Shown here in pieces: positions 1-64,000 of a stretch of 64,000 nucleotides of DNA. The DNA comes from Micavibrio sp. (lineage in GTDB: Bacteria; Pseudomonadota; Alphaproteobacteria; UBA2400). A program made the position numbers and the translations under genes. How positions within the stretch are numbered: the first letter of the stretch is position 1; each line of letters begins with the position of its first letter. The notes beneath the pieces were generated by a model. It did not search any database and was not told where the DNA came from. It saw only the letters and a program-made list of their open reading frames with translations. The stretch spans positions 64,156 to 128,155 of the forward strand of contig JBEIQE010000005.1 in the NCBI GenBank assembly GCA_040376705.1, written 5' to 3'.

Positions 1-3000
1 AGAATGAGGGTATCGCTGCCACCGGCGAGGTTAATCGTACCCCCGGTGATCTGCGTACCAAGAGTCACCACATCGGCACTGCTGCCACCGGTGAGGGTCT
101 CGATGTTCTGCACCGTCAGGGTGTTGAGGAAGTTGCCCAAGGTCAGGCTGTCATTACCTGCGCCGAGGTCGATCGTACCGGTCGTCACCTGACTGCCCAG
201 CGTTACGATATCGCCCGAGGTACCACCGGTCAGGGTTTCCACATTGCTGACTGTCAGCGTGTTGAGGAAGTTGCCGAGGGTGAGCGTATCGTCGCCACCA
301 GCAAGGTTGATGCTGCCGCCCGAGATCTGGGTTGCCAGCGTTACGATATCAGTCGAGGAATTACCCAGGATCGATTCGACGTTAGAGGTCGTCAGCTCAT
401 TGGCGAAGTTGCCAAGGGTGAGGCGATCGCTACCGGCGCCAAGGTTGATGGTACCAGTCGTAATCGCGCTACCCAGCGTGACGTAGTCGGTTGCCGAAGC
501 GCCATTGATGGTTTCGACATTGGTGAGCGTGATGGTATTGGCAAACGCGCCGAGGGTGACGGTATCGTCGCCATCGCCGAGGTTGATGGTACCGCCCGAA
601 AGTGCCGCAGCGAAAGTAAGTGCATCGTTGCTGGTGCCGCCAGTGACAGTCTCAACACTTGTGAGGGTGAGGCTGTTGGCAAAGTCACCCAATACGAGCG
701 TATCGTTGCCCGAACCGAGGTTGATCGCACCAGTCATCGCCGTACCAACCGTAACCACATCGGTATTGCTACCGCCGGTCAGGCTTTCGATATTGGCAAT
801 TGTCAGCGTATTGGCTGAATTGTTGAGGGTAAGGCGATCGCTACCGCCAGCCAGATCAATCGTGCCGGTGGTGATGGCGGTGCTGAGTGTCACGACATCA
901 GCCGAGCTACCGCCGGTAAGGGTTTCAACACTGCCAACTGTAACGGTGTTGACGAAGTCGCCCAGCGTGAGCGTATCATCACCCGCGCCGAGGTTGATCG
1001 AGCCGTTGGTGAGGGCCGAGCTGACAGTCACGATATCGGCCGACGAGCCACCGATAACAGCTTCAACATTGTTGATGCTAAGGGTGTTGTCAAAGTTGCC
1101 CAGTACAAGCGTATCGTAACCGCTACCGAGGTTGACCGTTCCAGCCGTAATGGCGTTGGCGAAGGTCACACGGTCGGCCTGCGCGCCACCAGTGAGAGTC
1201 TCGACGTTATTAACAGTCAGCGTATTGGCGAAGGCGCCGAGGGTGAGCGTATCGTTACCTGCACCAAGGTTGATGGTACCGGTAGTAATGGCGCTACCCA
1301 GTGTTACGGCATCATCATCTGTACCGCCGGTGAGGTTTTCGACGCTCACAATGGTAAGCGTATTCACGAAGTCGCCCAGAATGAGCGTATCGGTGCCGCT
1401 GCCGAGGTTGACCGTGCCGGTTGTGATCTGGCTGCCCAGGGTCACGGTATCGGCCGAGTTGCCACCGGTGATGGTTTCGATATTTACGGTAGTGAGCGTG
1501 TTGGTAAATGCACCCAGTACCAGTGTGTCGGTGCCTGAGCCGAGATCCAGCGTACCCGCTGTAATCGCGTTGCCCAGCGTTACGGTGTCGTTGCTGTTAC
1601 CGCCCGTCAGTGTCTCGACGTTCGAAACAGTGAGGGTGTTGTTGAAGTTGCCCAGCACCAGCGTATCGGTACCCGCGCCGAGGTTGACGTTAACACCCGA
1701 AACGGCAGCGCCGAGAGTAACAACGTCGTCAGCCGTGCCGCCGACAACGCTCTCGACGTTGATAACCGTCACGCTGTTGGCGAAGTTGCCAAGCGTGAGA
1801 ATATCGCTGCCCGAGCCGAGGTTGAGCGTACCCGCAGTCACCTGACTGCCGAGAGTGACGATATCAGCCGAGTTACCGCCCGTCAGGGTTTCGATATCGG
1901 TGATGGTGAGTGTGTTGGCGGCATTGGCGAGGATGAGCGTATCATCGCCCGCACCGAGGCTGACGCTACCGCTGGTGATGGCGCCGCCAAGGGTCACCAC
2001 GTCATCAGCCGTACCACCATTGAGTGTTTCAACACTGATGATGGTGAGCGTGTTGTTAAAGTCAGCCAGTGTCAGGGTATCGCTGCCACCTGCCAGGTTC
2101 ACGGTACCGCCATTCATGCCGGTTGAGAGCGAGAGCACGTCATTGGCAGATGAGCCGAGGATGGTCTCGATATTGGCCAGCGTGAGAGTATTGGCGAAGT
2201 TACCCAATACGAGCGTGTCGTTACCCGAGCCAAGGTCGATGGTGCCTGCAGTAACCTGTGTACCGAGGGTTACAACATCGTCGCTGTTACCACCGGTCAC
2301 TGTTTCGATATTCGATACAGTGACGCTATTGGCGAAGTTACCCAATACGAGCGTATCGTCGCCGGCTGCAAGGTCGATCACACCGGTAACCTGCGAGCCG
2401 AGGGTGACTGTATCATCGCTGGCGTTACCGGTAACCGTCTCGATGTTCGAGAGGGTAACGGTGTTGGCGAAGTTGCCGAGCGTGAGGCGGTCAACACCTG
2501 CACCAAGGTCGATGGTACCAGCGGTAACGGCCGTACCCAGCGTGACGGTGTCCGAACCAGAGCCGCCAACCAGCGTTTCGACGTTGCTGACGGTCAGCGT
2601 GTTGGTGAAGGTCACCAGCGTGAGCGTATCGTTGCCCGAGCCGAGGTCGATGGTGCCAGTGGTGATCTGCGTACCTAGGGTAACGCTGTCGTCACTGGTG
2701 CCGCCAACGATGGTCTCAACGTTGAAGACGGTGAGGGTATTGGCAAAGTCGCCCAGCGTGAGCGTATCCGCTGCAGCGCCGAGGTCGACACGGCCACCGC
2801 TGATGGCAGTACCCAGCGTAACTGTATCGGCCGAGTTGCCGCCATAAACAGTTTCGATGTTGCTGGTCGTCACTGTATTGGCGAAGTTGCCGAGGTTGAG
2901 GCGATCGTTACCCGCTGCCAGATCGATGGTGCCGGTAGTCATGGCGCTGCCCAGAGTAACGGTGTCGTTACCCGTACCTGCGGTCAGTGTCTCAACGTTA

Positions 3001-6000
3001 CTTACGGTGAGCGAATTGTTGAAATCACCCAATACGAGCGTGTCATCGCCTGCGGCCAGATCAACCGTCATGCCCGAGGCTACTGCGCCCAAGGTTACAA
3101 CGTCATCGCTGGTGCCGCCGGTTACGGTCTCGATGGTGGTTACGGTTACCGAGTTGGTAAAGTCACCCAATACGAGCGTATCGAGGCCCGCACCGAGGCT
3201 GATGCTGCCCGAAGTGATGGCGCTGCCCAGGGTAACGGTGTCAGCCGAAGTACCGCCAACAATGCTCTCGACATTGGTAAGCGTTACGTTGTTGGCGAAG
3301 TTGCCAAGGGTAATGGTGTCAGTACCCGAGCCAAGGTCAATCGTGCCACTGGCGGCGCTGCCCAGAGTAACCGAGTCATCATCGGTACCACCGGTAATGG
3401 TCTCAACGTTCAGAACCGTCAGGCTGTTGGCGAAATCGCCCAGCGTAATGGTGTCATTCCCAAGGCCAAGATTGAAGGTACCCGCCGTAACAGCCGAGCT
3501 GAAGGCAAGCGTATCAGCCTGAGCACCGCCCATGACGCTTTCAATATTGGTCACAGTCAAGGTGTTGGTGAAGTTGCCAAGGGTCAGACGATCAGTGCCA
3601 GAGCCGAGGTCAATCGTGCCAGCCGTAATCGCTGTAGCCAGCGTCACCACATCGGCGCTGTTACCGCCAGTAAGGGTCTCAACATTGCTGACAGTAAGGG
3701 TGTTGACGAAGTTACCAAGGCTGAGCGTGTCATCGCCCGCGCCGAGGTTGATGCTGTAATTAATGGCAGCACTGCCAAGCGTCACTACATCGTCGCTGGT
3801 ACCACCAACAAGGGTTTCGATGTTGCTGGTTGTCAGTGTATTGGCAAAGTCACCCAGCGTGAGCGTATCTGCGCCGCCTGCAAGGTCAACCGTACCGGCT
3901 GTAATGGCTGAGCCCAAGGTTACGTTATCGCCTGCCGCTGCACCGGTAATGGTCTCGATGTTGGTGGCAGTCAGCGTGTTGTTGAAGTTGCCGAGTACGA
4001 GTGTGTCATCGCCCGAGCCGAGGTCGAGTGTACCAGCCGTAATCGCTGCCCCCAGGGTCACGGTATCATCATCCGTACCACCGGTGAGGGTTTCAACACT
4101 GGTTACGGTCAGGGTATTGGCCACATCATCGAGTACCAGCGTATCGTTGCCGGCGCCAAGGTTGACGCTACCGCCCGAGATGCTGCCCGAAATGGTCACC
4201 ACATCGGCCGAGCTGCCGCCAAGGACGCTCTCGATATTGGTTACAGTCAGGGTATTGACGAAGTTGCCAAGGGTCAGGCGGTCAGTGCCTGAGCCGAGGT
4301 CGAGCGTACCGGCTGTAATAGCCGAGCTAAGGGTGACCAGGTCTGAGCTGGTACCACCAATCAATGTCTTAACGTTGCTGACGGTCAGTGTGTTGGCAAA
4401 GTTGCCGAGTGTGAGTGTGTCATCGCCCGCACCGAGGTCAACACTGCCACCCGAGATGGCGGTGCCAAGGGTCACGGTATCATCCGACGTACCGCCAACA
4501 ATGCTTTCGATATTGGTGGTGGTCAGCGTATTGGCAAAGTCACCCAGCGTGAGGCGATCAACGCCCGCACCGAGGTTCAGTGTGCCGGTTGTAATCGCAT
4601 CGCCCAGCGTCACCGCATCGGCCAGCGAGTTACCGACAATGCTCTCGACGTTGGTAACTGTAAGGGTATTGGCAAAAGCACCGAGGGTAAGCACGTCATC
4701 GCCCGAGCCAAGGTCAATCGTACCAGCCGTAATGGCGGTACCGAGGGTCACGGTATCATCATCCGTACCGCCAACCAGTGTTTCGACACTGGCGATGGTG
4801 AGGGTATTGGCCACATCATCAAGCGTGAGCGTATCGTTGCCCGAGCCGAGGTTGATGCTGCCGCCCGAGATGGCACCCGAGATGGTCACAACATCATCAC
4901 TGTTACCACCGACAACACTTTCGATGTTGGTGACGGTCAGGGTATTGGCGAAATTGCCAAGGGTCAGACGGTCGGTACCTGAGCCGAGATCCAGCGTACC
5001 TGTTGTAATGGCCGAGCCGAGGGTCACGAGGTCGGCAGAGGTGCCGCCGGTGAGGGTCTCGACATTCGAAACCGTAAGGGTATTGGCAAAATCACCCAGT
5101 GTGAGGGTATCGTCGCCCGCACCAAGATTGATGTTACCACCCGAGATGGCGGTGCCCACAGTCACCACATCATCACTGGTGCCGCCCATAACGCTTTCGG
5201 TGTTGGTGACGGTCAGCGTATTGGCAAAGTCGCCCAGCGTGAGGCGATCGGTGCCTGCGCCAAGGTTAACTGTGCCGGTTGTAATGGCCGTGCCCAGAGT
5301 AATGTAATCAGCGCCTGAACCACCCACGAGTGTTTCGACGTTCGAAACAGTCACGGTGTTAGAGAAGGTTACGAATGTCAGCGTATCGTCGCCCGAGCCG
5401 AGGTCGATGGTGCCGGTTGTTACCTGCGTACCCAGGGTTACCGAGTCATCATCGCTGCCGCCATTAAGGGTTTCGACGTTAAAGACCGTCAGCGTATTGG
5501 CAAAGTCGCCCAGCGTGAGGGTATCGGTACCTGAGCCGAGGTCAACACGGCCACCCGAGATGGCAGCGCCAAGCGTAACCACATCGCTTGAAGTACCGCC
5601 CATAACGGTTTCGGCATTCGAGGCAGTAACAGTATTGGCAAAGTTGCCAAGGGTGAGGCGGTCAAGCGCGCCATCGCCAAGGTCAATCGTACCAGTCGTT
5701 ACAGCTGTGCCGAGCACAACGAGGTCGGTTGAAGTGCCGCCGGTCAACGTCTCGACGTTGAGCACGGTTACGTTATTGGCAAAATCGCCCAGCGTCAGGG
5801 TATCATCACCTGCGCCAAGGTTCACGGTGCCGGTAATGGCAGCGCCTACGGTCACTACATCATCGCTGGTGCCGCCGGTTACGGTTTCGATGCTCTGCAC
5901 CGTCAGGCTGTTGGCAAAATCACCCAATACGAGCGTATCGTTGCCTGAACCGAGGTTGAGCGTGCCTGCTGTAATGGCTGTAGCCAGTGTTACGGTATCG

Positions 6001-8700
6001 GCGGATATACCGCCAGTGATGGTCTCGACGTTCGAAACGGTAAGGCTGTTGATGAAGTTGCCAAGCACGACAGTATCGTCGCCCGAGCCAAGATCGAAGT
6101 GACCGCCGGCAGCCTGCGCCGTCAGGGTGATCACATCATCGCCGGTGCCGCCCACAACGCTCTCTACGTTGCGTACGCTCACGGCATTGGCTGCGCCATC
6201 GGCCAGCGTCAGCACGTCGGCGCCGCTGCCAAGGTCAACACTTACATCAGTTACTGCTGCGCTAAGGGTAACAAGGTCAACACCCGTACCACCACGCACA
6301 CTCTCAACCGATGTAACAGTGAGGGTATTGGTGAAGTTACCAAGAATGAGCGTATCTGCGCCGCTGCCCAGATCAATCGTGCCAGAACTGATGGCATCGC
6401 CCAGTGTCACGGTATCGGCTGAATCGCCACCCGTGAGGGTTTCAACACCGGTTACGGTAAGTGTATTCACAAAGTCGCCGAGCGTGAGCGTGTCATCGCC
6501 CGCGCCAAGGTTAACCGAGCCACCTGAAATGGCAGCGCCAAGCGTCACCACATCATCGCTGGTGCCACCAGTGACGGTTTCGATGCTCTGGGTTGTTACG
6601 CTGTTGGCGAAATCACCCAATACGAGTGTATCGTTGCCACCACCGAGGTTGACGGTGCCAGCTGTAATTTGGGTTGCGAGAACCACGCGGTCAGTCGAGC
6701 TGCCGCCGGTAATGGTTTCGGTGTTCGAGAGCGTGATGGTGTTGTTGAAGTTGCCAAGAGTAACGGTGTCATCACCCGAGCCGAGGTCGAAGCTGCCCGC
6801 TGTAACTTGTGCACCCATCACGACGACGTCGTCACCAGTACCACCGGTGAGAGTCTCGATACCATTGATGGTAACGGTATTGGCAAAGTCGCCCAGTGTC
6901 AGTGTATCTGTACCGCCACCAAGGTTGATGTTACCCGCGCTCAGTTGCGTGGTAACGGTCACAATATCGTCGCCGCCGTTAGCAGCCACAGTCTCGACAT
7001 TCGCAACACTTACGGTGTTGTTGAAACTGCCAAGCGTAAGCGTATCTGCGCCGGAGCCAAGATCGATGGTGCCTGCAGTAACCTGCGTGCCCAGACGGAT
7101 GCTATCGGCACTATCGCCACCCGTGAGGGTTTCAACATTGCTGACAGTAAGCGAGTTTACGAAGTCACCCAATACGAGCGTGTCGTCGCCTGCACCAAGG
7201 TTCACAGCGCCAACCGACATGGCGGTGCCCAGCGTGACGACGTCATCGCTGGTACCACCGGTTACGGTTTCGATATTCGAGAGGGTAACGCTATTGGCAA
7301 AGTCGCCCAGCGTGAGGCGGTCTGTACCGGCGGCAAGGTCGATAGTGCCAGAGGTAACAGCTGTGCCCAGCGTAATGTTATCTGAACCCGAGCCACCCAC
7401 GATTGTTTCAACATTCGAAACCGTAACCGTGTTGGTGAAGGTCACGAAAGTAAGGGTGTCATCGCCCGAGCCAAGGTCGATGGTGCCACCGGTCACCTGC
7501 GTGCGCAGAGTGACGCTGTCGTCGGATGTACCGCCAACAATGGTTTCGACATTAAAGACGCTTACGCTGTTGGCAAAATCGCCAAGGGTAAGGGTATCAT
7601 CGCCACCAGCAAGGTTAACCGTGCCGTTGATGGCATCGCCCAGCGTTACAGTATCGTTCGATGAATTACCGACGATGCTTTCGATGCCGGTAAGAGTAAC
7701 CGTATTGGTGAAGTTGCCGAGCGTGATACGGTCGGTACCCGAGCCAAGGTCAATCGTGCCAGCAGTTACTGCTGTGCCAAGGGTGACAACATCGTCGGAT
7801 GTACCGCCAACCAGTGTTTCAACATTGCTGACTGTAAGCGTATTGGCAAAGTCGCCCAGTGTCAGTGTGTCATCGCCACCTGCAAGGTCAAAGCGACCGC
7901 TGGCAACAGCCGAGCCCAGTGTAACGATATCATCGCTCGCATCGCCAACGATGCTTTCAATGTTGGTGGTAGTCAGCGTGTTGGCAAAGGCACCAAGGGT
8001 GAGGACGTCAACACCAGAGCCCAGGTCGAGGGTACCCGTGGTAATGGCATCGCCCAGCGTGACGAGGTCAGCACTATTTCCGCCCACCAGTGTTTCAACA
8101 CCAATAACAGTGAGCGTGTTGACGAAGTTGCCAAGGGTGAGTGTGTCATCGCCCGAGCCGAGGTCGAGCGTAATGCCAGCTGCCGCTGTGCCAAGGGTGA
8201 TCGAGTCGTCCGATGTACCGGCAACCAGTGTCTCAACGTTCGAAAGGGTTACGGTATTGGCAAGGTCAGCCAGAGTAAGCGTATCGCTACCGGCGCCAAG
8301 ATTAACACTGCCGTCCATGGCCGTGCTTACAGTTACTGTATCGGCACCGCTTACACCAACGATGCTTTCGATATTCGCTGTCGTTACGCTGTTGGCAAAA
8401 TCACCAAGGGTGAGAACGTCGTTACCCGAACCGAGATCGAGTGTACCGCTGGTGATGGCTGTGCCCAGTGTTACGCTGTCGTTATCGGTACCGCCAACAA
8501 TGGTATCGGCATTTGAAACAGTGAGGTTGTTGACGAAGTCGCCAAGCGTAAGTACATCGCCGCCACCGCCGAGATTATAGGTGCCGTTTACAACTGCGGT
8601 AGAAACAGTGATGAGGTCGGCGCTGGCACCGCCGGTGAAGGTCTCGACACCCGAGATGGTGACGGTATTGTCGGCGTTGCCTAATGTGAGCGTGTCGTTA
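1..8700. repeat. tandem array of ~144-bp degenerate coding repeats (about 60 copies) within the giant gene
   Basis: Periodic recurrence of ...accctcac/ggtgatggt..gttgccaa.gt-type motifs every ~144 bp on the plus strand. Corresponds to the 48-aa protein repeat. Copies are diverged, not identical. Confidence 0.75.
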
Positions 8701-8840
8701 CCCGCCCCGAGGTTAATGGTTGCCGCGGTGAGCGATTCAGTGACGGTGATTACGTCAGCGCCCGATCCGGTTGTCAGCGAGTCGAAGGTAGTGAAAGTGC
8801 CTTCGTTGTTGCCATTGCCCAGCGTAATATCGACAGCCAT
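1..8840 (-). CDS. giant repetitive secreted/surface protein (N-terminal >2,940 aa; partial, C-terminus lies beyond window start); candidate T1SS-type adhesin/large repetitive protein
   Basis: Reverse-complement translation from ATG (complement of cat at ~8838-8840) gives MAVDITLGNGNNEGTFTTFDSLTTGSGADVITVTESLTAATINLGAGNDTLTLGN..., then ~60 degenerate tandem repeats of ~48 aa. Consensus approx DTLTLGDFANTLTVSNVETLTGGTSDDVVTLGTAITAGTIDLGSG. The same frame at the window start reads ...LTLGNFLNTLTVQNIETLTGGSSADVVTLGTQITGGTINLAGGSDT. No minus-strand ORF with a stop is listed in this interval, consistent with one open frame running off the edge. Gly/Thr/Asp/Leu-rich beta-roll/beta-helix-like composition. 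Long plus-strand ORFs here (Pro/Arg/Ser/Val-rich) are the antisense artefact. Family not assignable by eye. Confidence 0.8.
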   Translation of the reverse strand, partial: MAVDITLGNGNNEGTFTTFDSLTTGSGADVITVTESLTAATINLGAGNDTLTLGNADNTVTISGVETFTGGASADLITVSTAVVNGTYNLGGGGDVLTLGDFVNNLTVSNADTIVGGTDNDSVTLGTAITSGTLDLGSGNDVLTLGDFANSVTTANIESIVGVSGADTVTVSTAMDGSVNLGAGSDTLTLADLANTVTLSNVETLVAGTSDDSITLGTAAAGITLDLGSGDDTLTLGNFVNTLTVIGVETLVGGNSADLVTLGDAITTGTLDLGSGVDVLTLGAFANTLTTTNIESIVGDASDDIVTLGSAVASGRFDLAGGDDTLTLGDFANTLTVSNVETLVGGTSDDVVTLGTAVTAGTIDLGSGTDRITLGNFTNTVTLTGIESIVGNSSNDTVTLGDAINGTVNLAGGDDTLTLGDFANSVSVFNVETIVGGTSDDSVTLRTQVTGGTIDLGSGDDTLTFVTFTNTVTVSNVETIVGGSGSDNITLGTAVTSGTIDLAAGTDRLTLGDFANSVTLSNIETVTGGTSDDVVTLGTAMSVGAVNLGAGDDTLVLGDFVNSLTVSNVETLTGGDSADSIRLGTQVTAGTIDLGSGADTLTLGSFNNTVSVANVETVAANGGDDIVTVTTQLSAGNINLGGGTDTLTLGDFANTVTINGIETLTGGTGDDVVVMGAQVTAGSFDLGSGDDTVTLGNFNNTITLSNTETITGGSSTDRVVLATQITAGTVNLGGGNDTLVLGDFANSVTTQSIETVTGGTSDDVVTLGAAISGGSVNLGAGDDTLTLGDFVNTLTVTGVETLTGGDSADTVTLGDAISSGTIDLGSGADTLILGNFTNTLTVTSVESVRGGTGVDLVTLSAAVTDVSVDLGSGADVLTLADGAANAVSVRNVESVVGGTGDDVITLTAQAAGGHFDLGSGDDTVVLGNFINSLTVSNVETITGGISADTVTLATAITAGTLNLGSGNDTLVLGDFANSLTVQSIETVTGGTSDDVVTVGAAITGTVNLGAGDDTLTLGDFANNVTVLNVETLTGGTSTDLVVLGTAVTTGTIDLGDGALDRLTLGNFANTVTASNAETVMGGTSSDVVTLGAAISGGRVDLGSGTDTLTLGDFANTLTVFNVETLNGGSDDDSVTLGTQVTTGTIDLGSGDDTLTFVTFSNTVTVSNVETLVGGSGADYITLGTAITTGTVNLGAGTDRLTLGDFANTLTVTNTESVMGGTSDDVVTVGTAISGGNINLGAGDDTLTLGDFANTLTVSNVETLTGGTSADLVTLGSAITTGTLDLGSGTDRLTLGNFANTLTVTNIESVVGGNSDDVVTISGAISGGSINLGSGNDTLTLDDVANTLTIASVETLVGGTDDDTVTLGTAITAGTIDLGSGDDVLTLGAFANTLTVTNVESIVGNSLADAVTLGDAITTGTLNLGAGVDRLTLGDFANTLTTTNIESIVGGTSDDTVTLGTAISGGSVDLGAGDDTLTLGNFANTLTVSNVKTLIGGTSSDLVTLSSAITAGTLDLGSGTDRLTLGNFVNTLTVTNIESVLGGSSADVVTISGSISGGSVNLGAGNDTLVLDDVANTLTVTSVETLTGGTDDDTVTLGAAITAGTLDLGSGDDTLVLGNFNNTLTATNIETITGAAAGDNVTLGSAITAGTVDLAGGADTLTLGDFANTLTTSNIETLVGGTSDDVVTLGSAAINYSINLGAGDDTLSLGNFVNTLTVSNVETLTGGNSADVVTLATAITAGTIDLGSGTDRLTLGNFTNTLTVTNIESVMGGAQADTLAFSSAVTAGTFNLGLGNDTITLGDFANSLTVLNVETITGGTDDDSVTLGSAASGTIDLGSGTDTITLGNFANNVTLTNVESIVGGTSADTVTLGSAITSGSISLGAGLDTLVLGDFTNSVTVTTIETVTGGTSDDVVTLGAVASGMTVDLAAGDDTLVLGDFNNSLTVSNVETLTAGTGNDTVTLGSAMTTGTIDLAAGNDRLNLGNFANTVTTSNIETVYGGNSADTVTLGTAISGGRVDLGAAADTLTLGDFANTLTVFNVETIVGGTSDDSVTLGTQITTGTIDLGSGNDTLTLVTFTNTLTVSNVETLVGGSGSDTVTLGTAVTAGTIDLGAGVDRLTLGNFANTVTLSNIETVTGNASDDTVTLGSQVTGVIDLAAGDDTLVLGNFANSVTVSNIETVTGGNSDDVVTLGTQVTAGTIDLGSGNDTLVLGNFANTLTLANIETILGSSANDVLSLSTGMNGGTVNLAGGSDTLTLADFNNTLTIISVETLNGGTADDVVTLGGAITSGSVSLGAGDDTLILANAANTLTITDIETLTGGNSADIVTLGSQVTAGTLNLGSGSDILTLGNFANSVTVINVESVVGGTADDVVTLGAAVSGVNVNLGAGTDTLVLGNFNNTLTVSNVETLTGGNSNDTVTLGNAITAGTLDLGSGTDTLVLGAFTNTLTTVNIETITGGNSADTVTLGSQITTGTVNLGSGTDTLILGDFVNTLTIVSVENLTGGTDDDAVTLGSAITTGTINLGAGNDTLTLGAFANTLTVNNVETLTGGAQADRVTFANAITAGTVNLGSGYDTLVLGNFDNTLSINNVEAVIGGSSADIVTVSSALTNGSINLGAGDDTLTLGDFVNTVTVGSVETLTGGSSADVVTLSTAITTGTIDLAGGSDRLTLNNSANTLTIANIESLTGGSNTDVVTVGTAMTGAINLGSGNDTLVLGDFANSLTLTSVETVTGGTSNDALTFAAALSGGTINLGDGDDTVTLGAFANTITLTNVETINGASATDYVTLGSAITTGTINLGAGSDRLTLGNFANELTTSNVESILGNSSTDIVTLATQISGGSINLAGGDDTLTLGNFLNTLTVSNVETLTGGTSGDIVTLGSQVTTGTIDLGAGNDSLTLGNFLNTLTVQNIETLTGGSSADVVTLGTQITGGTINLAGGSDTLI

Positions 8841-9076
8841 AATTTTTACCCCTGAAACCAGGTTGATGCCCACCTACATGGTGGACATTCGTTTAATAAG
8901 GTTAACAGATGTTTAAATTTGCGCCAGTCGGTAATATTTACTTTTACCCTACGTAATGTATTAACGTAGAAGAAAGTGTAACAAAACTGCCGTGTTCGAG
9001 CGATATTAACATGTATATCTAAGCAGGTTAGGGTAGTCTCCTGAGGCCGCGTGTTAATACTTAGAAGGGGCGCTTC
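8841..9076. promoter_or_regulatory. AT-rich divergent promoter region between giant repeat gene (-) and manC (+); contains imperfect inverted repeat CTACGTAAtgtatTAACGTAG at ~8949-8969
   Basis: Marked drop in GC relative to flanks. Divergent start codons on either side. GAAGGGG Shine-Dalgarno about 8 nt before manC ATG at 9077. Confidence 0.4.
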
Positions 9077-10516
9077 ATGGTTCAGACGATTCAGCCGGTC
9101 ATCCTTTCCGGTGGGGCAGGTACCCGCCTTTGGCCCCTCTCGCGGGAACTTTACCCCAAGCAGCTGCTTAAGCTGGTATCGGGCCAGACCCTGATTCAGG
9201 AAACTGCGCTCCGCACCTCCGACCCCGCCCTGTTCGCGGCGCCGCTGGTTGTGTGTAATGCCGAACACCGATTCGTTATTGATGACCAGCTGCAGGAAGT
9301 AGGCATCAAACCCGCCGGCCTGCTGATCGAACCCATCGCCCGCAATACCGCCGCTGCCATTGCTGCAGTGGCTGTTTATGCCCGCAACCAGAACCCTGAG
9401 CAGCTCTTGCTCATCATGCCGTCCGATCACATGATCAAGGACAGCAAAGCCTTCCTCGCCGCCATAGCTGCTGCCAAGCCCTTGGCTGAAGCTGGCCGCA
9501 TCGTGACCTTCGGGATTACACCCGACCGGCCCGACACTGGCTATGGTTATATCCGCTCGGGCGATAAGCTTGAGGGTACTGCTGGATTTGCCATCAGCTC
9601 GTTTGTCGAGAAGCCGGATCTGGCCACTGCCCAAGGCTACCTCGCGCAAGGTGGTTACCTCTGGAACGGCGGCATCTTCTGCGCGCGGGCGGATAAACTG
9701 ATTGCCGAGTTCGAGCGCTTCTCACCCAAGGTGCTTGAAGCTGCCGAAGCTGCAGTGGATCAAGCCACGCAAGACCTTGGCTTCACCCGCCTGGCGGATG
9801 CGCCCTTCCGTAACTCGCCCTCCCAGCCGTTTGACAAAGCGGTGATGGAGCAGACCAGCTTTGGCGCAGTGGTGCCGGTCAGCATGGGTTGGTCCGACAT
9901 CGGCACCTGGCTCTCGCTCTGGCATGCCAGCCCGCAGGATGAAAACAATAATGCGCTGATTGGCAATGTGCGTAGTGAAGACAGCTCGGGCTGCTATGTG
10001 CGCAGCGAAAAGCTACTCACCACCGTTATTGGTGCGCGCGATATGGTGGTGGTAGTAACCGATGATGCCGTGCTGGTGGCCCCGCGCGACCGCGCAGCCG
10101 AAGTTGGCAAGCTGGTTGATAAGATGAAGAAGGATGGCCTCAGCCAAACCCGCGTGCATAACGTGGTGTATCGCCCCTGGGGCCATTACGAAATGCTCTC
10201 GGCTGATACGCGTTTTCAGGTCAAGCGCATTACGGTGAAGCCCAACGGTCGCCTCTCGCTGCAAAAGCATATGCATCGTGCGGAGCACTGGACCGTGGTA
10301 GCCGGGACTGCGCAGGTAACCATCAACGATAAGGTATCGCTACTGGGCGAGAACGAGTCAGTCTACGTACCATTAGGTGCTGTGCATCGCCTTGAGAACC
10401 TCGGCAAGCTACCCGTAGTGCTTATCGAAGTACAAAGCGGCGCCTACTTGGGCGAAGATGACATCGTGCGCCTTGAAGATGCGTATGCGCGCGAGGCGTT
10501 GCCGAAGGCGGTTTAA
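9077..10516 (+). CDS. manC: bifunctional mannose-1-phosphate guanylyltransferase / mannose-6-phosphate isomerase (type II PMI, C-terminal cupin)
   Basis: N-terminal VILSGGAGTRLWPLSRELYPKQLL nucleotidyl-transferase motif. 479 aa with C-terminal cupin (..HRAEHWTVVAGTAQVTINDK..). Typical ManC/XanB/AlgA architecture. Confidence 0.9.
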   Translation: MVQTIQPVILSGGAGTRLWPLSRELYPKQLLKLVSGQTLIQETALRTSDPALFAAPLVVCNAEHRFVIDDQLQEVGIKPAGLLIEPIARNTAAAIAAVAVYARNQNPEQLLLIMPSDHMIKDSKAFLAAIAAAKPLAEAGRIVTFGITPDRPDTGYGYIRSGDKLEGTAGFAISSFVEKPDLATAQGYLAQGGYLWNGGIFCARADKLIAEFERFSPKVLEAAEAAVDQATQDLGFTRLADAPFRNSPSQPFDKAVMEQTSFGAVVPVSMGWSDIGTWLSLWHASPQDENNNALIGNVRSEDSSGCYVRSEKLLTTVIGARDMVVVVTDDAVLVAPRDRAAEVGKLVDKMKKDGLSQTRVHNVVYRPWGHYEMLSADTRFQVKRITVKPNGRLSLQKHMHRAEHWTVVAGTAQVTINDKVSLLGENESVYVPLGAVHRLENLGKLPVVLIEVQSGAYLGEDDIVRLEDAYAREALPKAV

Positions 10517-10607
10517 GCATGATTATTTTCATTCCAGCTTGCGCTGAAGTGACAATTTCAGTGTTTAAAAATTCGCAGTTACGATTGAGCGATGCAATAT
10601 AAGTTTC

Positions 10608-10847
10608 TCAGGTCCACTCACCATTCGGGTCGGCCCATAAAAGAATATCGCGATAGTCTTTGGCTGCCTGCTGCACAAAGTGTTCTACTTTAGAAATGTC
10701 ATGATCGCTCAAAACCACTATGCACATTTGTATGCGGTGTGCCTCTTCACCCTTATAGGTGTTCAGAACCTGCATAACCTCTTGCACCTTATTCGCTGGA
10801 AAAGCAGCTGTTACAGCAGCCTCTATATCCTCTGACGTAACTGGCAT
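10608..10847 (-). CDS. small hypothetical protein (79 aa), AT-rich, last gene of the gshB operon
   Basis: Intact ORF 8 bp downstream of gshB on the same strand. Visibly lower GC than neighbours. No recognisable motif. Confidence 0.4.
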   Translation of the reverse strand: MPVTSEDIEAAVTAAFPANKVQEVMQVLNTYKGEEAHRIQMCIVVLSDHDISKVEHFVQQAAKDYRDILLWADPNGEWT

Positions 10848-10855
10848 ACCGCCTC

Positions 10856-11800
10856 CTAACGCCTCAAGCGCTTCTCAACCGCATTCCAGACGAGTGCCTC
10901 AATCTGCACATCGTCAAGCTTGTTAGCCTGCGCGATGCCGGTGGGCGAAGTCACGTTAATCTCGGTGAGATAGCCACCAATCACATCAATACCCACAAAC
11001 AGCAGGCCCATATCACGCAGCACAGGGCCGATGGTGGCGATGATTTCGCGCTCACGCTCGGTGAGTATAACCTTCTCGAGGGTTGAGCCGGTACGCATGG
11101 CGGCGCGTGCTTCGCCTTCAGCGGGCACACGCGCAAAACCGCCTACGTATTCGCCTTCAACCAATATGAGGCGGCGGTCGCCTTGGCGTACCTCAGGCAG
11201 GTAGCGCTGCACAATCAATGGCTCAATCGTGGCTGCCATCAATGTTTCAAATGCCGAACCAAAGTTCTCATCGTCCGGCTTAATATGAAATACGCCGTGG
11301 CCCGCATGGCCGTTGATGGGTTTAATAATGATATCCGCGTGCGCATCGCGGAAGGCATTTACAGCCCCGCGATCACGCGTGATGAGCGTGGGGGGAATGA
11401 AATCAGGAAAACGCAGCACCAGCATTTTCTCGGGCGCATCGCGGATGCTGCGCGGGTTGTTGAGCACCAGCACCTGATCTGCAATCAACTCGAGCAGATG
11501 CAGCGAGGCGATATAGGCTACATCAAACGGGGGGTCCTGCCGCACCCAGATTACATCCATCCCGCCCAGATCAATTGTCTCGCGCGGGCCGACGACATGG
11601 CTTTTCTCCGGCGGGTTGAGGCCTGTTACTTTATAGGCGGGAGCACTGAGCACGCCCGGCTGCCAGCTCAGGTCTTTCGCTTCATAGAAATAAACATCGG
11701 CCCCGCGGCGGCCAGCTTCGGCAGCAATGCGAATGGAAGAGTCGGAAGCAAAATTGGCGCTGGCAAGCGGGTCCATTTGTATGGCCACCTGCAGCGCCAT
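10856..11800 (-). CDS. gshB: glutathione synthetase (prokaryotic ATP-grasp type)
   Basis: 314 aa. N-terminal MALQVAIQMDPL... and ATP-grasp core (..IIKPINGHAGHGVF.., ..LTEINVTSPTG..) typical of GshB. Confidence 0.9.
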   Translation of the reverse strand: MALQVAIQMDPLASANFASDSSIRIAAEAGRRGADVYFYEAKDLSWQPGVLSAPAYKVTGLNPPEKSHVVGPRETIDLGGMDVIWVRQDPPFDVAYIASLHLLELIADQVLVLNNPRSIRDAPEKMLVLRFPDFIPPTLITRDRGAVNAFRDAHADIIIKPINGHAGHGVFHIKPDDENFGSAFETLMAATIEPLIVQRYLPEVRQGDRRLILVEGEYVGGFARVPAEGEARAAMRTGSTLEKVILTEREREIIATIGPVLRDMGLLFVGIDVIGGYLTEINVTSPTGIAQANKLDDVQIEALVWNAVEKRLRR

Positions 11801-11803
11801 CGC

Positions 11804-12670
11804 TTAGGCACCTGTGCTTGCGGTAAGCGCGCGCAACTGGTCAATCAGCGAGGCGGTCTGCCCGCGCATCGGATCATCGCCTGACAATGTCAGGTAGTTC
11901 TCGAGCGCAATAATCGCGCGGTGCTCTTCGCCAAGACGGGCCAGCGTGAGGCCGAATTCGCGCCACCAGATGGCGCGCTCGGGCGTGAGCAGCAGCATCG
12001 CTTCCATGATTTCGGCCGCAGCCTCATCCATACCGGCGCGCACATAACGCATCTTCAGGTTATTCTGCAGACGCAGCAGCACGTCTTTATTGCCAATCGG
12101 CAGGTAATACTCGGGCAGCAATTCGGCTTCTGGGCCCAGCTTGGCTTTAACCAGCTCGCGCATGCGCGGCACGGCCACGATATCGCCGCGCTCGAACGGA
12201 TCGATAATCAGACGGCGGCCATTGAACTCAAGACGCACCAGAAAATGTTCAGGGAAGTTAAGTCCAACTGCTGACCAGCCATTGGCGCGCGCGGCAGCGA
12301 GGTAAATAATACCAAGCGCAACCGGCAAGCCGCGGCGGCGGTCTACCACCTTCATGAGGTTGGCGTTATCCGGTGAATCATACGTGGCTTCATCGCCCTC
12401 ATAGCCATGGCGAATGGCGATCACTTCACGCAAAATTGCAGCTATCTGCTCGACCCGCACCGGCTTGACGCTTTGCGTCATCTGCGCAACTTCGGCCCCC
12501 AAGCGGTCAAGATGCTCGCGGTAAGCAAATGTATCGCGGCGCGGCAAACGGAGTGAAGCAAAAGCCAGGGCCACCGCTCCCAGATCGATCAGATCGTCCG
12601 GCACTTCAGACCATGCGCGCAATTCTTCCTGCGCCTGATTCTTGGTGGGGATGCTGACCAGCACGGTCAT
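11804..12670 (-). CDS. transglutaminase-like/TPR protein of the SirB1 (UPF0162) family
   Basis: 288 aa. Central RRRGLPVALGIIYLAAARANGW..GLNFPEHFLVRLE matches transglutaminase-like cysteine-protease-like core of SirB1/YchA proteins. C-terminal TPR-like helices. 4-bp overlap with upstream BON gene. Confidence 0.6.
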   Translation of the reverse strand: MTVLVSIPTKNQAQEELRAWSEVPDDLIDLGAVALAFASLRLPRRDTFAYREHLDRLGAEVAQMTQSVKPVRVEQIAAILREVIAIRHGYEGDEATYDSPDNANLMKVVDRRRGLPVALGIIYLAAARANGWSAVGLNFPEHFLVRLEFNGRRLIIDPFERGDIVAVPRMRELVKAKLGPEAELLPEYYLPIGNKDVLLRLQNNLKMRYVRAGMDEAAAEIMEAMLLLTPERAIWWREFGLTLARLGEEHRAIIALENYLTLSGDDPMRGQTASLIDQLRALTASTGA

Positions 12671-13251
12671 TGGGTGTTCTCCGTTACGTCGATAAAGGCC
12701 TCGACCGATTTAACACCGGGGAAATACCGGGCCAGATACATGACCCGCTGCCTCTCCCGCGTACTCTCGGCCTCACCTATGACGTAAACTGTACCATCAT
12801 TTGTTTCAACATCATAGTTGAGAGCCTTCACATCGCGATCGAAGGTATAGACACCCTCGAGTCGCAGCGAGATTGACTCATCGGCAAGCCGTGTCCCCAG
12901 GCTGCGGTCGGGCCCGATTGTGAGTCTATTCACGGGGTTAACCGCTCCAGCCTTGATGGCCAGTTCTTCAGCTAATGTTTTAAGTTCCTGCGAGGGCACC
13001 CGCCCGATGATAACGACTCGGCCTTTGCTGATCATCAGCGAAGCGCGTTCATAGAGCTGAATGGAATGATGGAACCACGATTCGTTGATGGCGAGGCGTA
13101 ACTGGTAATCGGTTAGTGCACCAGAAAGGCCGCGCTCCTGCATACTGGCGGTGCCGGCAGCACCACCTGCGCCCAACAGAAAATCACGCGGCGTGCAGGC
13201 GGTTAACAGCAATAGAAAGGCTATCAGCCCGGCTTGAGCGCGATCTGGCAT
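12667..13251 (-). CDS. BON-domain lipoprotein (OsmY/DolP(YraP)-like), two BON repeats
   Basis: Signal peptide with lipobox LLTAC. Two ~70-aa BON-like segments (..LKTLAEELAIKAGAVNPVNRLTI.. and ..VYVIGEAESTRERQRVMYLARYFPGVKSVEAFIDV..). Confidence 0.7.
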   Translation of the reverse strand: MPDRAQAGLIAFLLLLTACTPRDFLLGAGGAAGTASMQERGLSGALTDYQLRLAINESWFHHSIQLYERASLMISKGRVVIIGRVPSQELKTLAEELAIKAGAVNPVNRLTIGPDRSLGTRLADESISLRLEGVYTFDRDVKALNYDVETNDGTVYVIGEAESTRERQRVMYLARYFPGVKSVEAFIDVTENTQ

Positions 13252-14135
13252 GTATCTCCATCCCGCACAGTGGCTTGCAGTGTCACATTATGGCCATTCC
13301 AGCTCACGCGCTTGCTCGAGCCGGTGGCAATACGCTGACTAACCATGCCGTTACCGCCCACAATACAATAACGCCCGCTGTTACGGCGGCTAATCGCAAT
13401 CAGGCGAATGTGATAACCACTTACATCGCGTTCGTCGCCTACATCGAGCGTCACAGTCTGGGCGCCAGCCAGTGCAGTGGTTGGCCCGCTAATGGTACCC
13501 AGGGCACCGGTGCCAATCGTCTCAACTGTAGGCACCGTACCGGTGGGGCGCGGCGGGCTGCGGCGCGGCTTGGGCGGCCAGTTTTGCGGCCATACGAACG
13601 GTGTGGGCGATACCACATTAGGCGGCGCGATAGTGGTGCTGGCGGGGCTGGGGGCAGCACTGGTATTGGGCGGTGTAGGCTCAGTTGGCGGGGTAATGCC
13701 CGTATCATCGGGCGCAAGATCAGCAGGAGGCATAACACTGGCTGGGGCCACGGGCTGATCTACCGCACGGCCCGGAGGCGGCTTGGGCAGGGGCGGACCA
13801 TCGCCTGCAGGAGCCTGTTGCGCAGCTGATTCAGTCGCGCGGCGCAAACGCTCGAGCGAGGAATTGCAGTTCGAGAGGCGGCTCTCAAGCTCTTCGCGCT
13901 GGCCATTCTGCAAACCCCGCGCAGGCGGGCAAACCGGCTGCCGCGCCTGCAGCGCGGCAACTTCGGCTTTAAGCTGCACAATCTCGCGCACATGCGGGCG
14001 CTCGACAAAAAAGTAAAATGCAAATGCACCGATACAGATGCCGATAACTAGGCTCGAAACAAATACCTTCAGCTCGCGCGATGAATCTTCATCGGCATAG
14101 ACAGAGTAGTTCGGTCGGCGGTGTTTACGGGCCAT
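13224..14135 (-). CDS. membrane-anchored proline-rich hypothetical protein
   Basis: N-terminal basic segment + TM helix (LVIGICIGAFAFYFFV), coiled-coil-like stretch, long Pro/Thr/Ala-rich linker, C-terminal ~90-aa domain. Several overlapping ORFs on both strands are GC artefacts. 28-bp overlap with BON gene suggests the start may be an internal codon. Confidence 0.5.
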   Translation of the reverse strand: MARKHRRPNYSVYADEDSSRELKVFVSSLVIGICIGAFAFYFFVERPHVREIVQLKAEVAALQARQPVCPPARGLQNGQREELESRLSNCNSSLERLRRATESAAQQAPAGDGPPLPKPPPGRAVDQPVAPASVMPPADLAPDDTGITPPTEPTPPNTSAAPSPASTTIAPPNVVSPTPFVWPQNWPPKPRRSPPRPTGTVPTVETIGTGALGTISGPTTALAGAQTVTLDVGDERDVSGYHIRLIAISRRNSGRYCIVGGNGMVSQRIATGSSKRVSWNGHNVTLQATVRDGDTCQIALKPG

Positions 14136-14475
14136 CGTTCCACACGTTTACTACATGGCGCGGCCAACCCCAACGGTTAACCAGCAACGCATCGAATCGC
14201 ACACTATGGTTGCTTAACTCGGGCCGTTGCGCCAGCACAAAGCGCGCAGCATTGACTAATCTGTGCTGCTGGCGCGGCGAAATAGCCCCTGCTGCATTAT
14301 CAAATGTAAAACGCTGTTTTACTTCAACCACAGCCACGGTACTGCCGCGCTTGGCCAGAATGTCAATCTCGCCACCGGGGGTTTTAAGGCGGCGCGCTAA
14401 AATGCGGTAGCCTTTGAGCTGCAGCAGCCATGCCGCCACTCTCTCGGCTGACAGGCCTGCCGCATGATTGCTCAT
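14125..14475 (-). CDS. yraN: YraN-family (UPF0102) predicted endonuclease
   Basis: 116 aa; ..RGYRILARRLKTPGGEIDILAKRGSTVAVVEVKQR.. is the characteristic UPF0102 core. Overlaps rsmI stop by 4 bp. Confidence 0.8.
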   Translation of the reverse strand: MSNHAAGLSAERVAAWLLQLKGYRILARRLKTPGGEIDILAKRGSTVAVVEVKQRFTFDNAAGAISPRQQHRLVNAARFVLAQRPELSNHSVRFDALLVNRWGWPRHVVNVWNDGP

Positions 14476-15365
14476 GCCTTGCCCTGCTCCAGCGCTACCG
14501 CGCGCGCATAAACCTCGCGCTTGGGCAAACCTGTGCGCGCTGTAACCACCGCTACGGCGTCTTTCAGGCTGCCCAGCTTCAGCTCGGCCTTCAGCAATCC
14601 ATCAAGGTCATGCTCTTCATCCTGTGGCAGCGGAGGCGCGATCACCAAAACCACTTCGCCACGCACATCCTTGCCCTCATATCTGGCGGCCAGCTCTTCA
14701 AGCGGCGCGCGCACAACTTCTTCATGCAGTTTGGTGATCTCGCGCACCAAAGCAGCCTCGCGATTACCCAGCACCTTATACATATCGGCCAATGTCTCAG
14801 ACACGCGGTTGGGGCTTTCGTAGAAAATCAGCGTGGCAGGCACGTTGGCGAGGGCCGAGAGCTCGCTGCGGCGCGCACCGGTCTTAACAGGTAAAAAACC
14901 TATAAAGCAGAAGCGTTCACTGGCGATGCCGCTAATAGATAAGGCAGAGAGTGCCGCATTTGCACCCGGCACGACGGTAACTTTAAAGCCGGCCATTTGC
15001 ACAGCTTTAACTAAAGGTGCGCCGGGATCAGAGATTAAGGGCATACCTGCATCACTGATCATGGCCACCACACCGCCAGCCGCAATAGTGGCCAATATCT
15101 CAGGCAAACGCTCCATCTGGTTATGCTCATGGCAGCTCACCAGCTTGGTGTTGATGCCGTAATGCTCGGTCAGCTTGCGCGAGACGCGCGTGTCTTCACA
15201 CAAAATAATTGCTGCTTCCTGCAGCGTCTCGATGGCACGCAGGGTCATGTCGCCCAAGTTGCCAATAGGTGTCGCTACCAGATAAAACCCGCGTGTGAGT
15301 TTACAGCTGAGCTTGGGGCCGCTAGTTTGGGGAGGATTTTCTTCAGGAGACAGCTGTGCGCACAT
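14472..15365 (-). CDS. rsmI: 16S rRNA (cytidine1402-2'-O)-methyltransferase
   Basis: FYLVATPIGNLGDMTLRAIETLQEAAIILCEDTR..ISDAGMPLISDPG tetrapyrrole-methylase fold typical of RsmI. Annotated ATG at 15365 overlaps divergent lpoA-like start by 10 bp, so the true start may be internal. Confidence 0.88.
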   Translation of the reverse strand: MCAQLSPEENPPQTSGPKLSCKLTRGFYLVATPIGNLGDMTLRAIETLQEAAIILCEDTRVSRKLTEHYGINTKLVSCHEHNQMERLPEILATIAAGGVVAMISDAGMPLISDPGAPLVKAVQMAGFKVTVVPGANAALSALSISGIASERFCFIGFLPVKTGARRSELSALANVPATLIFYESPNRVSETLADMYKVLGNREAALVREITKLHEEVVRAPLEELAARYEGKDVRGEVVLVIAPPLPQDEEHDLDGLLKAELKLGSLKDAVAVVTARTGLPKREVYARAVALEQGKA

Positions 15366-16546
15366 TCCCCCTTCTTACCACTGTTCTGCTCTCTGTCAGC
15401 CTCCCAGCTTTGCTTTCTGGCTGCGCCCCTACCGTTAATTCGCAAAGCCGTGGCGAAGCGACCAGCAGCTATACCGCGCCAGCGCCGGTAGAAGCCGTGC
15501 GCCCCGCCGCCGAAGCCACCACCAAAGTTGCCATATTGCTGCCGCTTTCGGGCCCGCAAGCCAATATCGGCCAAAGCCTGCTCAATGCAGCCCAGCTGGC
15601 AGTTTACGATGTAGGCGGCGAGAAATTTGCCCTGCTGCCACAAGATACCCAAGGCACTCCTGAAGGCGCGAGTGCTGCCGCCCAACGTGCACTGGCCGAT
15701 GGTGCACAGCTGTTTATTGGCCCCGTCTTCGCGCCCGAGGTTGAGGCTGTGCGCGCCTTGGCCCACCAGCGCAACATCCCCATTCTGGCCCTTAGCAATA
15801 ACGAGAACCTGACTGATACGTTCACTTATGTCATGGGCCTCTCGCCGCTCGATCAGGTGGGCCGCGCCCTGCAACACGCCAAGCGTCAGGGTATTAGTCG
15901 CGTCGCTGCCCTGCTGCCCAATAACCCGTACGGACAAGCAGTGAGCGAAGCCATAAGCGAAGAGGCCGAACTGCAGGGCCTGCAGCTGGTCAAGCTCGCG
16001 CGCTATAGCGCAACGGATAACCTCACGGTCACAGCGCAAACCTTCATGACCGAGTTGAACGCCGCAGGCGGCGCGCAGGCGCTGATGTTTGGCGAGAATG
16101 GCGCCGGCCTGCTCAATATTGCCGGTCAGCTGGCGGCGAATGGTTATAACCCTGCCATCACGCGTCCGCTTGGCACAGCCCTGTGGGAAGATGGCAGCGC
16201 CACCCGCAGTACAGCGCTGGTTGGTGGCTGGTATGCCGCGCCCGCGGGCACCCAGCGCCGTGCGTTCAACGCCCGTTATGCGCAAACCTTTGGTGGCAAC
16301 CCGCCCGCCATTGCACCGCTGGCTTATGATTCAACCGCACTGGCCGCTGTGCTCTCGCGCAGTGATGCCCGCTTTACCGAGCAGCGCATGACTGACCCCA
16401 TGGGCTTTAATGGTGTAGATGGCATCTTCCGTCTGCACCCGAGCGGCAATGTTGAGCGCGGCTTGGCCGTGTTTGAAGTTGGCCCTGCAGGCAACCAGCT
16501 GATTGATGCTGCACCGCTGACCTTTGCCACAGCGCAGACCAACTAA
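15356..16546 (+). CDS. lpoA: LpoA-like penicillin-binding-protein activator / type-I periplasmic-binding-fold lipoprotein
   Basis: Lipoprotein signal (..ALLSGC). Peripla_BP_6-like body (..VAILLPLSGPQANIGQSLLNAAQLAV.., ..RVAALLPNNPYGQAVSEA..). Divergent to rsmI exactly as E. coli lpoA(yraM)/rsmI. GTG start in track. Confidence 0.65.
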   Translation: MRTFPLLTTVLLSVSLPALLSGCAPTVNSQSRGEATSSYTAPAPVEAVRPAAEATTKVAILLPLSGPQANIGQSLLNAAQLAVYDVGGEKFALLPQDTQGTPEGASAAAQRALADGAQLFIGPVFAPEVEAVRALAHQRNIPILALSNNENLTDTFTYVMGLSPLDQVGRALQHAKRQGISRVAALLPNNPYGQAVSEAISEEAELQGLQLVKLARYSATDNLTVTAQTFMTELNAAGGAQALMFGENGAGLLNIAGQLAANGYNPAITRPLGTALWEDGSATRSTALVGGWYAAPAGTQRRAFNARYAQTFGGNPPAIAPLAYDSTALAAVLSRSDARFTEQRMTDPMGFNGVDGIFRLHPSGNVERGLAVFEVGPAGNQLIDAAPLTFATAQTN

Positions 16547-17532
16547 GCGCGCACAGCCTTAAGTACCCAGAACTGGCGGTTTTCGGCAATCACCTCAACC
16601 GGGCCGATGGCCTTGGCCATGGCTTCTTTATACGGCAGGAAACGGTTAGCTACCACATAGATAGCCCCGCCCTTGACCAGCTTTTCGCGCGCAGCGATAA
16701 AGAGGTTATCGACGATCTGCCGGTCAATCTTCTGCCCCGTATGGAACGGCGGGTTGGTAACAATCGCATCAAGCGGCCCCGGCACCGGCGTAAGGCCGGG
16801 CGCAATATGCACAACAACACCAGCTACACCGTTGGCTTTAAGCGTGCTTTTGGTGGCGGCATAGGCCAGTGCGTTGATGTCTGACGCACTGACATTCAGC
16901 ATCGGCTGGCGTACACGCAGCCAGGTCGCGATGATGCCGCAACCGCAACCAAAGTCATGTACGCGTGCTCCGTCCTTAAACTTGGGCAGGTTCTCGAGCA
17001 GCAACTTGGTACCGTCATCGACCTCGCCATAACTGAACACGCCGGGCAACGAGATGAGGATAAGCTCCTGACCTGCCACTTCCTGAATGAAGCGATGCTC
17101 CCATGCCTCAATCCCGCGTGGGGGGGCGCTTTCGGCCAGCTCGGCAAACCATAGTTCGGCATGACCGCCATAAGCTGCCTTCTGCACATTGGTCCAGTTA
17201 CTACCGAGCACATTCGCGGCTGAGGCAATACCAGAGCGCGCAGCACCGAACATCCACAGCCTTGTACCTACGGGGAGCTTTTCGGCCAGCATGGCCAACT
17301 GCATGCGCACTTGTTCTTTGTGGTGTGACCAACCCAACATAACGCCAGCGACATTAAGGCTGGCAGGTTTAAGCCATGGCTCTTTGAGCGTAGTGAAAAC
17401 GATGGGGGAGATATCCGGCCGCTCATGTGGCAGCTGCTGGGCAACTTCGCTCGCTTCAACAAACAGCACCTTGCCGGCAGGCAACTTGGCCACAGCCTGT
17501 GCCAGAACCCAGCGAAAATCAGCGGTACTCAT
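16543..17532 (-). CDS. rsmC: 16S rRNA m2G methyltransferase (RsmC/RlmG family)
   Basis: C-terminal class-I MTase with DFGCGCGIIATWL (motif I) and VTNPPFH (N6/N2 MTase motif IV). Two-domain 329-aa architecture. Confidence 0.75.
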   Translation of the reverse strand: MSTADFRWVLAQAVAKLPAGKVLFVEASEVAQQLPHERPDISPIVFTTLKEPWLKPASLNVAGVMLGWSHHKEQVRMQLAMLAEKLPVGTRLWMFGAARSGIASAANVLGSNWTNVQKAAYGGHAELWFAELAESAPPRGIEAWEHRFIQEVAGQELILISLPGVFSYGEVDDGTKLLLENLPKFKDGARVHDFGCGCGIIATWLRVRQPMLNVSASDINALAYAATKSTLKANGVAGVVVHIAPGLTPVPGPLDAIVTNPPFHTGQKIDRQIVDNLFIAAREKLVKGGAIYVVANRFLPYKEAMAKAIGPVEVIAENRQFWVLKAVRA

Positions 17533-17544
17533 GAAGGAGAAGCT

Positions 17545-17584
17545 CTAAAAAGAAAAATCCCTTCCCCCAGAAACAGGGGAAGGG
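17545..17584 (-). terminator. rho-independent terminator downstream of DUF4167 gene
   Basis: Perfect 9-bp stem CCCTTCCCC/GGGGAAGGG with 8-nt loop. Followed on the minus strand by a T-rich run (A-run 17547-17557 on plus strand). Confidence 0.6.
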
Positions 17585-17598
17585 AAATTAGGGTGACT

Positions 17599-18075
17599 TT
17601 AAGCTACCGCAGCTTCAGGCTGAGGCTGCTGGGTCATATCAACGGTTGTTGTTGTCGCTTGGGTGCTGGGCTGCGGCATCTGTGATGGGTCTTCCATCAT
17701 GGTGCCGTCCTGCTGGATCTCGGCCTGTTCGCCTTCCTGGGCTGAACGCTGCTGGTAGATCTCACCAGTCGCTTCCTGAATTGACAGAACGATGCGGTAA
17801 TAATGTTCGGAATGCTGCAGAAGGCTTTCGGCCTTCACACGGTCGCCCGAGGCCTGCGCATCACGCGCGAGGTTCAGGTACTTCTCGTAAACCTGCATGG
17901 CATTGCCGCGAATACGCACTTCGGGGCCATTTGAATCGTAAACCTGATGACGGCTCGGAGCGCCACCGCTAGGACGACGGCTGCCGCCACCGCTGTAGTT
18001 GCCACCACCGCCACCACCATTGTAATTGCCCTGGCTGCCTTGACCGTTGCCGCCGCGACCGCGTGTACGCCTCAT
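17599..18075 (-). CDS. DUF4167-family protein (Gly/Asn-rich N-terminus)
   Basis: ..AMQVYEKYLNLARDAQASGDRVKAESLLQHSEHYYR.. matches the conserved DUF4167 core commonly found next to prmC in alphaproteobacteria. Confidence 0.55.
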   Translation of the reverse strand: MRRTRGRGGNGQGSQGNYNGGGGGGNYSGGGSRRPSGGAPSRHQVYDSNGPEVRIRGNAMQVYEKYLNLARDAQASGDRVKAESLLQHSEHYYRIVLSIQEATGEIYQQRSAQEGEQAEIQQDGTMMEDPSQMPQPSTQATTTTVDMTQQPQPEAAVA

Positions 18076-18213
18076 GGGAGTAATCTCTCTTCTATAGTGG
18101 GTTTATCCATATTCATCTGGCCGGGGTATCTTCCCGCACGGCACTGCCTGTTTGCATTAAGTCAAACCAAGCTGATATCTGAACCTAGCGGTTTGAACGC
18201 CCCATTCCAAGCT

Positions 18214-19068
18214 TTATTTTTTCTGCCGATTCAACACCATGGCGCGAGGAATATCGTTAAGATCGTGCTTAATCTCAGCGATTTCAAGGCCCGCAGCCAC
18301 CATCAGCGCGCCCACCGCCGGCCCCTGCCCTGCCCCCAGCTCAAGCACGGCAAAACCCTGTGGGTGCAACAGCCGCGGAATCTCTTCTGCCAGCAGCTTG
18401 TAACAATCGAGCCCATCTACACCGGCAACCAGTGCCAGGCGCGGGTCGTGCTGGGTCACCTCCGGCTGCAAACCGGCCATATCGCCCTCTGAAATATAGG
18501 GCGGGTTGCTGATGATGATATCAAACGGTCCTTCAAGCCCGACACCCCAATCGCCTTCACGCACCTCGGCGCGCTCATCAAACCCCAGCTCGATGAGGTT
18601 GTTGCGTGCGGTTTCAACCGCCAGCGGGTTTTTATCAATCGCCAGCCCCTTGGCATTCGGCAGCTCGTGCAGCAAAGCTGCGAGCAGGCAGCCACTGCCG
18701 GTGCCCAAATCAAGCAGGCGCAAGGGGGCTGCTTTGTTGCCTATCTCATAGAGTGCTGCCTCGATAAGCGTTTCGCTATCAGGCCGTGGCTCGAGCGTAC
18801 CGGCACTGAGCCTGAAGGGTAGACCCCAGAACTCGCGCACACCCAAGATGCGTGCCACCGGCTCATGCGCGGCGCGGCGGTTAATCAGATTGCCGTAAAT
18901 CATCAGGATATCGACCGGCACCTCCTCATCGCCCTTCATGAGCAACTCAGCACGGGTAAGGCCGCATACCGCCTGCAGCAGCAGACGTGCATCAAGCATC
19001 GGCGTATCAATGTTCGAGAATTTCAGGCGGCCCGCTGCAAGGTTTAACGCGGTTGCGTAACCCGGCAT
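18214..19068 (-). CDS. prmC: release-factor glutamine N5-methyltransferase (HemK)
   Basis: LDLGTGSGCLLAAL (motif I), IISNPPYI (NPPY), 284 aa. Start abuts prfA stop. Confidence 0.9.
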   Translation of the reverse strand: MPGYATALNLAAGRLKFSNIDTPMLDARLLLQAVCGLTRAELLMKGDEEVPVDILMIYGNLINRRAAHEPVARILGVREFWGLPFRLSAGTLEPRPDSETLIEAALYEIGNKAAPLRLLDLGTGSGCLLAALLHELPNAKGLAIDKNPLAVETARNNLIELGFDERAEVREGDWGVGLEGPFDIIISNPPYISEGDMAGLQPEVTQHDPRLALVAGVDGLDCYKLLAEEIPRLLHPQGFAVLELGAGQGPAVGALMVAAGLEIAEIKHDLNDIPRAMVLNRQKK

Positions 19069-20151
19069 TTACTCTGTGCCCCCAACGCCCATATCGGCCA
19101 GACGTTCGGCTTCATCCTGCTCGATCAGCAAATCGATAAACTCATCGAGATCGCCCGCCATAATATGTTCAATCGCATGCGAGGTATAGTTGATCCTGTG
19201 GTCAGTTACGCGCGACTGCGGGAAGTTATAAGTGCGAATACGTTCGGAGCGGTCGCCCGTACCCACCTGGTCGCGGCGGTGCGAGGCACGTTCATCCGCC
19301 AAACGCTGACGCTCCATTTCATACAGTTTGGCGCGGATGATCTTGATCGCTTTGGCGCGGTTCTTGATCTGCGAGCGCTCTTCCTGCATGTGCACGGTAA
19401 GACCGGTTGGTATATGCGTCATGCGCACGGCTGATTCTGTACGGTTGACGCTCTGACCGCCCGCACCGCTAGCGCGCATCACTTCTATTTTCAGGTCTTT
19501 CTCGTCGATTTTGACGTCGACCTCTTCAGCCTCAGGCATAACCGCTACGGTAATGGTCGAGGTATGTACACGGCCCTGTGATTCAGTCTTGGGCACGCGT
19601 TGTACGCGGTGCACACCCGCCTCGAACTTGAGGCGCGCGAATACACCAGCGCCGCTCACTTCGGCAGTGGCATCTTTATAGCCACCGATACCGTTATCCG
19701 AGATGTCCATGATCTCGAACTTCCAGCCACGACGCGCGGCATATCGCTGGTATGCGCCAAACATTTCAGCCGCAAACAAACCGGCTTCATCGCCGCCTGC
19801 ACCGGCACGAATTTCAAGAAAGCCGTTGCGGTCATCCGCTGCATCTTTGGGCAGCAGCATACGCTGTACTTTTTTGGTAAGTACAGGCAGCTCGGCACGC
19901 TTCTCCAGCCATTCGGCTTCGGCCATGCGGCGCATCTCAAGGTCGGCCTCGGCCTTCATCATCACTTCAAGGTCGGCTACGGCGCGCTCGGTTGAGCGCA
20001 GCTCGTTAACCGCTTCGACCAGCGGGGTAATTTCAGCATATTCCTTCGAGGCCTTGGTAAAGGCTTCGGCAGACAGACCTGTGCTCGAGAGCAGGCTTTG
20101 CAGCTCATCGTGGCGTAACAGGACGCGATGGAGATTGTCTTCCAGAGACAT
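19069..20151 (-). CDS. prfA: peptide chain release factor 1
   Basis: 360 aa; GGQ motif (RASGAGGQSVN), PxT-region context, canonical RF1 N-terminus. Confidence 0.95.
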   Translation of the reverse strand: MSLEDNLHRVLLRHDELQSLLSSTGLSAEAFTKASKEYAEITPLVEAVNELRSTERAVADLEVMMKAEADLEMRRMAEAEWLEKRAELPVLTKKVQRMLLPKDAADDRNGFLEIRAGAGGDEAGLFAAEMFGAYQRYAARRGWKFEIMDISDNGIGGYKDATAEVSGAGVFARLKFEAGVHRVQRVPKTESQGRVHTSTITVAVMPEAEEVDVKIDEKDLKIEVMRASGAGGQSVNRTESAVRMTHIPTGLTVHMQEERSQIKNRAKAIKIIRAKLYEMERQRLADERASHRRDQVGTGDRSERIRTYNFPQSRVTDHRINYTSHAIEHIMAGDLDEFIDLLIEQDEAERLADMGVGGTE

Positions 20152-20164
20152 AGAAAAAACTCAG

Positions 20165-20803
20165 CTACTTAAGGCCCGGTGGCGTTGTGGGATGCTGAGA
20201 TGGCATGGAGGGTGCAGGTAAGGCAAGCGTATTATTGCCGCTAGGGGGTGAATATGCGCTGTTTCTCAGGCGAGAGAGCAGCTGTGTGGCCTCCGTTTCC
20301 GCCATGAAATTATCCCATTCGGCCAGCGCGTTAAACGCGCCTTGCAGGGCCTGCCCCATGCGCGGGCCTTTGTATTTTATGGTGCCAGCCTCGTGCTTGG
20401 TGATGGTGCCCTTGCGCAGCAGGTCTTTTTTATCGGCCAGCGCGAACATGTTATCGACCAGTACCCGCAGGGCGATTTTTACATCGGCGCGCGAATTCAT
20501 CTCATCAAGGTGGGCCTCTACATTACCATCACGCCCAGCCTGACGGCTACTACCCTCAACTTTATCAAGCGCCTTGGCCAGCTGCATCCATGGCTCACCG
20601 CCGGTTGAATGCAAAATATCGAGCTCGGCCTTCTCATCCCTATTACCTGATTTTTTGATCTGGGGCCCGAGTTTGTAGGTTTTCTCGTGCTGGCTCTTAA
20701 GCACGTGACCAGCATGGCAGATATCCTGGAGAATCTCCCAGAACCGCACACTAACCTTGTAGCTTCGCTCAGTCCCGGTTGGCGGTGTCTCGGCCATGCC
20801 CAT
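20165..20803 (-). CDS. hypothetical protein (212 aa)
   Basis: Intact ORF between ispG and prfA on the same strand. No motif recognised by eye. Confidence 0.45.
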   Translation of the reverse strand: MGMAETPPTGTERSYKVSVRFWEILQDICHAGHVLKSQHEKTYKLGPQIKKSGNRDEKAELDILHSTGGEPWMQLAKALDKVEGSSRQAGRDGNVEAHLDEMNSRADVKIALRVLVDNMFALADKKDLLRKGTITKHEAGTIKYKGPRMGQALQGAFNALAEWDNFMAETEATQLLSRLRNSAYSPPSGNNTLALPAPSMPSQHPTTPPGLK

Positions 20804-20879
20804 CTATCCCTGCTTATTGTTTTGTTAGGTACAGCATCGGCAAGAACGCGGATTAACGCAAGAGGTAATTGCTGAAAAA

Positions 20880-21995
20880 CTAGGCAGCTTCGGTCTTTTT
20901 TACAGTCGCCGCCCTCTCCTCGACCATTTTAACCAGATGCTCGACGATGCTTTCGTCCCTGTCCATCAGGCGGTGCGCGGTCTGCCCGCCCACGTAAACC
21001 TGATGCACGCCGTTGCCACCGCCGGTAAAGCCAATATCAGTCGAGCGTGCTTCACCCGGCCCGTTCACCACGCAGCCGATAACCGATAACGTCATCGGCA
21101 CGGTGATATGCGCCAAGCGCGCCTCCAGCTCGGCCACAGTTTTGATCACATCGAAATTCTGGCGCGCGCAGCTGGGGCAGGCAATCACGCTCACACCGCG
21201 GGTACGCAGGTACATGCTCTTGAGCATTTCAAAGCCAACAGCCACTTCCTCAACCGGGTCGGCCGAAAGCGACACACGTAGCGTATCGCCAATCCCGCTC
21301 CACAGCAGCATGCCAAGGCCGATGGATGATTTTACCGTACCGGTGCGCAAGCCCCCAGCTTCAGTAATGCCGATATGCAGCGAGTGATCGCAGGCATCTG
21401 CCAGTTGCTGATAGGCCGCAACGGCCAAGAACACATCGCTGGCTTTAACTGAAATCTTGAACTCATGGAAATCGAGATCCTGCAGAATAGCAGCTTGTGT
21501 GAGCGCGCTTTCGACCAGCGCCTCAGGGCATGGCTCGCCATACTTCTCAAGCAGGTCGCGCTCGAGTGAGCCTGCATTCACGCCAATACGCATCGAGCAA
21601 CCATGGTCCTGCGCGGCGCGCACTACTTCACGCACACGCTCGGCGCTACCGATGTTACCGGGGTTTACACGCAAACAGGCCGCACCTGCCTTGGCCGCTT
21701 CTATCGCGCGTTTATAGTGGAAATGGATATCGGCCACAATCGGCACCGGGCTGCCGGTCACAATGGCTTTAAGTGCGGCGGTTGACTCTTCATCCGGGCA
21801 GGACACCCGTACAATATCAGCCCCTGCGCGTGCTGCTGCATTCACTTGCGCCAATGTAGCCAGTGCATCCGTGGTGGGGGTATTGGTCATGGTCTGCACG
21901 CTGATGGGCGCATCGCCACCTACAAGTACAGTACCTACTTTGATCTGGCGGGATTTACGGCGCTGAATATGACGATAAGCACGCTCGGTCTGCAT
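20880..21995 (-). CDS. ispG: 4-hydroxy-3-methylbut-2-en-1-yl diphosphate synthase (GcpE)
   Basis: ..[22 protein letters not shown].. N-terminus and CPSCAR [4Fe-4S] cysteine motif ([10 protein letters not shown]). Confidence 0.95.
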
Positions 21996-22024
21996 TATGC
22001 ACCCCCTTGTTAGGTGGGCGCAGC

Positions 22025-22984
22025 CTAGTTTAAAACGGCACTGCCGTCGAGCAGGCGCGCAGGATCTAATGTCACATCATAGCGGGTGCGGCCGGTATCA
22101 TTGCGCTGCGGTACCAGACGGCCATCGACCATAATGGCGAGATCGCTCAGATTCCCGGTTGAAAGCTGCACGCGACCCCAGTTAGACGGCAGGGTATAGT
22201 TCTGCCCGGCACGCATGACAATGCTACCTACGCGCTGGCCAGCTTCGTTACGGAACTGAACCCAGGTTTCGCCATAGGCACGCAGGCTGATCACGCCAGC
22301 GCCGCGGTAGGCCTGCGGCGGTGTGGGGGCTACCGGCTGGGCTACAACCTCAGCAGAGGTTACAGCTGGCTGGGCAACCGGAGCAGCAACAGCAGCTGGT
22401 GCGGGCGCTACAAATACCGGCGCGGGCGGCACAGCCTCTTCGGCAAAGCGGGTGGGCAAGGGAGGGACTGACAGCACAGCATCGCGCCTGTCGGGCATGC
22501 TGGCCTGCCACAGGCCATAAGCCAACACCACTAGCACAAGACCAGCGATGACCACAGCCATACTGGGGATGCGGCGCTCGGCGCTGTCGGGCTCAGTGTT
22601 CAGGTTGAACTGGGCAATGGCTGGCAGCGGGGCCGGTGCGCCGGTCGCTTCTTCACGGAAGCGGCTGAGCAGCTCGGCTTTATCGAGCTCTAAAAAGTTG
22701 GCATAGGCCGAAACAAAACCTTGTGCGTAGACCAGCGGCGGCAAGTCGGCAAAACGGCCTTCTTCCAGCGCCTCGAGATGGGCGGCACGGATGTTCAGGG
22801 AATTGGCAACTTCATGCAGATCGTAGCCCAACAGGATGCGCGCGTTGCGCAAGACGGTCGCCACCGACTCAGGCGAACGGTCAGCAGCATTCCCGCGCAC
22901 ATGCGCGCTGCCTTTCCAGTTAGTTTTCAGACGTCCGATATCGCCCATGGCGAAGATATACTCTTGATTTGAGTTGATGTGCAA
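22025..22984 (-). CDS. rodZ: RodZ-like cytoskeleton protein (XRE HTH + TM + DUF4115)
   Basis: HTH (..[34 protein letters not shown]..), single TM ([18 protein letters not shown]), C-terminal DUF4115-like (..[19 protein letters not shown]..). Directly upstream of ispG as in E. coli rodZ-ispG. Start may be an internal Met. Confidence 0.72.
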
Positions 22985-23032
22985 ACACCTAGCAGAGCGC
23001 CTCCAGCCAGCGCAACGTGCATTTGCTCAAAA

Positions 23033-25351
23033 TTACCTGAAATGCTCGATATATACGCCGCGATCGCGCGCAAATGCCGCTAATTTCGGCCTTAATGTGC
23101 GGTCGGGGCTTTCCATAAGAGTTTCCATAAAGGCCGTTAACGGCCCCAGATGAAGAGAACGAAGCATCAACTTAACCGAGTCAAACGAGCCAGCCGAGAG
23201 CGAAAGCGCACGGTAACCGATGCCCAGCAGCGCCATGGCCTCGAGCGGCTGGCCCGCCAGCTCACCGCATAGTGTGAGCGGACGTTTAGCGATAGCGCAT
23301 TCACGCGCGATACTGCGGAGCATGGTAAGCACAGCGGGCGAGAGCGGGTCGTACCGGCTGGTGATGGCACGGTTGCCACGGTCAGCCGCCAGTACAAACT
23401 GCAAGAGATCGTTACTGCCAATCGAGAGGAAGTCGACCTCGCGTAATAGCGCCGGCAGCTGGAACAGCAAGGCGGGCACCTCAAGCATCGCGCCAACCTC
23501 AAGCTTGGTCGGCGGCTCTTCCTTGCGCTCATGGGCACGCTCACGCTCTTTCTCGAGCAGTTCTTTAGCGCGCATCAGCTCATCCACCTCGGTGATCATG
23601 GGGAACATGATTTTGAGGTTACGGCCCGCACCTGCGCGCAGCAGCGCCCGTAACTGCTGGCGCAGCATGGAAGGGCGATCAAGACCAATACGAATAGCGC
23701 GCCAGCCCAGTGCCGGGTTCTCTTCGACCGGATGAGTCATGTAAGGCAAAAACTTGTCGCCACCGATATCCAGCGTGCGGAACGTCACACTGCGTCCGCC
23801 AGACTGATCGAGCACTTTTTTATAAATCTCGGTCTGAATGGCGACATCAGGGAAGTCGCCACGCGAGAGGAACGGAATTTCAGTACGATACAAGCCAATG
23901 CCATCGGCCTTGGTCATCTCGAGCTGCGGCACATCAAGCAGCAAGCCGCAATTGAGGTTAAGCGAAACACTCACACCATCGAGCGTGACTGACGGCAGCG
24001 CACGCACCTCGGCATTTATACGTGCCTTGTTTGCACGTGCGGCCATGCTTTTTACAAAGGTGCTGCGCACTTCTTCGGCAGGGCGCACCAGTACCTGTGC
24101 ATTATCGGCATCAAGCAGCAGCTCATCGCCCGCTTCGATACGCGCGAGTGCATTGCTGCACTGGCCGAGCACGGGTATGCCCAAAGCGCGGGCCACAATC
24201 ACCACATGGCTGGTGGCTGCGCCTTCTTCCAGAATCACACCGCGCAGCTTGGCGGAAGGGATATCCAGCAGCTCGGCTGGCCCGAGGTGACGGGCCACCA
24301 GAATGGCATCATCGGGAATGGGCGCAGCTTTAAAAGCATCTGCCGGGCGCAATAAATGCTGCAACAAGCGGCGCGAGAGATCATCAAAATCAGAGAGGCG
24401 ATCACGCAAATACGGATCGGTACTGGCCGAGAGGCGCGTCTTGATCTGCTCGGCCACCTGCATAACTGCAGCCTCGGCAGTCAGGCCGGAGCGAATGGCC
24501 TCGTTAATACGGCCCACCCAACCGCGATCACTCGCGATCATGCGGTAGGCTTCAAGCACTTCGTCTTTATCGGTGTTACCGCTGGGCTGCAGCAGGCTAT
24601 CGAGCGAGGCATGCATGGCGGCCAAGGCCGCGTTCAGGCGTTTGACCTCTTGCGTGGGGTTATCGGCCAGCAGGCGCTCGATGGTAATTTCTGCACGGTG
24701 CAAAATGGCTTTGCCCACCGCCATACCGGCGTTAAACGGCATACCGGTCAGGCGCGCGGGGCCAAACGCCTCTTCGGCATTCAAGCTGGTTTCGGTATTG
24801 GCGATAAAGTCGCCACCTGACACCAGCTCGGCCAGCACCATGGCGACAGTCTGCAGTGTCTCGATTTCTTCAGCCGTATAAGCGCGTGTCTCTTTATGCT
24901 GAATGGCCAGCACACCGCGTACCTTGCCGCCGCGCACCAATGGTACACCGCAAAGCGACTGGAACGGATCCTCGCCCGTCTCGGGGCGATAGGCAAAGTT
25001 AGGGTGCTGCGGGGCATTGCTGGTGGCCAGCGGGCCAGCAGCAGCGGCAATAGAGCCGATAAGACCTTCGCCTACACGCAAACGGGTATGATGCACCGCC
25101 TTGGGGTTAAGGCCGATGGTAGCAAACAGCTCAAGCACTTCGCCCGCGCGCAGCAGATAGAGCGAGCATACCTCAGCCCCGGCAGCCGAAGCGATGAGGC
25201 GTACCACATGGTCGAGGCGCTTTTGCGAAGGCTGATCAGCTGCTAAGGCATCGCGCAGGCCCGAAAGCAGGTGACGCGTATCCATGGTGCTTTTAGAAGC
25301 ACCTTTTTGCGGGCTACTGGCAGGTGTCTGTCCAGATTGCCCGGCCATCAT
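23033..25351 (-). CDS. ptsP: phosphoenolpyruvate-protein phosphotransferase EI-Ntr with N-terminal GAF domain
   Basis: N-terminal GAF (..EVCSLYLLRAGEVLELFATIGL..), PEP-utilising enzyme core with catalytic His region (..LEEGAATSHVVIVARALGIPV..) and C-terminal TIM barrel. 772 aa. Confidence 0.9.
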   Translation of the reverse strand: MMAGQSGQTPASSPQKGASKSTMDTRHLLSGLRDALAADQPSQKRLDHVVRLIASAAGAEVCSLYLLRAGEVLELFATIGLNPKAVHHTRLRVGEGLIGSIAAAAGPLATSNAPQHPNFAYRPETGEDPFQSLCGVPLVRGGKVRGVLAIQHKETRAYTAEEIETLQTVAMVLAELVSGGDFIANTETSLNAEEAFGPARLTGMPFNAGMAVGKAILHRAEITIERLLADNPTQEVKRLNAALAAMHASLDSLLQPSGNTDKDEVLEAYRMIASDRGWVGRINEAIRSGLTAEAAVMQVAEQIKTRLSASTDPYLRDRLSDFDDLSRRLLQHLLRPADAFKAAPIPDDAILVARHLGPAELLDIPSAKLRGVILEEGAATSHVVIVARALGIPVLGQCSNALARIEAGDELLLDADNAQVLVRPAEEVRSTFVKSMAARANKARINAEVRALPSVTLDGVSVSLNLNCGLLLDVPQLEMTKADGIGLYRTEIPFLSRGDFPDVAIQTEIYKKVLDQSGGRSVTFRTLDIGGDKFLPYMTHPVEENPALGWRAIRIGLDRPSMLRQQLRALLRAGAGRNLKIMFPMITEVDELMRAKELLEKERERAHERKEEPPTKLEVGAMLEVPALLFQLPALLREVDFLSIGSNDLLQFVLAADRGNRAITSRYDPLSPAVLTMLRSIARECAIAKRPLTLCGELAGQPLEAMALLGIGYRALSLSAGSFDSVKLMLRSLHLGPLTAFMETLMESPDRTLRPKLAAFARDRGVYIEHFR

Positions 25352-26391
25352 GGAACTCCGATGCTGCGCTGGGAAATACCCCAGACGGCCTGCTGTGTAA
25401 GCTCGGCCAATATCTCGGCTGCAGGCTGAATCTTGTGCACCATGCCCACACTCTGCCCGGCCATCACCGAGCCGGTTTCAACATCACCCTCAATCACAGC
25501 GCGGCGCAGGGCACCCGCCCAGAAATGCTCGATCTCAAGCTGGGCAGCCTTCTGGTCGAGCTCGCCTTTATCAAAGCGCGCAATCACTTCGCGCTGCTTA
25601 TCGATAAACTTCTGCGTGCCCTCGTTAGCCAAGCCGCGCACCGGAATAACCGGGAAGCGCTGGTCAACCTGCGGCGAAAGTACTGCATCGCGTGCTGAAG
25701 CCTTGAGGAAGGCGTTCTTGAACTTGGGATGCGCAATCGACTCTGTCGCGCATACAAAGCGCGTACCCAGCTGTACGCCCGAAGCGCCGATATCGAGGAA
25801 GGTAACAATCGCTTCGCCACGGCCAATACCACCCGCTACAAACACCGGTACTTCACGAATGGTGGGGAGAATTTCCTGCGCGAGAATGGAGGTTGCCACC
25901 GGGCCGGTATGGCCGCCGGCTTCCATGCCTTCAATGACCAGCGCATCCGCCCCCTGCTTGACGAGGCGTTTGGCAGTAATCGCTGTAGGCGCAAAGCACA
26001 TGAGCTTGGCTCCGCCGTCCTTCACCGCCCTCATCGCATCCTGCGGCGGCAAGCCGCCAGCCAGCACGATGTGGCTTACATTCTCTTCAAGGCACACCTT
26101 GATGAGATCGAGCAGCTGCGGGTGCATGGTAATGACATTCACACCGAATGGCTTGGTTGTAAGCGCGCGCGTGGCCTTGATTTCGGCCCGCAGGATATCC
26201 GGCGGCATCGAGCCTGAGGCTAGCACACCAAAACCGCCGCCGTTAGAGATGGCAGCAACCAGGTTGCGCTCCGAGACCCAGGTCATGGCGCCGCCCATAA
26301 TGGCAAACTCGGTACCGAGGAACTCAGCGCCGCGCTTCCAGAGATTGTCGAGATAGGTACGGGACCAGGCTTCTTTTTCAGGCGACAGCAT
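25348..26391 (-). CDS. NAD(P)H-dependent flavin oxidoreductase, nitronate monooxygenase / FabK-like family
   Basis: ..FAIMGGAMTWVSERNLVAAISNGGGFGVLASG.. and ..VFVAGGIGRGEAIVTFLDIGASGVQLGTRF.. typical NMO (2-nitropropane dioxygenase) TIM barrel. Start taken at internal Met (MLSPEKE) to limit overlap with lysC 3' end; track ORF extends to 26418. Confidence 0.78.
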   Translation of the reverse strand: MLSPEKEAWSRTYLDNLWKRGAEFLGTEFAIMGGAMTWVSERNLVAAISNGGGFGVLASGSMPPDILRAEIKATRALTTKPFGVNVITMHPQLLDLIKVCLEENVSHIVLAGGLPPQDAMRAVKDGGAKLMCFAPTAITAKRLVKQGADALVIEGMEAGGHTGPVATSILAQEILPTIREVPVFVAGGIGRGEAIVTFLDIGASGVQLGTRFVCATESIAHPKFKNAFLKASARDAVLSPQVDQRFPVIPVRGLANEGTQKFIDKQREVIARFDKGELDQKAAQLEIEHFWAGALRRAVIEGDVETGSVMAGQSVGMVHKIQPAAEILAELTQQAVWGISQRSIGVP

Positions 26392-27613
26392 CGAGACCAT
26401 AAGCAGTATGAAGGGCACGGACGGCCAGCTCGGTGTAGCTGGTTTCGATCAAAACACTGATCTTGATTTCGGAGGTCGAGATCACGCGGATGTTGATCCC
26501 CTTCTCGAACAAGGTCTTGAACATCATGGCGGCAACACCGGCATGTGAGCGCATGCCGACACCGATAACGCTGATCTTGGAGACATCGGAATCGGTTTGT
26601 ACAGCGTCATAACCAAATTCTTTGCGTACGGTCTCGAGCGCTTCAACCGATTTGATCAAGTCGCTCTTGGGTACGGTGAAGGTCATGTCGGTGGTGCCAT
26701 CGGCCGAAATGTTCTGCACAATCATATCAACGTTGATATGCGCCTCGGCCAAGGGGCCGAAGATGGCAGCGGCCACACCCGGACGGTCCGGTACGTTGCG
26801 CAGGGTGATCTGGGCATCGTCGCGGCTATAGGCAATGCCGGTGACAGTCTGGCTCTCCATCACATTCTCCTCGTCTGTCATCATGGTGCCGGGCAGGCTG
26901 GAACCCACTTCTGGCGCAAAACTCGATAAAACCTGCACTGGTACACGGTGGCGCATAGCCATTTCAACCGAGCGGGTCTGCAACACCTTGGCGCCTACTG
27001 ACGCCAGCTCGAGCATTTCCTCACAGGTAATGTGCTTGAGCTTGCGCGCCTTTTCGGCAATGCGCGGGTCGGTGGTATAAACGCCGTCCACATCGGTATA
27101 GATATCACAGCGCAGGGCCTGCAAGGCAGCCGCCAAGGCAACCGCCGATGTGTCCGAGCCACCACGGCCCAGCGTGGTAATACGGCCGTCACTGGTTACA
27201 CCCTGAAAACCCGCAACCACAGGAATAGTACCACTCGCCATATCGGCGAGTAAATTCGCTGGCTCAATACGCTCGATGCGTGCCTTGCCATGGGCGTTAT
27301 TGGTTACAATCGGCACCTGCCAGCCCTGATAGGCCTTGGCCTTGAGCCCAAGGTCCTGCAGCGCAATCGCCATCAGGCCACTGGTCACCTGCTCGCCGCT
27401 GGCGACGACCTGATCGTACTCGCTCCAGGGGAAGTCAGCCTTGGCGCTACGGCAGTAGTCAACCAGAGCGTTGGTCACGCCCGCCATGGCCGAAACCACC
27501 ACGGTAATCTGATGCCCAGCCTGATGTTCACGCAGCACTTTTTGCGCAGCATTTTTAATGCGGCTGACATCGGCAACAGAGGTGCCGCCAAACTTGAGAA
27601 CCAGACGGGCCAT
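26378..27613 (-). CDS. lysC: aspartate kinase
   Basis: MARLVLKFGGTSVADVSRI... N-terminus, two C-terminal ACT domains. The 584-aa track ORF (to 28132) is an upstream in-frame extension; true start is Met174 of that ORF (ATG at 27613). Confidence 0.9.
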   Translation of the reverse strand: MARLVLKFGGTSVADVSRIKNAAQKVLREHQAGHQITVVVSAMAGVTNALVDYCRSAKADFPWSEYDQVVASGEQVTSGLMAIALQDLGLKAKAYQGWQVPIVTNNAHGKARIERIEPANLLADMASGTIPVVAGFQGVTSDGRITTLGRGGSDTSAVALAAALQALRCDIYTDVDGVYTTDPRIAEKARKLKHITCEEMLELASVGAKVLQTRSVEMAMRHRVPVQVLSSFAPEVGSSLPGTMMTDEENVMESQTVTGIAYSRDDAQITLRNVPDRPGVAAAIFGPLAEAHINVDMIVQNISADGTTDMTFTVPKSDLIKSVEALETVRKEFGYDAVQTDSDVSKISVIGVGMRSHAGVAAMMFKTLFEKGINIRVISTSEIKISVLIETSYTELAVRALHTAYGLDAVA

Positions 27614-27673
27614 ACAGGGCTGTTTGTGCGTCTTTATGGCGTTTATGTCAATGTTGCATAAGCTATTTATGGA

Positions 27674-28429
27674 GTGCATATTTGCCCCATGACAGCCACC
27701 CGCAATACCCTCGACCCCCATGAACAAAGCCGCTTTGGCGCATTGAGCCATGAGTGGTGGGCAGAGGATGGGGCTTTTGCTGCACTCGCTGCCTATAACC
27801 CCATTCGCCTTGCCTATATCCGCGAGGCCGTGACCAAGGGTATGGGGCGCGATGTGAGCGGTAAAACGCCGCTTAAGGGTCTGCGAATCCTCGACATTGG
27901 CTGCGGTGGCGGCATTCTGGCCGAGCCTCTGGCCCGTATGGGCGCCAAGGTAACCGGGCTTGACGCTACGGCCCCTGCTATTGCGGCGGCCAAACAGCAC
28001 GCCAAGCAGAACGGGCTGGAGATCGACTACCGCCTCTCTACCATCGAGCGCTTCAAGCCCTCGGCCAAGTTCGATGTGGTGGTAGCGTCTGAAGTTTTGG
28101 AGCACGTGGCGGATGCTGAAAGCTTTTTGCAAAATGCTGCCAGCATGCTGCGCCCGGGCGGCGTGCTGGTGATCACCACCATCAACCGCACGCTACGCTC
28201 ACTCGCTTTTGGTATTATCGCCGCCGAGCATATTCTCAAGATGGTTCCCATCGGCACGCATAGCTGGAAGAAGTTCATCAAGCCATCTGAAATCGCCGCC
28301 CTGCTCGAAGGCACCGGCGCTGAAGTACAGGATGTAATGGGCGTGATCTATAACCCCCTGACCAAGCGCATGCGCACCTCACGCAGTGATCTGGCGGTTA
28401 ACTACATGCTGTGGGCGCTTAAGGCTTAA
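27674..28429 (+). CDS. ubiG: bifunctional 3-demethylubiquinol 3-O-methyltransferase / 2-polyprenyl-6-hydroxyphenol methylase
   Basis: RILDIGCGGGILAEPLARMG (motif I), ..FDVVVASEVLEHV.., 251 aa. Divergent from lysC as in many alphaproteobacteria. Confidence 0.9.
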   Translation: MHICPMTATRNTLDPHEQSRFGALSHEWWAEDGAFAALAAYNPIRLAYIREAVTKGMGRDVSGKTPLKGLRILDIGCGGGILAEPLARMGAKVTGLDATAPAIAAAKQHAKQNGLEIDYRLSTIERFKPSAKFDVVVASEVLEHVADAESFLQNAASMLRPGGVLVITTINRTLRSLAFGIIAAEHILKMVPIGTHSWKKFIKPSEIAALLEGTGAEVQDVMGVIYNPLTKRMRTSRSDLAVNYMLWALKA

Positions 28430-28959
28430 TTCGCACCCGATGGCGCTGGTTCCAGCATATCAAGGTTGAACTTGATGTTAAGGTATGCGGCGGGCTGGTT
28501 ATATGCCCGGCGCTGCGCCGTGAATGACGTGATGGTGAGCCGCACCCTGCCCGCTGCCACAGCTCCCATATCCGTACACATGCGCTTGCTGTTGGGGTCG
28601 CACTCATTAGCCTTCATAAACAGGGCATAATCGTTACATGACAAGGCATACCTGATGTTATTCGGCGCAGGCAGCTGCGTGCTGGGCTGGGCGCCGGGTG
28701 CTGCTGGCGTTGCCAGCACAACAGTAAGCGCAGCAGGCGGCATGGTAATGCTGGCCACGTTGCCGCAACTGCTGCCATCCGTTACTGCAGCGCGCCAACC
28801 GCCCACAATTGGCGTGAGTGAGAACACGCGCTTATCCGGCAATACTTGAGTATAAGACTGGCCAGCCATCAGCTCGCCGGTAAAGCTGGCCGGCTTTTGC
28901 TGAGCCCATGCAGGGCCTGCACAGAGCAGCATGACAAGAACAACGCTATGCAGCTTCAT
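28426..28959 (-). CDS. secreted hypothetical protein (177 aa, Sec signal peptide, several Cys)
   Basis: MKLHSVVLVMLLCAGPAWAQQ signal peptide. 4-bp overlap with upstream desaturase gene. Confidence 0.5.
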   Translation of the reverse strand: MKLHSVVLVMLLCAGPAWAQQKPASFTGELMAGQSYTQVLPDKRVFSLTPIVGGWRAAVTDGSSCGNVASITMPPAALTVVLATPAAPGAQPSTQLPAPNNIRYALSCNDYALFMKANECDPNSKRMCTDMGAVAAGRVRLTITSFTAQRRAYNQPAAYLNIKFNLDMLEPAPSGAN

Positions 28960-29900
28960 GTTGTAGCTCCCGACTGGTTACGCAAACCGTTCATGATTAC
29001 CTTCACGCGCGACAGGTAAGACGGGCATAGCTTGGTCTCGCCCAGATTGTTGGTGCTAACCAAATGCCCATGCAAGCGGCGCAGGTTACAGGCTGGTACG
29101 CCGGGGAAGCGGTGATGCTCGGCATGGTAGTTAAAGTTAAACGGCCCGAATACATAGTGTTGCAAAAAGCCAGTAGGGAAGGTCATGAGCCGCTCGGGCG
29201 GGTCGGTGAGCGTTGCATGTTCAAAGCAGGCGCGCGTGGCCGAAAGACCCGCCATGATGGTAACAATGGGCAGCAACCACAGCAGCGGGTACGCCAGCAG
29301 CGATTGCGTGATGAACGTAAGCAGAGCCAGCAGTATAAACTGCACCAGCGCCACAATCGCCCATTCCTGCAGGGCTGAACTTGCGGACTCGCTGCGGGTT
29401 TTAGCGCGCACACCTACGTCCTGCCGCGCTGCAATGATGCCAGTTAAAACGCGCTTCACGCCCAAGGCAAAAGCAACGCCAGTGTAAATACCAAACAGCC
29501 ACTTGGTGAACTGAGCGGGCGAGCCATGGTGACGGGACATGTCATAAATGCTCCACTCATAATCTTCAGGCGTTTCGAAGTGCGTGTGGTGGCGGAAGTG
29601 GTTTTTACGGGTTACGCCCAGCGGCAAACCCAAAGGTGCGAGGATGAGCCAGCGCGCGATGCGATCGTTTAATGCCAGCGTATTAAACAGGTTGCGATGC
29701 GTTGCATGGTGCCCAAGTACCGAGAGGTGATATTGCGCAATCCCGATGATAACAATGGCCAGCACCCACGAAAGCGGATGGCTGGTTGCAACAACCAGTG
29801 CAGCCGCCAAAGCAATCAGCGCCCAACAGCGGGCAATGCCCTGCCATGCCCAACCATTAGTTACCTGTGTGAAGTCGGCTGCGGGCTGCTCGGTGGTCAT
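28956..29900 (-). CDS. membrane fatty-acid desaturase/hydroxylase-family protein (three His boxes)
   Basis: HHATHRN, HFRHHTH and HAEHHRFP histidine boxes flanked by multiple TM helices. Confidence 0.8.
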   Translation of the reverse strand: MTTEQPAADFTQVTNGWAWQGIARCWALIALAAALVVATSHPLSWVLAIVIIGIAQYHLSVLGHHATHRNLFNTLALNDRIARWLILAPLGLPLGVTRKNHFRHHTHFETPEDYEWSIYDMSRHHGSPAQFTKWLFGIYTGVAFALGVKRVLTGIIAARQDVGVRAKTRSESASSALQEWAIVALVQFILLALLTFITQSLLAYPLLWLLPIVTIMAGLSATRACFEHATLTDPPERLMTFPTGFLQHYVFGPFNFNYHAEHHRFPGVPACNLRRLHGHLVSTNNLGETKLCPSYLSRVKVIMNGLRNQSGATT

Positions 29901-30919
29901 GCTGATTTGCGCCGTAAAACAAAGTCGATATTACCGGGCGTGGAGATCAGCATCTGCAGCAGAACAATCGGTGCCATCGCCAGCATAAGCAGCGCATAAG
30001 CCCGACCAGCTGTGGGGTGACACTCCTGACCACGGCTGATGGCGAGGTACTTGAGCAGGCTACCCGCCCAATTCGCTACGCTAAGTGGCGAGCCTTTAAT
30101 CGATACCACCTCAAACCCGGCGGCTTCAGCATGGCGGCGCAAGGTCTCGGGCGTGTAAAGCACCAGATGGCGCGGCACATGCCACTGCGTCCAGTAACGG
30201 CCGAACAGGCGCGCATCCCAGCTATCAATATTAGGTGTCTGGCCAATCACATGACCACCCGGGGCTAGCGCAGCATGCAGCTTCTTGAGCGCATAAACCA
30301 GATCAGGAATATGCTCGATCACATGGAACAAATGGAACACACCCACCTTACGGCCAGCCAGCACGCTGGCCAGCTCATCCTCACCCGCGAGATGCGCATC
30401 AACACCCGTAGCTTTGGCCATGCTTACAGCCTGCTCCACCACATCGGTGCCCATCAGGGTCCAGCCGGTATGCAGCTCGGCCAGCTCGCGCAGCCATGTA
30501 CCGCTGCCACAACCATAATCGAGCAGCAGTTTGCTCTCAGCCGGCATGAGCTTACGGATTGCGGCTGCCTTACGTTTGGCAAAAAAGTGGCTGGCGGTGC
30601 GGATGAGCCAGCCACGCTCAGAGAACGGCTTGAAGCAGTGATATTCGCCTGAGTAAAACACGGCAATACGCGCCTGCGGCACGCGCTCCTGCATATAAAC
30701 CGTCTGGCAGCTGTCGCATTTTACATGCTGAAAGGTCATTGCGTTATAAGGCTCGGGCAGCTGACCATAACTATCGAGGTCGAGCATTTTGGGATACAGC
30801 GGGGTCGCCTTATCGCTCCCGCACAGACAGCAGCTGGTGCGCTCCATCACGGGTGCGCTCACAACATCCTCTACCTGCTGAAAAGCCATAACAAACCCCT
30901 TTGCCTGAGGTATATCCAA
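29897..30919 (-). CDS. class-I SAM-dependent methyltransferase with N-terminal Cys4 zinc-ribbon
   Basis: CCLCGS...CDSCQTVY zinc ribbon, then LLDYGCGSGTWLREL (motif I) and ..VFHLFHVIEHIPD... 4-bp overlap with desaturase start. Confidence 0.7.
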   Translation of the reverse strand: MDIPQAKGFVMAFQQVEDVVSAPVMERTSCCLCGSDKATPLYPKMLDLDSYGQLPEPYNAMTFQHVKCDSCQTVYMQERVPQARIAVFYSGEYHCFKPFSERGWLIRTASHFFAKRKAAAIRKLMPAESKLLLDYGCGSGTWLRELAELHTGWTLMGTDVVEQAVSMAKATGVDAHLAGEDELASVLAGRKVGVFHLFHVIEHIPDLVYALKKLHAALAPGGHVIGQTPNIDSWDARLFGRYWTQWHVPRHLVLYTPETLRRHAEAAGFEVVSIKGSPLSVANWAGSLLKYLAISRGQECHPTAGRAYALLMLAMAPIVLLQMLISTPGNIDFVLRRKSA

Positions 30920-30953
30920 AGGCCCGCAGCGCGTGAAGCTTTAAAATCAGTAA

Positions 30954-31772
30954 TTAACTAATTGCCCGGTCGTGCTGCAGGCTGGGGATGGCGGCGCGGG
31001 CCTTGGCCACTTCATCCATATCCAGCTCGGCCATGATGATGCCTGGTTGTGTGCCTGCATCCTTAAGCACCTTGCCCCAGGGGTCGATGATCAGGCTGTG
31101 GCCCCAGGTCTGACGGCCACCCTCATGAAAACCGGTTTGCGCGGGGGCCAGCACATAAGCGCCATTCTCAATCGCACGGGCGCGCAGCAGCACTTCCCAA
31201 TGCGCCTCGCCAGTCGGCACCGTAAAGGCCGCCGGTACAGTAAGAATCTGCGCGCCGCCTTTTGCAAGGGCGCGGTAAAGATGTGGGAAACGTACATCAT
31301 AACAAACCGAAAGACCTACGCGTGCGCCTGCCGCATCGGCCAGCACAGCATGACTGCCTGCAGCCACGCGCTCACTCTCGCGGTGTTTCTCGCCGGTCGG
31401 CAAATCTACATCAAACAGATGCACTTTATCGTAGCGTGCATAAATGCGGCCATTGGGGCCAAACAGTACCGAGCGGTTATAGGGCAGCTTGTCAGCTGCT
31501 TTATTACGCACGCTCACCGAGCCGCACAAAAGCCATACGCCAAGGTCATGCGCGAGCGTAGTAAATGCGGCTATCGCAGGATGCTCAACTTCAATCGGCG
31601 CTTCGGCTACCGCCTTGTCTTTATCCTTGCGGATACCGCCTGTGTTCTCTGGCGTTACAATAAGCCGCGCACCCGCATCTGCTGCCTGCCGCACCAGCTT
31701 GGTTACAGCTTCGGCATGGCTGGGCCAATCCGGCCCCGCCGTAAACTGGATGCAGGCTGCGGTCAGCTTCAT
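30954..31772 (-). CDS. carbon-nitrogen hydrolase (nitrilase superfamily)
   Basis: E-K-C catalytic triad context: ..LIVTPEN.. , ..YDKVHLFD.. , ..GLSVCYDVRFP.. . Confidence 0.85.
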   Translation of the reverse strand: MKLTAACIQFTAGPDWPSHAEAVTKLVRQAADAGARLIVTPENTGGIRKDKDKAVAEAPIEVEHPAIAAFTTLAHDLGVWLLCGSVSVRNKAADKLPYNRSVLFGPNGRIYARYDKVHLFDVDLPTGEKHRESERVAAGSHAVLADAAGARVGLSVCYDVRFPHLYRALAKGGAQILTVPAAFTVPTGEAHWEVLLRARAIENGAYVLAPAQTGFHEGGRQTWGHSLIIDPWGKVLKDAGTQPGIIMAELDMDEVAKARAAIPSLQHDRAIS

Positions 31773-32026
31773 TGCGCGAGCAGCGGATCGAGCCCGCCCT
31801 TGGCATCAAGCGCGTGCAGGTCATCGCTGCCGCCAATATGCTGCCCGTTGATGAAGATTTGCGGAATGGTCTTGCGGCCACCGGTTTTGGCGAACATTTC
31901 GTCAAAACGGGCTGCGTCTTCTTTCACATTATATTCGGTAAATGCAGCGCCCTTGCGCTTGAGCAGCTCTTTGGCGCGTACGCAATAGGGGCACGAGGGG
32001 CCTGAATAAACGATAACTTCTGCCAT
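31769..32026 (-). CDS. grxC: glutaredoxin 3
   Basis: 85 aa, CPYC active site (SGPSCPYCVRAK), ..TIPQIFINGQHIGGSDDL.. . Confidence 0.92.
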   Translation of the reverse strand: MAEVIVYSGPSCPYCVRAKELLKRKGAAFTEYNVKEDAARFDEMFAKTGGRKTIPQIFINGQHIGGSDDLHALDAKGGLDPLLAQ

Positions 32027-32035
32027 GACACTCTC

Positions 32036-32809
32036 CTATAAATTCACCAGCTCAACCGCCTCAGGGGCAACCGACTGGCCTAAAAACTGCGCGGCGACTT
32101 TGGCAAAGCGCTCACGCCCATCGGTTGCCAGCAGCCGCATACTGCCAGTACCACCTAATAACTTAAGGCTGGTTAAAGACTTGGCAACTGCCTTGGCGGT
32201 GGTTTGCGCGCTATCGACCAGTATCACATCTGCCCCGATTACTTTACGGATACTGTCACTTAAGAGCGGAAAATGCGTGCAGCCCAAGACCAAAGCCTCA
32301 AGCCCCTCAGTCGCGCCCTTCAGGTAACGCGCAATGACCGCCTCAACCTCGGCTCCGCTGGTCCAGCCCTCTTCAGCCATCGCTACCAGCAAGCCTGCGG
32401 GAATGGCCTCGACCTGAGCCGCAGGATGTAGCGCATGAATAGCGCGGGTATATGCGCCCGAGCGCACGGTACCCTCGGTAGCGAGTACCAGAATCTTTTT
32501 ATACTGCGCCGCCACCTGTGCGCCGGGGCCAATCACGCCAATCACCGGCAGCTGCGGGTAAGCTGCCACCAGCGCAGGCAACGCATGGGCTGTTGCTGTG
32601 TTACAGGCTATCACCAGCGCTTTTATGTTATGCCTGAGCAGTGCAGCAGTGGCCTGCATGGCATAGGCCACTACGGTTTCGGGGCTTTTGGTACCGTAAG
32701 GCAGGCGCGCGGTATCGCCCAGATACAGCAAATCCTCATCCGGCAGTTCAGCACGCAGCGCCTTAAGCACTGTAAGCCCGCCCACACCGCTATCGAAAAC
32801 ACCAATCAT
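32036..32809 (-). CDS. murI: glutamate racemase
   Basis: MIGVFDSGVGGLTVL.. N-terminus, ..ALVIACNTA.. and ..LVLGCTHFPLL.. catalytic Cys motifs. Confidence 0.9.
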   Translation of the reverse strand: MIGVFDSGVGGLTVLKALRAELPDEDLLYLGDTARLPYGTKSPETVVAYAMQATAALLRHNIKALVIACNTATAHALPALVAAYPQLPVIGVIGPGAQVAAQYKKILVLATEGTVRSGAYTRAIHALHPAAQVEAIPAGLLVAMAEEGWTSGAEVEAVIARYLKGATEGLEALVLGCTHFPLLSDSIRKVIGADVILVDSAQTTAKAVAKSLTSLKLLGGTGSMRLLATDGRERFAKVAAQFLGQSVAPEAVELVNL

Positions 32810-33546
32810 AAAATCTGCTCCGGCTTTATAACGCGGGCCAGCGTAAGCACGCGCACTTCACTTGCACCAGCTGCCAGCAAGGTCTCGCTGCAGGCCTCCA
32901 GCGTTGCGCCTGTTGTTAGCACATCATCGACCAGCAGCACAGTTTTGCCAGCAACTGCGCCGGTTACCACAAACGCATCGCGCACATTCTTCAGGCGCTC
33001 TTCGCGCTTCATGCCCACCTGCGGGCGGGTTGAGCGCTGGCGCTGCAGCGTGAGCAACTCAACCGGAATGGTCAGTGCCTCGCCCACCGCACGCGCCAGC
33101 AGGGCAGACTGGTTATACTTGCGCCGGAGCAAGCGCCAGCGGTGCAACGGCACCGGAATGATGACATCCACCGGCAACAGCTCGCGCACGGCGCGCAGCA
33201 GCCACGGCGTAAGTGTGGGCAGCAGGTTGGTCTGGTCGCTATACTTAAAACGCCCGATGAGCTTGCGGCAGGTGTCGTCATAACTCATCGCCGTGCGCGC
33301 TTTGACATATAAAGGCGGGGCCGAGAGGCACAGAGCGCAGAGCGTCCCCGGCTCGGTCGGCAAGCCAAACGGCACACCGCAACACTCGCACCACGGGGCG
33401 GATAAAAAGCTGACCTCACGCCAGCAGGTCGAGCATAAGGCGCCGGGCTCGGCCACCACCTCGCGGCACAACCCGCAGGTGGGTGGCAGGATAAAATCCA
33501 CTGTCTGCCTGAGATATATTGCCAGACTTGTTGCAAGCTTGCTCAT
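32806..33546 (-). CDS. comF: ComF-family phosphoribosyltransferase-domain protein
   Basis: N-terminal Cys-rich zinc finger (PPTCGLC...CSTCW), C-terminal PRTase motif (VLLVDDVLTTGATL). Confidence 0.8.
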   Translation of the reverse strand: MSKLATSLAIYLRQTVDFILPPTCGLCREVVAEPGALCSTCWREVSFLSAPWCECCGVPFGLPTEPGTLCALCLSAPPLYVKARTAMSYDDTCRKLIGRFKYSDQTNLLPTLTPWLLRAVRELLPVDVIIPVPLHRWRLLRRKYNQSALLARAVGEALTIPVELLTLQRQRSTRPQVGMKREERLKNVRDAFVVTGAVAGKTVLLVDDVLTTGATLEACSETLLAAGASEVRVLTLARVIKPEQIL

Positions 33547-33566
33547 GGCAGCACATTATACGAGGC

Positions 33567-34442
33567 ATGAGCGACGCTCCACAGATATTCGACCGCCAGT
33601 TATTAGCCCAGCGCCGCACACGCGCGGCCAGCAGCTTTGCGTCTGCGCGCTTTTTGCACGAAGAAGTGGGCACACGTCTGCTCGAGCGCCTCTCCGAGAT
33701 CAAACGCAGCTTCCCGCTGGCGGTAAATCTGGGCGCGATGGATGGTCACTTAACAAAGCAGCTCATCGGCCAGAATGGCATTGAAAGCGTTGTGCAGTTC
33801 GAGCTGTGCGAAGCATTAGCCCAGCAGGGCAGCAATATTGTGGTGGCAGATGAAGAATGGCTGCCACTGGCCCCGCAAACGGTTAACCTCATCATCAGCA
33901 ACCTCGCGCTGCATTGGGTGAACGACCTGCCCGGCGCACTGGCGCAAATCCGCATGGCGCTGAAGCCGGATGGTTTGTTCATGGGGGCGATATTGGGCGG
34001 CGAGACGCTATTCGAGCTGCGCCGCTGCCTGATGGAAGCCGAGATGGCAGCGACTGGTGGCATCTCCCCGCGCCTCTCGCCCCTCACCGAAGTGCGCGAT
34101 GCCGGCGGACTTATACAACGTGTAGGTTTAGCCCTGCCGGTGGTGGACCGCGAAATGATTACGGTAACCTATGCCGACCCCATCAAACTGCTCTATGACC
34201 TGCGCGCTATGGGCGCGACTAACCTCACCCACAACCGCCCGCGCAAACCACTGACACGCACCGTGCTGATGGATGCGCTCGCGCGCTATCGTGAGCACTT
34301 CACGGTAGAAGAAGACCGCGTACAAGCCACGTTCGAAGTGATTTACCTGGCTGGCTGGGCCCCGCACGAGAGCCAGCAGAAACCCTCCCCACGCGGCAGT
34401 GCCAAGCATTCGCTGGTCGAGGCGTTGTTGCCTAAAACCTAA
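33567..34442 (+). CDS. class-I SAM-dependent methyltransferase, BioC/NDUFAF5-like
   Basis: Divergent from comF as in many alphaproteobacteria; ..NLIISNLALHWVNDLPGAL..LKPDGLFMGAILG... Start placed at internal Met (MSDAPQIF) to avoid overlap with comF; track ORF starts 33519. Confidence 0.65.
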   Translation: MSDAPQIFDRQLLAQRRTRAASSFASARFLHEEVGTRLLERLSEIKRSFPLAVNLGAMDGHLTKQLIGQNGIESVVQFELCEALAQQGSNIVVADEEWLPLAPQTVNLIISNLALHWVNDLPGALAQIRMALKPDGLFMGAILGGETLFELRRCLMEAEMAATGGISPRLSPLTEVRDAGGLIQRVGLALPVVDREMITVTYADPIKLLYDLRAMGATNLTHNRPRKPLTRTVLMDALARYREHFTVEEDRVQATFEVIYLAGWAPHESQQKPSPRGSAKHSLVEALLPKT

Positions 34443-35329
34443 TACCAACGCAGCGTGGATATAAAGTCCTTGCTTGGCTCGCATATAAAATCATCAGTGA
34501 GATTTGCATGTGGCAGCTCTTCTAAAGCATTGGTTCCGCGTAAAATTTCTGTCACTAGCGCTTTTGGCTCGAAAGCAAAACTGCGATAGGACCAATGATA
34601 AAATGATAGTCCCCCGCCAGAAGATTCAATAATCACACGTGCATGATTTTGGCCATATCTAGGGCCATAACTAAGCGTATTGCCAAAATGTGTAAGAGCC
34701 CCATCTTCCATCATTAAAAATGGAGACATCTGCCAAACCGAGCGTAATGGAGTCTTATCAGGCAACTGAACACAGAAGGCCTGACCGGCCATAGAAAAAC
34801 TATGTATGCCCGCAACAGCATAAGCTGTAACATATAAAGATGAGACTAGAACCAAACCAACAAGGCCCACAACAAGAACAATGAATATTCTATTTGCAGC
34901 CGTACGCATGCCGCGAATGTAATATGTAGCTGCTGCCAAAATTACCGCAGCCAGTATCAAGTTCGCGCCAAGCCCACTTAACACTGCCATCATGTCTGCT
35001 GCGTGGATTGTAATCCATGCAGTTACAACCCCAAAAAGCATGGCTATAGCCATAGGTGCCGTCCAGCCTTTCATTAGCGCATACCCAAGCTCCACAGCAA
35101 GCCGCAGAGTTGACCAAATCAAAGCCGAGGCGATAAAAACAAAAGTGCAAAAAAACAAGAAAGCGTTGCTGCGCTTAAATGGAAAATCTGTCAGATGCAA
35201 AGTAATGAACAAAGGCACAAACGCAAAAATTACCGCAACAAATCCCGCATAAAAAGCTTCTTTTGGAAGGCTAAGAACCAGCACTCCGACTAATACAAAG
35301 AATAAAAGCGGAAAAATCAATATTTCCAT
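34439..35329 (-). CDS. integral membrane hypothetical protein (about 6 TM + ~110-aa C-terminal soluble domain), AT-rich
   Basis: Strongly hydrophobic N-terminal two-thirds. Gene body visibly AT-richer than flanks. Confidence 0.5.
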   Translation of the reverse strand: MEILIFPLLFFVLVGVLVLSLPKEAFYAGFVAVIFAFVPLFITLHLTDFPFKRSNAFLFFCTFVFIASALIWSTLRLAVELGYALMKGWTAPMAIAMLFGVVTAWITIHAADMMAVLSGLGANLILAAVILAAATYYIRGMRTAANRIFIVLVVGLVGLVLVSSLYVTAYAVAGIHSFSMAGQAFCVQLPDKTPLRSVWQMSPFLMMEDGALTHFGNTLSYGPRYGQNHARVIIESSGGGLSFYHWSYRSFAFEPKALVTEILRGTNALEELPHANLTDDFICEPSKDFISTLRWY

Positions 35330-35334
35330 TTAAC

Positions 35335-35781
35335 TTATAACCGCTCCTGTAGCTGCGGCAGTAACGGCACTGAGCCGGGCACGAATTTGTAATCGTGGAA
35401 GTTGGCAGGACGAACCCACTTGAGCTCTTGCCCTTCCTTGCCTTGCGGGGTGCCTTCCCACATGCGGCACAAAAATACCGGCATAAGGATATGCAGGCCC
35501 AAATCGCCATAGCGGTAGCTTACAAACGTGAAGGGCAAAAAGCAGCTGGGCTTGGTGATGATGCCGAGCTCTTCATGCAGCTCGCGCGCCAGCGCCTGTT
35601 CGGGTGTTTCATTGGGCTCGAGCTTGCCGCCCGGAAATTCCCACCAGCCGGCATAAGCCTTGCCCGCCGGGCGTGAACCGATGAGCACACGGCCATCCGG
35701 ATCTATCAAAACAACCGCCGCTACCAGAACTAACGGTAGCGGCGGCGGAATTGTTACATCGATTTCAAAGCAACCTGACAA
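35335..35781 (-). CDS. mutT: NUDIX hydrolase (MutT-like 8-oxo-dGTP diphosphatase)
   Basis: Nudix box GGKLEPNETPEQALARELHEELGI. Confidence 0.8.
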   Translation of the reverse strand: MSGCFEIDVTIPPPLPLVLVAAVVLIDPDGRVLIGSRPAGKAYAGWWEFPGGKLEPNETPEQALARELHEELGIITKPSCFLPFTFVSYRYGDLGLHILMPVFLCRMWEGTPQGKEGQELKWVRPANFHDYKFVPGSVPLLPQLQERL

Positions 35782-35789
35782 GGCAGCTC

Positions 35790-36773
35790 TTACTGTGCCG
35801 GAGCCGGTGTGGCTTCGCCAGCAGCGCTCGGCGCAACCATGTTCTGCAACAACTGGTCAGGCGGCAGAGCGGGTACGCCTTCGGCAGCAACCAGTTTCAC
35901 GTTACCCTGTGCACGCAGTGTGCTGATAACGCTCTGCAGCTTTTCCTGCTGCGCACGGGCAACCAGCTGCGGCTTTACGTCTTCAAACTTAGGCGGGGTA
36001 ACCGCGCGGCGGCCCTCTACCTTGATGATGTGATAGCCAAACTGGGTCTTCACTGGTGTCTGGGTCATCTGGCCGTCAGACAGGGCGAAAGCAACCGTGC
36101 CGAACTCGGGTACCATGGCATCCTTCGAGAAGTAGTCGAGGTCGCCGCCATTGGCACCGCTGCCAGTGTCAATCGACTCGGCCTTGGCCACATCTTCAAA
36201 CTTGGCGCCATCGTTGATCTTCTTGATCAGCTCAACCGCCTTGGCTTCGTCGGCTACCAGAATGTGGCGGGCGCGAATTTCCTGCTGCCCCTTCATGCTC
36301 TCAACCATCTGGTCATACAGCGGCTTGAGGTTAGCGTCAGTATCAAGGCCCTTGAACAGGCTCTGCACATAAGCTTCCTGCACGATCTGTTCGGTGGCCA
36401 TCTTCACGGCAGCCTGAACTTCTGCTGTGCTCTGCAGATTATCCTTGGTAGCAGCCTGAATGATCAGGCGCGAGGCAACGATCTGGTCAACCAGCATCCA
36501 GAACACTTCGTCCTGCGCGGGGGCCTGCGCACCAGCGCGCTGCTTGATGGCGTTATAAAGCTGCTCAACATCGCTCTTGAGGATCATTTCGCCGCCCACA
36601 TCAGCAACCTTGGGGTTGGCTGCAGTGGCAACACGCGGGGCCGGAACAGCAGGGTCGGTTGCAGTAGCTTCGGCAATAGCCGTGGTCACAATATCATCCT
36701 TGGCGACCCAGAAACCAATACCACCAGCGACGATGGCCAATACAACAGCCGGAATTACATAACGCGATGCCAT
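35790..36773 (-). CDS. parvulin-type peptidyl-prolyl cis-trans isomerase (SurA/PpiD-like, membrane-anchored)
   Basis: N-terminal TM anchor, PpiC rotamase domain (..IRARHILV..GGDLDYFSKDAMVPEFGTVAF..GYHIIKVEGRR..). Confidence 0.8.
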   Translation of the reverse strand: MASRYVIPAVVLAIVAGGIGFWVAKDDIVTTAIAEATATDPAVPAPRVATAANPKVADVGGEMILKSDVEQLYNAIKQRAGAQAPAQDEVFWMLVDQIVASRLIIQAATKDNLQSTAEVQAAVKMATEQIVQEAYVQSLFKGLDTDANLKPLYDQMVESMKGQQEIRARHILVADEAKAVELIKKINDGAKFEDVAKAESIDTGSGANGGDLDYFSKDAMVPEFGTVAFALSDGQMTQTPVKTQFGYHIIKVEGRRAVTPPKFEDVKPQLVARAQQEKLQSVISTLRAQGNVKLVAAEGVPALPPDQLLQNMVAPSAAGEATPAPAQ

Positions 36774-36853
36774 AGAATACCCCTTACTCGAGTTGACTTA
36801 GCCCGGTTTACGCCCTAACCAACGTTCCGGCAATAGCGCCCGGAGCGAGAATT

Positions 36854-37702
36854 ATGTCGCGGCTACCTTGGTGGACTAAAATTGCGGCCAAGCTGGTTTT
36901 GGCCCGCCTGCCGCTGCCGGCCAGTTTCTGGCGGCAGGTCAAGCTGTTCCGCCATGGGGCGATGGACGATCCTGCCTATGCTTTACGCATTTTCCGCCAT
37001 CATTTTCAGCGTGCTGGCCAGTTGCAACCGGGCTGGACCTGCCTTGAGCTGGGCCCCGGCGACTCGCTACTCACCGCCCTGATTGCCAAGGCTTACGGCG
37101 CTGGCCGTGTGTGGCTGGTGGATGCCGGCGACTTTGCCTCAACCGAGGTGGCAAGCTTCCTGAAACTGGCGGATATGCTGAAGGCCGAAGGCCTGCCGGT
37201 GCCCGAAATTACCGCCGCCATGAACGTGCCTGAAGTGCTGGAGCTGTGCGATGCCACCTACCTCACGCATGGCCTCGCCAGCCTCAGGCTCATTCCGCGG
37301 CAGGGGGTAGACTTTGCCTTCTCCAACGCGGTGCTCGAGCATGTGCGTGTACATGAATTTGCCCAAACCATGGAGCAGCTGAAAATGGCAATGAAGCCCT
37401 TTGGCGTGCAGAGCCATGCGGTTGACCTGAAGGACCATCTTGCGGCATCGCTCAACAACCTGCGTTTTTCAAAAGCTGTGTGGGAGAATAACCTCTTCGC
37501 CCGCTCGGGCTTTTATACCAACCGCCTGCGCCATAGCGAGATCATGCAGGTGCTGGAGAATTGCGGCTATAAGATTGAAGAGCCAAGCCAGACCAGCTGG
37601 CCCGTATTACCTTTGCCGCGCGCCAAAATGCACGCCGACTTCCAGCGCTTTAGTGATGCCGACCATATGGTGAGCGACTTTGAGGTCGTGTTGAAGGCCT
37701 AG
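36854..37702 (+). CDS. putative class-I SAM-dependent methyltransferase
   Basis: LELGPGDSLLTALIAKAYGAGRVWLVDAGD (motifs I/II), ..FAFSNAVLEHV.. . Confidence 0.55.
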   Translation: MSRLPWWTKIAAKLVLARLPLPASFWRQVKLFRHGAMDDPAYALRIFRHHFQRAGQLQPGWTCLELGPGDSLLTALIAKAYGAGRVWLVDAGDFASTEVASFLKLADMLKAEGLPVPEITAAMNVPEVLELCDATYLTHGLASLRLIPRQGVDFAFSNAVLEHVRVHEFAQTMEQLKMAMKPFGVQSHAVDLKDHLAASLNNLRFSKAVWENNLFARSGFYTNRLRHSEIMQVLENCGYKIEEPSQTSWPVLPLPRAKMHADFQRFSDADHMVSDFEVVLKA

Positions 37703-37705
37703 CGC

Positions 37706-38299
37706 CTAAGCTGCGCGAAACCAGAAAACCACGTAATCAAAATTATCCGGGCAATCAACCGTTGCTCCATTAATCGGCGGATAGAGGAACTGGTGGTTTG
37801 AATTACCGTCTACCGATATTTGAACGTAGATCATATCCGTGCCATTCTTGGCCAATCCGGCAAACCGCCTGATGATCTGCTTGCACTCGGCCCCACTAAC
37901 CCGACTTTGCTTGCTTGGGATGGACGGCCCATTCATCGTCACATTAAAAACAGGGCAGTTGGAATAACAGGACAAGGCCGTGCGCAGAGAGACCCCAACA
38001 GGCAGCAAAGCTTCCTGATTACTGGCAATCAGCTGTGCGCCGGGCAAAAGGCCGGCACGCACTGAGGTCTGAGTTACATTCACACCAGTACTTGGTGTGG
38101 TTGGGTAGCTCTCACGCGGGTAAAGTCCGCGCGACTGCGCCGCAAAAAGAATGGCATTGGCAACAGTCGTAACGCGGTTCTGTTCGCGCACTTGAGCTGC
38201 CGCCAACCAGATACCGCCAATAACAAGACCAAGAATGCCAAGGATAATGGCTGACTCGATAAGTGAAAATGCACTACGGCTCTGAAAATTGAGGTACAT
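37706..38299 (-). CDS. prepilin-type (type IV pilin/pseudopilin-like) protein, Ala at -1
   Basis: N-terminus MYLNFQSRSA|FSLIESAIILGILGLVIGGIW: class-III signal/N-methylation motif with Glu+5. Start taken at Met24 of the track ORF (37706..38368). AT-rich. Confidence 0.6.
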   Translation of the reverse strand: MYLNFQSRSAFSLIESAIILGILGLVIGGIWLAAAQVREQNRVTTVANAILFAAQSRGLYPRESYPTTPSTGVNVTQTSVRAGLLPGAQLIASNQEALLPVGVSLRTALSCYSNCPVFNVTMNGPSIPSKQSRVSGAECKQIIRRFAGLAKNGTDMIYVQISVDGNSNHQFLYPPINGATVDCPDNFDYVVFWFRAA

Positions 38300-38538
38300 A
38301 CCACGACGATATACATAGGTTTTTCTATTACAAATCAATTTACTGGGCAGATTATGCTTTATGCACAAGACGCATCATTTTTGATCTCCAGACCCACCTA
38401 CTTACTTTGAAAGCGTCTTGGCGAACACAGGAAAGAGGTAGCTTTACGCCAAGCCATGCAGGCTTACGCAGGGTGGATTATGAAAATGCAGCAGGGTCAG
38501 GAAATCGTTACAAACGGGTGGCTAGTTGATTGACCAGT

Positions 38539-39141
38539 TTAGCGTGGGAAAATCAGCGTTAATGCCCCATTTAAGTGACGATCGCAAATGAGATAATATG
38601 GGTCATATCCATTTTGCCGTACACCATTGCGTACATCGTCTCCGCTTATAACGTCACCATGACCATTAACAACGGTTATATAACCTTTAAACTGGCTAAG
38701 GTAAGCGTAACAATCTTCTGGTTGGATTCTTCCGTCGGCGCTGCCAAAGCTAATAGAAAAACTACCGTTCACTTCGGAAGGCCACCCACCAGAGGCATAG
38801 TACCTAATAAAGAGAGCTCCGCCATCTGGCGTTTCTAAGCCGCGCCACTGCATAGTTGGAATAAGATAAGGATAATTAATTACACCCTTGGCCATAAGAT
38901 AATTATGCAGGACTATGTTACCGGAGCTGACTGGCTCGACATGACGAAAATCGTTTTGTAATGTCGAAAGAGCCAGTGAGACGCGCCTGATCGTATCATT
39001 CCGGATAACCCTCGACTGAGCTGCCGCGGCAGCGGTCCAAATCCCACCAATCACCAACCCTACAACACCTAGTACGATGGCGGCTTCAACCAGACTGAAG
39101 CCGCGGCCCAAGCTGATTTGATTTTTGGTAAAATAGTACAT
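38539..39141 (-). CDS. prepilin-type (type IV pilin/pseudopilin-like) protein
   Basis: MYYFTKNQISLGRG|FSLVEAAIVLGVVGLVIGGIW: canonical G-1, F+1, E+5 prepilin motif. Paralog of the downstream gene. AT-rich. Confidence 0.65.
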   Translation of the reverse strand: MYYFTKNQISLGRGFSLVEAAIVLGVVGLVIGGIWTAAAAAQSRVIRNDTIRRVSLALSTLQNDFRHVEPVSSGNIVLHNYLMAKGVINYPYLIPTMQWRGLETPDGGALFIRYYASGGWPSEVNGSFSISFGSADGRIQPEDCYAYLSQFKGYITVVNGHGDVISGDDVRNGVRQNGYDPYYLICDRHLNGALTLIFPR

Positions 39142-39487
39142 ATTTCTATGTTATAATCATCTTATTTCAAGGTCGATTGTTTTTTAGAACAGGCGGCAGC
39201 CGATTAACATGCCTCCTATTGCCATAATTAACTGCCGATGCAGAAACGGCAAAAAGCCAGACCGGAAAAAGCGACGGCTAGGTTGTGGCTACGCCTCATG
39301 GAGAACTTGAAATAACTGAAGATTGGAAACTAGCAAAATCGATAATATGGCCTCAAGCCTACCAATTCCCGCCTTTTCAGGCAGTTAATGCCAATTTAGC
39401 CCCCCCTGCGACGGCTACCGACATTGACACCAGCCCTGGCAATCCCTAAGTGAAAGGCTCGATTTTTGTTTCTAAGGTGATTCCTCC

Positions 39488-42244
39488 ATGCTCAGCGCCC
39501 TCTCCCGCCTCGTTTTAGGGAGCTCAACCGCCCGCAATCTCAAGCGCTACGAGAAGAATGTTGCCAAGATCAACGCGCTCGAACCCGCGATGATCGCCCT
39601 GTCGGACGAACAGCTGAAAGCCAAGACCGCCGAGTTCCGCGACCGCCTCGCCAAAGGCGCTACGGTTGACGACCTGCTGATCGAAGCTTTTGCGGTTGTG
39701 CGTGAAGCCGCCAAACGCACCATCGGTCAGCGCCACTTTGATGTGCAGCTCATGGGCGGTATGGCGCTGAACGACCGTTCGATTGCCGAAATGCGCACCG
39801 GCGAAGGTAAAACCCTCGTAGCAACCTTGGCGGTTTACCTCAACGCACTGCCGGGCAAGGGCGTGCATGTGGTTACCGTAAACGACTACCTCGCACGTCG
39901 CGACAGTAGCTGGATGAGCCAGATCTACGGCTTCCTTGGCCTCACCACCGGTGTGATTGTGCACGGCCTTGATGATACGCAGCGCCGCAATGCTTATGCC
40001 TGCGATATTACCTACGGTACCAATAACGAATTCGGGTTTGATTACCTGCGCGATAACATGAAGTATGGCCTGAATGAGATGGTCATGCGCGGCTTCCACT
40101 TTGCGGTGGTCGACGAAGTTGACTCGATCCTGGTTGACGAAGCCCGCACCCCGCTCATCATCTCCGGCCCCTCCACCGACTCATCCGATCTCTACCAGAA
40201 GATCGATGTGCTGATGAAAAAGCTGCAGCCCGAAGATTACGATAAGGAAGAAAAAACCAAGTCAGTCGTGCTGACCGAGCTGGGTACCGAGCGTATGGAA
40301 GAATGGCTGCGCGAAGCCGGCCTGCTCGAAATTGGCGGTCTTTATGATGTGCAGAACGTAGCGCTGGTCCACCATGTAAACGCTGCGCTTAAGGCGCATA
40401 AGCTGTTTACCAGCAATGTTGATTATCTGGTGAAGGACAACAAGGTCATCATCATCGATGAGTTTACCGGCCGCATGATGGAGGGCCGCCGTTATTCAGA
40501 CGGTCTGCATCAGGCGCTTGAAGCCAAAGAGCATGTGGCCATTCAGCGCGAAAACCAGACTCTCGCGAGCATCACCTTCCAGAACTACTTCCGCCTCTAC
40601 CCCAAGCTCGCAGGTATGACCGGTACGGCGATGACCGAAAAGCAGGAATTCGGCGAGATTTACGGCCTTGATGTAACCGTACTGCCCACCAACGTACCGG
40701 TTGCCCGTATAGACCATGAAGATGCGATCTATCTCAACCAGAAGGGCAAGTATCAGGCAATTATCCAGCTCATTAAAGAGTGCGCCGAGCGCCATCAGCC
40801 GGTGCTGGTCGGTACCGTTTCGATTGAAAAATCAGAGCTGCTCTCAGCCGCCCTCACCAAGGCGGGCGTGAAGCATAATGTGCTCAACGCCAAGTTCCAC
40901 GAGACCGAAGCCGAGATCGTCGCGCAGGCTGGCCGTCCGGGTGCAATTACCATCGCCACCAATATGGCAGGCCGCGGTACCGATATTCAGCTCGGTGGTA
41001 ACATCGAGATGCGCATCAAGAGCGAGCTCAAGGACATGCCGGAAGGCCCCGCACGTGATGATGCGATTGCTACCATTAAAACCGAAGTTATGGCCGCACG
41101 CGAGCTGGTACGCAATGTAGGTGGTCTGTTTGTTATTGGCACCGAGCGCCATGAATCACGCCGTATCGATAACCAGCTACGTGGCCGTTCGGGCCGTCAG
41201 GGCGACCCCGGTGCCTCAAAGTTCTTCCTCGCGCTTGATGACGACCTGATGCGCATTTTCGGCACCAACCGTTACGCTGGCATGATGGAAAAGATGGGCA
41301 TGACCGAAGACATGCCGGTGCACGACCGCTGGATTTCAAAAGCGCTCGAGAAAGCACAGCAGAAGGTTGAAGAGCGCAACTTCGATATTCGCAAAAACCT
41401 GCTGAAGTTCGATAACGTAATGAACGATCAGCGCAAGGTCATTTATGAGCAGCGCCGTGAGCTGATGGACAGCAAGGATGTATCCGACGTTATTCAGGAT
41501 ATGCGCCATGAAGTGATTGCCGATGCTGTGCGCGCGGCCATTCCCGAAGGGGCTTATGCCGAGCATTGGAACATCGAAGGTCTGACCGCCGATGCCAAGC
41601 GCGTGCTGGGTCTTGACCTGCCGATTGCCGCCTGGGCCGCTGAAGAAGGCATTGCCGAAATCGAAATCCGCGATCGCCTGACCAAGGAAGCTGACGAGCG
41701 TTATGCCGCCAAGGTGGCCAAGTATACGCCCGACCTCATGCGTCATGCCGAGAAAAACGTATTGCTGCAGCTGCTGGATCAGGGCTGGAAAGAGCATCTT
41801 CTGGGCCTCGACCATCTGCGTCAGGGCATCGGCCTGCGTTCGATGGGTCAGCGCGACCCGCTGAACGAATACAAGCGCGAAGCGTTTGAACTGTTCGGGG
41901 CACTGCTGGATAACCTGCGTGAGCAGGTAACACAGACCCTCATGCGCCTCGAGATTCGCGTGGCCACACCTGAGATGATGATGCCCCAGGGTCCGCGCCC
42001 GCAGGATATGCAGATGATACACCCCAGTGCCGAGCCGATGCTGGTCGGGGCCGAGGCCGAAGTGCCCAGCGCCATGCCCGCTGGCATGAGCCGCCAGGGC
42101 TCGGTGCCGATGCCCGCGCCCAAGCCGCTGCGCAAAATGGAAGTTGATCTGCGCGACCCCACCACCTGGGGCGATACCCCGCGCAATAACGTTTGCCCCT
42201 GCGGTTCGGGCAAGAAGTACAAACACTGCCACGGCAAGGTTTAA
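39488..42244 (+). CDS. secA: preprotein translocase ATPase SecA
   Basis: 918 aa; Walker [18 protein letters not shown]-like [20 protein letters not shown]-terminal zinc-binding [14 protein letters not shown]. Confidence 0.97.
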
Positions 42245-42264
42245 GCTTCGCGTATCAACATAAA

Positions 42265-42291
42265 AGCCCACCCTGAACGGTGGGCTTTTTT
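42265..42291 (+). terminator. rho-independent terminator of secA
   Basis: Perfect 8-bp stem AGCCCACC / GGTGGGCT, 6-nt loop, followed by TTTTTT; 20 nt after secA stop. Confidence 0.85.
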
Positions 42292-42328
42292 CTTGCGCTT
42301 GTGTCATGGTATTGGCTAGCGTGCGGGC

Positions 42329-43204
42329 ATGAGCCAGTCCCACATCAGCATCAACTGTGCTGCAGCGCCTTATAACCCGCTGCCGGTTATTGATGCTGCC
42401 TTTGCACAAGTGGCCCGCATCCGCGCCAACAGCACCGCGCCCATATTTATTCTCGCGGGCGAACAGCATAACGACCAGATCGAAACATTCCTGCCCTATG
42501 TGGCAGCCCATCGCGCTGGTTTACTGGGTGGCACTACAATTCCTCACCAGCTTGCGACCCTGCAATTTGCCCTCGAGCGCCCGCATGATACGCTGCAGAA
42601 GGATCTGACCAAGTTTAAGAAAGACCTTCCCGGTCTGATAAAGCCGCACGATAGGCCATCGGTTCAGCTCGCCCGCATCCTGAGTTTTTATGGCAATGGC
42701 GCTGGCAACCCACAGGATGCCTCACGCGTTATGCTCACGGCTTTTACAGATAACAACGTGCCACTGATCGCTGTCGATGCCAGTATCAAATGGGGCCGGG
42801 TCTTCCCGTTCCTTGACCCCAAGGATGAGCTGACGCGCCAGTTCATGCCTGACGGAGAACCAAGCCACCACCTCGGATTCATGGCGGGCGAACCCCGCGC
42901 AATGCATAGCCGCAACCGGCTTATGGCGCATTTGCTGCAGCAACAGGCGAGCACCCCCAACGCGCTGATCTGGATGAACTGCGGGTATGAGCACCTGTTT
43001 GACGATGCCAAGCACTCAGTGTCCGGCCTCGCAGGCCTGCTAAATGGTCATGTTCTGGTAATTGCCAATACGGCGCATCTGCCCGCCAGTCAGCCAGCAA
43101 CTGACGCATTAATCGTTTTCAGTGATCTGGCTGACACCAGGAATAGTCAAACTGCAACGGCGCATGTTTTGCGCCACCTCAGGCAGGCAACGCCCTCACC
43201 TTAA
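42329..43204 (+). CDS. hypothetical protein X1 (291 aa); possible TIKI/TraB/ChaN/GumN-superfamily fold
   Basis: Two GxxH motifs in the two halves (FILAGEQHND and WMNCGYEHL), reminiscent of the pseudo-twofold TIKI/TraB/EreA/ChaN superfamily. Assignment by eye only. Confidence 0.45.
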   Translation: MSQSHISINCAAAPYNPLPVIDAAFAQVARIRANSTAPIFILAGEQHNDQIETFLPYVAAHRAGLLGGTTIPHQLATLQFALERPHDTLQKDLTKFKKDLPGLIKPHDRPSVQLARILSFYGNGAGNPQDASRVMLTAFTDNNVPLIAVDASIKWGRVFPFLDPKDELTRQFMPDGEPSHHLGFMAGEPRAMHSRNRLMAHLLQQQASTPNALIWMNCGYEHLFDDAKHSVSGLAGLLNGHVLVIANTAHLPASQPATDALIVFSDLADTRNSQTATAHVLRHLRQATPSP

Positions 43205-43262
43205 CGGCATTAACCATAATACCGGCTTGCACTGCGCCAAGCAGCATTGCTACCCTTCGTGC

Positions 43263-43856
43263 ATGCTTAACCGCTTCAACACCCTTGGCACTCGCGCCGC
43301 AGTACGCAGCGTTCAAAGCATCATGCCGCCGGCTCTGCCCGAGATTCAAGACTGGTTACGCAGCAGTGGCGTGCACAAGGCCACACTATTCGGCAGCTCG
43401 CTCTATGCCACCCAGCTGGGCCACCCTAACCGGATTAACGATCACGATCTGATTATTGGCCAGACCGATCTGCGTTGGTGGAAGCTGCGCGAGCGCCTGG
43501 CCCGCACCGCACGTATGGAATACTCAACCGACCACCCGCTGCAGCCCAAGCGGCTTTTCTATACCCTGCCCAGCGGCGTTAAAACCGATGTCTGCCTTTC
43601 ATACGCACCGCGCAGCCCGCGCTTCATGGCCGAGCATGCGCTGTTTGGCATTTCTGCCATTGCGGCAGATGTGTTCACCAAGCAGGTCTGGGTACGGCCT
43701 GAGTTTGAACAGCATATGCGTGAGCATGTCATCCGCCCGCTCAACACTGACGATACAGGCCTTATTCTCCGCTACGCCGATAAAATGTCTGACAAGTTCC
43801 CGGATTTCAGGGTTGATCTGGGCTCGGCCTACCGGCCCAAAAACCATTATGCCTGA
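43263..43856 (+). CDS. Pol-beta-superfamily nucleotidyltransferase-like protein P1 (intact hG[GS]..DhD motif)
   Basis: ..ATLFGSSLYATQLGHPNRINDHDLIIG.. matches the minimal NTase signature (cf. FGSxxxG..SDhDhhh). Downstream ..GVKTDVCLS.. as candidate third acidic residue. Start at Met48 of the track ORF (43122..43856). Confidence 0.5.
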   Translation: MLNRFNTLGTRAAVRSVQSIMPPALPEIQDWLRSSGVHKATLFGSSLYATQLGHPNRINDHDLIIGQTDLRWWKLRERLARTARMEYSTDHPLQPKRLFYTLPSGVKTDVCLSYAPRSPRFMAEHALFGISAIAADVFTKQVWVRPEFEQHMREHVIRPLNTDDTGLILRYADKMSDKFPDFRVDLGSAYRPKNHYA

Positions 43857-43926
43857 TTAACCTATCTCGCCTTGCACAATAGCCACGCCGCTTGCTAGCC
43901 TGCCCGAAAGTAAACAGGGGGCAAAT

Positions 43927-44349
43927 ATGGGTGAGGCAGTTTCACAGGTCAGTCCACAATTCTCGGACCTCGTACGCCGGCGCGAGCTGAGCCTGGTCGC
44001 GCCAACGCGCCATGCCGAAGTCGCCGAGCAGCTTGATGACAGCATCATGCGCCCGCTGCTGGATGAGCAGCTACGCGAATGTATTTTCAACTTCGCACAA
44101 CTCGCCCAGCCTACCGGCACACGGATTGTCAGTGATAACGGGCTCGACCCTGTATTGGCCTATGCGCTCTTCACCGACATACCGGTTTTGCCGCAAGACC
44201 GGGCCGAAGCCGAAGAGCTGGCCTGCGATGAATTCCGCCGCCTCGCCGCACTGGATGATGAAAGCATTCCCGGTGCAGCGCTTACTTTATGCCCGAATGG
44301 CGAGGTTACCCTGCGCCCTGTCATGCAAATGAGGATGATTATACGATGA
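43927..44349 (+). CDS. hypothetical protein X2 (140 aa)
   Basis: Acidic small protein. Stop overlaps start of next gene (ATGA). Confidence 0.4.
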   Translation: MGEAVSQVSPQFSDLVRRRELSLVAPTRHAEVAEQLDDSIMRPLLDEQLRECIFNFAQLAQPTGTRIVSDNGLDPVLAYALFTDIPVLPQDRAEAEELACDEFRRLAALDDESIPGAALTLCPNGEVTLRPVMQMRMIIR

Positions 44350-44864
44350 GCGAAACCTATGCCATTAACGGCCTGCAGTTCAGCCGCCCGTTCCGCACCA
44401 TCATCGAGCCGCACTTCCAGCTGCTCGAACTTGTGGGCGCTAAAGACGCACTGCTTTATGGCAGCTCCATCTGGGCGATCGACCATTTGCAGCTGCGGCC
44501 CGAGCAGCCGTTCAACTACCTCGCCTTCCTGCGGAAGTCGGAGCTGATGCCGATGGCGCGCAAAATGCAAACGACACTCGCCAATTCAGCGGTGGTCGTC
44601 ACCCCAAGAGCCAAGGAAATGGCCATCGAGTTCAAGGCGCGGTTCAATGCCAAGCCGCTTAACATCATCTTCTTCCACGAGCGAATGCCGAGCATTGCCG
44701 AAGTCATAGAAGCTGCCCCCACCGTGGCCGCTGCCGCCATCATGACGCGGCATCAGCAAATCGAGGTAAGCGCCGCCTACAACAACGCCCGCCAGCAAGG
44801 CGGTATTGCACCGCAACCGAATACCTCAGCCAAGAGCCATGCATTTAGTTGGATTTATGAGTAA
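44346..44864 (+). CDS. degenerate paralog P2 of the NTase-like protein
   Basis: ..ALLYGSSIWAIDHLQLRPEQPFNYLAF.. aligns with P1's GSS..DHDLII but lacks the acidic pair. Start at Met20 of the track ORF (44289..44864), translationally coupled to X2. Confidence 0.45.
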   Translation: MSETYAINGLQFSRPFRTIIEPHFQLLELVGAKDALLYGSSIWAIDHLQLRPEQPFNYLAFLRKSELMPMARKMQTTLANSAVVVTPRAKEMAIEFKARFNAKPLNIIFFHERMPSIAEVIEAAPTVAAAAIMTRHQQIEVSAAYNNARQQGGIAPQPNTSAKSHAFSWIYE

Positions 44865-44944
44865 TTTTATTGCTCAAAAAGATGTTGACGGGCAAATTTA
44901 AACCATACTAAGGTTCCTGCCATACAAATTTGCAGGAGCTTCTT

Positions 44945-45433
44945 ATGCAGCGCACAAACGACTCACCCGCGATCACCTCCGCCACCGCTCAGGCCTTCAA
45001 ATTCCTGAGCCAGCTTGGCCTGCGTGAACCGGTGGTCTTTGGCGAAGACGTGGACGCCAGCGCTACCAACAAGCGCAGCGGTAAAGTGCACCTGCAGGTG
45101 GTTGCCGCCCTGCCCGAAGGCCAGAACCCGGTGGCCAGCTGGTTGCGCCTGACGCAAAAGCTGAGCGCCGCCACCAGGCTCAACTCGCGCCGCGCCCCCG
45201 GCGAGATCATGCCACGCGAAGTGATGTTCTATAACGACCAGAGCCAGTTTGGCGTGCTCATCGGCTCGACCCATCTGCACGTGCAGGTAAGTGAGAAGCC
45301 GGTTGCTGCCATGGATATTCTGGCACGCCAGCCGGTCGAGCAGCAGGTAGCCGTGCATACAGCGCAAGGCAGCCTTGCACGTACCGAAACGCAGGCACGC
45401 AAAGACCTGCGCATGCAGCTGGAACTCGCATAA
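44945..45433 (+). CDS. hypothetical protein X3 (163 aa)
   Basis: AGGAG Shine-Dalgarno about 7 nt upstream of ATG 44945. Contains ..VVFGEDVDASATNKRSGKVHLQVV.. weakly resembling the same G[SD]..h.hhh segment. Confidence 0.4.
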   Translation: MQRTNDSPAITSATAQAFKFLSQLGLREPVVFGEDVDASATNKRSGKVHLQVVAALPEGQNPVASWLRLTQKLSAATRLNSRRAPGEIMPREVMFYNDQSQFGVLIGSTHLHVQVSEKPVAAMDILARQPVEQQVAVHTAQGSLARTETQARKDLRMQLELA

Positions 45434-45539
45434 ACAGCGATTAACTCAGCTGTCAGACTGACGCATGGGTAAGCGCAAAATTTCATACAATCGCGCTTGA
45501 CCTTGCGGGCCGAGAAGCCGAATAGAGCATCTTACCAAC

Positions 45540-46127
45540 ATGCTTATCAACGGCCCCATCTTCAGTTATGAGCCCGCCACCATCTCGGCCCTGTACGAGA
45601 ATGTGCTCACTCGTGATTTTGAACTGCTGCAGCGTATTGGTATGCGCGGTGCTGTGGCTTATGGCGATGCGCTGCGCGATGCCGATAACGAAAGCCCCAC
45701 ACATCAGTTCAATTACTATGGCCAGCTGCCACTGGCCAGCAGCAGCTTAACTGCGCTTAGCCTTGTGACCCGCGGCCTGTTGCGCGAGCTCAAGGGCACC
45801 GCCCTGCAAAGCCTGAAGGCCACACAAAACGATAACGCCATGCGCTTTACCTTTACGCTTGAGGGCCGCAAGCTCGACATTACCATGCTTAACAATTGCG
45901 CCCCAGGGGCCGAACTGGCTGCGCGCGCCGCGCCCATCGGCCTTTCGGGTATTGCTGTTAACGATCGGGGCTTCTGCTTCGCCAGCGAAGCCTACCTTGA
46001 CGATAAATCCCTAAAAACCATGACAATAAAACGTGACATGGACCCCAGCGATCGTCATTATGCCCGCAAGCAAGCAGGCTGCCTTTTGGCCCTGCCCGCT
46101 TACAAAGGTTTCAAAATCTGCGGGTGA
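45540..46127 (+). CDS. degenerate paralog P3 of the NTase-like protein
   Basis: ..AVAYGDALRDADNESPTHQFNYYGQL.. ; shares RDADN and FNY elements with P4 and P2 respectively. Confidence 0.45.
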   Translation: MLINGPIFSYEPATISALYENVLTRDFELLQRIGMRGAVAYGDALRDADNESPTHQFNYYGQLPLASSSLTALSLVTRGLLRELKGTALQSLKATQNDNAMRFTFTLEGRKLDITMLNNCAPGAELAARAAPIGLSGIAVNDRGFCFASEAYLDDKSLKTMTIKRDMDPSDRHYARKQAGCLLALPAYKGFKICG

Positions 46128-46133
46128 TTTAAC

Positions 46134-46709
46134 ATGGACCATACGCCTCGTGCCCTTCCACCTTATCTGGAAGAGCTTCGTGATCTTTCAAGCGCCATGG
46201 GCGTAACCAAATCACTGCTGGTAGGTAGCGCCTTGCGCGATGCCGATAACGGCATTCCGGTTACCTCCTACAGCCTCTACATGCTGCCCACGCGCGAAAT
46301 ACCCACCCATAAGGCAATTGAAATCTTCATCAAGGAAAGCGGCCCCGGCAGCCGCCTCATGCGCAGCTTTAACAACAAGCCACGACATGAAGTGCGTATG
46401 GCCACCGGCCAGATTGCCAATATCAACTTCTGCCATGAAGCCTGGATGCTTGAAGCCGAAACCATTGTTAATCGCGTTCCCAACGGACTCTCGGCCGTCG
46501 CGATGGATCTGTTCACGGGTGAGATCAAGAGAACCGAGCTTTATATGCTCGACCGCAATGAAGGCGTGATTACGCAAGCCGTTCCCTCACATGACCTCGG
46601 CAATCTGGTGGCCCTGAGTGTGCAAAAGCGCTACCCCACCTACCCGATTATGGCAGACGGTAACAAGCAGGTGCTATACCCGCCGCTCAAGAGCGTGGCG
46701 CTGGCTTAA
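46134..46709 (+). CDS. degenerate paralog P4 of the NTase-like protein
   Basis: ..SLLVGSALRDADNGIPVTSYSLYML.. (compare P3 YGDALRDADNESP). 6-bp gap from P3. Confidence 0.45.
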   Translation: MDHTPRALPPYLEELRDLSSAMGVTKSLLVGSALRDADNGIPVTSYSLYMLPTREIPTHKAIEIFIKESGPGSRLMRSFNNKPRHEVRMATGQIANINFCHEAWMLEAETIVNRVPNGLSAVAMDLFTGEIKRTELYMLDRNEGVITQAVPSHDLGNLVALSVQKRYPTYPIMADGNKQVLYPPLKSVALA

Positions 46710-46712
46710 CGC

Positions 46713-47387
46713 CTAGCGATTACGGTTGTTGCCGAAAGTCGGGCTGCGGAAAGTAAATTCGCTGCGGCGGAAGTTCTGATCGGTCTTGATGTCCGACAGC
46801 ATGACCTCAGTAGTCACGCCCTGCGCATCAAGCACGCGCCAGCCCAGAATCTGCATTGGCACTTCCTGCATCACCAGCGTCATTTCGCCAGCCTGCGGGT
46901 CTTTGGCCGAGCGCACGGTTACTTCCATTTGCGTAGGATTGGGGTGGCTGACCTTGGCCACCGTCACATCATCGCCACTGAAGTTGAGGTTACGCTTCAA
47001 GAGGAAGCCCGCCAGCGTATCGTCAATACCAGTCTGGCTCTGCTGCTTCATCGCATCATCCCACTGATAGATGTTGGTGCCATCCGCAATGATGAAATCC
47101 TTGCTCGGGGCATCGTACTGAATGTGTACGCGGCCCGGGCGCCAGAGCTTGAAATTGCCGGTTACCTCGCCCACGCTGCCGTCAAGCTGGGTGGCGCGCT
47201 GGGTAAAGCGTGCAGCCAAAGGCTTGAGGCCATTAAAGTAATCTTCGATGCGCTTGAGGTCGCGCTGGTCCTGCTCCGAAATGGTAATCGGCGCGGGTGC
47301 GTCATCCACAGGGGTTGCCGCCTGTGCAACAGGCAGGGCCGAAAAGACGAGAAGGGCTACAAGAGCAGGGCGAAGGAGCATGTTCAT
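46713..47387 (-). CDS. lolA: outer-membrane lipoprotein carrier protein LolA
   Basis: Signal peptide MNMLLRPALVALLVFSALPVAQA; ..ARFTQRATQLDGSVGEVTGNFKLWRPGRVHIQYD..DGTNIYQWD.. parallels E. coli LolA FTQ/LW/DG..LW.Y pattern; 224 aa. Confidence 0.75.
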   Translation of the reverse strand: MNMLLRPALVALLVFSALPVAQAATPVDDAPAPITISEQDQRDLKRIEDYFNGLKPLAARFTQRATQLDGSVGEVTGNFKLWRPGRVHIQYDAPSKDFIIADGTNIYQWDDAMKQQSQTGIDDTLAGFLLKRNLNFSGDDVTVAKVSHPNPTQMEVTVRSAKDPQAGEMTLVMQEVPMQILGWRVLDAQGVTTEVMLSDIKTDQNFRRSEFTFRSPTFGNNRNR

Positions 47388-47493
47388 ACCCGTTACTTTA
47401 GCAGGCCCCTACAAGCGCACAACGTGTCATTCCGTCCCTTGCGGCAAACTGTCAGCTGGGTGGGTAATTTGAAACCGCAATTCAGGCCCGAGT

Positions 47494-48330
47494 TCAAGCT
47501 GAAGCGAAATACAGCCAGTCTTCGCCAATCACGGCGTTTTCCTTGGGTAGCAGGATATAGCCGTCGGCCGGTGCTGTCAGCACACTGCCATCGCTATAGG
47601 TAGCCAGTAGCTCACCAGCTGTTACGGTTGAGAAATTCTCCCATTTCTTGGGGAAAGTGCCGTCCATCTTCTTGAAATGGATTTCACGCAGCGTGATGTA
47701 GCGTGGCTCATTAAGCGGCATGGGCGCTGCCATCAACCCAAAAAACTGCAAACTGGCCAAGGCAGCATCATAAGCGCGCTCGGGCGCAAGGGCATCGAGG
47801 TGCTGGCCGCACTCAAACGTCAGCGCCTTGCGGCCTACCTGATGGGCATATTCCTGCGTGCTCACTTCGCCATTATTCTCGAGGTGCAGCTCGGTCCAGC
47901 CCATCACCACATAATTGGCCCCCAGCTTGCCCACCCACTGGCGCGAAATGTCATCCGGAAAATCAAGGAATACATAAGGCTGTGTGGGTGCCGAGGTTGA
48001 ATGCAGGTCGAGCAGACAATCGGCAGCCGCCACCAGCGGACAGAGCGCGTTAGCCAGATGATGCTCATGCAGGGTTGGGTTGGCATGCGGGTGGAACACG
48101 CGGTTAAGGTTGGTATCGATATACTGTTTGCCCTGCTGCGCGGCTTTGGCGTTACACTGCGGCACGATGGTGAGCGTGCCTGTGGCAAGCTTCAGTTCGC
48201 CGCTTTCGAGCTGCTGCACCAGTTTGCGCGCAGCTATCTGTCCGCATACCTCTTTACCGTGAATACCGCCAAAGACCAGCAGATGCAGGCCTGCCTGCGC
48301 TGCTTTGAACGTGAATACCTCTGGCTGCAT
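47494..48330 (-). CDS. succinylglutamate desuccinylase/aspartoacylase (AstE/AspA) family zinc hydrolase
   Basis: N-terminal ..LLVFGGIHGKEVCG.. (His/Glu zinc ligands) and ..DLHS.. mid-region motif typical of AstE_AspA (M14-like) enzymes. Confidence 0.72.
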   Translation of the reverse strand: MQPEVFTFKAAQAGLHLLVFGGIHGKEVCGQIAARKLVQQLESGELKLATGTLTIVPQCNAKAAQQGKQYIDTNLNRVFHPHANPTLHEHHLANALCPLVAAADCLLDLHSTSAPTQPYVFLDFPDDISRQWVGKLGANYVVMGWTELHLENNGEVSTQEYAHQVGRKALTFECGQHLDALAPERAYDAALASLQFFGLMAAPMPLNEPRYITLREIHFKKMDGTFPKKWENFSTVTAGELLATYSDGSVLTAPADGYILLPKENAVIGEDWLYFASA

Positions 48331-48400
48331 GGACTATCCTCACATGAAAATGGCGTCAGCAACCATTGCTGGTACACTGACGCCATCAAACGAACAAGCC

Positions 48401-49885
48401 TTAGACGAGTGCGGGCTGTGCCTTAGGCGCGGTAAGTGCCTTGTTCAGGGCAATCATCTCGGCCTCGGTCTTGGCGATAACCACCGCACGGTAGCTGATA
48501 TGGTTGCCACCTGTGGGCACATCGACTACCGCCGGCACAATACCGGTATAACCGCTTTCAGCACCACGATAGAGGTTCTTGCCAAGGTGTTCCGCCACAA
48601 CTTCAAACGCATCGGTGCAGCCTTCAGGCAACGGCAGCTTGCAGCCCTTCGAGAAGGCATGCGGACGCTGGCCCAGATGCTGCTCGGCCTTATGCGCCAG
48701 GCCCAGCAGCGGCGATGCGCCTGAAAGGCGGGTATTGATGTCGTTCATATAAGCGCTCACCGTGCCGTCGGCATTCTCAACCGCAATGGCGTTCACGCTG
48801 ATATAACCGCGGTAGCCATCCTTGTGCATACGCTGCATCAGCTTGTCGGCTGCAATTTCAGTTGGCGTAACTACACGCTCATCTGCTGCCTGCGGCAAGC
48901 GGCTGCCCATATAATGGCCGTTCTGGGTTGAGAGCACGGTGTTTTCAACATGGGTTACGCCCTTGTCACCGATAATCGCTTTCACGCCCACATCGTCGAT
49001 CTTGCCAATCACACCGGGCAGTTTGCCCACATCCACTTCCATCACAATCGGCATGAAGCGCTGAATACCTTTAAACGGATTCTGCGGATCAATCTTGGCA
49101 GTGTTATCGGCAAAGAAACCGCAATCCTGATAGGCCTTGGCAATTTCGCCAAAGGCTTCCATCAGCGAATCTGGGGTTGCATCAGGCTTGCTGATTACGC
49201 CCTGACCGCCCGAAAGCGAGGTGGGCTTGATCCAGACTTTGGTGGTCTCGGGATCGATGCCCTTCTTGAGCATCATGGCGCGGAACTTTCCAGCCTTGGC
49301 GAAAATATCCTTCGGGTCTTCAATCACAACACCGGGGGGCGCGTCAAAGCCCTCTTCAACCGACGTCTGGTGCAGGTATTCCTTACCCACAAACTTGAGG
49401 AAGGTTGAGTTGCTCATCAGCACGCTGGCACCAGTTTTTTCAGCCAGGGCTTCAACCTCTTCGGTTACATACGAGTTGACGATAACCTTACCCTTCAGCA
49501 GGTTCTGGGTTTCAGGCGTATGTGCGGTTGATAGCAGCGCTGTGATAATCGACGCCTCAGGATAGCGGCGGCCCTCAGCAACTGGCTCAATCGCCTTAAG
49601 CGTGCCGCCCTCGGCCAGATAGGTTGAGACATATTGCTGCTGCGCGCGGGTGAGCGGGAAGTGCAGCGCCACGCTTTGCGGGCCAGACATGGCCAGCGTA
49701 TAAGCGGTTGAAACACCTTCAAGGTCGTCAGTCGCGGTCATGCGCCAGGTTGCGCCCTTGGGGTCAACCACCAGCGAATTGATGAAGACAGCATCAGCGG
49801 GCTGCAGGCCCAGATGCTCGGCATAGCTCGCAAAGCCATTAGCCAGATTACCGCGGGTCCATTTGAATTGATGAGGTGTGGTCAT
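48401..49885 (-). CDS. ATP-grasp-fold carboxylate-amine ligase (amidoligase), 494 aa
   Basis: ..KVWIKPTSLSGGQGVISKP.. matches ATP-grasp phosphate-binding loop (hKP..GSGGxGV). C-terminal ..AYMNDINTRLSGASP.. resembles the E/NxN catalytic loop. Paired with AstE/AspA-family gene as in known amidoligase/peptidase associations. Confidence 0.55.
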   Translation of the reverse strand: MTTPHQFKWTRGNLANGFASYAEHLGLQPADAVFINSLVVDPKGATWRMTATDDLEGVSTAYTLAMSGPQSVALHFPLTRAQQQYVSTYLAEGGTLKAIEPVAEGRRYPEASIITALLSTAHTPETQNLLKGKVIVNSYVTEEVEALAEKTGASVLMSNSTFLKFVGKEYLHQTSVEEGFDAPPGVVIEDPKDIFAKAGKFRAMMLKKGIDPETTKVWIKPTSLSGGQGVISKPDATPDSLMEAFGEIAKAYQDCGFFADNTAKIDPQNPFKGIQRFMPIVMEVDVGKLPGVIGKIDDVGVKAIIGDKGVTHVENTVLSTQNGHYMGSRLPQAADERVVTPTEIAADKLMQRMHKDGYRGYISVNAIAVENADGTVSAYMNDINTRLSGASPLLGLAHKAEQHLGQRPHAFSKGCKLPLPEGCTDAFEVVAEHLGKNLYRGAESGYTGIVPAVVDVPTGGNHISYRAVVIAKTEAEMIALNKALTAPKAQPALV

Positions 49886-50112
49886 TTTTTCTCTCGCAAA
49901 TACAGGTGTTAAAATAAAAAGCCCTAAGCTGTTTAAAGCGGGTTAGCCCCTTGGAATTTGCCTGTATTTTGGAAAAAATGGTCAGCCAGATCCTTCGGGA
50001 TTACCCGCGGATTCGTCGTCGCAAAGACTTGGCCTGATTCAACATGTTTCCCTTATACATTCGGTAGAGCCGGATTCACAATATAAAATCTCTAAAATTC
50101 AAACATTAATAT

Positions 50113-50622
50113 TCAAAGCTGTATGGCCGCGTAATCGAGCACGCTCAAACCACGTGGCGTAATCACCGCCACTGTCGCTCTGGTTACATGACCAAACTGC
50201 AAGCTGGGCGGGGCTAAATACTCATGCGCCAGCAGATTATCGAAAATCGCTGCCGCGCGTGCCGGGCCCACATGACACGCGCCAAAACCAGCCGCGACCA
50301 GGCCTTCGCTATGCGCTGTCTGCAAAATGGCTTTGGCTGCAGCCTGAATAACAAGGTCAGGATTACGGCCCATCAGCATATCGGCCATTGCCTCGCCAGC
50401 TACGGTCAGCTGATAGCCCATCATGCTCTGGCCGTGTTCCTTCATACCTGCAAGCTGCACCAGCCTGCCGTATTCCAGCGCAGCAATCGCCTCTTCAAAC
50501 CCAACACCGCGAGGTGCATAAGCGGCATAGGTAGCGCGCAGGTCATCGCCGCTCATGCAGCCGTTTTTATTCAGCGCAATCGGCTCGACAATGGCAAGAG
50601 TGGCTTTCACGAGATCGCGCAT
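50113..50622 (-). CDS. hypothetical protein, paralog pair member 1 (169 aa)
   Basis: Shares H[VI]GPAR-x3-I-x3-L-x2-H-x-Y block (CHVGPARAAAIFDNLLAHEYLA) with the adjacent gene. Confidence 0.45.
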   Translation of the reverse strand: MRDLVKATLAIVEPIALNKNGCMSGDDLRATYAAYAPRGVGFEEAIAALEYGRLVQLAGMKEHGQSMMGYQLTVAGEAMADMLMGRNPDLVIQAAAKAILQTAHSEGLVAAGFGACHVGPARAAAIFDNLLAHEYLAPPSLQFGHVTRATVAVITPRGLSVLDYAAIQL

Positions 50623-50634
50623 CAGGCTGGCTCC

Positions 50635-51108
50635 TTAACCGGCATAACTGCATTTTTGCATGACTGCCTGCCCAAGCTGGGTCAGGCGGTATGTACGGCC
50701 CAAATGTAACTGTTCAACATAGGCATGCTCGGTAAGGCTGGAGATAATACCATTATGGCGCGCCGGTCCGATATGAGTTGGCCTGATGTTTCCCGGGTGC
50801 TCACCAAAGGCAACTCCCTGGAGGATTCGTACGGCAGCATCCATCTCGAATAGCTTGATCTGATGAGCAGAAAGACCGCGGAAGCTATCAGCCATGCGCT
50901 CGCCTTTGGTGCTGAGCATGACCTTATCCTTGGCGGTATTGGGCTTGATCGCGCCAATCTGGTGCAGCTGAATGACGGCGGCGTCAAACACCTCCATGGG
51001 CTGACCGGATACCTTGGCGATGCGCAACATGACGGCAGGCGAGACAGCTGCCCCAGTAATAGCCATTCTCTCGATGATATGACGGGCCATCAGTTCCTGA
51101 GGGATCAT
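50635..51108 (-). CDS. hypothetical protein, paralog pair member 2 (157 aa)
   Basis: THIGPARHNGIISSLTEHAYVEQ block; same strand, 12-bp spacing to paralog. Confidence 0.45.
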   Translation of the reverse strand: MIPQELMARHIIERMAITGAAVSPAVMLRIAKVSGQPMEVFDAAVIQLHQIGAIKPNTAKDKVMLSTKGERMADSFRGLSAHQIKLFEMDAAVRILQGVAFGEHPGNIRPTHIGPARHNGIISSLTEHAYVEQLHLGRTYRLTQLGQAVMQKCSYAG

Positions 51109-51251
51109 GTGCTCTGCTCCACATTTGAATTTGAATGTGAAGTTAAATTACCAAACATGCAGGGTTTGGCGCAAACACTATTAAGTGCTGTTAACCTTAA
51201 CGAGATTTAGTAAGTCGTTCGGCTGACGGCAAAACCAGTTAGCTCAATGAG

Positions 51252-53687
51252 TTACCTTGCACTATCACCCGGCACGAGGATCTCGCGCTTACCTACATGG
51301 TTGGAAGGACCCACGAGGCCTTCCTGCTCCATGCGCTCAATCAGGCGGGCGGCACGATTGTACCCAATCTGCAGGCAGCGCTGAATGTAACTGGTAGTGG
51401 CCTTGCGCTCACGCAGCACAATCTGCACCGCCTGATCATAAAGCGCATCGCCCGAACCATCGCCGCCACCATCCACACCGGGCATGCCGAAGCTCTCTTC
51501 TTCTTCCTTGGTCACATCTTCAAGGTAGCTGGGCTCGCCCTGTGTCTTGAGGTGGCGTACCACGGTTTCAACTTCATGATCTGATGCAAACGGGCCGTGT
51601 ACGCGGGTAATGCGCCCACCGCCAGCCATGAACAGCATATCGCCCTGACCCAGCAGCTGCTCGGCACCCTGCTCACCCAAAATGGTGCGGCTGTCGATCT
51701 TGCTAGTCACCTGGAATGACATACGGGTAGGGAAGTTGGCTTTAATGGTACCGGTGATAACGTCAACCGACGGACGCTGCGTGGCCATGATGAGGTGGAT
51801 ACCCGCCGCACGCGCCATCTGCGCCAAACGCTGAATGGCGGCTTCAATATCCTTACCCGCAACCAGCATGAGGTCGGCCATTTCGTCGACCACCACTACG
51901 ATGTAGGGCAGCTCGGTGAGATCCATCGGCTGGTCTTCAAACACCGGCTTGCCGGTATCACTATCAAACCCGGTCTGCACACGGCGGGTGAGCACTTCGC
52001 CCTTGGCGCGGACATCCCTAATACGTTCGTTATAACCATCGATGTTACGCACGCCCAGCTTGGCCATGGCGCGGTAGCGGTCTTCCATTTCGCGCACGGT
52101 CCACTTGAGCGCGACCACGGCCTTCTTCGGCTCGGTTACAACCGGTGCCAGCAAATGCGGGATGCCCTCGTAGATGCTGAGTTCAAGCATCTTGGGGTCG
52201 ACCATGATAAAGCGCACCTGCTCGGGCGTGAGCTTATAGAGCAGGGAGAGGATCATGGTGTTGATCGAAACCGACTTACCCGAACCCGTGGTACCCGCCA
52301 CCAGCAAATGTGGCATACGGGCCAAGTCGGCTACCATCGGCTCACCGCTGATGTCTTTACCCAAAGCCAGCGGCAGCTTGGCCGGGCCCTTGGTATAAGA
52401 GGGGTGTGCCAGCAGCTCGCGCAAGTAAACTGTCTCGCGTTTCTTGTTCGGCAGCTCGATACCCAGCACATTGCGGCCCGGTACAGTGGCAACACGTACC
52501 GAAATTGCACTCATCTGGCGGGCGATATCATCAGACAGGCCAATCACGCGGGCAGACTTGGTACCCGGCGCGGGCTCAAGCTCGTAAAGTGTAACAACCG
52601 GGCCTTGTGAGCCCTTAAGGATTTTACCCTCAACGCCAAAGTCGCCCAGCACACCCACGAGGTCTTGGGCGGTTTCGCTGATCTGCGCTTCGCTCTGTTT
52701 GGGGCCGCCTTTATCAGGCGTGGCCAGAACCTCGAGCGAGGGGAACTCGTACCGGCCATAAGCGGTATTCACAGCCTTGCGCTTGCGTTCGGCGGTGGCG
52801 GCCACCTTCTTGGGGCGCTCAGCCGTGCGGCCACCGGCCAGCGGCAGCTCTTCGGCCACTTCGTCTTCTTCCTCATCCACCTCAAAGCTTTCGGCTTCGG
52901 CATCAGCAGGGGTGTCATCCATATTGCGTTCGGTGAGCAGCGGACGCTTCTTGCGGCGGATGGGGGCTGCCACTTCTTCAGCATCATCATCCTTACGGCG
53001 AAGCTTCACAATAAAGGCCATCACCATGGCAACAGCACTTACAGCCAGCCAGCGCAGGGTCTTGAGCAGGCGTAGGCCACCCGTACCCCACTGCCCGTAT
53101 GAGAAGCCCATAGCCGGGAAGAGCATAACAGCCGCGACCACCGCGCACAGGCCCGCAGGCCAGGCCGCCGAAAAGCCTTTCCAGGCGCCGGGTAAACTGC
53201 TGGTCACGATATCGAGCAGGAACAAGCCCACAGCACCGCCGGTTTGCGCGCCATAAGGCCAAGCGCCAAATTCAGGCAGGCCAGCAAAAGCCGCTGCCGC
53301 AAGGAAAGTAGCAACAACGGTAAAGCCAATGCGCCAGCCGATGAACGGCAACGGCTGCTTGAGCAGCAGGCGCAGGCCCCAACTACCAATCATGATGGCA
53401 GGAATAAACGCAGCAATACCAAGCGACTGCGCCATGAGGTCGGCAAAGTAACTGCCCGAGGTGCCCAGCCAGTTGAGGGCATTCACATTCTCGCTTGCCG
53501 TATTATATGACGGATCGGCCGGGTTATAGGTAAGTAGCGCTACACATATAAGTATAGCGGTGATGACCAACGCAGCACCCATACCCTCGTACAAGCGACG
53601 GCGCAGGAACGCCGCCACCAAAGGAGGGAAGAGAGGGGGCCGCCCATCCTGCGAGGATGCGGCATAACGGGAACTGGTATATGTCAT
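51252..53687 (-). CDS. ftsK: DNA translocase FtsK
   Basis: N-terminal TM domain, Pro/acidic linker, motor domain with Walker [22 protein letters not shown]-terminal gamma winged-helix (..[35 protein letters not shown]..). Confidence 0.95.
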
Positions 53688-53756
53688 GTCAGGGCGTAGT
53701 TTAGCTTTTGTTCTAGAATCCGCACAAGCCGTGGTTTAGCTTGGCGCGGAGAAAAA

Positions 53757-55040
53757 GTGGAGATTGCCATGCCGAAACGGAATAAATCGTTAACTGGAGA
53801 GTTAACTGCCGATGTAATCGTGGTGGGTGGCGGTCTGGCCGGCCTTTCGCTGACCGCGGCGCTCGGCAGTGCCGGTGTTAACGCGCTTTGTCTCGATCGT
53901 GAGACTCCAGCCGCGCAGCTGGCCGTGAAGTACGATGGCCGCACCACCGCCGTGTCCTATGCATCACAGCAAATTCTCTCGGCTATAGGCGTATGGCCAC
54001 TGGTTGAAAAAGAATCCCAGCCCATTCTCGATATCCGCGTAACGGATGGTAATTCACCCAAACACCTGCACTTCCCCTCGGGCGCCGTGAACGGCGAGCC
54101 GTTTGGCTGGATCGTGGATAACCGCGAGCTGCGCCGCGGCCTGTTCAAGCGCCTCGAAACCCTTAAAGATGCGCACCACCTTGCGCCCGCCGCGGTTAAG
54201 TCGATCAAGGCACATCCCGATTATGCTGAGGTGGTGCTCACCAATGGCGAGGTCCTCACCGCCAAGCTGATTGTAGGCGCAGATGGCAAAGACAGCCTGT
54301 GCCGCGAGCAGGCCGGCATCAAAACCCGCACCCGCGCCTATAACCAAAGCGCGATTGTATGCACCATTGCCTGCGAAAAGCCGCATGAGGGCACGGCTCT
54401 GGAGAACTTCCGCCCGGCCGGGCCTTTTGCGGTTCTGCCCATGAAGCCCTCAAGTAGCGGAGCGGTAGGGCAGAAATATATCAATAAATGCTCGATTGTC
54501 TGGTCGGACGATAATGACCTCGCCCCGCATTACCTGAAGCTTTCGGATGCCGAATTCGTGGCTGAGCTGCAGGACCGGATTGGCGATTGGCTGGGTAAAA
54601 TCACCCTCGCCTCGCCGCGCTTTGTCTACCCGCTGTCACTGCTACATGCCGCCCGCTATACCGCGCCTCGTTTGGCATTAATAAGTGAAGCTGCCCACCG
54701 CATGCACCCGATCGCGGGCCAAGGCCTTAATATTGGTATGCGCGATGTGGCCCTGCTGGCCGAACTGGTAGCCGATGCCTTACGTGAAGGTCAGGATATC
54801 GGGTCCGAGAAACTCCTCAAAACCTACGAACAGGGCCGCAAAACCGATACCATGGCCATGCTGGCGGGTACGGATGTGCTGACCCACCTGTTCTCCAACC
54901 GCTCGCCCACCCTCACCATGCTGCGCCGCACTGGTTTGGCTGGCGTTAACCGCACCACCCACCTCAAGGGCTTTTTCATGCGTTACGCCATGGGGCTGGT
55001 TGGGCCGCAAACCCGCCTAGGCCAGCGTTTACCATTATAA
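53757..55040 (+). CDS. ubiH: UbiH/UbiF/Coq6-family FAD-dependent ubiquinone-biosynthesis hydroxylase
   Basis: DVIVVGGGLAGLSLTAAL Rossmann motif, ..LIVGADGKDSLCR.. and C-terminal ..AAHRMHPIAGQGLNIGMRD.. conserved in UbiH/F/VisC. Confidence 0.85.
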   Translation: MEIAMPKRNKSLTGELTADVIVVGGGLAGLSLTAALGSAGVNALCLDRETPAAQLAVKYDGRTTAVSYASQQILSAIGVWPLVEKESQPILDIRVTDGNSPKHLHFPSGAVNGEPFGWIVDNRELRRGLFKRLETLKDAHHLAPAAVKSIKAHPDYAEVVLTNGEVLTAKLIVGADGKDSLCREQAGIKTRTRAYNQSAIVCTIACEKPHEGTALENFRPAGPFAVLPMKPSSSGAVGQKYINKCSIVWSDDNDLAPHYLKLSDAEFVAELQDRIGDWLGKITLASPRFVYPLSLLHAARYTAPRLALISEAAHRMHPIAGQGLNIGMRDVALLAELVADALREGQDIGSEKLLKTYEQGRKTDTMAMLAGTDVLTHLFSNRSPTLTMLRRTGLAGVNRTTHLKGFFMRYAMGLVGPQTRLGQRLPL

Positions 55041-55094
55041 AAGCTTGGATTCGTCGTCCAGCTGTTGTTAAGCTCCCTGCGGGAGACAACAATA

Positions 55095-55529
55095 ATGAAA
55101 CCCTTGGGCAGACGAACAGGTATGGACCTCGATAATCTCGAAAGCCGTAAGGACTCCGATATTCTGGCAAGCTTCCACGGCGTTGAGCAAGTCTATGACG
55201 AGGCTCAGTGCAAGGATGTATTCATGGCCGTCATGCAAACGCAGGGCGGTGAAGCACGCATGGTTGGCATTACCCAGATCATGGGTCTGCGCATGGCCTT
55301 CACCATGACCAGTGAAGCGAATGCCGGCAGCGCCAAGCGCTTTGCCCTCTTGCAGCAGGAAGACTTTGCCACCGAACGCGCCAATGCCGCGATTGAGCTG
55401 GCCATAGAGGCCGCCAAAGCAGGCACGGCACCTGTCATTTTAAGCGCTGAGAACTTCCCGGAGAGTGTGGTGAGCGAGAGCGCCGGTATTTTGGCCCGCT
55501 ATAAAAAGGGCAGCACATTAGGAGGCTAG
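55095..55529 (+). CDS. small hypothetical protein A (member of 4-paralog family)
   Basis: GGAGA Shine-Dalgarno before ATG 55095 (track ORF from 55065). Block ASFHGVEQVYDEAQCKDVFMAVMQTQGGEARMVGI shared with B/C/D. Confidence 0.45.
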   Translation: MKPLGRRTGMDLDNLESRKDSDILASFHGVEQVYDEAQCKDVFMAVMQTQGGEARMVGITQIMGLRMAFTMTSEANAGSAKRFALLQQEDFATERANAAIELAIEAAKAGTAPVILSAENFPESVVSESAGILARYKKGSTLGG

Positions 55530-55530
55530 C

Positions 55531-55971
55531 ATGGCGCACCTGAGTGATATCAAACACCGTAGTGATGATGCGCTTTATGCGCGCTTTCATGGGTTTGAGT
55601 ACGGGCCCGACAACGCTATTCTCGCGGTGATGGAACGTCACGATGGCAAGCCCGAGATGGTGGGTATGGATACGCTCTACCTCATCCATCGCAATTACGA
55701 AGAATGCAAACGCCTGCCGCATCTCACGCCCTATCGCATGAGCCTGCTCGCAAGTGAAGATGCATTGGTGTCAGATGTTGGCGCGCATATGAATGACGTG
55801 CGCATTGCCAGCTTCCCGCCTAAGCGCACAGCTACGTGCCCGACGCAGGAGTTCATCATCGCTGCGCCCAGCTTCCCTGCCAGCATTGAACAACAGGCCG
55901 CAACTGTGTGGCAGAAGTTTAGCGGCACTACACTTGCACGCACTCTCAAGCCTAATCCGGTGCATTCATGA
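55531..55971 (+). CDS. small hypothetical protein B (paralog)
   Basis: ARFHGFEYGPDNAILAVMERHDGKPEMVGM; starts 2 nt after A stop. Confidence 0.45.
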   Translation: MAHLSDIKHRSDDALYARFHGFEYGPDNAILAVMERHDGKPEMVGMDTLYLIHRNYEECKRLPHLTPYRMSLLASEDALVSDVGAHMNDVRIASFPPKRTATCPTQEFIIAAPSFPASIEQQAATVWQKFSGTTLARTLKPNPVHS

Positions 55972-56372
55972 AGTTTCCGTGGCGCAAGAGTGAGCAGAAC
56001 CCGGCCGAGAAAATCGCCAGCTTTCAAGGCGTGCTTGAGGATCTCGATAAAACACCCGTCGCCATGTTTGCACTGGTGAGCGGCAAAGAGTTTGGCCTGA
56101 CCATGGAAGACCTCGGCGAGCTGGTTGAAAACCACAATGAGCTGCTCTTTCACGGCGGCGCCATGCCACCCGAGGAACGTAATGTTATCGCGCGTGAACG
56201 CCAGCTGGCCTATGACGGTGCTTTTGCGCTTTCGCGACAGTTCAACCTGCTGCTCGACGACCGCCTGCGCCCTTACGAAGCGCCCAAAGAACGCCAGCCC
56301 GGGCCGGCGCAAGCCAATGAGTATGCACAACTCATGCAGCGCCTTGCCGTTAGAAGCCTGAAGCGAGAGTAA
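55968..56372 (+). CDS. small hypothetical protein C (paralog)
   Basis: ASFQGVLEDLDKTPVAMFALVSGKEFGLTMEDLGELVENH; 4-bp overlap with B. Confidence 0.45.
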   Translation: MKFPWRKSEQNPAEKIASFQGVLEDLDKTPVAMFALVSGKEFGLTMEDLGELVENHNELLFHGGAMPPEERNVIARERQLAYDGAFALSRQFNLLLDDRLRPYEAPKERQPGPAQANEYAQLMQRLAVRSLKRE

Positions 56373-56374
56373 TC

Positions 56375-56770
56375 ATGCCGTGGTGGAAAACCTGTGAGCA
56401 GATAGCAGCCCAGCGCCTGAACCGTTTTGTGGTTGCCACCACCGATCCGGACGAGGCCTGCATTGCCGTGTTCAAGCGCGAAGATGATGCCGATGTGGGC
56501 CTGACCATGAAGGACCTTGGCGAATTGGTGGAGCGCCATCGCGAGCGCCTTGAAAACAAGCTGACCCCACCTTCACAGCGCGAATGGATGGAGCGCGAGG
56601 TCTCGCTGGCCTTTATTGGTGCACGCCGCCTGCAGCAGGTGTTTGGCCTGCCGCTACACGAAGCCTTCACGCCGCAAACTGCACAGCCCGAGCCTGTGCT
56701 GAACGGCGATAGCGCAAAACTCTATACCGGCTTGATGCGCCGCCTTACCTCGGCTAAACCGGGTTTATGA
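56375..56770 (+). CDS. small hypothetical protein D (paralog)
   Basis: NRFVVATTDPDEACIAVFKREDDADVGLTMKDLGELVERH; near-identical GLTM.DLGELVE block to C. Confidence 0.45.
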   Translation: MPWWKTCEQIAAQRLNRFVVATTDPDEACIAVFKREDDADVGLTMKDLGELVERHRERLENKLTPPSQREWMEREVSLAFIGARRLQQVFGLPLHEAFTPQTAQPEPVLNGDSAKLYTGLMRRLTSAKPGL

Positions 56771-57060
56771 GCAAAACCTACACCATCGTCGAAAAATCGC
56801 AGAACAACAGCATGGGGCCCAAGCAGTTTGGGGGCGCGGGCTGGTGGTTTGTGTTACAGGGTAAGTTTAGCGATATGGCTCCCATGTCGTTTGTCGGCCA
56901 ATTTGGCAGCGTTGTGACCAGTAACGGCCCGCAGGCTGTGGAAGTGGTCGATGCGCAGCTGCGCAACGGTGTGCTCTCGGTCAAGCTTGATGGCACCAAT
57001 GGTGAACTGCTGGACGGAGCGCTGGTAGGCCGTCAGGCCGAGCTGACCATTGGCACCTAG
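56767..57060 (+). CDS. small hypothetical protein E (97 aa, beta-rich)
   Basis: 4-bp overlap with D; ..GAGWWFVLQGKFSDMAPMSFVGQFGSVV.. . Confidence 0.4.
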   Translation: MSKTYTIVEKSQNNSMGPKQFGGAGWWFVLQGKFSDMAPMSFVGQFGSVVTSNGPQAVEVVDAQLRNGVLSVKLDGTNGELLDGALVGRQAELTIGT

Positions 57061-57157
57061 CCGACACTAGACGGCACCCGAACCCTACTTGACGCTCCGC
57101 ACATTCCTGCAACAATTACCTGCATAAGCAGACCACAGAGTTTGCACAACAGGGACT

Positions 57158-57574
57158 ATGGGCATGATCGAGCAACTGGCGCGCCGCCAGCCGGGCAGCT
57201 TTTTAACTACATATGTTGACGTGGTGAGTAACAACGAGCCACGCGGCGGCATTGTGTGCATCTTCCAGCGGAGCGATAGCAAACTGGCCTTTGTGCACGA
57301 GAGCGACCTTATGCACTACGAGCGCCTGCATAACATGCTGAATGACAGTAAATGCGCGCATTTTCCGCTAGTGAAAAACTTCAACCCTGCCTGCCGGGCT
57401 GAAGCAGCGCATGAATGGATGGCGCTTGAAGCCGCCCGCGTGGGCCTGAAACACAAACGCGGGATCGACCCCTACGCCGGCCTCTCGCCTTACGATATTG
57501 CCCGCAAACTGTTCGCACGCTTGCGCAGCGGCATTCCTCCCGCCGGTTATAAAAAGCCGGAAGGGCCGGGTTAA
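57158..57574 (+). CDS. hypothetical protein F (138 aa)
   Basis: Last gene of the same-strand run; basic C-terminus. Confidence 0.4.
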   Translation: MGMIEQLARRQPGSFLTTYVDVVSNNEPRGGIVCIFQRSDSKLAFVHESDLMHYERLHNMLNDSKCAHFPLVKNFNPACRAEAAHEWMALEAARVGLKHKRGIDPYAGLSPYDIARKLFARLRSGIPPAGYKKPEGPG

Positions 57575-57586
57575 CCGGAAATACCT

Positions 57587-58564
57587 TTATTCAAAAGTGG
57601 CAGCGATACGCTGGGTGAGCGCGGGCGAAAGTTTATGTGCCTCATAGGCCTGACGCGCCTCAGCCTGAGCTGTAAGGGCAATTTCCCTTACGCCCGCATC
57701 AGGCCGTTTAGCCAAGACTGACAGACCCTCGAAAACAAGTGCAGGGCGCATATCAGCACTATCTGCTGCGGCGGCGGTCAACCATTCGTTTAGCTGGCGG
57801 TACAGACGCACGGGACCATCGCGCAGGCCATGCTTGCTGCTATCATGCACCAGCACACCGCGCTCGGCATTCGCCTCAAGCACGATGTTATCATTCAGGC
57901 GCAGCTCAGAGTGGGCAGCAAAACCGACAAAAGCCTGCGCTGCCGGATGCGCCTCTAGCGCAGCCTTAAGCTCCGGCGCACCCGACATGGCGTTAAGAAC
58001 ATAAGGATAATTCGAGATGATGGCACCGCGCTGGAACAGGCCCGGAGCGCCAGCGGTCAGGCCCTCAAGTGCGGCCTTGTTCAGTTCGGGGCGGTAGGTT
58101 GCAACTGCGCTGGCCAATTCGCCCACGCCGCAACCCGAGGCACTGCCCAGCAGCATCTGCATACCCTTGGCAACGATATGATCGTCAAGCGCAGGTGCGA
58201 AGAGTGACCAGTCTTTGGCCTTAAGCGCAAACGCTGTGAAGTAAGTGAGATTGTAAGTAACCGGGTTATTTACAACCAGTGCTGTCAGGGTGGTATGCAG
58301 CTCTTCCTGCCCATGCTTGAGCAAGCCTGCATCAGGGCGAATGAACTCAAACACCGGGTTAACCCAATGCGAGCAGCCATCAGCAACATCGCTGCGCACA
58401 AGGTAGCGTATGTCATGTCCAGCAAGTTGGGCTCTGAAGCTCTTGTCGTCACCGATCTTGCTCACGCAATCGGCCCATTCAAATATACGGCCGTTCTTGA
58501 GGCCACGGCGGGCGGCAGAACGATTCCACATTAGGCTGGCGAATTTTGAAACTGGATTTGTCAT
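57587..58564 (-). CDS. hypothetical alpha-helical protein (about 325 aa)
   Basis: Track ORF 57587..58612; start more likely Met17 (MTNPVSKF). No motif recognised. Confidence 0.45.
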   Translation of the reverse strand: MTNPVSKFASLMWNRSAARRGLKNGRIFEWADCVSKIGDDKSFRAQLAGHDIRYLVRSDVADGCSHWVNPVFEFIRPDAGLLKHGQEELHTTLTALVVNNPVTYNLTYFTAFALKAKDWSLFAPALDDHIVAKGMQMLLGSASGCGVGELASAVATYRPELNKAALEGLTAGAPGLFQRGAIISNYPYVLNAMSGAPELKAALEAHPAAQAFVGFAAHSELRLNDNIVLEANAERGVLVHDSSKHGLRDGPVRLYRQLNEWLTAAAADSADMRPALVFEGLSVLAKRPDAGVREIALTAQAEARQAYEAHKLSPALTQRIAATFE

Positions 58565-58737
58565 GCGCCGTTTATAGTTTCCTGAGGGGGAGCACTTCAA
58601 GGTTAATATCAATGGTTAACAGGCCTATTCTCCTGATAAAAACCTGAACTCAATTCGCAGAAATCACAAGTTGCCCGCAAAGCCCACAGACCTCACTTAA
58701 AGTTTTCTTAAACCCCCTGAGGCAGGGTAAAGGCTGC

Positions 58738-59988
58738 GTGGCGGTGAGGGAAAACATGTTCGGTTTTATTTCGCGCCTCTTTGGCCGGGTTTTCTTTTAC
58801 TGCTTCTTCCTGCCACTGCTGGTGATTGCAGCAATAACAGCTCTCGTTTTTGTTGGGCGCGATATCTATAATTACCAGAGCACACAAAATCTGCTGCAGG
58901 CGATGGAGGCCGCTGACCCCACCGATACAGGCAGCTGGGCAACGGCAAATGGCCAGATTGCGCTCATCACTGGGCAGCTGACGGCAGATAGATTATCAGA
59001 CCGTATTACCGATGCCGCGCCGCAGCTGGCGCAATGTGTAGCGCTGGATGTAAATGTCAAAGAGCGCTGGAGCCGTAAGCGTGGCCGCTCATCCAGCAAA
59101 GAGCTGATAGATGAAATACATGTCGCTAACGACCCGCGCGTGGCTGGTATTGCGATTGACCCTGCCTTCCTGCAACCCAAAGATCTTGGGCTGGAGGGCA
59201 TCAGGTTTGGCCGTAACTCGGCCCTTGGGTTTTTGTGCGATGGCGTAAACCCTAATCATACCTGCGAGATCAAAATCACCTGCCTGAATCAGCAGCTGGT
59301 TAGTGCCATGGGCGATATGAGCGGTAACACGGCATGGCGCGTCCTGGCTTACCCCAAGCAGCTGGGTGATGAACACTTGCCCTTGCTGCAGTTAGGCCAG
59401 CAAACACCGCGTGAGTTTGCCAGTACCTTCAAACTGCGCTTCAACAAACTGGGTCCGGCCAATCTCTTCTTTGCCGGGGTTGGCTTCTTCACTGTTCTGG
59501 TTTTCTGTAAAACAAACCGCTTCAAGGCCTTGAGCATGCTGGCCGTTACTGCTGGCCTCATATGGGCGCCTTATGCCCTGCTCGATCTGGCCGAAGTGGC
59601 TTATGCGCCGCTGGTCCTGTTCGTATTTGCAGCGCTTTATCTGTTCAGGCTAACAACCAGCGGCCTGACACCCTTTGCCGAGGGGTTGGCTAGAAAACCT
59701 GCCCCCACCAGCCTGCCTGAGATGATTTACATAACACCAAACTATCTGGCGAGCAGTACCGTCCCGCTTGCAGCCGATAGCAGTTATGATGATCTGGTTG
59801 CACCAGCACTGGCCTATATCAAAGCCCGCCTTAGCCCCCTCACCCTGAGCGCGCTTTCCCCGCAGCAACTGGAAAAGACCGTAACCATGCATATCGAAAC
59901 CCATGCCTGTGAGCGCTGGAAGACACTAACCGAATTGCAGCAAGATGGCCTTGTCGCCAAGGTCATTACCGCGCTGAAAAAGAAGTAG
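58738..59988 (+). CDS. hypothetical integral membrane protein (416 aa)
   Basis: N-terminal TM (FFYCFFLPLLVIAAITALVFV) and central TM cluster (LFFAGVGFFTVLVF..AVTAGLIWAPYALL..LVLFVFAALYLF). Confidence 0.5.
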   Translation: MAVRENMFGFISRLFGRVFFYCFFLPLLVIAAITALVFVGRDIYNYQSTQNLLQAMEAADPTDTGSWATANGQIALITGQLTADRLSDRITDAAPQLAQCVALDVNVKERWSRKRGRSSSKELIDEIHVANDPRVAGIAIDPAFLQPKDLGLEGIRFGRNSALGFLCDGVNPNHTCEIKITCLNQQLVSAMGDMSGNTAWRVLAYPKQLGDEHLPLLQLGQQTPREFASTFKLRFNKLGPANLFFAGVGFFTVLVFCKTNRFKALSMLAVTAGLIWAPYALLDLAEVAYAPLVLFVFAALYLFRLTTSGLTPFAEGLARKPAPTSLPEMIYITPNYLASSTVPLAADSSYDDLVAPALAYIKARLSPLTLSALSPQQLEKTVTMHIETHACERWKTLTELQQDGLVAKVITALKKK

Positions 59989-60011
59989 ATTAAGCGCGTC
60001 GCCCTAATGCG

Positions 60012-60539
60012 CTAGCGCGCCGCCCAAGTGCGTGGTGGGCCGGTATCAATATGCACATGGCCGTTATTGGGATAGAAGGCTACCCCGCCGCGGTTAAGGC
60101 GCATCGCCACCGCCGCTATATCCTGCCCGGCTATGCCCGCAATCTTTATATCTGCCGCCTGACCTTTAAGGTGATAGCTGTTCTCCGCCACCTGGCCCGA
60201 TTGACGGCGTAGAGCGGCATTGGTCTGTGGCGAACGGTAGCCAGAGGTGACAATCACCACCGTTTGCGGGGGACGGCCCAGACCCGCTACAATATCGGCC
60301 ATAAAGTCCAGAAGCCGCGGATCGACCATCACACCCTCAGGGCTGCGCACATCGCGCATCAGGTAAGAGGCCTGCTGCCAGGCACCAAGGTCGAGCTCGC
60401 CATTCGGGTAGCGATACTGCAAGGTGGCACGCTCGGCGGTGCGCTGGTTCTGGAGCGTGACGATGCCCTGCCCGCGCCGCTCGCTGTAGCTGGCGCAACC
60501 TGCCAGCAGCAAAACCATGATTAAGGCAAGCGCGCGCAT
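60012..60539 (-). CDS. mepK: DUF882 / MepK(YcbK)-like peptidoglycan L,D-endopeptidase, lipoprotein
   Basis: Lipobox LLAGC; ..VIVTSGYRSPQTNAALRRQSGQVAENSYHLKGQAADIKI..GGVAFYPNNGHVHIDTG.. matches the DUF882 (M15-like) SGYR..TN..S.H..G.A.D and H.D motifs. Confidence 0.7.
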   Translation of the reverse strand: MRALALIMVLLLAGCASYSERRGQGIVTLQNQRTAERATLQYRYPNGELDLGAWQQASYLMRDVRSPEGVMVDPRLLDFMADIVAGLGRPPQTVVIVTSGYRSPQTNAALRRQSGQVAENSYHLKGQAADIKIAGIAGQDIAAVAMRLNRGGVAFYPNNGHVHIDTGPPRTWAAR

Positions 60540-61144
60540 TAACCTGCCCCCGCCAATGAGTAACCGCCATCAATGGTCAGCAGCAGTGTGGGCGCTGCAG
60601 GATCGGCCTCGATTTTCTGGCGCAGGCGGTAAATATGCGTCTCGAGCGTATGGGTATCGAGCCCTTCACGATACCCCCAGACGCGCTCAAGCAGCTCATC
60701 GCGCTGCATGCCTGCGCTGCCACTTTCGGCCAGCATGCGCAGCAGGTGCACTTCTTTATCGGTCAGCTTGGTGTGCTCATCGCCCTCGGCACTTAACAAC
60801 ACGCGCTCGAGTGGCAGGCAGACATACGGCCCCACCGCAAATTCTTCTTCTGCCTCGCCGCGCCCAAGTAACAATTGAAGGCGGCTGGCCAACTGGCTCC
60901 AGCGCACCGGCGTTGCAATATCCCCGCCCGGCCCAAGGCGCAGCGCCCTGAAGTTGCGGCAGGGCTCGAGGTCAAACTCGCCATCCGGGTTCAGCAGCAA
61001 AGCATCAGGCTTGGCAGCCAGAGCAGTCTTGAATTCGGCCAGTGTGCGGGCCACAGCCAGCTCCAGCCCCGGCCAGCGCGAGAGCTGCTCGGTGAGCGCA
61101 TCCCTTTGGGCAGTCTGGGGGGCAAACAGGAGGAGACTGGGCAT
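60539..61144 (-). CDS. OmpR/PhoB-type winged-helix regulator with atypical receiver-like N-terminus
   Basis: C-terminal trans_reg_C (..LTDKEVHLLRMLAESGSAGMQRDELLERVWGYREGLDTHTLETHIYRLRQKIE..). N-terminal receiver-like region lacks acidic pocket (LLLFAPQ) and has LLN where the phospho-Asp is expected. Start at Met21 of the track ORF. Confidence 0.55.
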   Translation of the reverse strand: MPSLLLFAPQTAQRDALTEQLSRWPGLELAVARTLAEFKTALAAKPDALLLNPDGEFDLEPCRNFRALRLGPGGDIATPVRWSQLASRLQLLLGRGEAEEEFAVGPYVCLPLERVLLSAEGDEHTKLTDKEVHLLRMLAESGSAGMQRDELLERVWGYREGLDTHTLETHIYRLRQKIEADPAAPTLLLTIDGGYSLAGAG

Positions 61145-61243
61145 AACAAGCGGTAGAATCTGCCAGTTCGCCCTGAAGGGCAATATATAAGTGTTGAGAA
61201 TCAAGCTGCTTGCAGCTGGCGCGGGGCTTGCATCTTAACTCTT

Positions 61244-61696
61244 ATGACCATTGACCTTGGCCAGCTGCCTGCTGCGGGGAATAACCCTGCACACCCCACC
61301 ACCGCTTCCGGCAAGCGGAACTGGTCGTGGCAAGCCGTGCATGGCGATGTGCCCAAACCGAGCGCCGATACTGTGCCCGAGCACGAAGGCGGCTTTGCCG
61401 ACCTGATCGACATTATCAACCCGCTGCAGCACATCCCAATCGTGGGGAACATCTACCGCGCCATGACCGGCGATACGATCAACCCGGTCGGGCGCATTCT
61501 GGGTGGCGGGCTCTTTGGCGGGCCGATTGGTTTTCTCTCCGGTATTGGCAGCACTTTAGTGGCCGAAGGCACCGGAAAGGATGTAGGTGAGCATTTACTC
61601 GCATCACTCTTTGGCGATCAGTCTTCAAGCAATTCAATTACTTCGGTGGCGCAAGCATCCGCTCGCTACGATGCAGCGTCACGCATCCGCATGTAG
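61244..61696 (+). CDS. hypothetical protein (150 aa, Gly-rich C-terminal half)
   Basis: Intact ORF divergent from the regulator; ..GRILGGGLFGGPIGFLSGIGSTLVAEG.. glycine-zipper-like. Confidence 0.4.
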   Translation: MTIDLGQLPAAGNNPAHPTTASGKRNWSWQAVHGDVPKPSADTVPEHEGGFADLIDIINPLQHIPIVGNIYRAMTGDTINPVGRILGGGLFGGPIGFLSGIGSTLVAEGTGKDVGEHLLASLFGDQSSSNSITSVAQASARYDAASRIRM

Positions 61697-61716
61697 GCCG
61701 GCTTACTTAAAGGCAG

Positions 61717-62400
61717 CTACCTGCTGCCAAACAAAGCGCTGCCCACTCTTATATATGTAGCACCAGCGGCAACCGCCAACTCGTAATCCCCACTCATACC
61801 CATGCTCAGCTCGGACAGGTGATGTGCTTTGGCCAGGTCGGCCAACTGGGTAAAATACGGCGCCGGATCTTGCCCCCCAATTCCTCCAACTGGCGGAATG
61901 CACATCAGCCCCTCGATCAGCAGACCCGCCTTGGCGCAAGCCTCGAGCAGCCCGGGCAAGTCCTCGGGCAAGACGCCCGCCTTTTGCGGCTCGCGCCCGA
62001 TATTCACCTGCACCAAGAGCCGGGGCTTTTTGCCGGTTGCCGCCATGGCGCTGGCCAGTGCGGCCACCAGCGAAGGCCGGTCGACACTATGTATATAGTC
62101 AAACAGCTCAACCGCGGCTTTGGCCTTATTGCTTTGCAACGGACCGATGAGGTGCAATTCAAGCCCATTTTGTTGCTTTAAGTGCGTGTACTTGGCTTGC
62201 GCCTCCTGCACGCGGTTCTCGGCAAAGCGGGTTTGGCCCAAGGCAACCAGCGCTTTTACTGCCGCTTGATCATGCCCCTTGCTGACGGCGAGCAAGCGCA
62301 CACCCTCTGGCAGGCGGCCAGCAGCAAGAGCGGCTTTCTTCACGTTTGCGGTGATGAGGGCCAGACGGTCGGCGGGAGATGTTTCCATAAGGGAAGGCAT
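61717..62400 (-). CDS. yggS: YggS-family pyridoxal-phosphate homeostasis protein
   Basis: ..RLLAVSKGHDQAAVKAL.. (PLP-Lys), ..LHLIGPLQSNKAK.. , ..LSMGMSGDYELAV..GATYIRVGSALFG; start at internal Met (MPSLMETSP) of track ORF 61717..62493. Confidence 0.82.
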   Translation of the reverse strand: MPSLMETSPADRLALITANVKKAALAAGRLPEGVRLLAVSKGHDQAAVKALVALGQTRFAENRVQEAQAKYTHLKQQNGLELHLIGPLQSNKAKAAVELFDYIHSVDRPSLVAALASAMAATGKKPRLLVQVNIGREPQKAGVLPEDLPGLLEACAKAGLLIEGLMCIPPVGGIGGQDPAPYFTQLADLAKAHHLSELSMGMSGDYELAVAAGATYIRVGSALFGSR

Positions 62401-62607
62401 ACCCCAATTATGAACAGAAGGTAAATACTTGCAACTCCTAGCATTTTTAGGGGTGCGCAACGTTAACCTTTTGTGTCTATTGCGCCACAGCACAAAAGCA
62501 TCAGTATTTTGGGCCTAGTTTCGATTTGCCTGTGCGGCCCTGCCAGCCTTATTCAAGCCTATGCGGGAAAGCCAACCGGCGCTCCCCAACTCTTAGGATT
62601 GGTTGTT

Positions 62608-63705
62608 ATGCGTAAACTCTGGCTTGGAAGCACTGCACTCATCAGCGTACTTGCATTCGCTCCCGCAGCGTATGCCGAGCTTGAAGTTGTTATGGGCGGC
62701 TATGTGAGCACACAGGCAGGGTTCTTTGATAACGACCAGGCCAACAGCTCAGACCGCGACTTCCGCTCGAAGTCGGAAATCCGCATCAACGCCAAAGGCA
62801 CTGCCGACAACGGCCTTGAGTATGGTGCCCGCGTTGACCTGCTGACCTCGACCAACCTTTCTTCAAACGCCCGCCGCACCGGCATCTACGCTTCTGGCCG
62901 CTATGGCCGCGTTGAGTTCGGTGACCTCGATGGCGCTTCACAAAACCTTTCAGTTCTCGGCCCCACAGTTGGCGTCGGCCAGCTCAACGGTTCGTACGTT
63001 AACTTCATCCCCACCGCTTCGCGCCCGTCGGGCAGCTCGGTGGATACGGGCGGCGGCATGATCCGTTCCCTTGATTCAGATCAGGCCACCAAGGTCACCT
63101 ACTACAGCCCCCGTCTCTCGGGCTTCCAGGCTGGCGTCAGCTACGTACCTGAAGTTGATAGCCAGGAAGACGGCGAGCAAGTTCAGTTCGATAACACAGC
63201 CGGCAACCAGCGCGATATGTTCGAGCTGGGCCTGAACTACCGCAACACCTACAGTAACGGTATTCGCGTACGCGCTGGTGCCACCTATGACCTGTCGCAG
63301 GCCAAGGATACCTCAAACCGCGAAGACATCCGCTCGTGGGGCCTCGGCATGCGCGTTGGCTATCAGGGCTTTGAGTTTGGCGGCGCTTATGTTGACAGCG
63401 GCGATTCCAACAACACCGATGGCGTAGCCAACGATGACGAAACAGCTTTCCACGTATCCGGCCGCTACGAGCAGGGCCCGTGGGGCGTAGCACTGAGCTA
63501 CATCAACGAAGATTATGACGCCAACGGCGGCCGCGGTATCGATACCTCGGGCGGCAGCTACAATGCTGTAGTTCTTGGCGGCGCTTACAAGATTGCAGAT
63601 GGTCTGTCGGCAGGTGCCGATCTGGCCTTCTTTGAACGTAACAAGGATACCGGTACCGACGATGACGGTTATGTACTGGTAGTAGAAACCAAAGCCTCAT
63701 TCTGA
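62608..63705 (+). CDS. outer-membrane general porin (Gram-negative porin family)
   Basis: Signal peptide MRKLWLGSTALISVLAFAPAAYA, alternating amphipathic beta-strands, C-terminal Phe (..VVETKASF). Start at Met46 of the track ORF. Confidence 0.8.
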   Translation: MRKLWLGSTALISVLAFAPAAYAELEVVMGGYVSTQAGFFDNDQANSSDRDFRSKSEIRINAKGTADNGLEYGARVDLLTSTNLSSNARRTGIYASGRYGRVEFGDLDGASQNLSVLGPTVGVGQLNGSYVNFIPTASRPSGSSVDTGGGMIRSLDSDQATKVTYYSPRLSGFQAGVSYVPEVDSQEDGEQVQFDNTAGNQRDMFELGLNYRNTYSNGIRVRAGATYDLSQAKDTSNREDIRSWGLGMRVGYQGFEFGGAYVDSGDSNNTDGVANDDETAFHVSGRYEQGPWGVALSYINEDYDANGGRGIDTSGGSYNAVVLGGAYKIADGLSAGADLAFFERNKDTGTDDDGYVLVVETKASF

Positions 63706-63801
63706 GGCTGATGGATTGGAGAGATGGACTATGTGGCCGGTTCATCTCTTCTCTTAAAAAAGACAAGGCCACGCACATGTGCAACTCCCAGGAGGGTTAT
63801 A

Positions 63802-64000
63802 ATGAAGAAGGTTTTACTCGCAACTACAGCCCTGATCGCTGCCAGCGCATTCGCTGCTCCCGCTCAGGCTGAACTCGAAGTCACAGTAGGCGGTTTCACC
63901 GCTTTCCAGGCTGCGATGTTCGACAACGATACAGCTAACAACAGCGACCGTGACTTCCAGTCGGAAGCCCAGATCCTCGTTCGTGCCGACGCTACAGCCG
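63802..64000 (+). CDS. second porin paralog (N-terminal fragment; continues beyond window)
   Basis: GGAGGG Shine-Dalgarno then MKKVLLATTALIAASAFAAPAQAELEVTVGGFTAFQAAMFDNDTANNSDRDFQSEAQI.., which parallels porin 1 (ELEVVMGGYVSTQAGFFDNDQANSSDRDFRSKSEI). Confidence 0.75.
   Translation, partial: MKKVLLATTALIAASAFAAPAQAELEVTVGGFTAFQAAMFDNDTANNSDRDFQSEAQILVRADATA

Follow-up and report, generated by a model that had tools for sequence, protein, structure and literature searches.

An array of short class-II nucleotidyltransferase paralogs between secA and lolA in which one copy retains the candidate catalytic carboxylates

The 64,000-nucleotide stretch of Micavibrio DNA analysed here (the window) carries four tandem genes, P1 to P4, between secA and lolA. 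Profile comparisons and structure models show their products to belong to a short (~190 aa) branch of the class-II nucleotidyltransferases (NTases) with the 'PolyA_pol head' fold. Judged from aligned residues, P1 is the only copy in the window with all three candidate catalytic carboxylates, namely a DxD dyad and a third Asp. The other three copies lack the dyad that class-II enzymes carry, and the proposal of the sequence-only reading that a single paralog has a competent-looking motif is thus upheld. The copies without the dyad (called dead copies here) are conserved and under purifying selection, and for these reasons they look like working non-catalytic partners, and not like decaying genes.

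The array between secA and lolA

The interval reads U0-P1-X1-P2-X2-P3-P4, with all genes on the + strand and separated by gaps of -4 to 106 nt, and is a native chromosomal, operon-like array. Its GC and GC3 have native values, its position is a fixed core-genome site across the loci compared, and the stretches examined around it showed no mobility genes; a recent prophage or island insertion was rejected on these three grounds. The conserved boundaries are secA upstream (39488..42244, + strand; assigned by ORF and synteny) and lolA downstream (46713..47387, - strand; TIGR00547, E 3e-20), which is convergent and in every locus is the neighbour of the final NTase copy. No Rfam family or tRNA was detected in the window, and a promoter and terminator scan gave output indistinguishable from that of shuffled sequence.

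The first gene of the array, U0 (291 aa; 42329..43204, + strand), is conserved, with orthologs at 36-51% identity lying immediately 3' of secA in four of the compared loci (L013, L014, L001 and L016). It has no family match and no PDB sequence match, and a search of the PDB with a U0 profile was likewise empty. The ORF of P1 (197 aa; 43263..43856, + strand) encodes a putative short class-II-type NTase comprising the head and part of the neck. It is followed by X1 (140 aa; 43927..44349, + strand), a conserved member that is 35-62% identical to its orthologs in L001, L016 and L009 and has no match in Pfam, NCBIfam, PHROG or PADLOC. The start of the paralog P2 (172 aa; 44346..44864, + strand) overlaps the stop of X1 by 4 nt. 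X2 (162 aa; 44945..45433, + strand; alternative start TTG at 44930) is also conserved, and its orthologs were found in seven lineages. It bears a weak similarity to P3 and P2, confined to the N-terminal helix and strand (hhalign probability 18-21%), and is possibly a truncated, degenerate fifth copy; a 135-aa ORF in locus L019 is not X2-like. The predicted pseudo-NTases P3 (195 aa; 45540..46127, + strand) and P4 (191 aa; 46134..46709, + strand) complete the array, P4 starting 6 nt after P3 and ending 3 nt from lolA.

Profile-profile comparison with hhalign gave probabilities of 97% for P1 against P4 (E 1e-10, 158 columns), 97% for P4 against P3 (E 5e-11) and 96.5% for P3 against P2 (E 8e-10). 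Since the probabilities are this high along the whole chain P1-P4-P3-P2, the four genes, already read as tandem paralogs from the sequence, are true paralogs, ancient and very divergent.

Family membership and the active-site region of P1

Searching 1.84 billion proteins with a profile yielded 133 relatives, whose consensus GGALRDxDNGxPxKDxDI is the class-II motif A. The family profile matched the Bst CCA enzyme (E 2.9e-6) and E. coli PAP (E 1.2e-6), and in both the alignment takes in motifs A and B. In P1 to P4, the head fold and the first part of the neck are those of class-II enzymes and bacterial PAP (PcnB, PF01743). At the sequence level, the class-II motif A (GGxxRDxxxGxxxxDxD) and the motif-B region align with the family profile, the family's ..RxD-[FI]-G-[LI]-S-x-I-A corresponding to class-II RRDFTxNAxA, and ..GLSAIAMD aligning to RRDFTMNAIAMD. 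The Asp of the class-II 'RRD', which serves ribose recognition, is present in 74 of 128 aligned family sequences and absent from all window copies, which have L (P1) or P (P4, P3 and P2) at this position. No window protein matched PF01743 at the Pfam gathering threshold of 23 bits, and sub-threshold matches of 12-18.6 bits were obtained with intact relatives and with P5, an intact copy found in other loci. Searches of these window proteins against Pfam, NCBIfam, PHROG, PADLOC and PDB sequences gave no useful match; weak matches to GHMP_kinases_C, TraT and the like were discarded as noise.

Motif A of P1 (43392..43457, + strand) reads G44-S45-S46-LYATQLGHPNRIN-D60-H-D62-LII, ending in N59-D60-H61-D62-L-I-I, and in the HMMER alignment its counterpart in E. 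coli PAP is GGGVRDLLLGKKPKDFDV. An AF2 model of P1 (pLDDT 78.8, pTM 0.75) places a strand (40-43), a helix (45-52) and a second strand (60-66) around it, so that the motif would span the end of strand beta1, the helix and the strand beta2 that carries DxD. The candidate third carboxylate, D109, lies in the segment G105-VKT-D109-VCLS (43575..43601, + strand), in the middle of a modelled beta strand (107-113), and is invariant among P1 orthologs. All three Asp residues are kept in the ortholog P0002 of the syntenic locus L001 (58% identity; DDFDLIV and KVDAAC), in P0029 (47%) and in P0034 (36%). In the models, the carboxylates are predicted to lie on strands equivalent to those of class-II enzymes, whose carboxylates coordinate Mg2+ and whose body and tail have likewise been assigned roles (PMC3925840).

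When the P1 model was searched with Foldseek, class-II enzymes (E. coli PAP or enzymes adding CCA, CC or A) took all of the first 24 places and 33 of the first 40 (E 2e-7 to 9e-4, TMq 0.46-0.60), and the remaining seven of the 40 were FAM46. The alignments cover ~30% of the class-II targets (TMt ~0.3): the array proteins, at ~190 aa, are without the body and tail that anchor the tRNA elbow in class-II enzymes, and no EDxxR base-templating motif of the class-II neck was recognisable in the alignment. Foldseek and the family profile both point to class II, and the original label of 'minimal NTase' was roughly right but imprecise, the proteins not being of the MNT/NTP_transf_2 type.

Conservation was counted in an alignment of 128 family sequences. 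The DxD dyad is conserved in ~81% of them, and because its two columns hold Asp in 104 and 102 of the 128 sequences, respectively, the motif in P1 is not coincidental. The third-carboxylate column is more varied (D in 65, N in 39, Q in 13 and E in 5), with Asp in P1 and Asn in P4. P1 is not fully canonical. Its G-S and Asp are spaced by 14 residues, against a family consensus two residues shorter, its motif-A loop carries a 2-residue insertion, and it has changed at R35 (to Y), D36 (to A), D140 (to H) and T147 (to R) in P4 numbering, these being four of the approximately ten most conserved positions in the family. Taken with the missing motif-B Asp, these changes suggest that P1 may be inefficient, or may not be RNA-specific.

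Residues and selection in P2, P3 and P4

The first Asp of the dyad is absent from 24 of the aligned sequences, and 20 of these 24 come from the P2, P3 or P4 orthogroups of the secA-lolA array. Nearly all dyad losses across the whole family lie within these three clades, and the dyad is lost in all orthologs of P2, P3 and P4. The check by alignment, which asked whether the acidic residues are confined to the P1 orthogroup, supports this part of the reading: they are kept there, in P5 and in the family at large, and lost in P2 to P4.

P2 is the most degenerate paralog, with F..Y in place of the dyad in a local alignment; it also lacks R35/D36, G118 and D140, according to a residue table built from the orthologs P2b and P2_L016, and has orthologs in L001, L016 and L005. 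P3 retains G..LRDADN, including R35 and D36, and its dyad is replaced, by FNY in the window copy. Most P3 orthologs, of which seven were aligned, keep the third Asp, and the nearest outgroup relatives of P3, P0027 and P0032, have an intact DxD. P4 keeps the motif-A residues G-S-x-L-R-D-A-D-N-G and has Ser45/Ser47/Asn96 at the three carboxylate positions. Of 13 P4-clade sequences, 12 have this same triad (the exception, P0025, has T/S/R), and it is invariant across 10 P4 orthologs, down to 40% identity. Both P3 and P4 further keep G118, D125, Y137, D140 and T147. The AF2 model of P4 is of high confidence (pLDDT 94.8, pTM 0.90), and its top 46 Foldseek hits in the PDB were all class-II NTases (TMq up to 0.63). 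The initial description of the replacements as aromatic or aliphatic holds in part for P2 and P3, where they are of the F/Y type or polar, but not for the Ser/Ser/Asn of P4.

The residues conserved in class-II motifs appear to be distributed among the copies in a complementary way, P3 and P4 keeping Arg35-Asp36 without the carboxylates, P1 keeping G-S and DxD without R-D, and P2 keeping neither. The composition of the array also differs between lineages. P1 is present in the window and in L001, whereas L013, L014 and L016 are without P1 and have P5 after P4. P5 has the motifs LFGGCLYDS..NDYDLLV and GTLIDLNIT, and by these is nearly canonical. P1 and P5 exclude each other, each of the four fully visible arrays contains exactly one intact copy, and motif-A Arg35 is Tyr in both P1 and P5, apparently through independent changes. 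In L019, a more distant relative, the order is secA ... P0028 (GGALRDADNDRPIRDYDV) - lolA, and the one copy there, which is intact, occupies the place of P4; the probable ancestral state is a single intact enzyme beside lolA. L009 reads X1-PAP2_3-X2-P4-lolA, and the 2.6 kb visible upstream contains no intact copy; a dead copy may therefore function without a live neighbour.

Values of dN/dS were 0.12 for P3 (L013 against L014), 0.18 for P4, 0.15 for P5 and 0.045 for lolA, and 0.12-0.22 for the dead copies overall. Maintenance of the copies at such values, together with conservation of the residues that replaced the acids, bears out the suggestion that they behave as pseudoenzymes: the predicted catalytic residues are lost, selection is purifying, and the fold, as far as the P4 model indicates, is conserved. 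The alternative that the dead copies are duplicates decaying towards pseudogenes draws on their much faster evolution (dN ~10-25x that of lolA) and on the degeneracy of P2. Against it, their ORFs are intact in at least eight lineages, down to 40% identity, with many invariant positions, dN/dS is low and the P4 model is confident; the selection data and ortholog conservation make decay extremely improbable, and we regard it as essentially refuted. In the near-identical strains represented by L013 and L014, whose flanks are 97-100% identical, nucleotide identity is 74-86% exactly over P3 and P4, where dS is 0.44-0.64, compared to 0.07-0.11 in the neighbouring genes. Such a local peak suggests a hot spot of polymorphism or recombination, as is typical of conflict loci.

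Known relatives and possible roles of the array

Several of the relatives, including P0068 and P0115, matched the phage family phrog_1614 at 1e-13 to 1e-23. The link from the window is transitive, running from the window profile to P0068, P0115 and others and from these to phrog_1614; the window proteins themselves gave no phrog_1614 match at E<=1. Phage members include gp33 of Mesorhizobium phage Lo5R7ANS and proteins of Caulobacter phage Cd1 and of Ralstonia and Pectobacterium Autographiviridae, and structural matches in BFVD, among them Caulobacter phage Cd1 and Ralstonia phage P-PSG-11, were full-length (TMt about 0.6-0.67). The phrog_1614 proteins have the size (about 180-220 aa), fold and wider HMMER family of the array copies. 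However, they are solitary, lie between primase/helicase and DNA polymerase genes, and keep DxD (with N, Q or E often at the third position), whereas the array genes are chromosomal and tandem and mostly lack the dyad. The function of the phage 'tRNA nucleotidyltransferase' is an annotation only, and none of the intact short relatives of phages and bacteria has been characterised (PMC7693777). Two scans of viral contigs found no close relatives, GTDB representative genomes had no relative by the P4 profile or by that of a neighbouring 494-aa protein, and a scan of JGI metagenomes added no new contig. The gene context of the relative P0035 was uninformative.

Co-existing NTase paralogs occur elsewhere. 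The CC-adding and A-adding enzymes of Aquifex are paralogous class-II enzymes with differentiated roles (PMC3925840), and Acanthamoeba and Dictyostelium are likewise reported to have multiple tRNA NTases in one genome. All of these paralogs are active and full length, in contrast to the array, where three of four copies are without the metal ligands and none has the tRNA-binding domains. The MNT/HEPN and DUF1814 (MenT/AbiEii) systems resemble the array in consisting of small operons with small pol-beta NTases carrying hG[GS]...DxD, a likeness at which the wording of the sequence-only reading hinted. Unlike MNT proteins, the array proteins have no PF01909 (NTP_transf_2) or PADLOC match; U0, X1 and X2 lack any family match, HEPN included; and KNTase/MNT-type folds were far down the Foldseek lists of P1 and P4, to which the CCA/PAP enzymes were nearest. 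A toxin-antitoxin system of the MNT/HEPN type was rejected because neither the family nor a partner was matched.

We tentatively favour, at somewhat below an even chance, an arrangement in which P1 is the sole catalyst and P2 to P4 are non-catalytic partners in one system. As the predicted single catalytic subunit, P1 would use NTPs to add an NMP to a 3'-OH, that of an RNA 3' end being the most plausible. P2 to P4, and perhaps X2, would bind substrate or nucleotide or would control P1, probably as a hetero-oligomer, and P5 would take the catalytic role in the sister lineages, the system appearing to need exactly one live active site. A single intact enzyme beside lolA would have expanded into the array. 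That the dead copies depend on the live one is suggested by the mutual exclusion of P1 and P5 and by the single intact copy in four arrays. A split class-II NTase, in which P1 or P5 would give the carboxylates and P3/P4 the nucleotide or substrate binding and an exchangeable, polymorphic specificity module of a hetero-oligomer, seems to us quite unlikely; an exchangeable module of this sort would explain the recombination hot spot. To our knowledge, a hetero-oligomeric enzyme made from pseudoenzyme subunits has no described counterpart among the CCA/PAP-type enzymes.

The hot spot, together with the variation of array composition between lineages and the frequency of intact relatives in Autographiviridae phages, beside replication genes, is also what decoy or immunity-like duplicates could leave behind. 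The dead copies would then neutralise or buffer the active NTase in the manner of antitoxins, or serve as decoys or specificity determinants, for example against short phage NTases. We think this rather unlikely, as no array member has a PADLOC match, the site is fixed in the core genome with native composition and no mobility genes in the stretches examined, the viral contigs held no close relatives, and dN/dS is well below 1, and thus there is no gene-level sign of positive selection. Doubtful to a similar degree is independent neofunctionalisation, by which P3 and P4 would be stand-alone nucleotide or RNA binders, or would perform new chemistry through Ser45/Ser47/Asn96, without P1, their co-location reflecting tandem duplication only. 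The almost perfect G-x-x-L-R-D-A-D-N-G of P3 and P4 and their five further family residues fit this proposal, as do the polar and conserved replacements in P4 and the L009 copy of P4 without a visible intact neighbour; the exclusion between P1 and P5, the presence of exactly one intact copy in each of the four fully visible arrays and the tight coupling of start and stop codons do not. It is improbable that no copy, P1 included, works as an NTase and that the array encodes structural or binding proteins derived from the NTase fold. The four altered positions and the loop insertion of P1, and the loss of the motif-B Asp from all window copies, could be read in this way, but the three carboxylates are kept in P1 orthologs to 36% identity and in the nearly canonical P5 and are freely lost in sister paralogs, which points to selection specifically for the carboxylates.

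Short, head-only relatives of the CCA enzymes are widespread in bacteria and podophages and are routinely annotated 'tRNA nucleotidyltransferase', although they are without the tRNA-holding domains. The array can be viewed as a natural experiment in which one enzyme was expanded, one copy has the metal ligands, and the rest persist as pseudoenzymes that are conserved, evolve rapidly and are polymorphic in places. Even without cooperation between the copies, the array would show cleanly how an active site was lost repeatedly, in particular lineages, while the genes stayed under purifying selection. If they do work together, P1 would be a bacterial catalytic subunit dependent on pseudoenzyme paralogs, and the array would be a practical starting point for finding the substrate of the family as a whole. 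The split-enzyme arrangement, if true, would give a first handle on the role of the widespread short phage 'tRNA nucleotidyltransferases'.

The secA-lolA array and its surroundings

Seven closely spaced co-directional genes, with intergenic gaps of -4 to 106 nt, fill the interval from secA (39488-42244) to lolA (46713-47387), which is convergent with them. They are U0 (42329-43204, +; 291 aa), P1 (43263-43856, +; an ATG-to-TGA ORF of 197 aa), X1 (43927-44349, +), P2 (44346-44864, +), X2 (44945-45433, +), P3 (45540-46127, +) and P4 (46134-46709, +), where P1 to P4 are short nucleotidyltransferase (NTase) copies and U0, X1 and X2 are further conserved genes. GC and GC3 of the array were on par with those of secA and lolA, and its surroundings are housekeeping genes (a PpiC/SurA-like isomerase, two pilin-like genes, secA, lolA, an AstE-like gene and ftsK). 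Scans of the window for tRNAs and Rfam elements found none, and signals in a promoter and terminator scan were no different from random. A family search with the conserved U0 gave no match; its invariant AGE.., PH, VDAS, RN.L and CG..HL are reminiscent of the GxxH...E...R[ND]...GxxH of the Tiki/TraB/ChaN/erythromycin-esterase superfamily.

Two paralogous proteins of 200-220 aa with a type-IV-pilin-like N-terminus (GFSLVEAAIVLGVVGLVIGGIW) are encoded just upstream of secA (37706-38368, -; 38539-39141, -). Their homologs lie between secA and a single NTase gene in the related locus L019, and the pilin-like genes therefore travel with the region. Adjoining the AstE/aspartoacylase-like gene, a 494-aa protein (48401-49885, -) showed 64-88% identity across related contigs; it had no NCBIfam match, and its homologs have no Pfam family on record.

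Paralogy, fold and family of the NTase copies

P1 carries LFG44-S-S-LYATQLGHPNRIN-D60-H-D62-LII and, later, G-V-K-T-D109-V-C-L-S, which supply a DxD dyad and a third Asp as candidate metal-binding carboxylates. Pairwise likeness among P1 to P4 is weak (14-23% identity). Comparison of orthogroup profiles (hhalign) linked P1 to P4 (97%, E 1e-10, 158 columns), P4 to P3 (97%, E 5e-11) and P3 to P2 (96.5%, E 8e-10), and so showed that the four are true paralogs. Direct P1-P3 and P1-P2 comparisons were not significant, and paralogy thus rests on the chain P1-P4-P3-P2. P5, an extra paralog in related genomes, is nearest to P4 (99.3%, E 2.5e-20) and has the full motif, LFGGCLYDS(D/E)..(V)NDYDLLV with GTLIDLNIT. 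Likeness of X2 to the NTase copies was confined to the N-terminus (18-21% probability).

Structure prediction was a check proposed in the sequence-only reading. AlphaFold2 models of P1 (20-sequence alignment, pLDDT 78.8, pTM 0.75) and P4 (128 sequences, pLDDT 94.8, pTM 0.90) place the motif residues in the canonical arrangement on a head fold like that of class-II NTases, the CCA-adding enzyme/poly(A) polymerase group. In these models G-S or G-G lies between strand 1 and a helix, DxD (or SxS) opens strand 2, and D109 (or N96) is mid-strand. When the models were searched against the PDB, the top 24 places for P1 went to class-II enzymes (CCA-, CC- and A-adding enzymes together with E. coli poly(A) polymerase), and FAM46 came next; P4 had class-II enzymes in its top 46 places, then a single FAM46 entry and remoter pol-beta-fold enzymes. 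TMt was about 0.3 despite a TMq of 0.5-0.63, indicating that the matched part is limited to the head and the first stretch of the neck.

An exhaustive HMMER search with the family profile gave 133 cluster representatives (E<=1e-3), mostly of 180-220 aa, most of them with GGALRDxDNGxPxKDxD[IV]. The enlarged profile matched PDB sequences of E. coli PAP (E 1.2e-6), the B. stearothermophilus CCA-adding enzyme (2.9e-6) and the human CCA enzyme (1e-5), with motif A and the RRDFTxNAIAMD motif-B region lining up. Together, these results show a link in fold and superfamily to class-II NTases. A weak profile match to the similarly sized Lmo0812 of Listeria (PDB 4yf1, 187 aa; E 1.5e-4) covered the N-terminal 75 residues; 4yf1 was absent among the best 50 Foldseek matches listed.

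In class-II enzymes Mg2+ is bound by three carboxylates, a neck Asp/Arg serves as template for the base, and the tRNA elbow is held by the tail (PMC3925840). The array proteins, unlike these, are without body and tail domains, motif-B Asp and neck template, and they fall short of the Pfam threshold; even intact family members, those with the dyad, matched PF01743 below threshold only. The array proteins are remotely related to class-II NTase heads, predicted to work alike, and are best grouped with a short phage and bacterial NTase family. Intact members of the family matched phrog_1614 'nucleotidyltransferase' at 1e-13 to 1e-23. By tblastn, phage homologs were found in 47 records, most of them from Autographiviridae that infect Pseudomonas, Ralstonia, Caulobacter and Mesorhizobium, between primase/helicase and DNA polymerase I genes, annotated as nucleotidyltransferase, tRNA nucleotidyltransferase or poly(A) polymerase. 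A comparative paper mentions phage NTase genes and calls their role unknown (PMC7693777).

One intact copy per array

In the 128-sequence family alignment (P4 numbering), the dyad residues D45 and D47 are present in 104 and 102 sequences, which shows that the motif is not coincidental. The other conserved columns are G31 (124), G32 (100), R35 and D36 (113 each), D116 (74), G118 (113), D140 (118) and T147 (102), and the third carboxylate position holds D in 65, N in 39, Q in 13 and E in 5. Of 24 sequences without the first Asp, 20 fall in the P2, P3 and P4 clades. The expectation that the acidic residues are kept in the P1 orthogroup held, including P0029 (47% identity) and P0034 (36%). That they are kept there only was right in so far as the dyad is absent from every P2, P3 and P4 ortholog, but P5 keeps the acidic residues too. 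P5 departs from consensus essentially at R35Y only; P1 has R35Y, D36A, D140H, T147R and a two-residue insertion ahead of DxD. The Arg-to-Tyr change common to these alternative, putatively catalytic copies is probably convergent. P4 keeps all but D45S, D47S, D96N and D116P, P3 keeps R35, D36, D96, G118, D140 and T147 and has lost the dyad, and P2 has lost nearly all conserved positions.

A word-indexed search of 5.8 billion proteins returned one P1 ortholog (P0002, 58% identity) and ten P4 orthologs (40-82%), all metagenomic, on contigs with the same locus and variable gene make-up. The window's U0-P1-X1-P2-X2-P3-P4-lolA corresponds to U0-P1-PAP2_3-X1-P2-X2-P3-P4-lolA in L001, U0-X1-P2-X2-P3-P4-P5-lolA in L016/L015, secA-U0-X2-P3-P4-P5-lolA in L013/L014, P2-X2-P3-P4-lolA in L005 (5' end cut) and X1-PAP2_3-X2-P4-lolA in L009. 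Exactly one copy is intact in 4/4 fully visible arrays, where P1 and P5 never occur together; the carboxylates are thus selectively retained in one copy per fully visible array. PAP2_3 (PF14378), a membrane phosphatase-like gene of 397-400 aa, follows P1 in L001 (1810-3003) and X1 in L009 (769-1971), and is absent from the window. Upstream of X1, L009:1-345 looks non-coding and holds a repeat element with translations IPAKAGI/PAFAGMT on both strands.

In a rough neighbour-joining tree of the 128 sequences, without support values, P1 groups with intact relatives (P0029, P0034 and P0054 among them), P4 is sister to an intact group including P5 and P0028, and P3 and P2 fall beside intact relatives, P0027 and P0032 included. 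In L019, whose SecA is 76% identical to that of the window, P0028 is the sole family member, intact (GGALRDADNDRPIRDYDV), at the P4 position adjoining lolA, pointing to one live enzyme as the ancestral state. Solitary intact members in unrelated contexts, the P3-like P0027 (L020:6350-7006, between trpC and trpD, near lexA) and the P1-like P0029 (adjoining a Na/Ca exchanger gene), indicate that the subfamilies are older than the array.

Maintenance and possible role of the dead copies

Nei-Gojobori dN/dS between L013 and L014 was 0.12 for P3, 0.18 for P4 and 0.15 for P5, with 0.21 for U0, 0.33 for X2 and 0.045 for lolA; the more saturated window-L001 pairs gave 0.11-0.36. The dead copies, those without the dyad, are therefore kept under purifying selection, and simple decay of these conserved genes is excluded. 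Nucleotide identity between L013 and L014 was 97-100% in secA, U0, X2, P5 and lolA and dropped to 74-86% exactly over P3 and P4 (L013:2260-3460), where dS was 0.44 and 0.64 versus 0.07-0.11 in flanking genes; this indicates an imported divergent allele, and the region looks like a recombination or polymorphism hot spot.

Given the hot spot and the phage relatives, a decoy or immunity function of the dead copies is a live, though less likely, alternative. So is independent function, with which L009 is consistent, having no intact NTase copy in the 2.6 kb visible. We favour functional dependence of P2 to P4 on the live copy, because P1 and P5 are mutually exclusive, one copy is intact per fully visible array and the residue pattern is complementary, P3 and P4 retaining the motif-A Arg-Asp where P1 and P5 have Tyr for Arg. 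In the literature searched, we found no description of a tandem array of such proteins in which three dead copies are conserved and the single live copy is interchangeable. P1 is the putative catalytically active copy, and under functional dependence P2 to P4 would serve alongside it as subunits that scaffold, bind substrate or regulate.

Follow-up and report, generated by a model that had tools for sequence, protein, structure and literature searches.

A tightly coupled operon of six small proteins in Micavibrio-like Alphaproteobacteria, comprising a conserved barrel gene and probable paralogs

Six open reading frames (ORFs) of 97-146 a.a. lie on the plus strand at 55095-57574 of the window (the whole stretch of 64,000 nucleotides that was analysed), where an earlier, sequence-only reading had described them and the ORF list places them. 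Genes A (55095-55529, 144 a.a., as given by its ORF and start call) and B (55531-55971, 146 a.a., with an AGGAGG Shine-Dalgarno sequence) are assigned to the A/B subfamily of an alpha/beta superfamily, and B starts 1 nt past the A stop codon. Genes C (55968-56372, 134 a.a.), the start of which overlaps the B stop as ATGA, and D (56375-56770, 131 a.a.), which begins 2 nt past the C stop, belong to the C/D subfamily. Gene E (56767-57060, 97 a.a.), whose start shares an ATGA with the D stop, is predicted to encode a small six-stranded beta-barrel. The last gene, F (57164-57574, 136 a.a., or 138 a.a. from 57158), encodes a basic protein (pI 9.3) that is a probable member of the superfamily. Its start is most likely the ATG at 57164, since this codon is used in the gene call of an identical contig and in the orthologues; the E-F gap is then 103 nt. 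The junctions are +1, -4, +2, -4 and +97 (+103 with F at 57164), rather than the -4, +2, -4, +2 and +97 reported earlier, and the first four are retained in relatives. Together with the paralogy described below, these spacings bear out the initial description of the locus: its small genes are tightly coupled in one operon and include tandem paralogs that have diverged. Downstream of F, the minus-strand gene at 57587-58612, previously regarded as divergent, is convergent with the operon.

Upstream of A, a promoter-like element occupies 55045-55073 on the plus strand and consists of TTGGAT (-35-like, 55045-55050), a 17-nt spacer and TTAAGC (-10-like, 55068-55073), with a GGGAG Shine-Dalgarno sequence (55081-55085) downstream of the -10-like box. 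A GANTC site, GATTC (55048-55052), overlaps the -35-like box. The arrangement GCTTGGATTC-N13-16-TGTTAAGCTC followed by GGGAG is kept upstream of A in the window and in the related loci L019 and L001, and is weaker in L022; the L001 cluster has the element upstream even without a preceding ubiH. We call the element promoter-like solely on account of this conservation: it was not among the promoters called by a generic sigma-70 scan, and the counts from a generic promoter and terminator scan were at chance level. No GTTC-N7-GTTC box (SOS/LexA) was seen by eye in the cluster upstream regions, and Rfam gave no matches in the whole window. In L022, an S24-peptidase gene adjoins the cluster.

The six ORFs are real, native genes, because their orthologues remain intact at saturated dS, their codon usage is native, and the promoter-like element and Shine-Dalgarno sequence are conserved. 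Intact, collinear orthologous sets are present in L001, L022 and, save for F, L019, with pN/pS values of 0.21-0.88, and the GC1-3 and codon usage of A-F equal those of the neighbouring genes, with lower scores in the alternative reading frames. The lack of database names and family matches might suggest that some or all of the ORFs arose by chance in GC-rich DNA and are not genes; however, this explanation is effectively refuted by the conservation across saturated dS, the frame-specific codon usage, the conserved start contexts and the confident AF2 models of E and C.

A and B are 25% identical over 138 a.a., and C and D are 37% identical over 122 a.a. The two pairs were joined at the profile level by hhalign (92%, E 5.7e-7), and F aligned with A/B at 78% and with C/D at 60%. 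The family HMMs match each other, and an iterative search picked only cluster ORFs among the 154 neighbouring ORFs. These alignments suggest that A, B, C, D and F form one superfamily, so five of the six genes are probably paralogs, with the assignment of F being of moderate strength at 60-78% hhalign probability. The previous claim of four paralogs thus stands for A-D, as two clear pairs, and probably has to be extended to F as a fifth. A long pattern proposed for A-D has no literal match in the four proteins (0/4, indels being needed), and its first half fits all of them except D; the shorter GLTM[EK]DLGELVE.H is exact in both C and D. All of the subfamilies have in common a C-terminal motif, L-hydrophobic-x-[RK]-[LFY]-x-[ST], which is short, degenerate and not at the extreme C-terminus, and the paralogs are otherwise 13-20% identical. 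The AF2 model of C (pLDDT 80, built on 9 sequences) comprises a three-stranded sheet, a helical hairpin, a low-pLDDT linker and a C-terminal helix. None of A-F has a signal peptide or a transmembrane segment, and the six proteins are most likely cytoplasmic, as judged from these sequence features.

Orthologues of A, B, C and D occur 1:1 and in identical order in four genomes (the window, L001, L019 and L022), and in the NJ tree the duplications predate the divergence of these genomes. Orthologues of F are present in L001, L022 and L012, and an F-like gene directly follows E in L005, L006 and L015/16. A evolves faster than any other gene of the operon, being 33-41% identical to its orthologues in L001, L019 and L022, with pN/pS values of 0.57-0.88.

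Gene E is not a paralog of the others; it is the conserved, ancestral core, older than the rest of the locus. An alignment of its family (alignment A5, about 88-97 a.a.) contains the invariant motifs GWW, G..F..MAP, D...R..V and DG....R.A.L, and the AF2 model of the protein is a six-stranded beta-barrel with a pLDDT of 85. Across the four genomes E is 72-77% identical (pN/pS 0.21-0.31); the flanking housekeeping genes are 70-86% identical, with the paralogs at 33-62% and evolving at two to three times the rate of the neighbouring genes. E was found in 14/14 lineages of related loci, and a detectable superfamily member adjoins it in 7 of the 12 lineages in which both flanks of E are readable, mostly overlapping or at 1-10 nt, or at about 50-100 nt where the neighbour is F. 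In an eighth lineage, L028, the neighbour of E is a 173-a.a. candidate partner. The number of superfamily copies accompanying E ranges from 0 to 5 and changes only between deep lineages, with E plus one partner as the commonest minimal unit. E is partnerless solely in the most distant lineages, where it stands alone (L009) or is coupled to a ubiH-family gene (L024-27) or to a ribE-ribH fusion (L029-31). Since E occurs alone or coupled to other genes, it has a function that is independent of the paralogs.

The position of the cluster is constant over all of the loci, between ftsK/ubiH and a block containing a mepK-like peptidase, an OmpR-type regulator and yggS; in the related loci its neighbours comprise ftsK, ubiH, an S24 peptidase, a mepK-like M15 peptidase, an OmpR-type regulator, yggS, porins, parAB and glnK. 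Within about -13 kb and +7 kb there is no toxin, phage or secretion gene, in agreement with the earlier description of the surroundings. We rejected an obligate partnership with the downstream genes X and G, since X is confined to the window and L019, and G to the window and L001, apart from a remnant of G in L019. A first scan of the GTDB representative genomes gave no match, and a second matched only a MAG labelled Micavibrio sp. UBA2400. A word-indexed search of 5.8 billion proteins retrieved 4 C/D, 25 E and 6 superfamily proteins, and a full HMMER search with the E profile against 1.84 billion representatives yielded 3 small clusters. Repeat-like matches of the E profile in giant RTX and cadherin-like adhesins were treated as compositional. 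In the literature on Micavibrionales, we found no mention of the locus. Taken together, it is well supported that the operon is native, vertically inherited and found only in uncultured Micavibrio-like Alphaproteobacteria that form a small clade, and that old tandem duplications gave rise to the five superfamily copies, A-D upstream of E and F downstream. The operon is unusually well suited to comparative work, since its core gene is conserved, its tandem duplications form a dated series from 0 to 5 copies and its position on the chromosome is fixed.

Searches of Pfam, NCBIfam (E <= 1), PHROGs and PADLOC with A-F, X and G returned noise at most, and Pfam gave no recurrent match over 30 superfamily and 26 E-family members. 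Phasins and gas-vesicle proteins (GvpA/GvpJ-type), a homology that the sequence-only reading had named as the test of its view that no function could be assigned, were negative in every library, with no Pfam or NCBIfam match for A-F or for the 30 and 26 members, and that view stood. An anti-phage defence system was discarded, as PADLOC had no match for A-F, X or G. The best E-values against PDB sequence profiles were 0.05 and 0.35, which we regard as noise. With the C model, Foldseek found nothing in the PDB at E < 0.1 and nothing in BFVD at E < 0.01; with the E model, the PDB search returned only generic barrels. The E model superposes on the N-terminal barrel of F1-ATPase alpha/beta, ribosomal protein L35Ae and the AlaRS barrel with TM values of about 0.5-0.58, but the best Foldseek E-value is 6e-3 at 9-16% identity, with no sequence or profile match; these barrels lack the invariant GWW/MAP motif of E, which is a free-standing, mildly acidic protein. 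IMG/VR scans and tblastn against phages and plasmids gave no match. Thus, the suggestion of a phage-derived module was not upheld: no PHROG, BFVD, IMG/VR, phage or plasmid match was obtained, and codon usage is native and the position fixed. A prophage remnant was likewise rejected, with GC and codon usage equal to those of the neighbours and the same slot in all loci. Both protein families are new, lying outside every curated library searched, and, having neither a solved nor a viral structural neighbour, they are genuine 'dark matter'.

Polymorphic-toxin immunity arrays also consist of tandem, diverged small paralogs with a lineage-dependent copy number, and the sequence-only reading had listed such an array among its options. 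Here, A-D and F would be orphan immunity proteins, diversified against the polymorphic toxins of competitors or prey; the faster evolution of the paralogs relative to their neighbours, the variation from 0 to 5 copies between lineages, and the variable, lineage-specific genes X and G in the same chromosomal slot are all consistent with this. However, a toxin-domain gene (Rhs, CdiA, T6SS/T7SS effector, nuclease or deaminase) adjoins the array in no related locus, the sole toxin-system gene being Imm11 in L029, about 4.7 kb from E and beyond ftsK, and 0/30 superfamily members match the Pfam Imm/SUKH families. The strict 1:1 orthology and fixed order in four genomes at saturated dS, and the tight coupling of the paralogs to the conserved, unrelated E, also differ from such arrays, and we consider an immunity function unlikely. 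Type II toxin-antitoxin pairs resemble the locus in another respect, with small overlapping genes, the less conserved lying upstream of the more conserved, as the fast-evolving D overlaps the start of E (ATGA). If E were a small toxin, its partners would be neutralisers multiplied by duplication, and E with a single partner is indeed the commonest minimal unit. On the other hand, the locus has a fixed place on the chromosome, is inherited vertically and shows native codon usage, no toxin or antitoxin family in Pfam, NCBIfam or PADLOC and no plasmid is matched, and Foldseek of E retrieves generic barrels, not MazF/CcdB-type toxins. The partnerless E of L009, L024-27 and L029-31 disfavours a toxin further, because cells would not tolerate a toxin without its neutraliser, and to our knowledge no toxin has as many as five neutralisers. 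A toxin-antitoxin-like module is thus very improbable.

The neighbouring genes might instead point to flavin or quinone metabolism: E, as a small barrel that binds a ligand or an enzyme, would act together with a FAD hydroxylase of the UbiH family, with the paralogs as scaffolds. A ubiH-family gene lies directly upstream of the cluster in the window and L019, the E start overlaps the ubiH-family stop (TAATG) in L024-27 with no paralog between them, and a riboflavin synthase-lumazine synthase fusion begins 4 nt after E in L029-31. The six-stranded barrel is a general class that includes lumazine-binding domains, which would suit such a role for E. Nevertheless, the conserved promoter-like element separates ubiH from A, and ubiH is not adjacent in L001, L005, L006, L016, L021 or L022. 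The alignment of the E profile A5 with the RibE-RibH fusion by hhalign reached a probability of 0.5%, and riboflavin synthase is absent from the top 50 Foldseek hits for E. We judge an accessory role in this metabolism improbable, and E as a lumazine-binding domain was rejected on the hhalign value and on Pfam Lum_binding, which matched 0/26 members. Finally, the proteins could be effectors secreted or injected by a putative Micavibrio-like predator, with prey interaction driving their fast evolution. The sole named relative is the MAG labelled Micavibrio sp. UBA2400, and the family is lineage-restricted and fast-evolving. Arguing against this are proteins without signal peptides or transmembrane segments, the absence of an adjacent secretion gene, pN/pS < 1 in every gene, and the conservation of E at the level of a housekeeping gene, which together leave predation effectors highly unlikely.

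Among the options raised by the sequence-only reading, a structural multi-subunit assembly fits best, as suggested by gene coupling and co-occurrence. We tentatively propose a cytoplasmic complex with E as its hub, in which the paralogs would be adaptor-like subunits with a C-terminal docking motif in common, a model that we consider possible, if well short of probable. Translational coupling would yield the six soluble cytoplasmic proteins in fixed proportion, and these would assemble as a hetero-oligomeric complex with E as the common hub. Each paralog would have a folded N-terminal domain (a three-stranded sheet and a helical hairpin), a proline-rich, low-confidence linker and the C-terminal helix motif, and because of this architecture the paralogs may be alternative or co-assembling adaptor subunits. 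The shared motif would dock plausibly on the invariant aromatic GWW/F..MAP surface of E, and the divergent N-domains would confer different specificities. SspB-type docking-peptide adaptors, which also combine a folded domain, a flexible linker and a short C-terminal motif, may provide an analogy for how A-D and F work; neither SspB nor other adaptors have sequence or fold similarity to these proteins, and the SspB-type peptide is C-terminal whereas the motif here is not at the extreme end. Several observations count against the hub model: paralogs that were obligate parts of a conserved complex would not normally evolve at two to three times the rate of their neighbours, E exists without paralogs in L009, L024-27 and L029-31, the C-terminal motif is short and degenerate, F is tied to the superfamily with moderate strength, and the C model was built on 9 sequences. 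If the hub-and-adaptor model is true, the operon would define a small-protein assembly of a new type, in an order of bacteria that is poorly known and partly predatory; otherwise, what is left is a well-delimited family that merits a Pfam DUF entry, and no more.

A more far-reaching version of the hub-and-adaptor model, which we regard as rather doubtful, would have an unprecedented cytoplasmic assembly specific to Micavibrio-like (possibly predatory) Alphaproteobacteria, with E as a new kind of peptide-binding barrel that uses its invariant GWW patch and the paralogs as five specificity subunits, and might tie this assembly to the cell cycle. The possible cell-cycle tie is suggested by the ftsK gene adjoining the locus, by the GANTC methylation site in the -35-like box, and by parAB, which lies beside the cluster in L006.

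The six plus-strand ORFs reported here by the sequence-only reading are present, and its observation is essentially right, with corrections. Genes A (55095-55529, 144 aa), B (55531-55971, 146 aa), C (55968-56372, 134 aa), D (56375-56770, 131 aa), E (56767-57060, 97 aa) and F (57158-57574, 138 aa as first annotated) are separated by junctions of +1, -4, +2, -4 and +97, not -4, +2, -4, +2 and +97, and the near-zero or overlapping junctions are also kept in relatives. The more likely start codon of F is its second ATG, 57164, which gives 136 aa, since this start is called on an identical public contig, all orthologues begin with ML or MI there, and the exact 138-aa form is not in the protein collection. 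The upstream gene is indeed ubiH (UbiH/UbiF/COQ6-family hydroxylase, TIGR01988, 416 bits versus a cut-off of 225); the gene after F, taken to be divergent, is convergent with the operon.

All six ORFs are genuine genes. Orthologous clusters in unchanged order were found in L001 (a JGI metagenome contig; A-F), L022 (A-F) and L019 (A-E), and the reading frames are all intact even though synonymous sites are saturated between the four genomes (pS 0.56-0.82), with a pN/pS of 0.21-0.31 in E, 0.40-0.57 in C and 0.57-0.88 in A. In GC content at the three codon positions and in codon-adaptation index they match ftsK, ubiH and other neighbours, and both alternative frames score far lower. A promoter-like element, GCTTGGATTC-N13-16-TGTTAAGCTC followed by a GGGAG Shine-Dalgarno sequence, precedes A in the window, L019 and L001, and is weaker in L022; because L001 has this element without ubiH in front, the cluster appears to be its own transcription unit. 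The alphaproteobacterial methylase CcrM acts on GANTC. One such site (GATTC, at 55048-55052 in the window) lies within the conserved -35-like box in three of the four loci (absent from L022), a possible hint of cell-cycle control.

The sequence-only reading recognized four paralogs, A-D; the profiles do join A/B to C/D, but the count was probably too low, F being a likely fifth. By BLASTP, A and B share 25% identity over 138 aa, and C and D 37% over 122 aa. When subfamily alignments from the four genomes were compared by hhalign, A/B matched C/D (probability 92%, E-value 5.7e-7, 114 columns) and F (78%, 1.8e-5, 87 columns), and C/D matched F (60%, 8.8e-5, 106 columns). The subfamily HMMs cross-match members outside their training sets, and an iterative search among 154 neighbouring ORFs, many of them shadow ORFs, recruits cluster genes only. 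These comparisons indicate that one superfamily probably unites five of the six genes, the link to F being the weakest. The C/D motif GLTM[EK]DLGELVE.H is exact in both proteins; the longer pattern proposed for A-D fits A, B and C in its first half, but the whole, ungapped, matches none of the four. The orthologue groups of A, B, C, D and F separate in an NJ tree, indicating that the duplications took place before the four genomes diverged. On a short contig (L004 154-950), two D-like genes in a row (132 and 131 aa), at a place where D is elsewhere followed by E, point to an extra D duplicate in at least one lineage.

E differs from the other five genes and is the core of the locus. Among the four genomes it is 72-77% identical, compared with 33-62% for the paralogs and 70-86% for FtsK, UbiH, the M15 peptidase and the regulator, and GWW, G..F..MAP, D...R..V and DG....R.A.L are invariant in its alignment. 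A collection of 5.8 billion proteins contains 25 relatives, all unnamed and without Pfam domains, and full HMMER searching of 1.84 billion representatives added only two more distant small clusters. Eight repeated weak matches to the E profile (positions about 35-76, its middle/C-terminal part) in two giant RTX/cadherin-like adhesins, P0036 (1939 aa) and P0038 (2081 aa), probably reflect a common beta-strand repeat pattern, V.D....NGVLSV.LDG.DG, not homology.

Across lineages the locus occupies a constant slot, with ftsK, sometimes plus ubiH, on one side and a mepK-like M15 peptidase, an OmpR-type regulator, a conserved 150-aa protein, yggS and porins on the other. With FtsK proteins 66-84% identical, all loci fall within one clade of family or order level; the only named genome is the MAG 'Micavibrio sp. 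UBA2400'. The window, L001 and L022 carry four paralogs, E and F, and L019 four paralogs and E; there are two paralogs, E and an F-like gene in L016, two paralogs and E in L021, one or two paralogs, E and an F-like gene in L005, and E with an F-like gene in L006 (= L011). E follows a 173-aa unknown in L028 and stands alone in L009, and the most distant lineages have E without a paralog partner. There, E overlaps a UbiH-family FAD hydroxylase gene through TAATG (L024 630-670; also L025-L027), or is followed 4 nt downstream by a 358-aa riboflavin synthase-lumazine synthase (RibE-RibH) fusion (L030 5393-5398; also L029 and L031).

E is predicted to be a six-stranded beta-barrel (AF2, 26 sequences, pLDDT 85), for which Foldseek retrieved nothing but generic barrels from the PDB (F1-ATPase N-domain, L35Ae, AlaRS; best E 6e-3, TM about 0.5). 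In the C model (AF2, 9 sequences, pLDDT 80), residues 16-44 form a three-stranded sheet and residues 46-62 and 68-92 a helical hairpin, and a Pro-rich low-confidence linker leads to a C-terminal helix (113-132); structure searches of the PDB (best E 0.14) and BFVD gave no neighbour. The motif of that helix, L-hydrophobic-x-[RK]-[LFY]-x-[ST], is kept across all subfamilies. None of the six proteins has a signal peptide or transmembrane segment; A-E are mildly acidic and F is basic. As far as sequence and fold searches reach, both families are new; they are also very rare.

The most likely mechanism, which we hold only tentatively, is that E is a hub assembling together with docking-adaptor paralogs. 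The tight coupling suggests production in fixed proportions and joint assembly. E would be the ancestral, slowly evolving hub, and the paralogs, laid out like docking adaptors with a folded domain that differs between copies, a flexible linker and a common short C-terminal motif, would all bind in one place, plausibly the aromatic patch that is invariant in E. The data show that the genes are real, that they include paralogs, that they co-occur and are coupled, and which folds are predicted; physical interaction, docking by the C-terminal motif and the cellular role are what we infer.

The earlier interpretation, itself open-ended, is only partly supported. An immunity-protein array is unlikely, given that none of the loci has a toxin beside the array, no Imm family matches and the orthology is fixed at 1:1. 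A toxin-antitoxin module is likewise improbable for a fixed, vertically inherited locus in which E occurs without a partner. Pfam, NCBIfam, PHROGs and PADLOC gave no matches for the six proteins or 56 family members, a PDB sequence search matched neither family, searches of IMG/VR, phage and plasmid collections found no relatives, and the operon bears no sign of horizontal acquisition; these results leave the phage-derived module and a defence system without support, and equally phasins and gas-vesicle proteins, named beforehand as homologies that would count against the reading. A flavin- or quinone-related role of E is possible, but no more than a lead: one distant lineage couples E to the UbiH-family hydroxylase, another couples it to the RibE-RibH fusion, and ubiH precedes the cluster in the window. 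However, most loci lack ubiH, a promoter-like element of its own precedes the cluster, and a direct test of the E profile against the lumazine-binding domain was negative.

Downstream of F, the convergent gene X (57587-58612, minus strand, 341 aa) and gene G (58738-59988, plus strand, 416 aa; a membrane protein as judged by eye) have no family match. The sole orthologue of X is in L019 (43% identity) and that of G in L001 (26% identity), with a 73-aa remnant in L019; neither consistently accompanies the operon, a co-occurrence the sequence-only reading had raised. At 60012-61204 (minus strand), a MepK-like M15 peptidoglycan L,D-endopeptidase gene lies 1 nt from that of the OmpR-type winged-helix protein, and this conserved pair adjoins the cluster in most loci. 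The N-terminal half of the OmpR-type protein has no receiver-domain match, most NCBIfam alignments begin near residue 90-140, and the orthologues carry only Trans_reg_C. The 150-aa protein (61244-61696, plus strand), without a family match and invariably between the regulator and yggS, is 52-78% identical in six related loci. An Imm11-family immunity gene (L029 1677-2306, minus strand), adjoining a 478-aa unknown gene, is the sole toxin-system gene seen among related loci, about 4.7 kb from E, beyond ftsK/secB and not adjacent to the cluster.

A second same-strand run of Pfam-less ORFs (140-244 aa) occupies 43122-46709 (plus strand), between secA (39488-42244) and lolA (46713-47387, minus strand). 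Several have a common N-terminal block (LFGSSLYA, LYGSSIWA, AYGDALRDADN, LVGSALRDADN) resembling a degenerate G-S...D.D motif of nucleotidyltransferases, with pairwise BLAST E-values of 1e-3 to 2e-5, and in L006 three small unknowns follow secA at the equivalent place.
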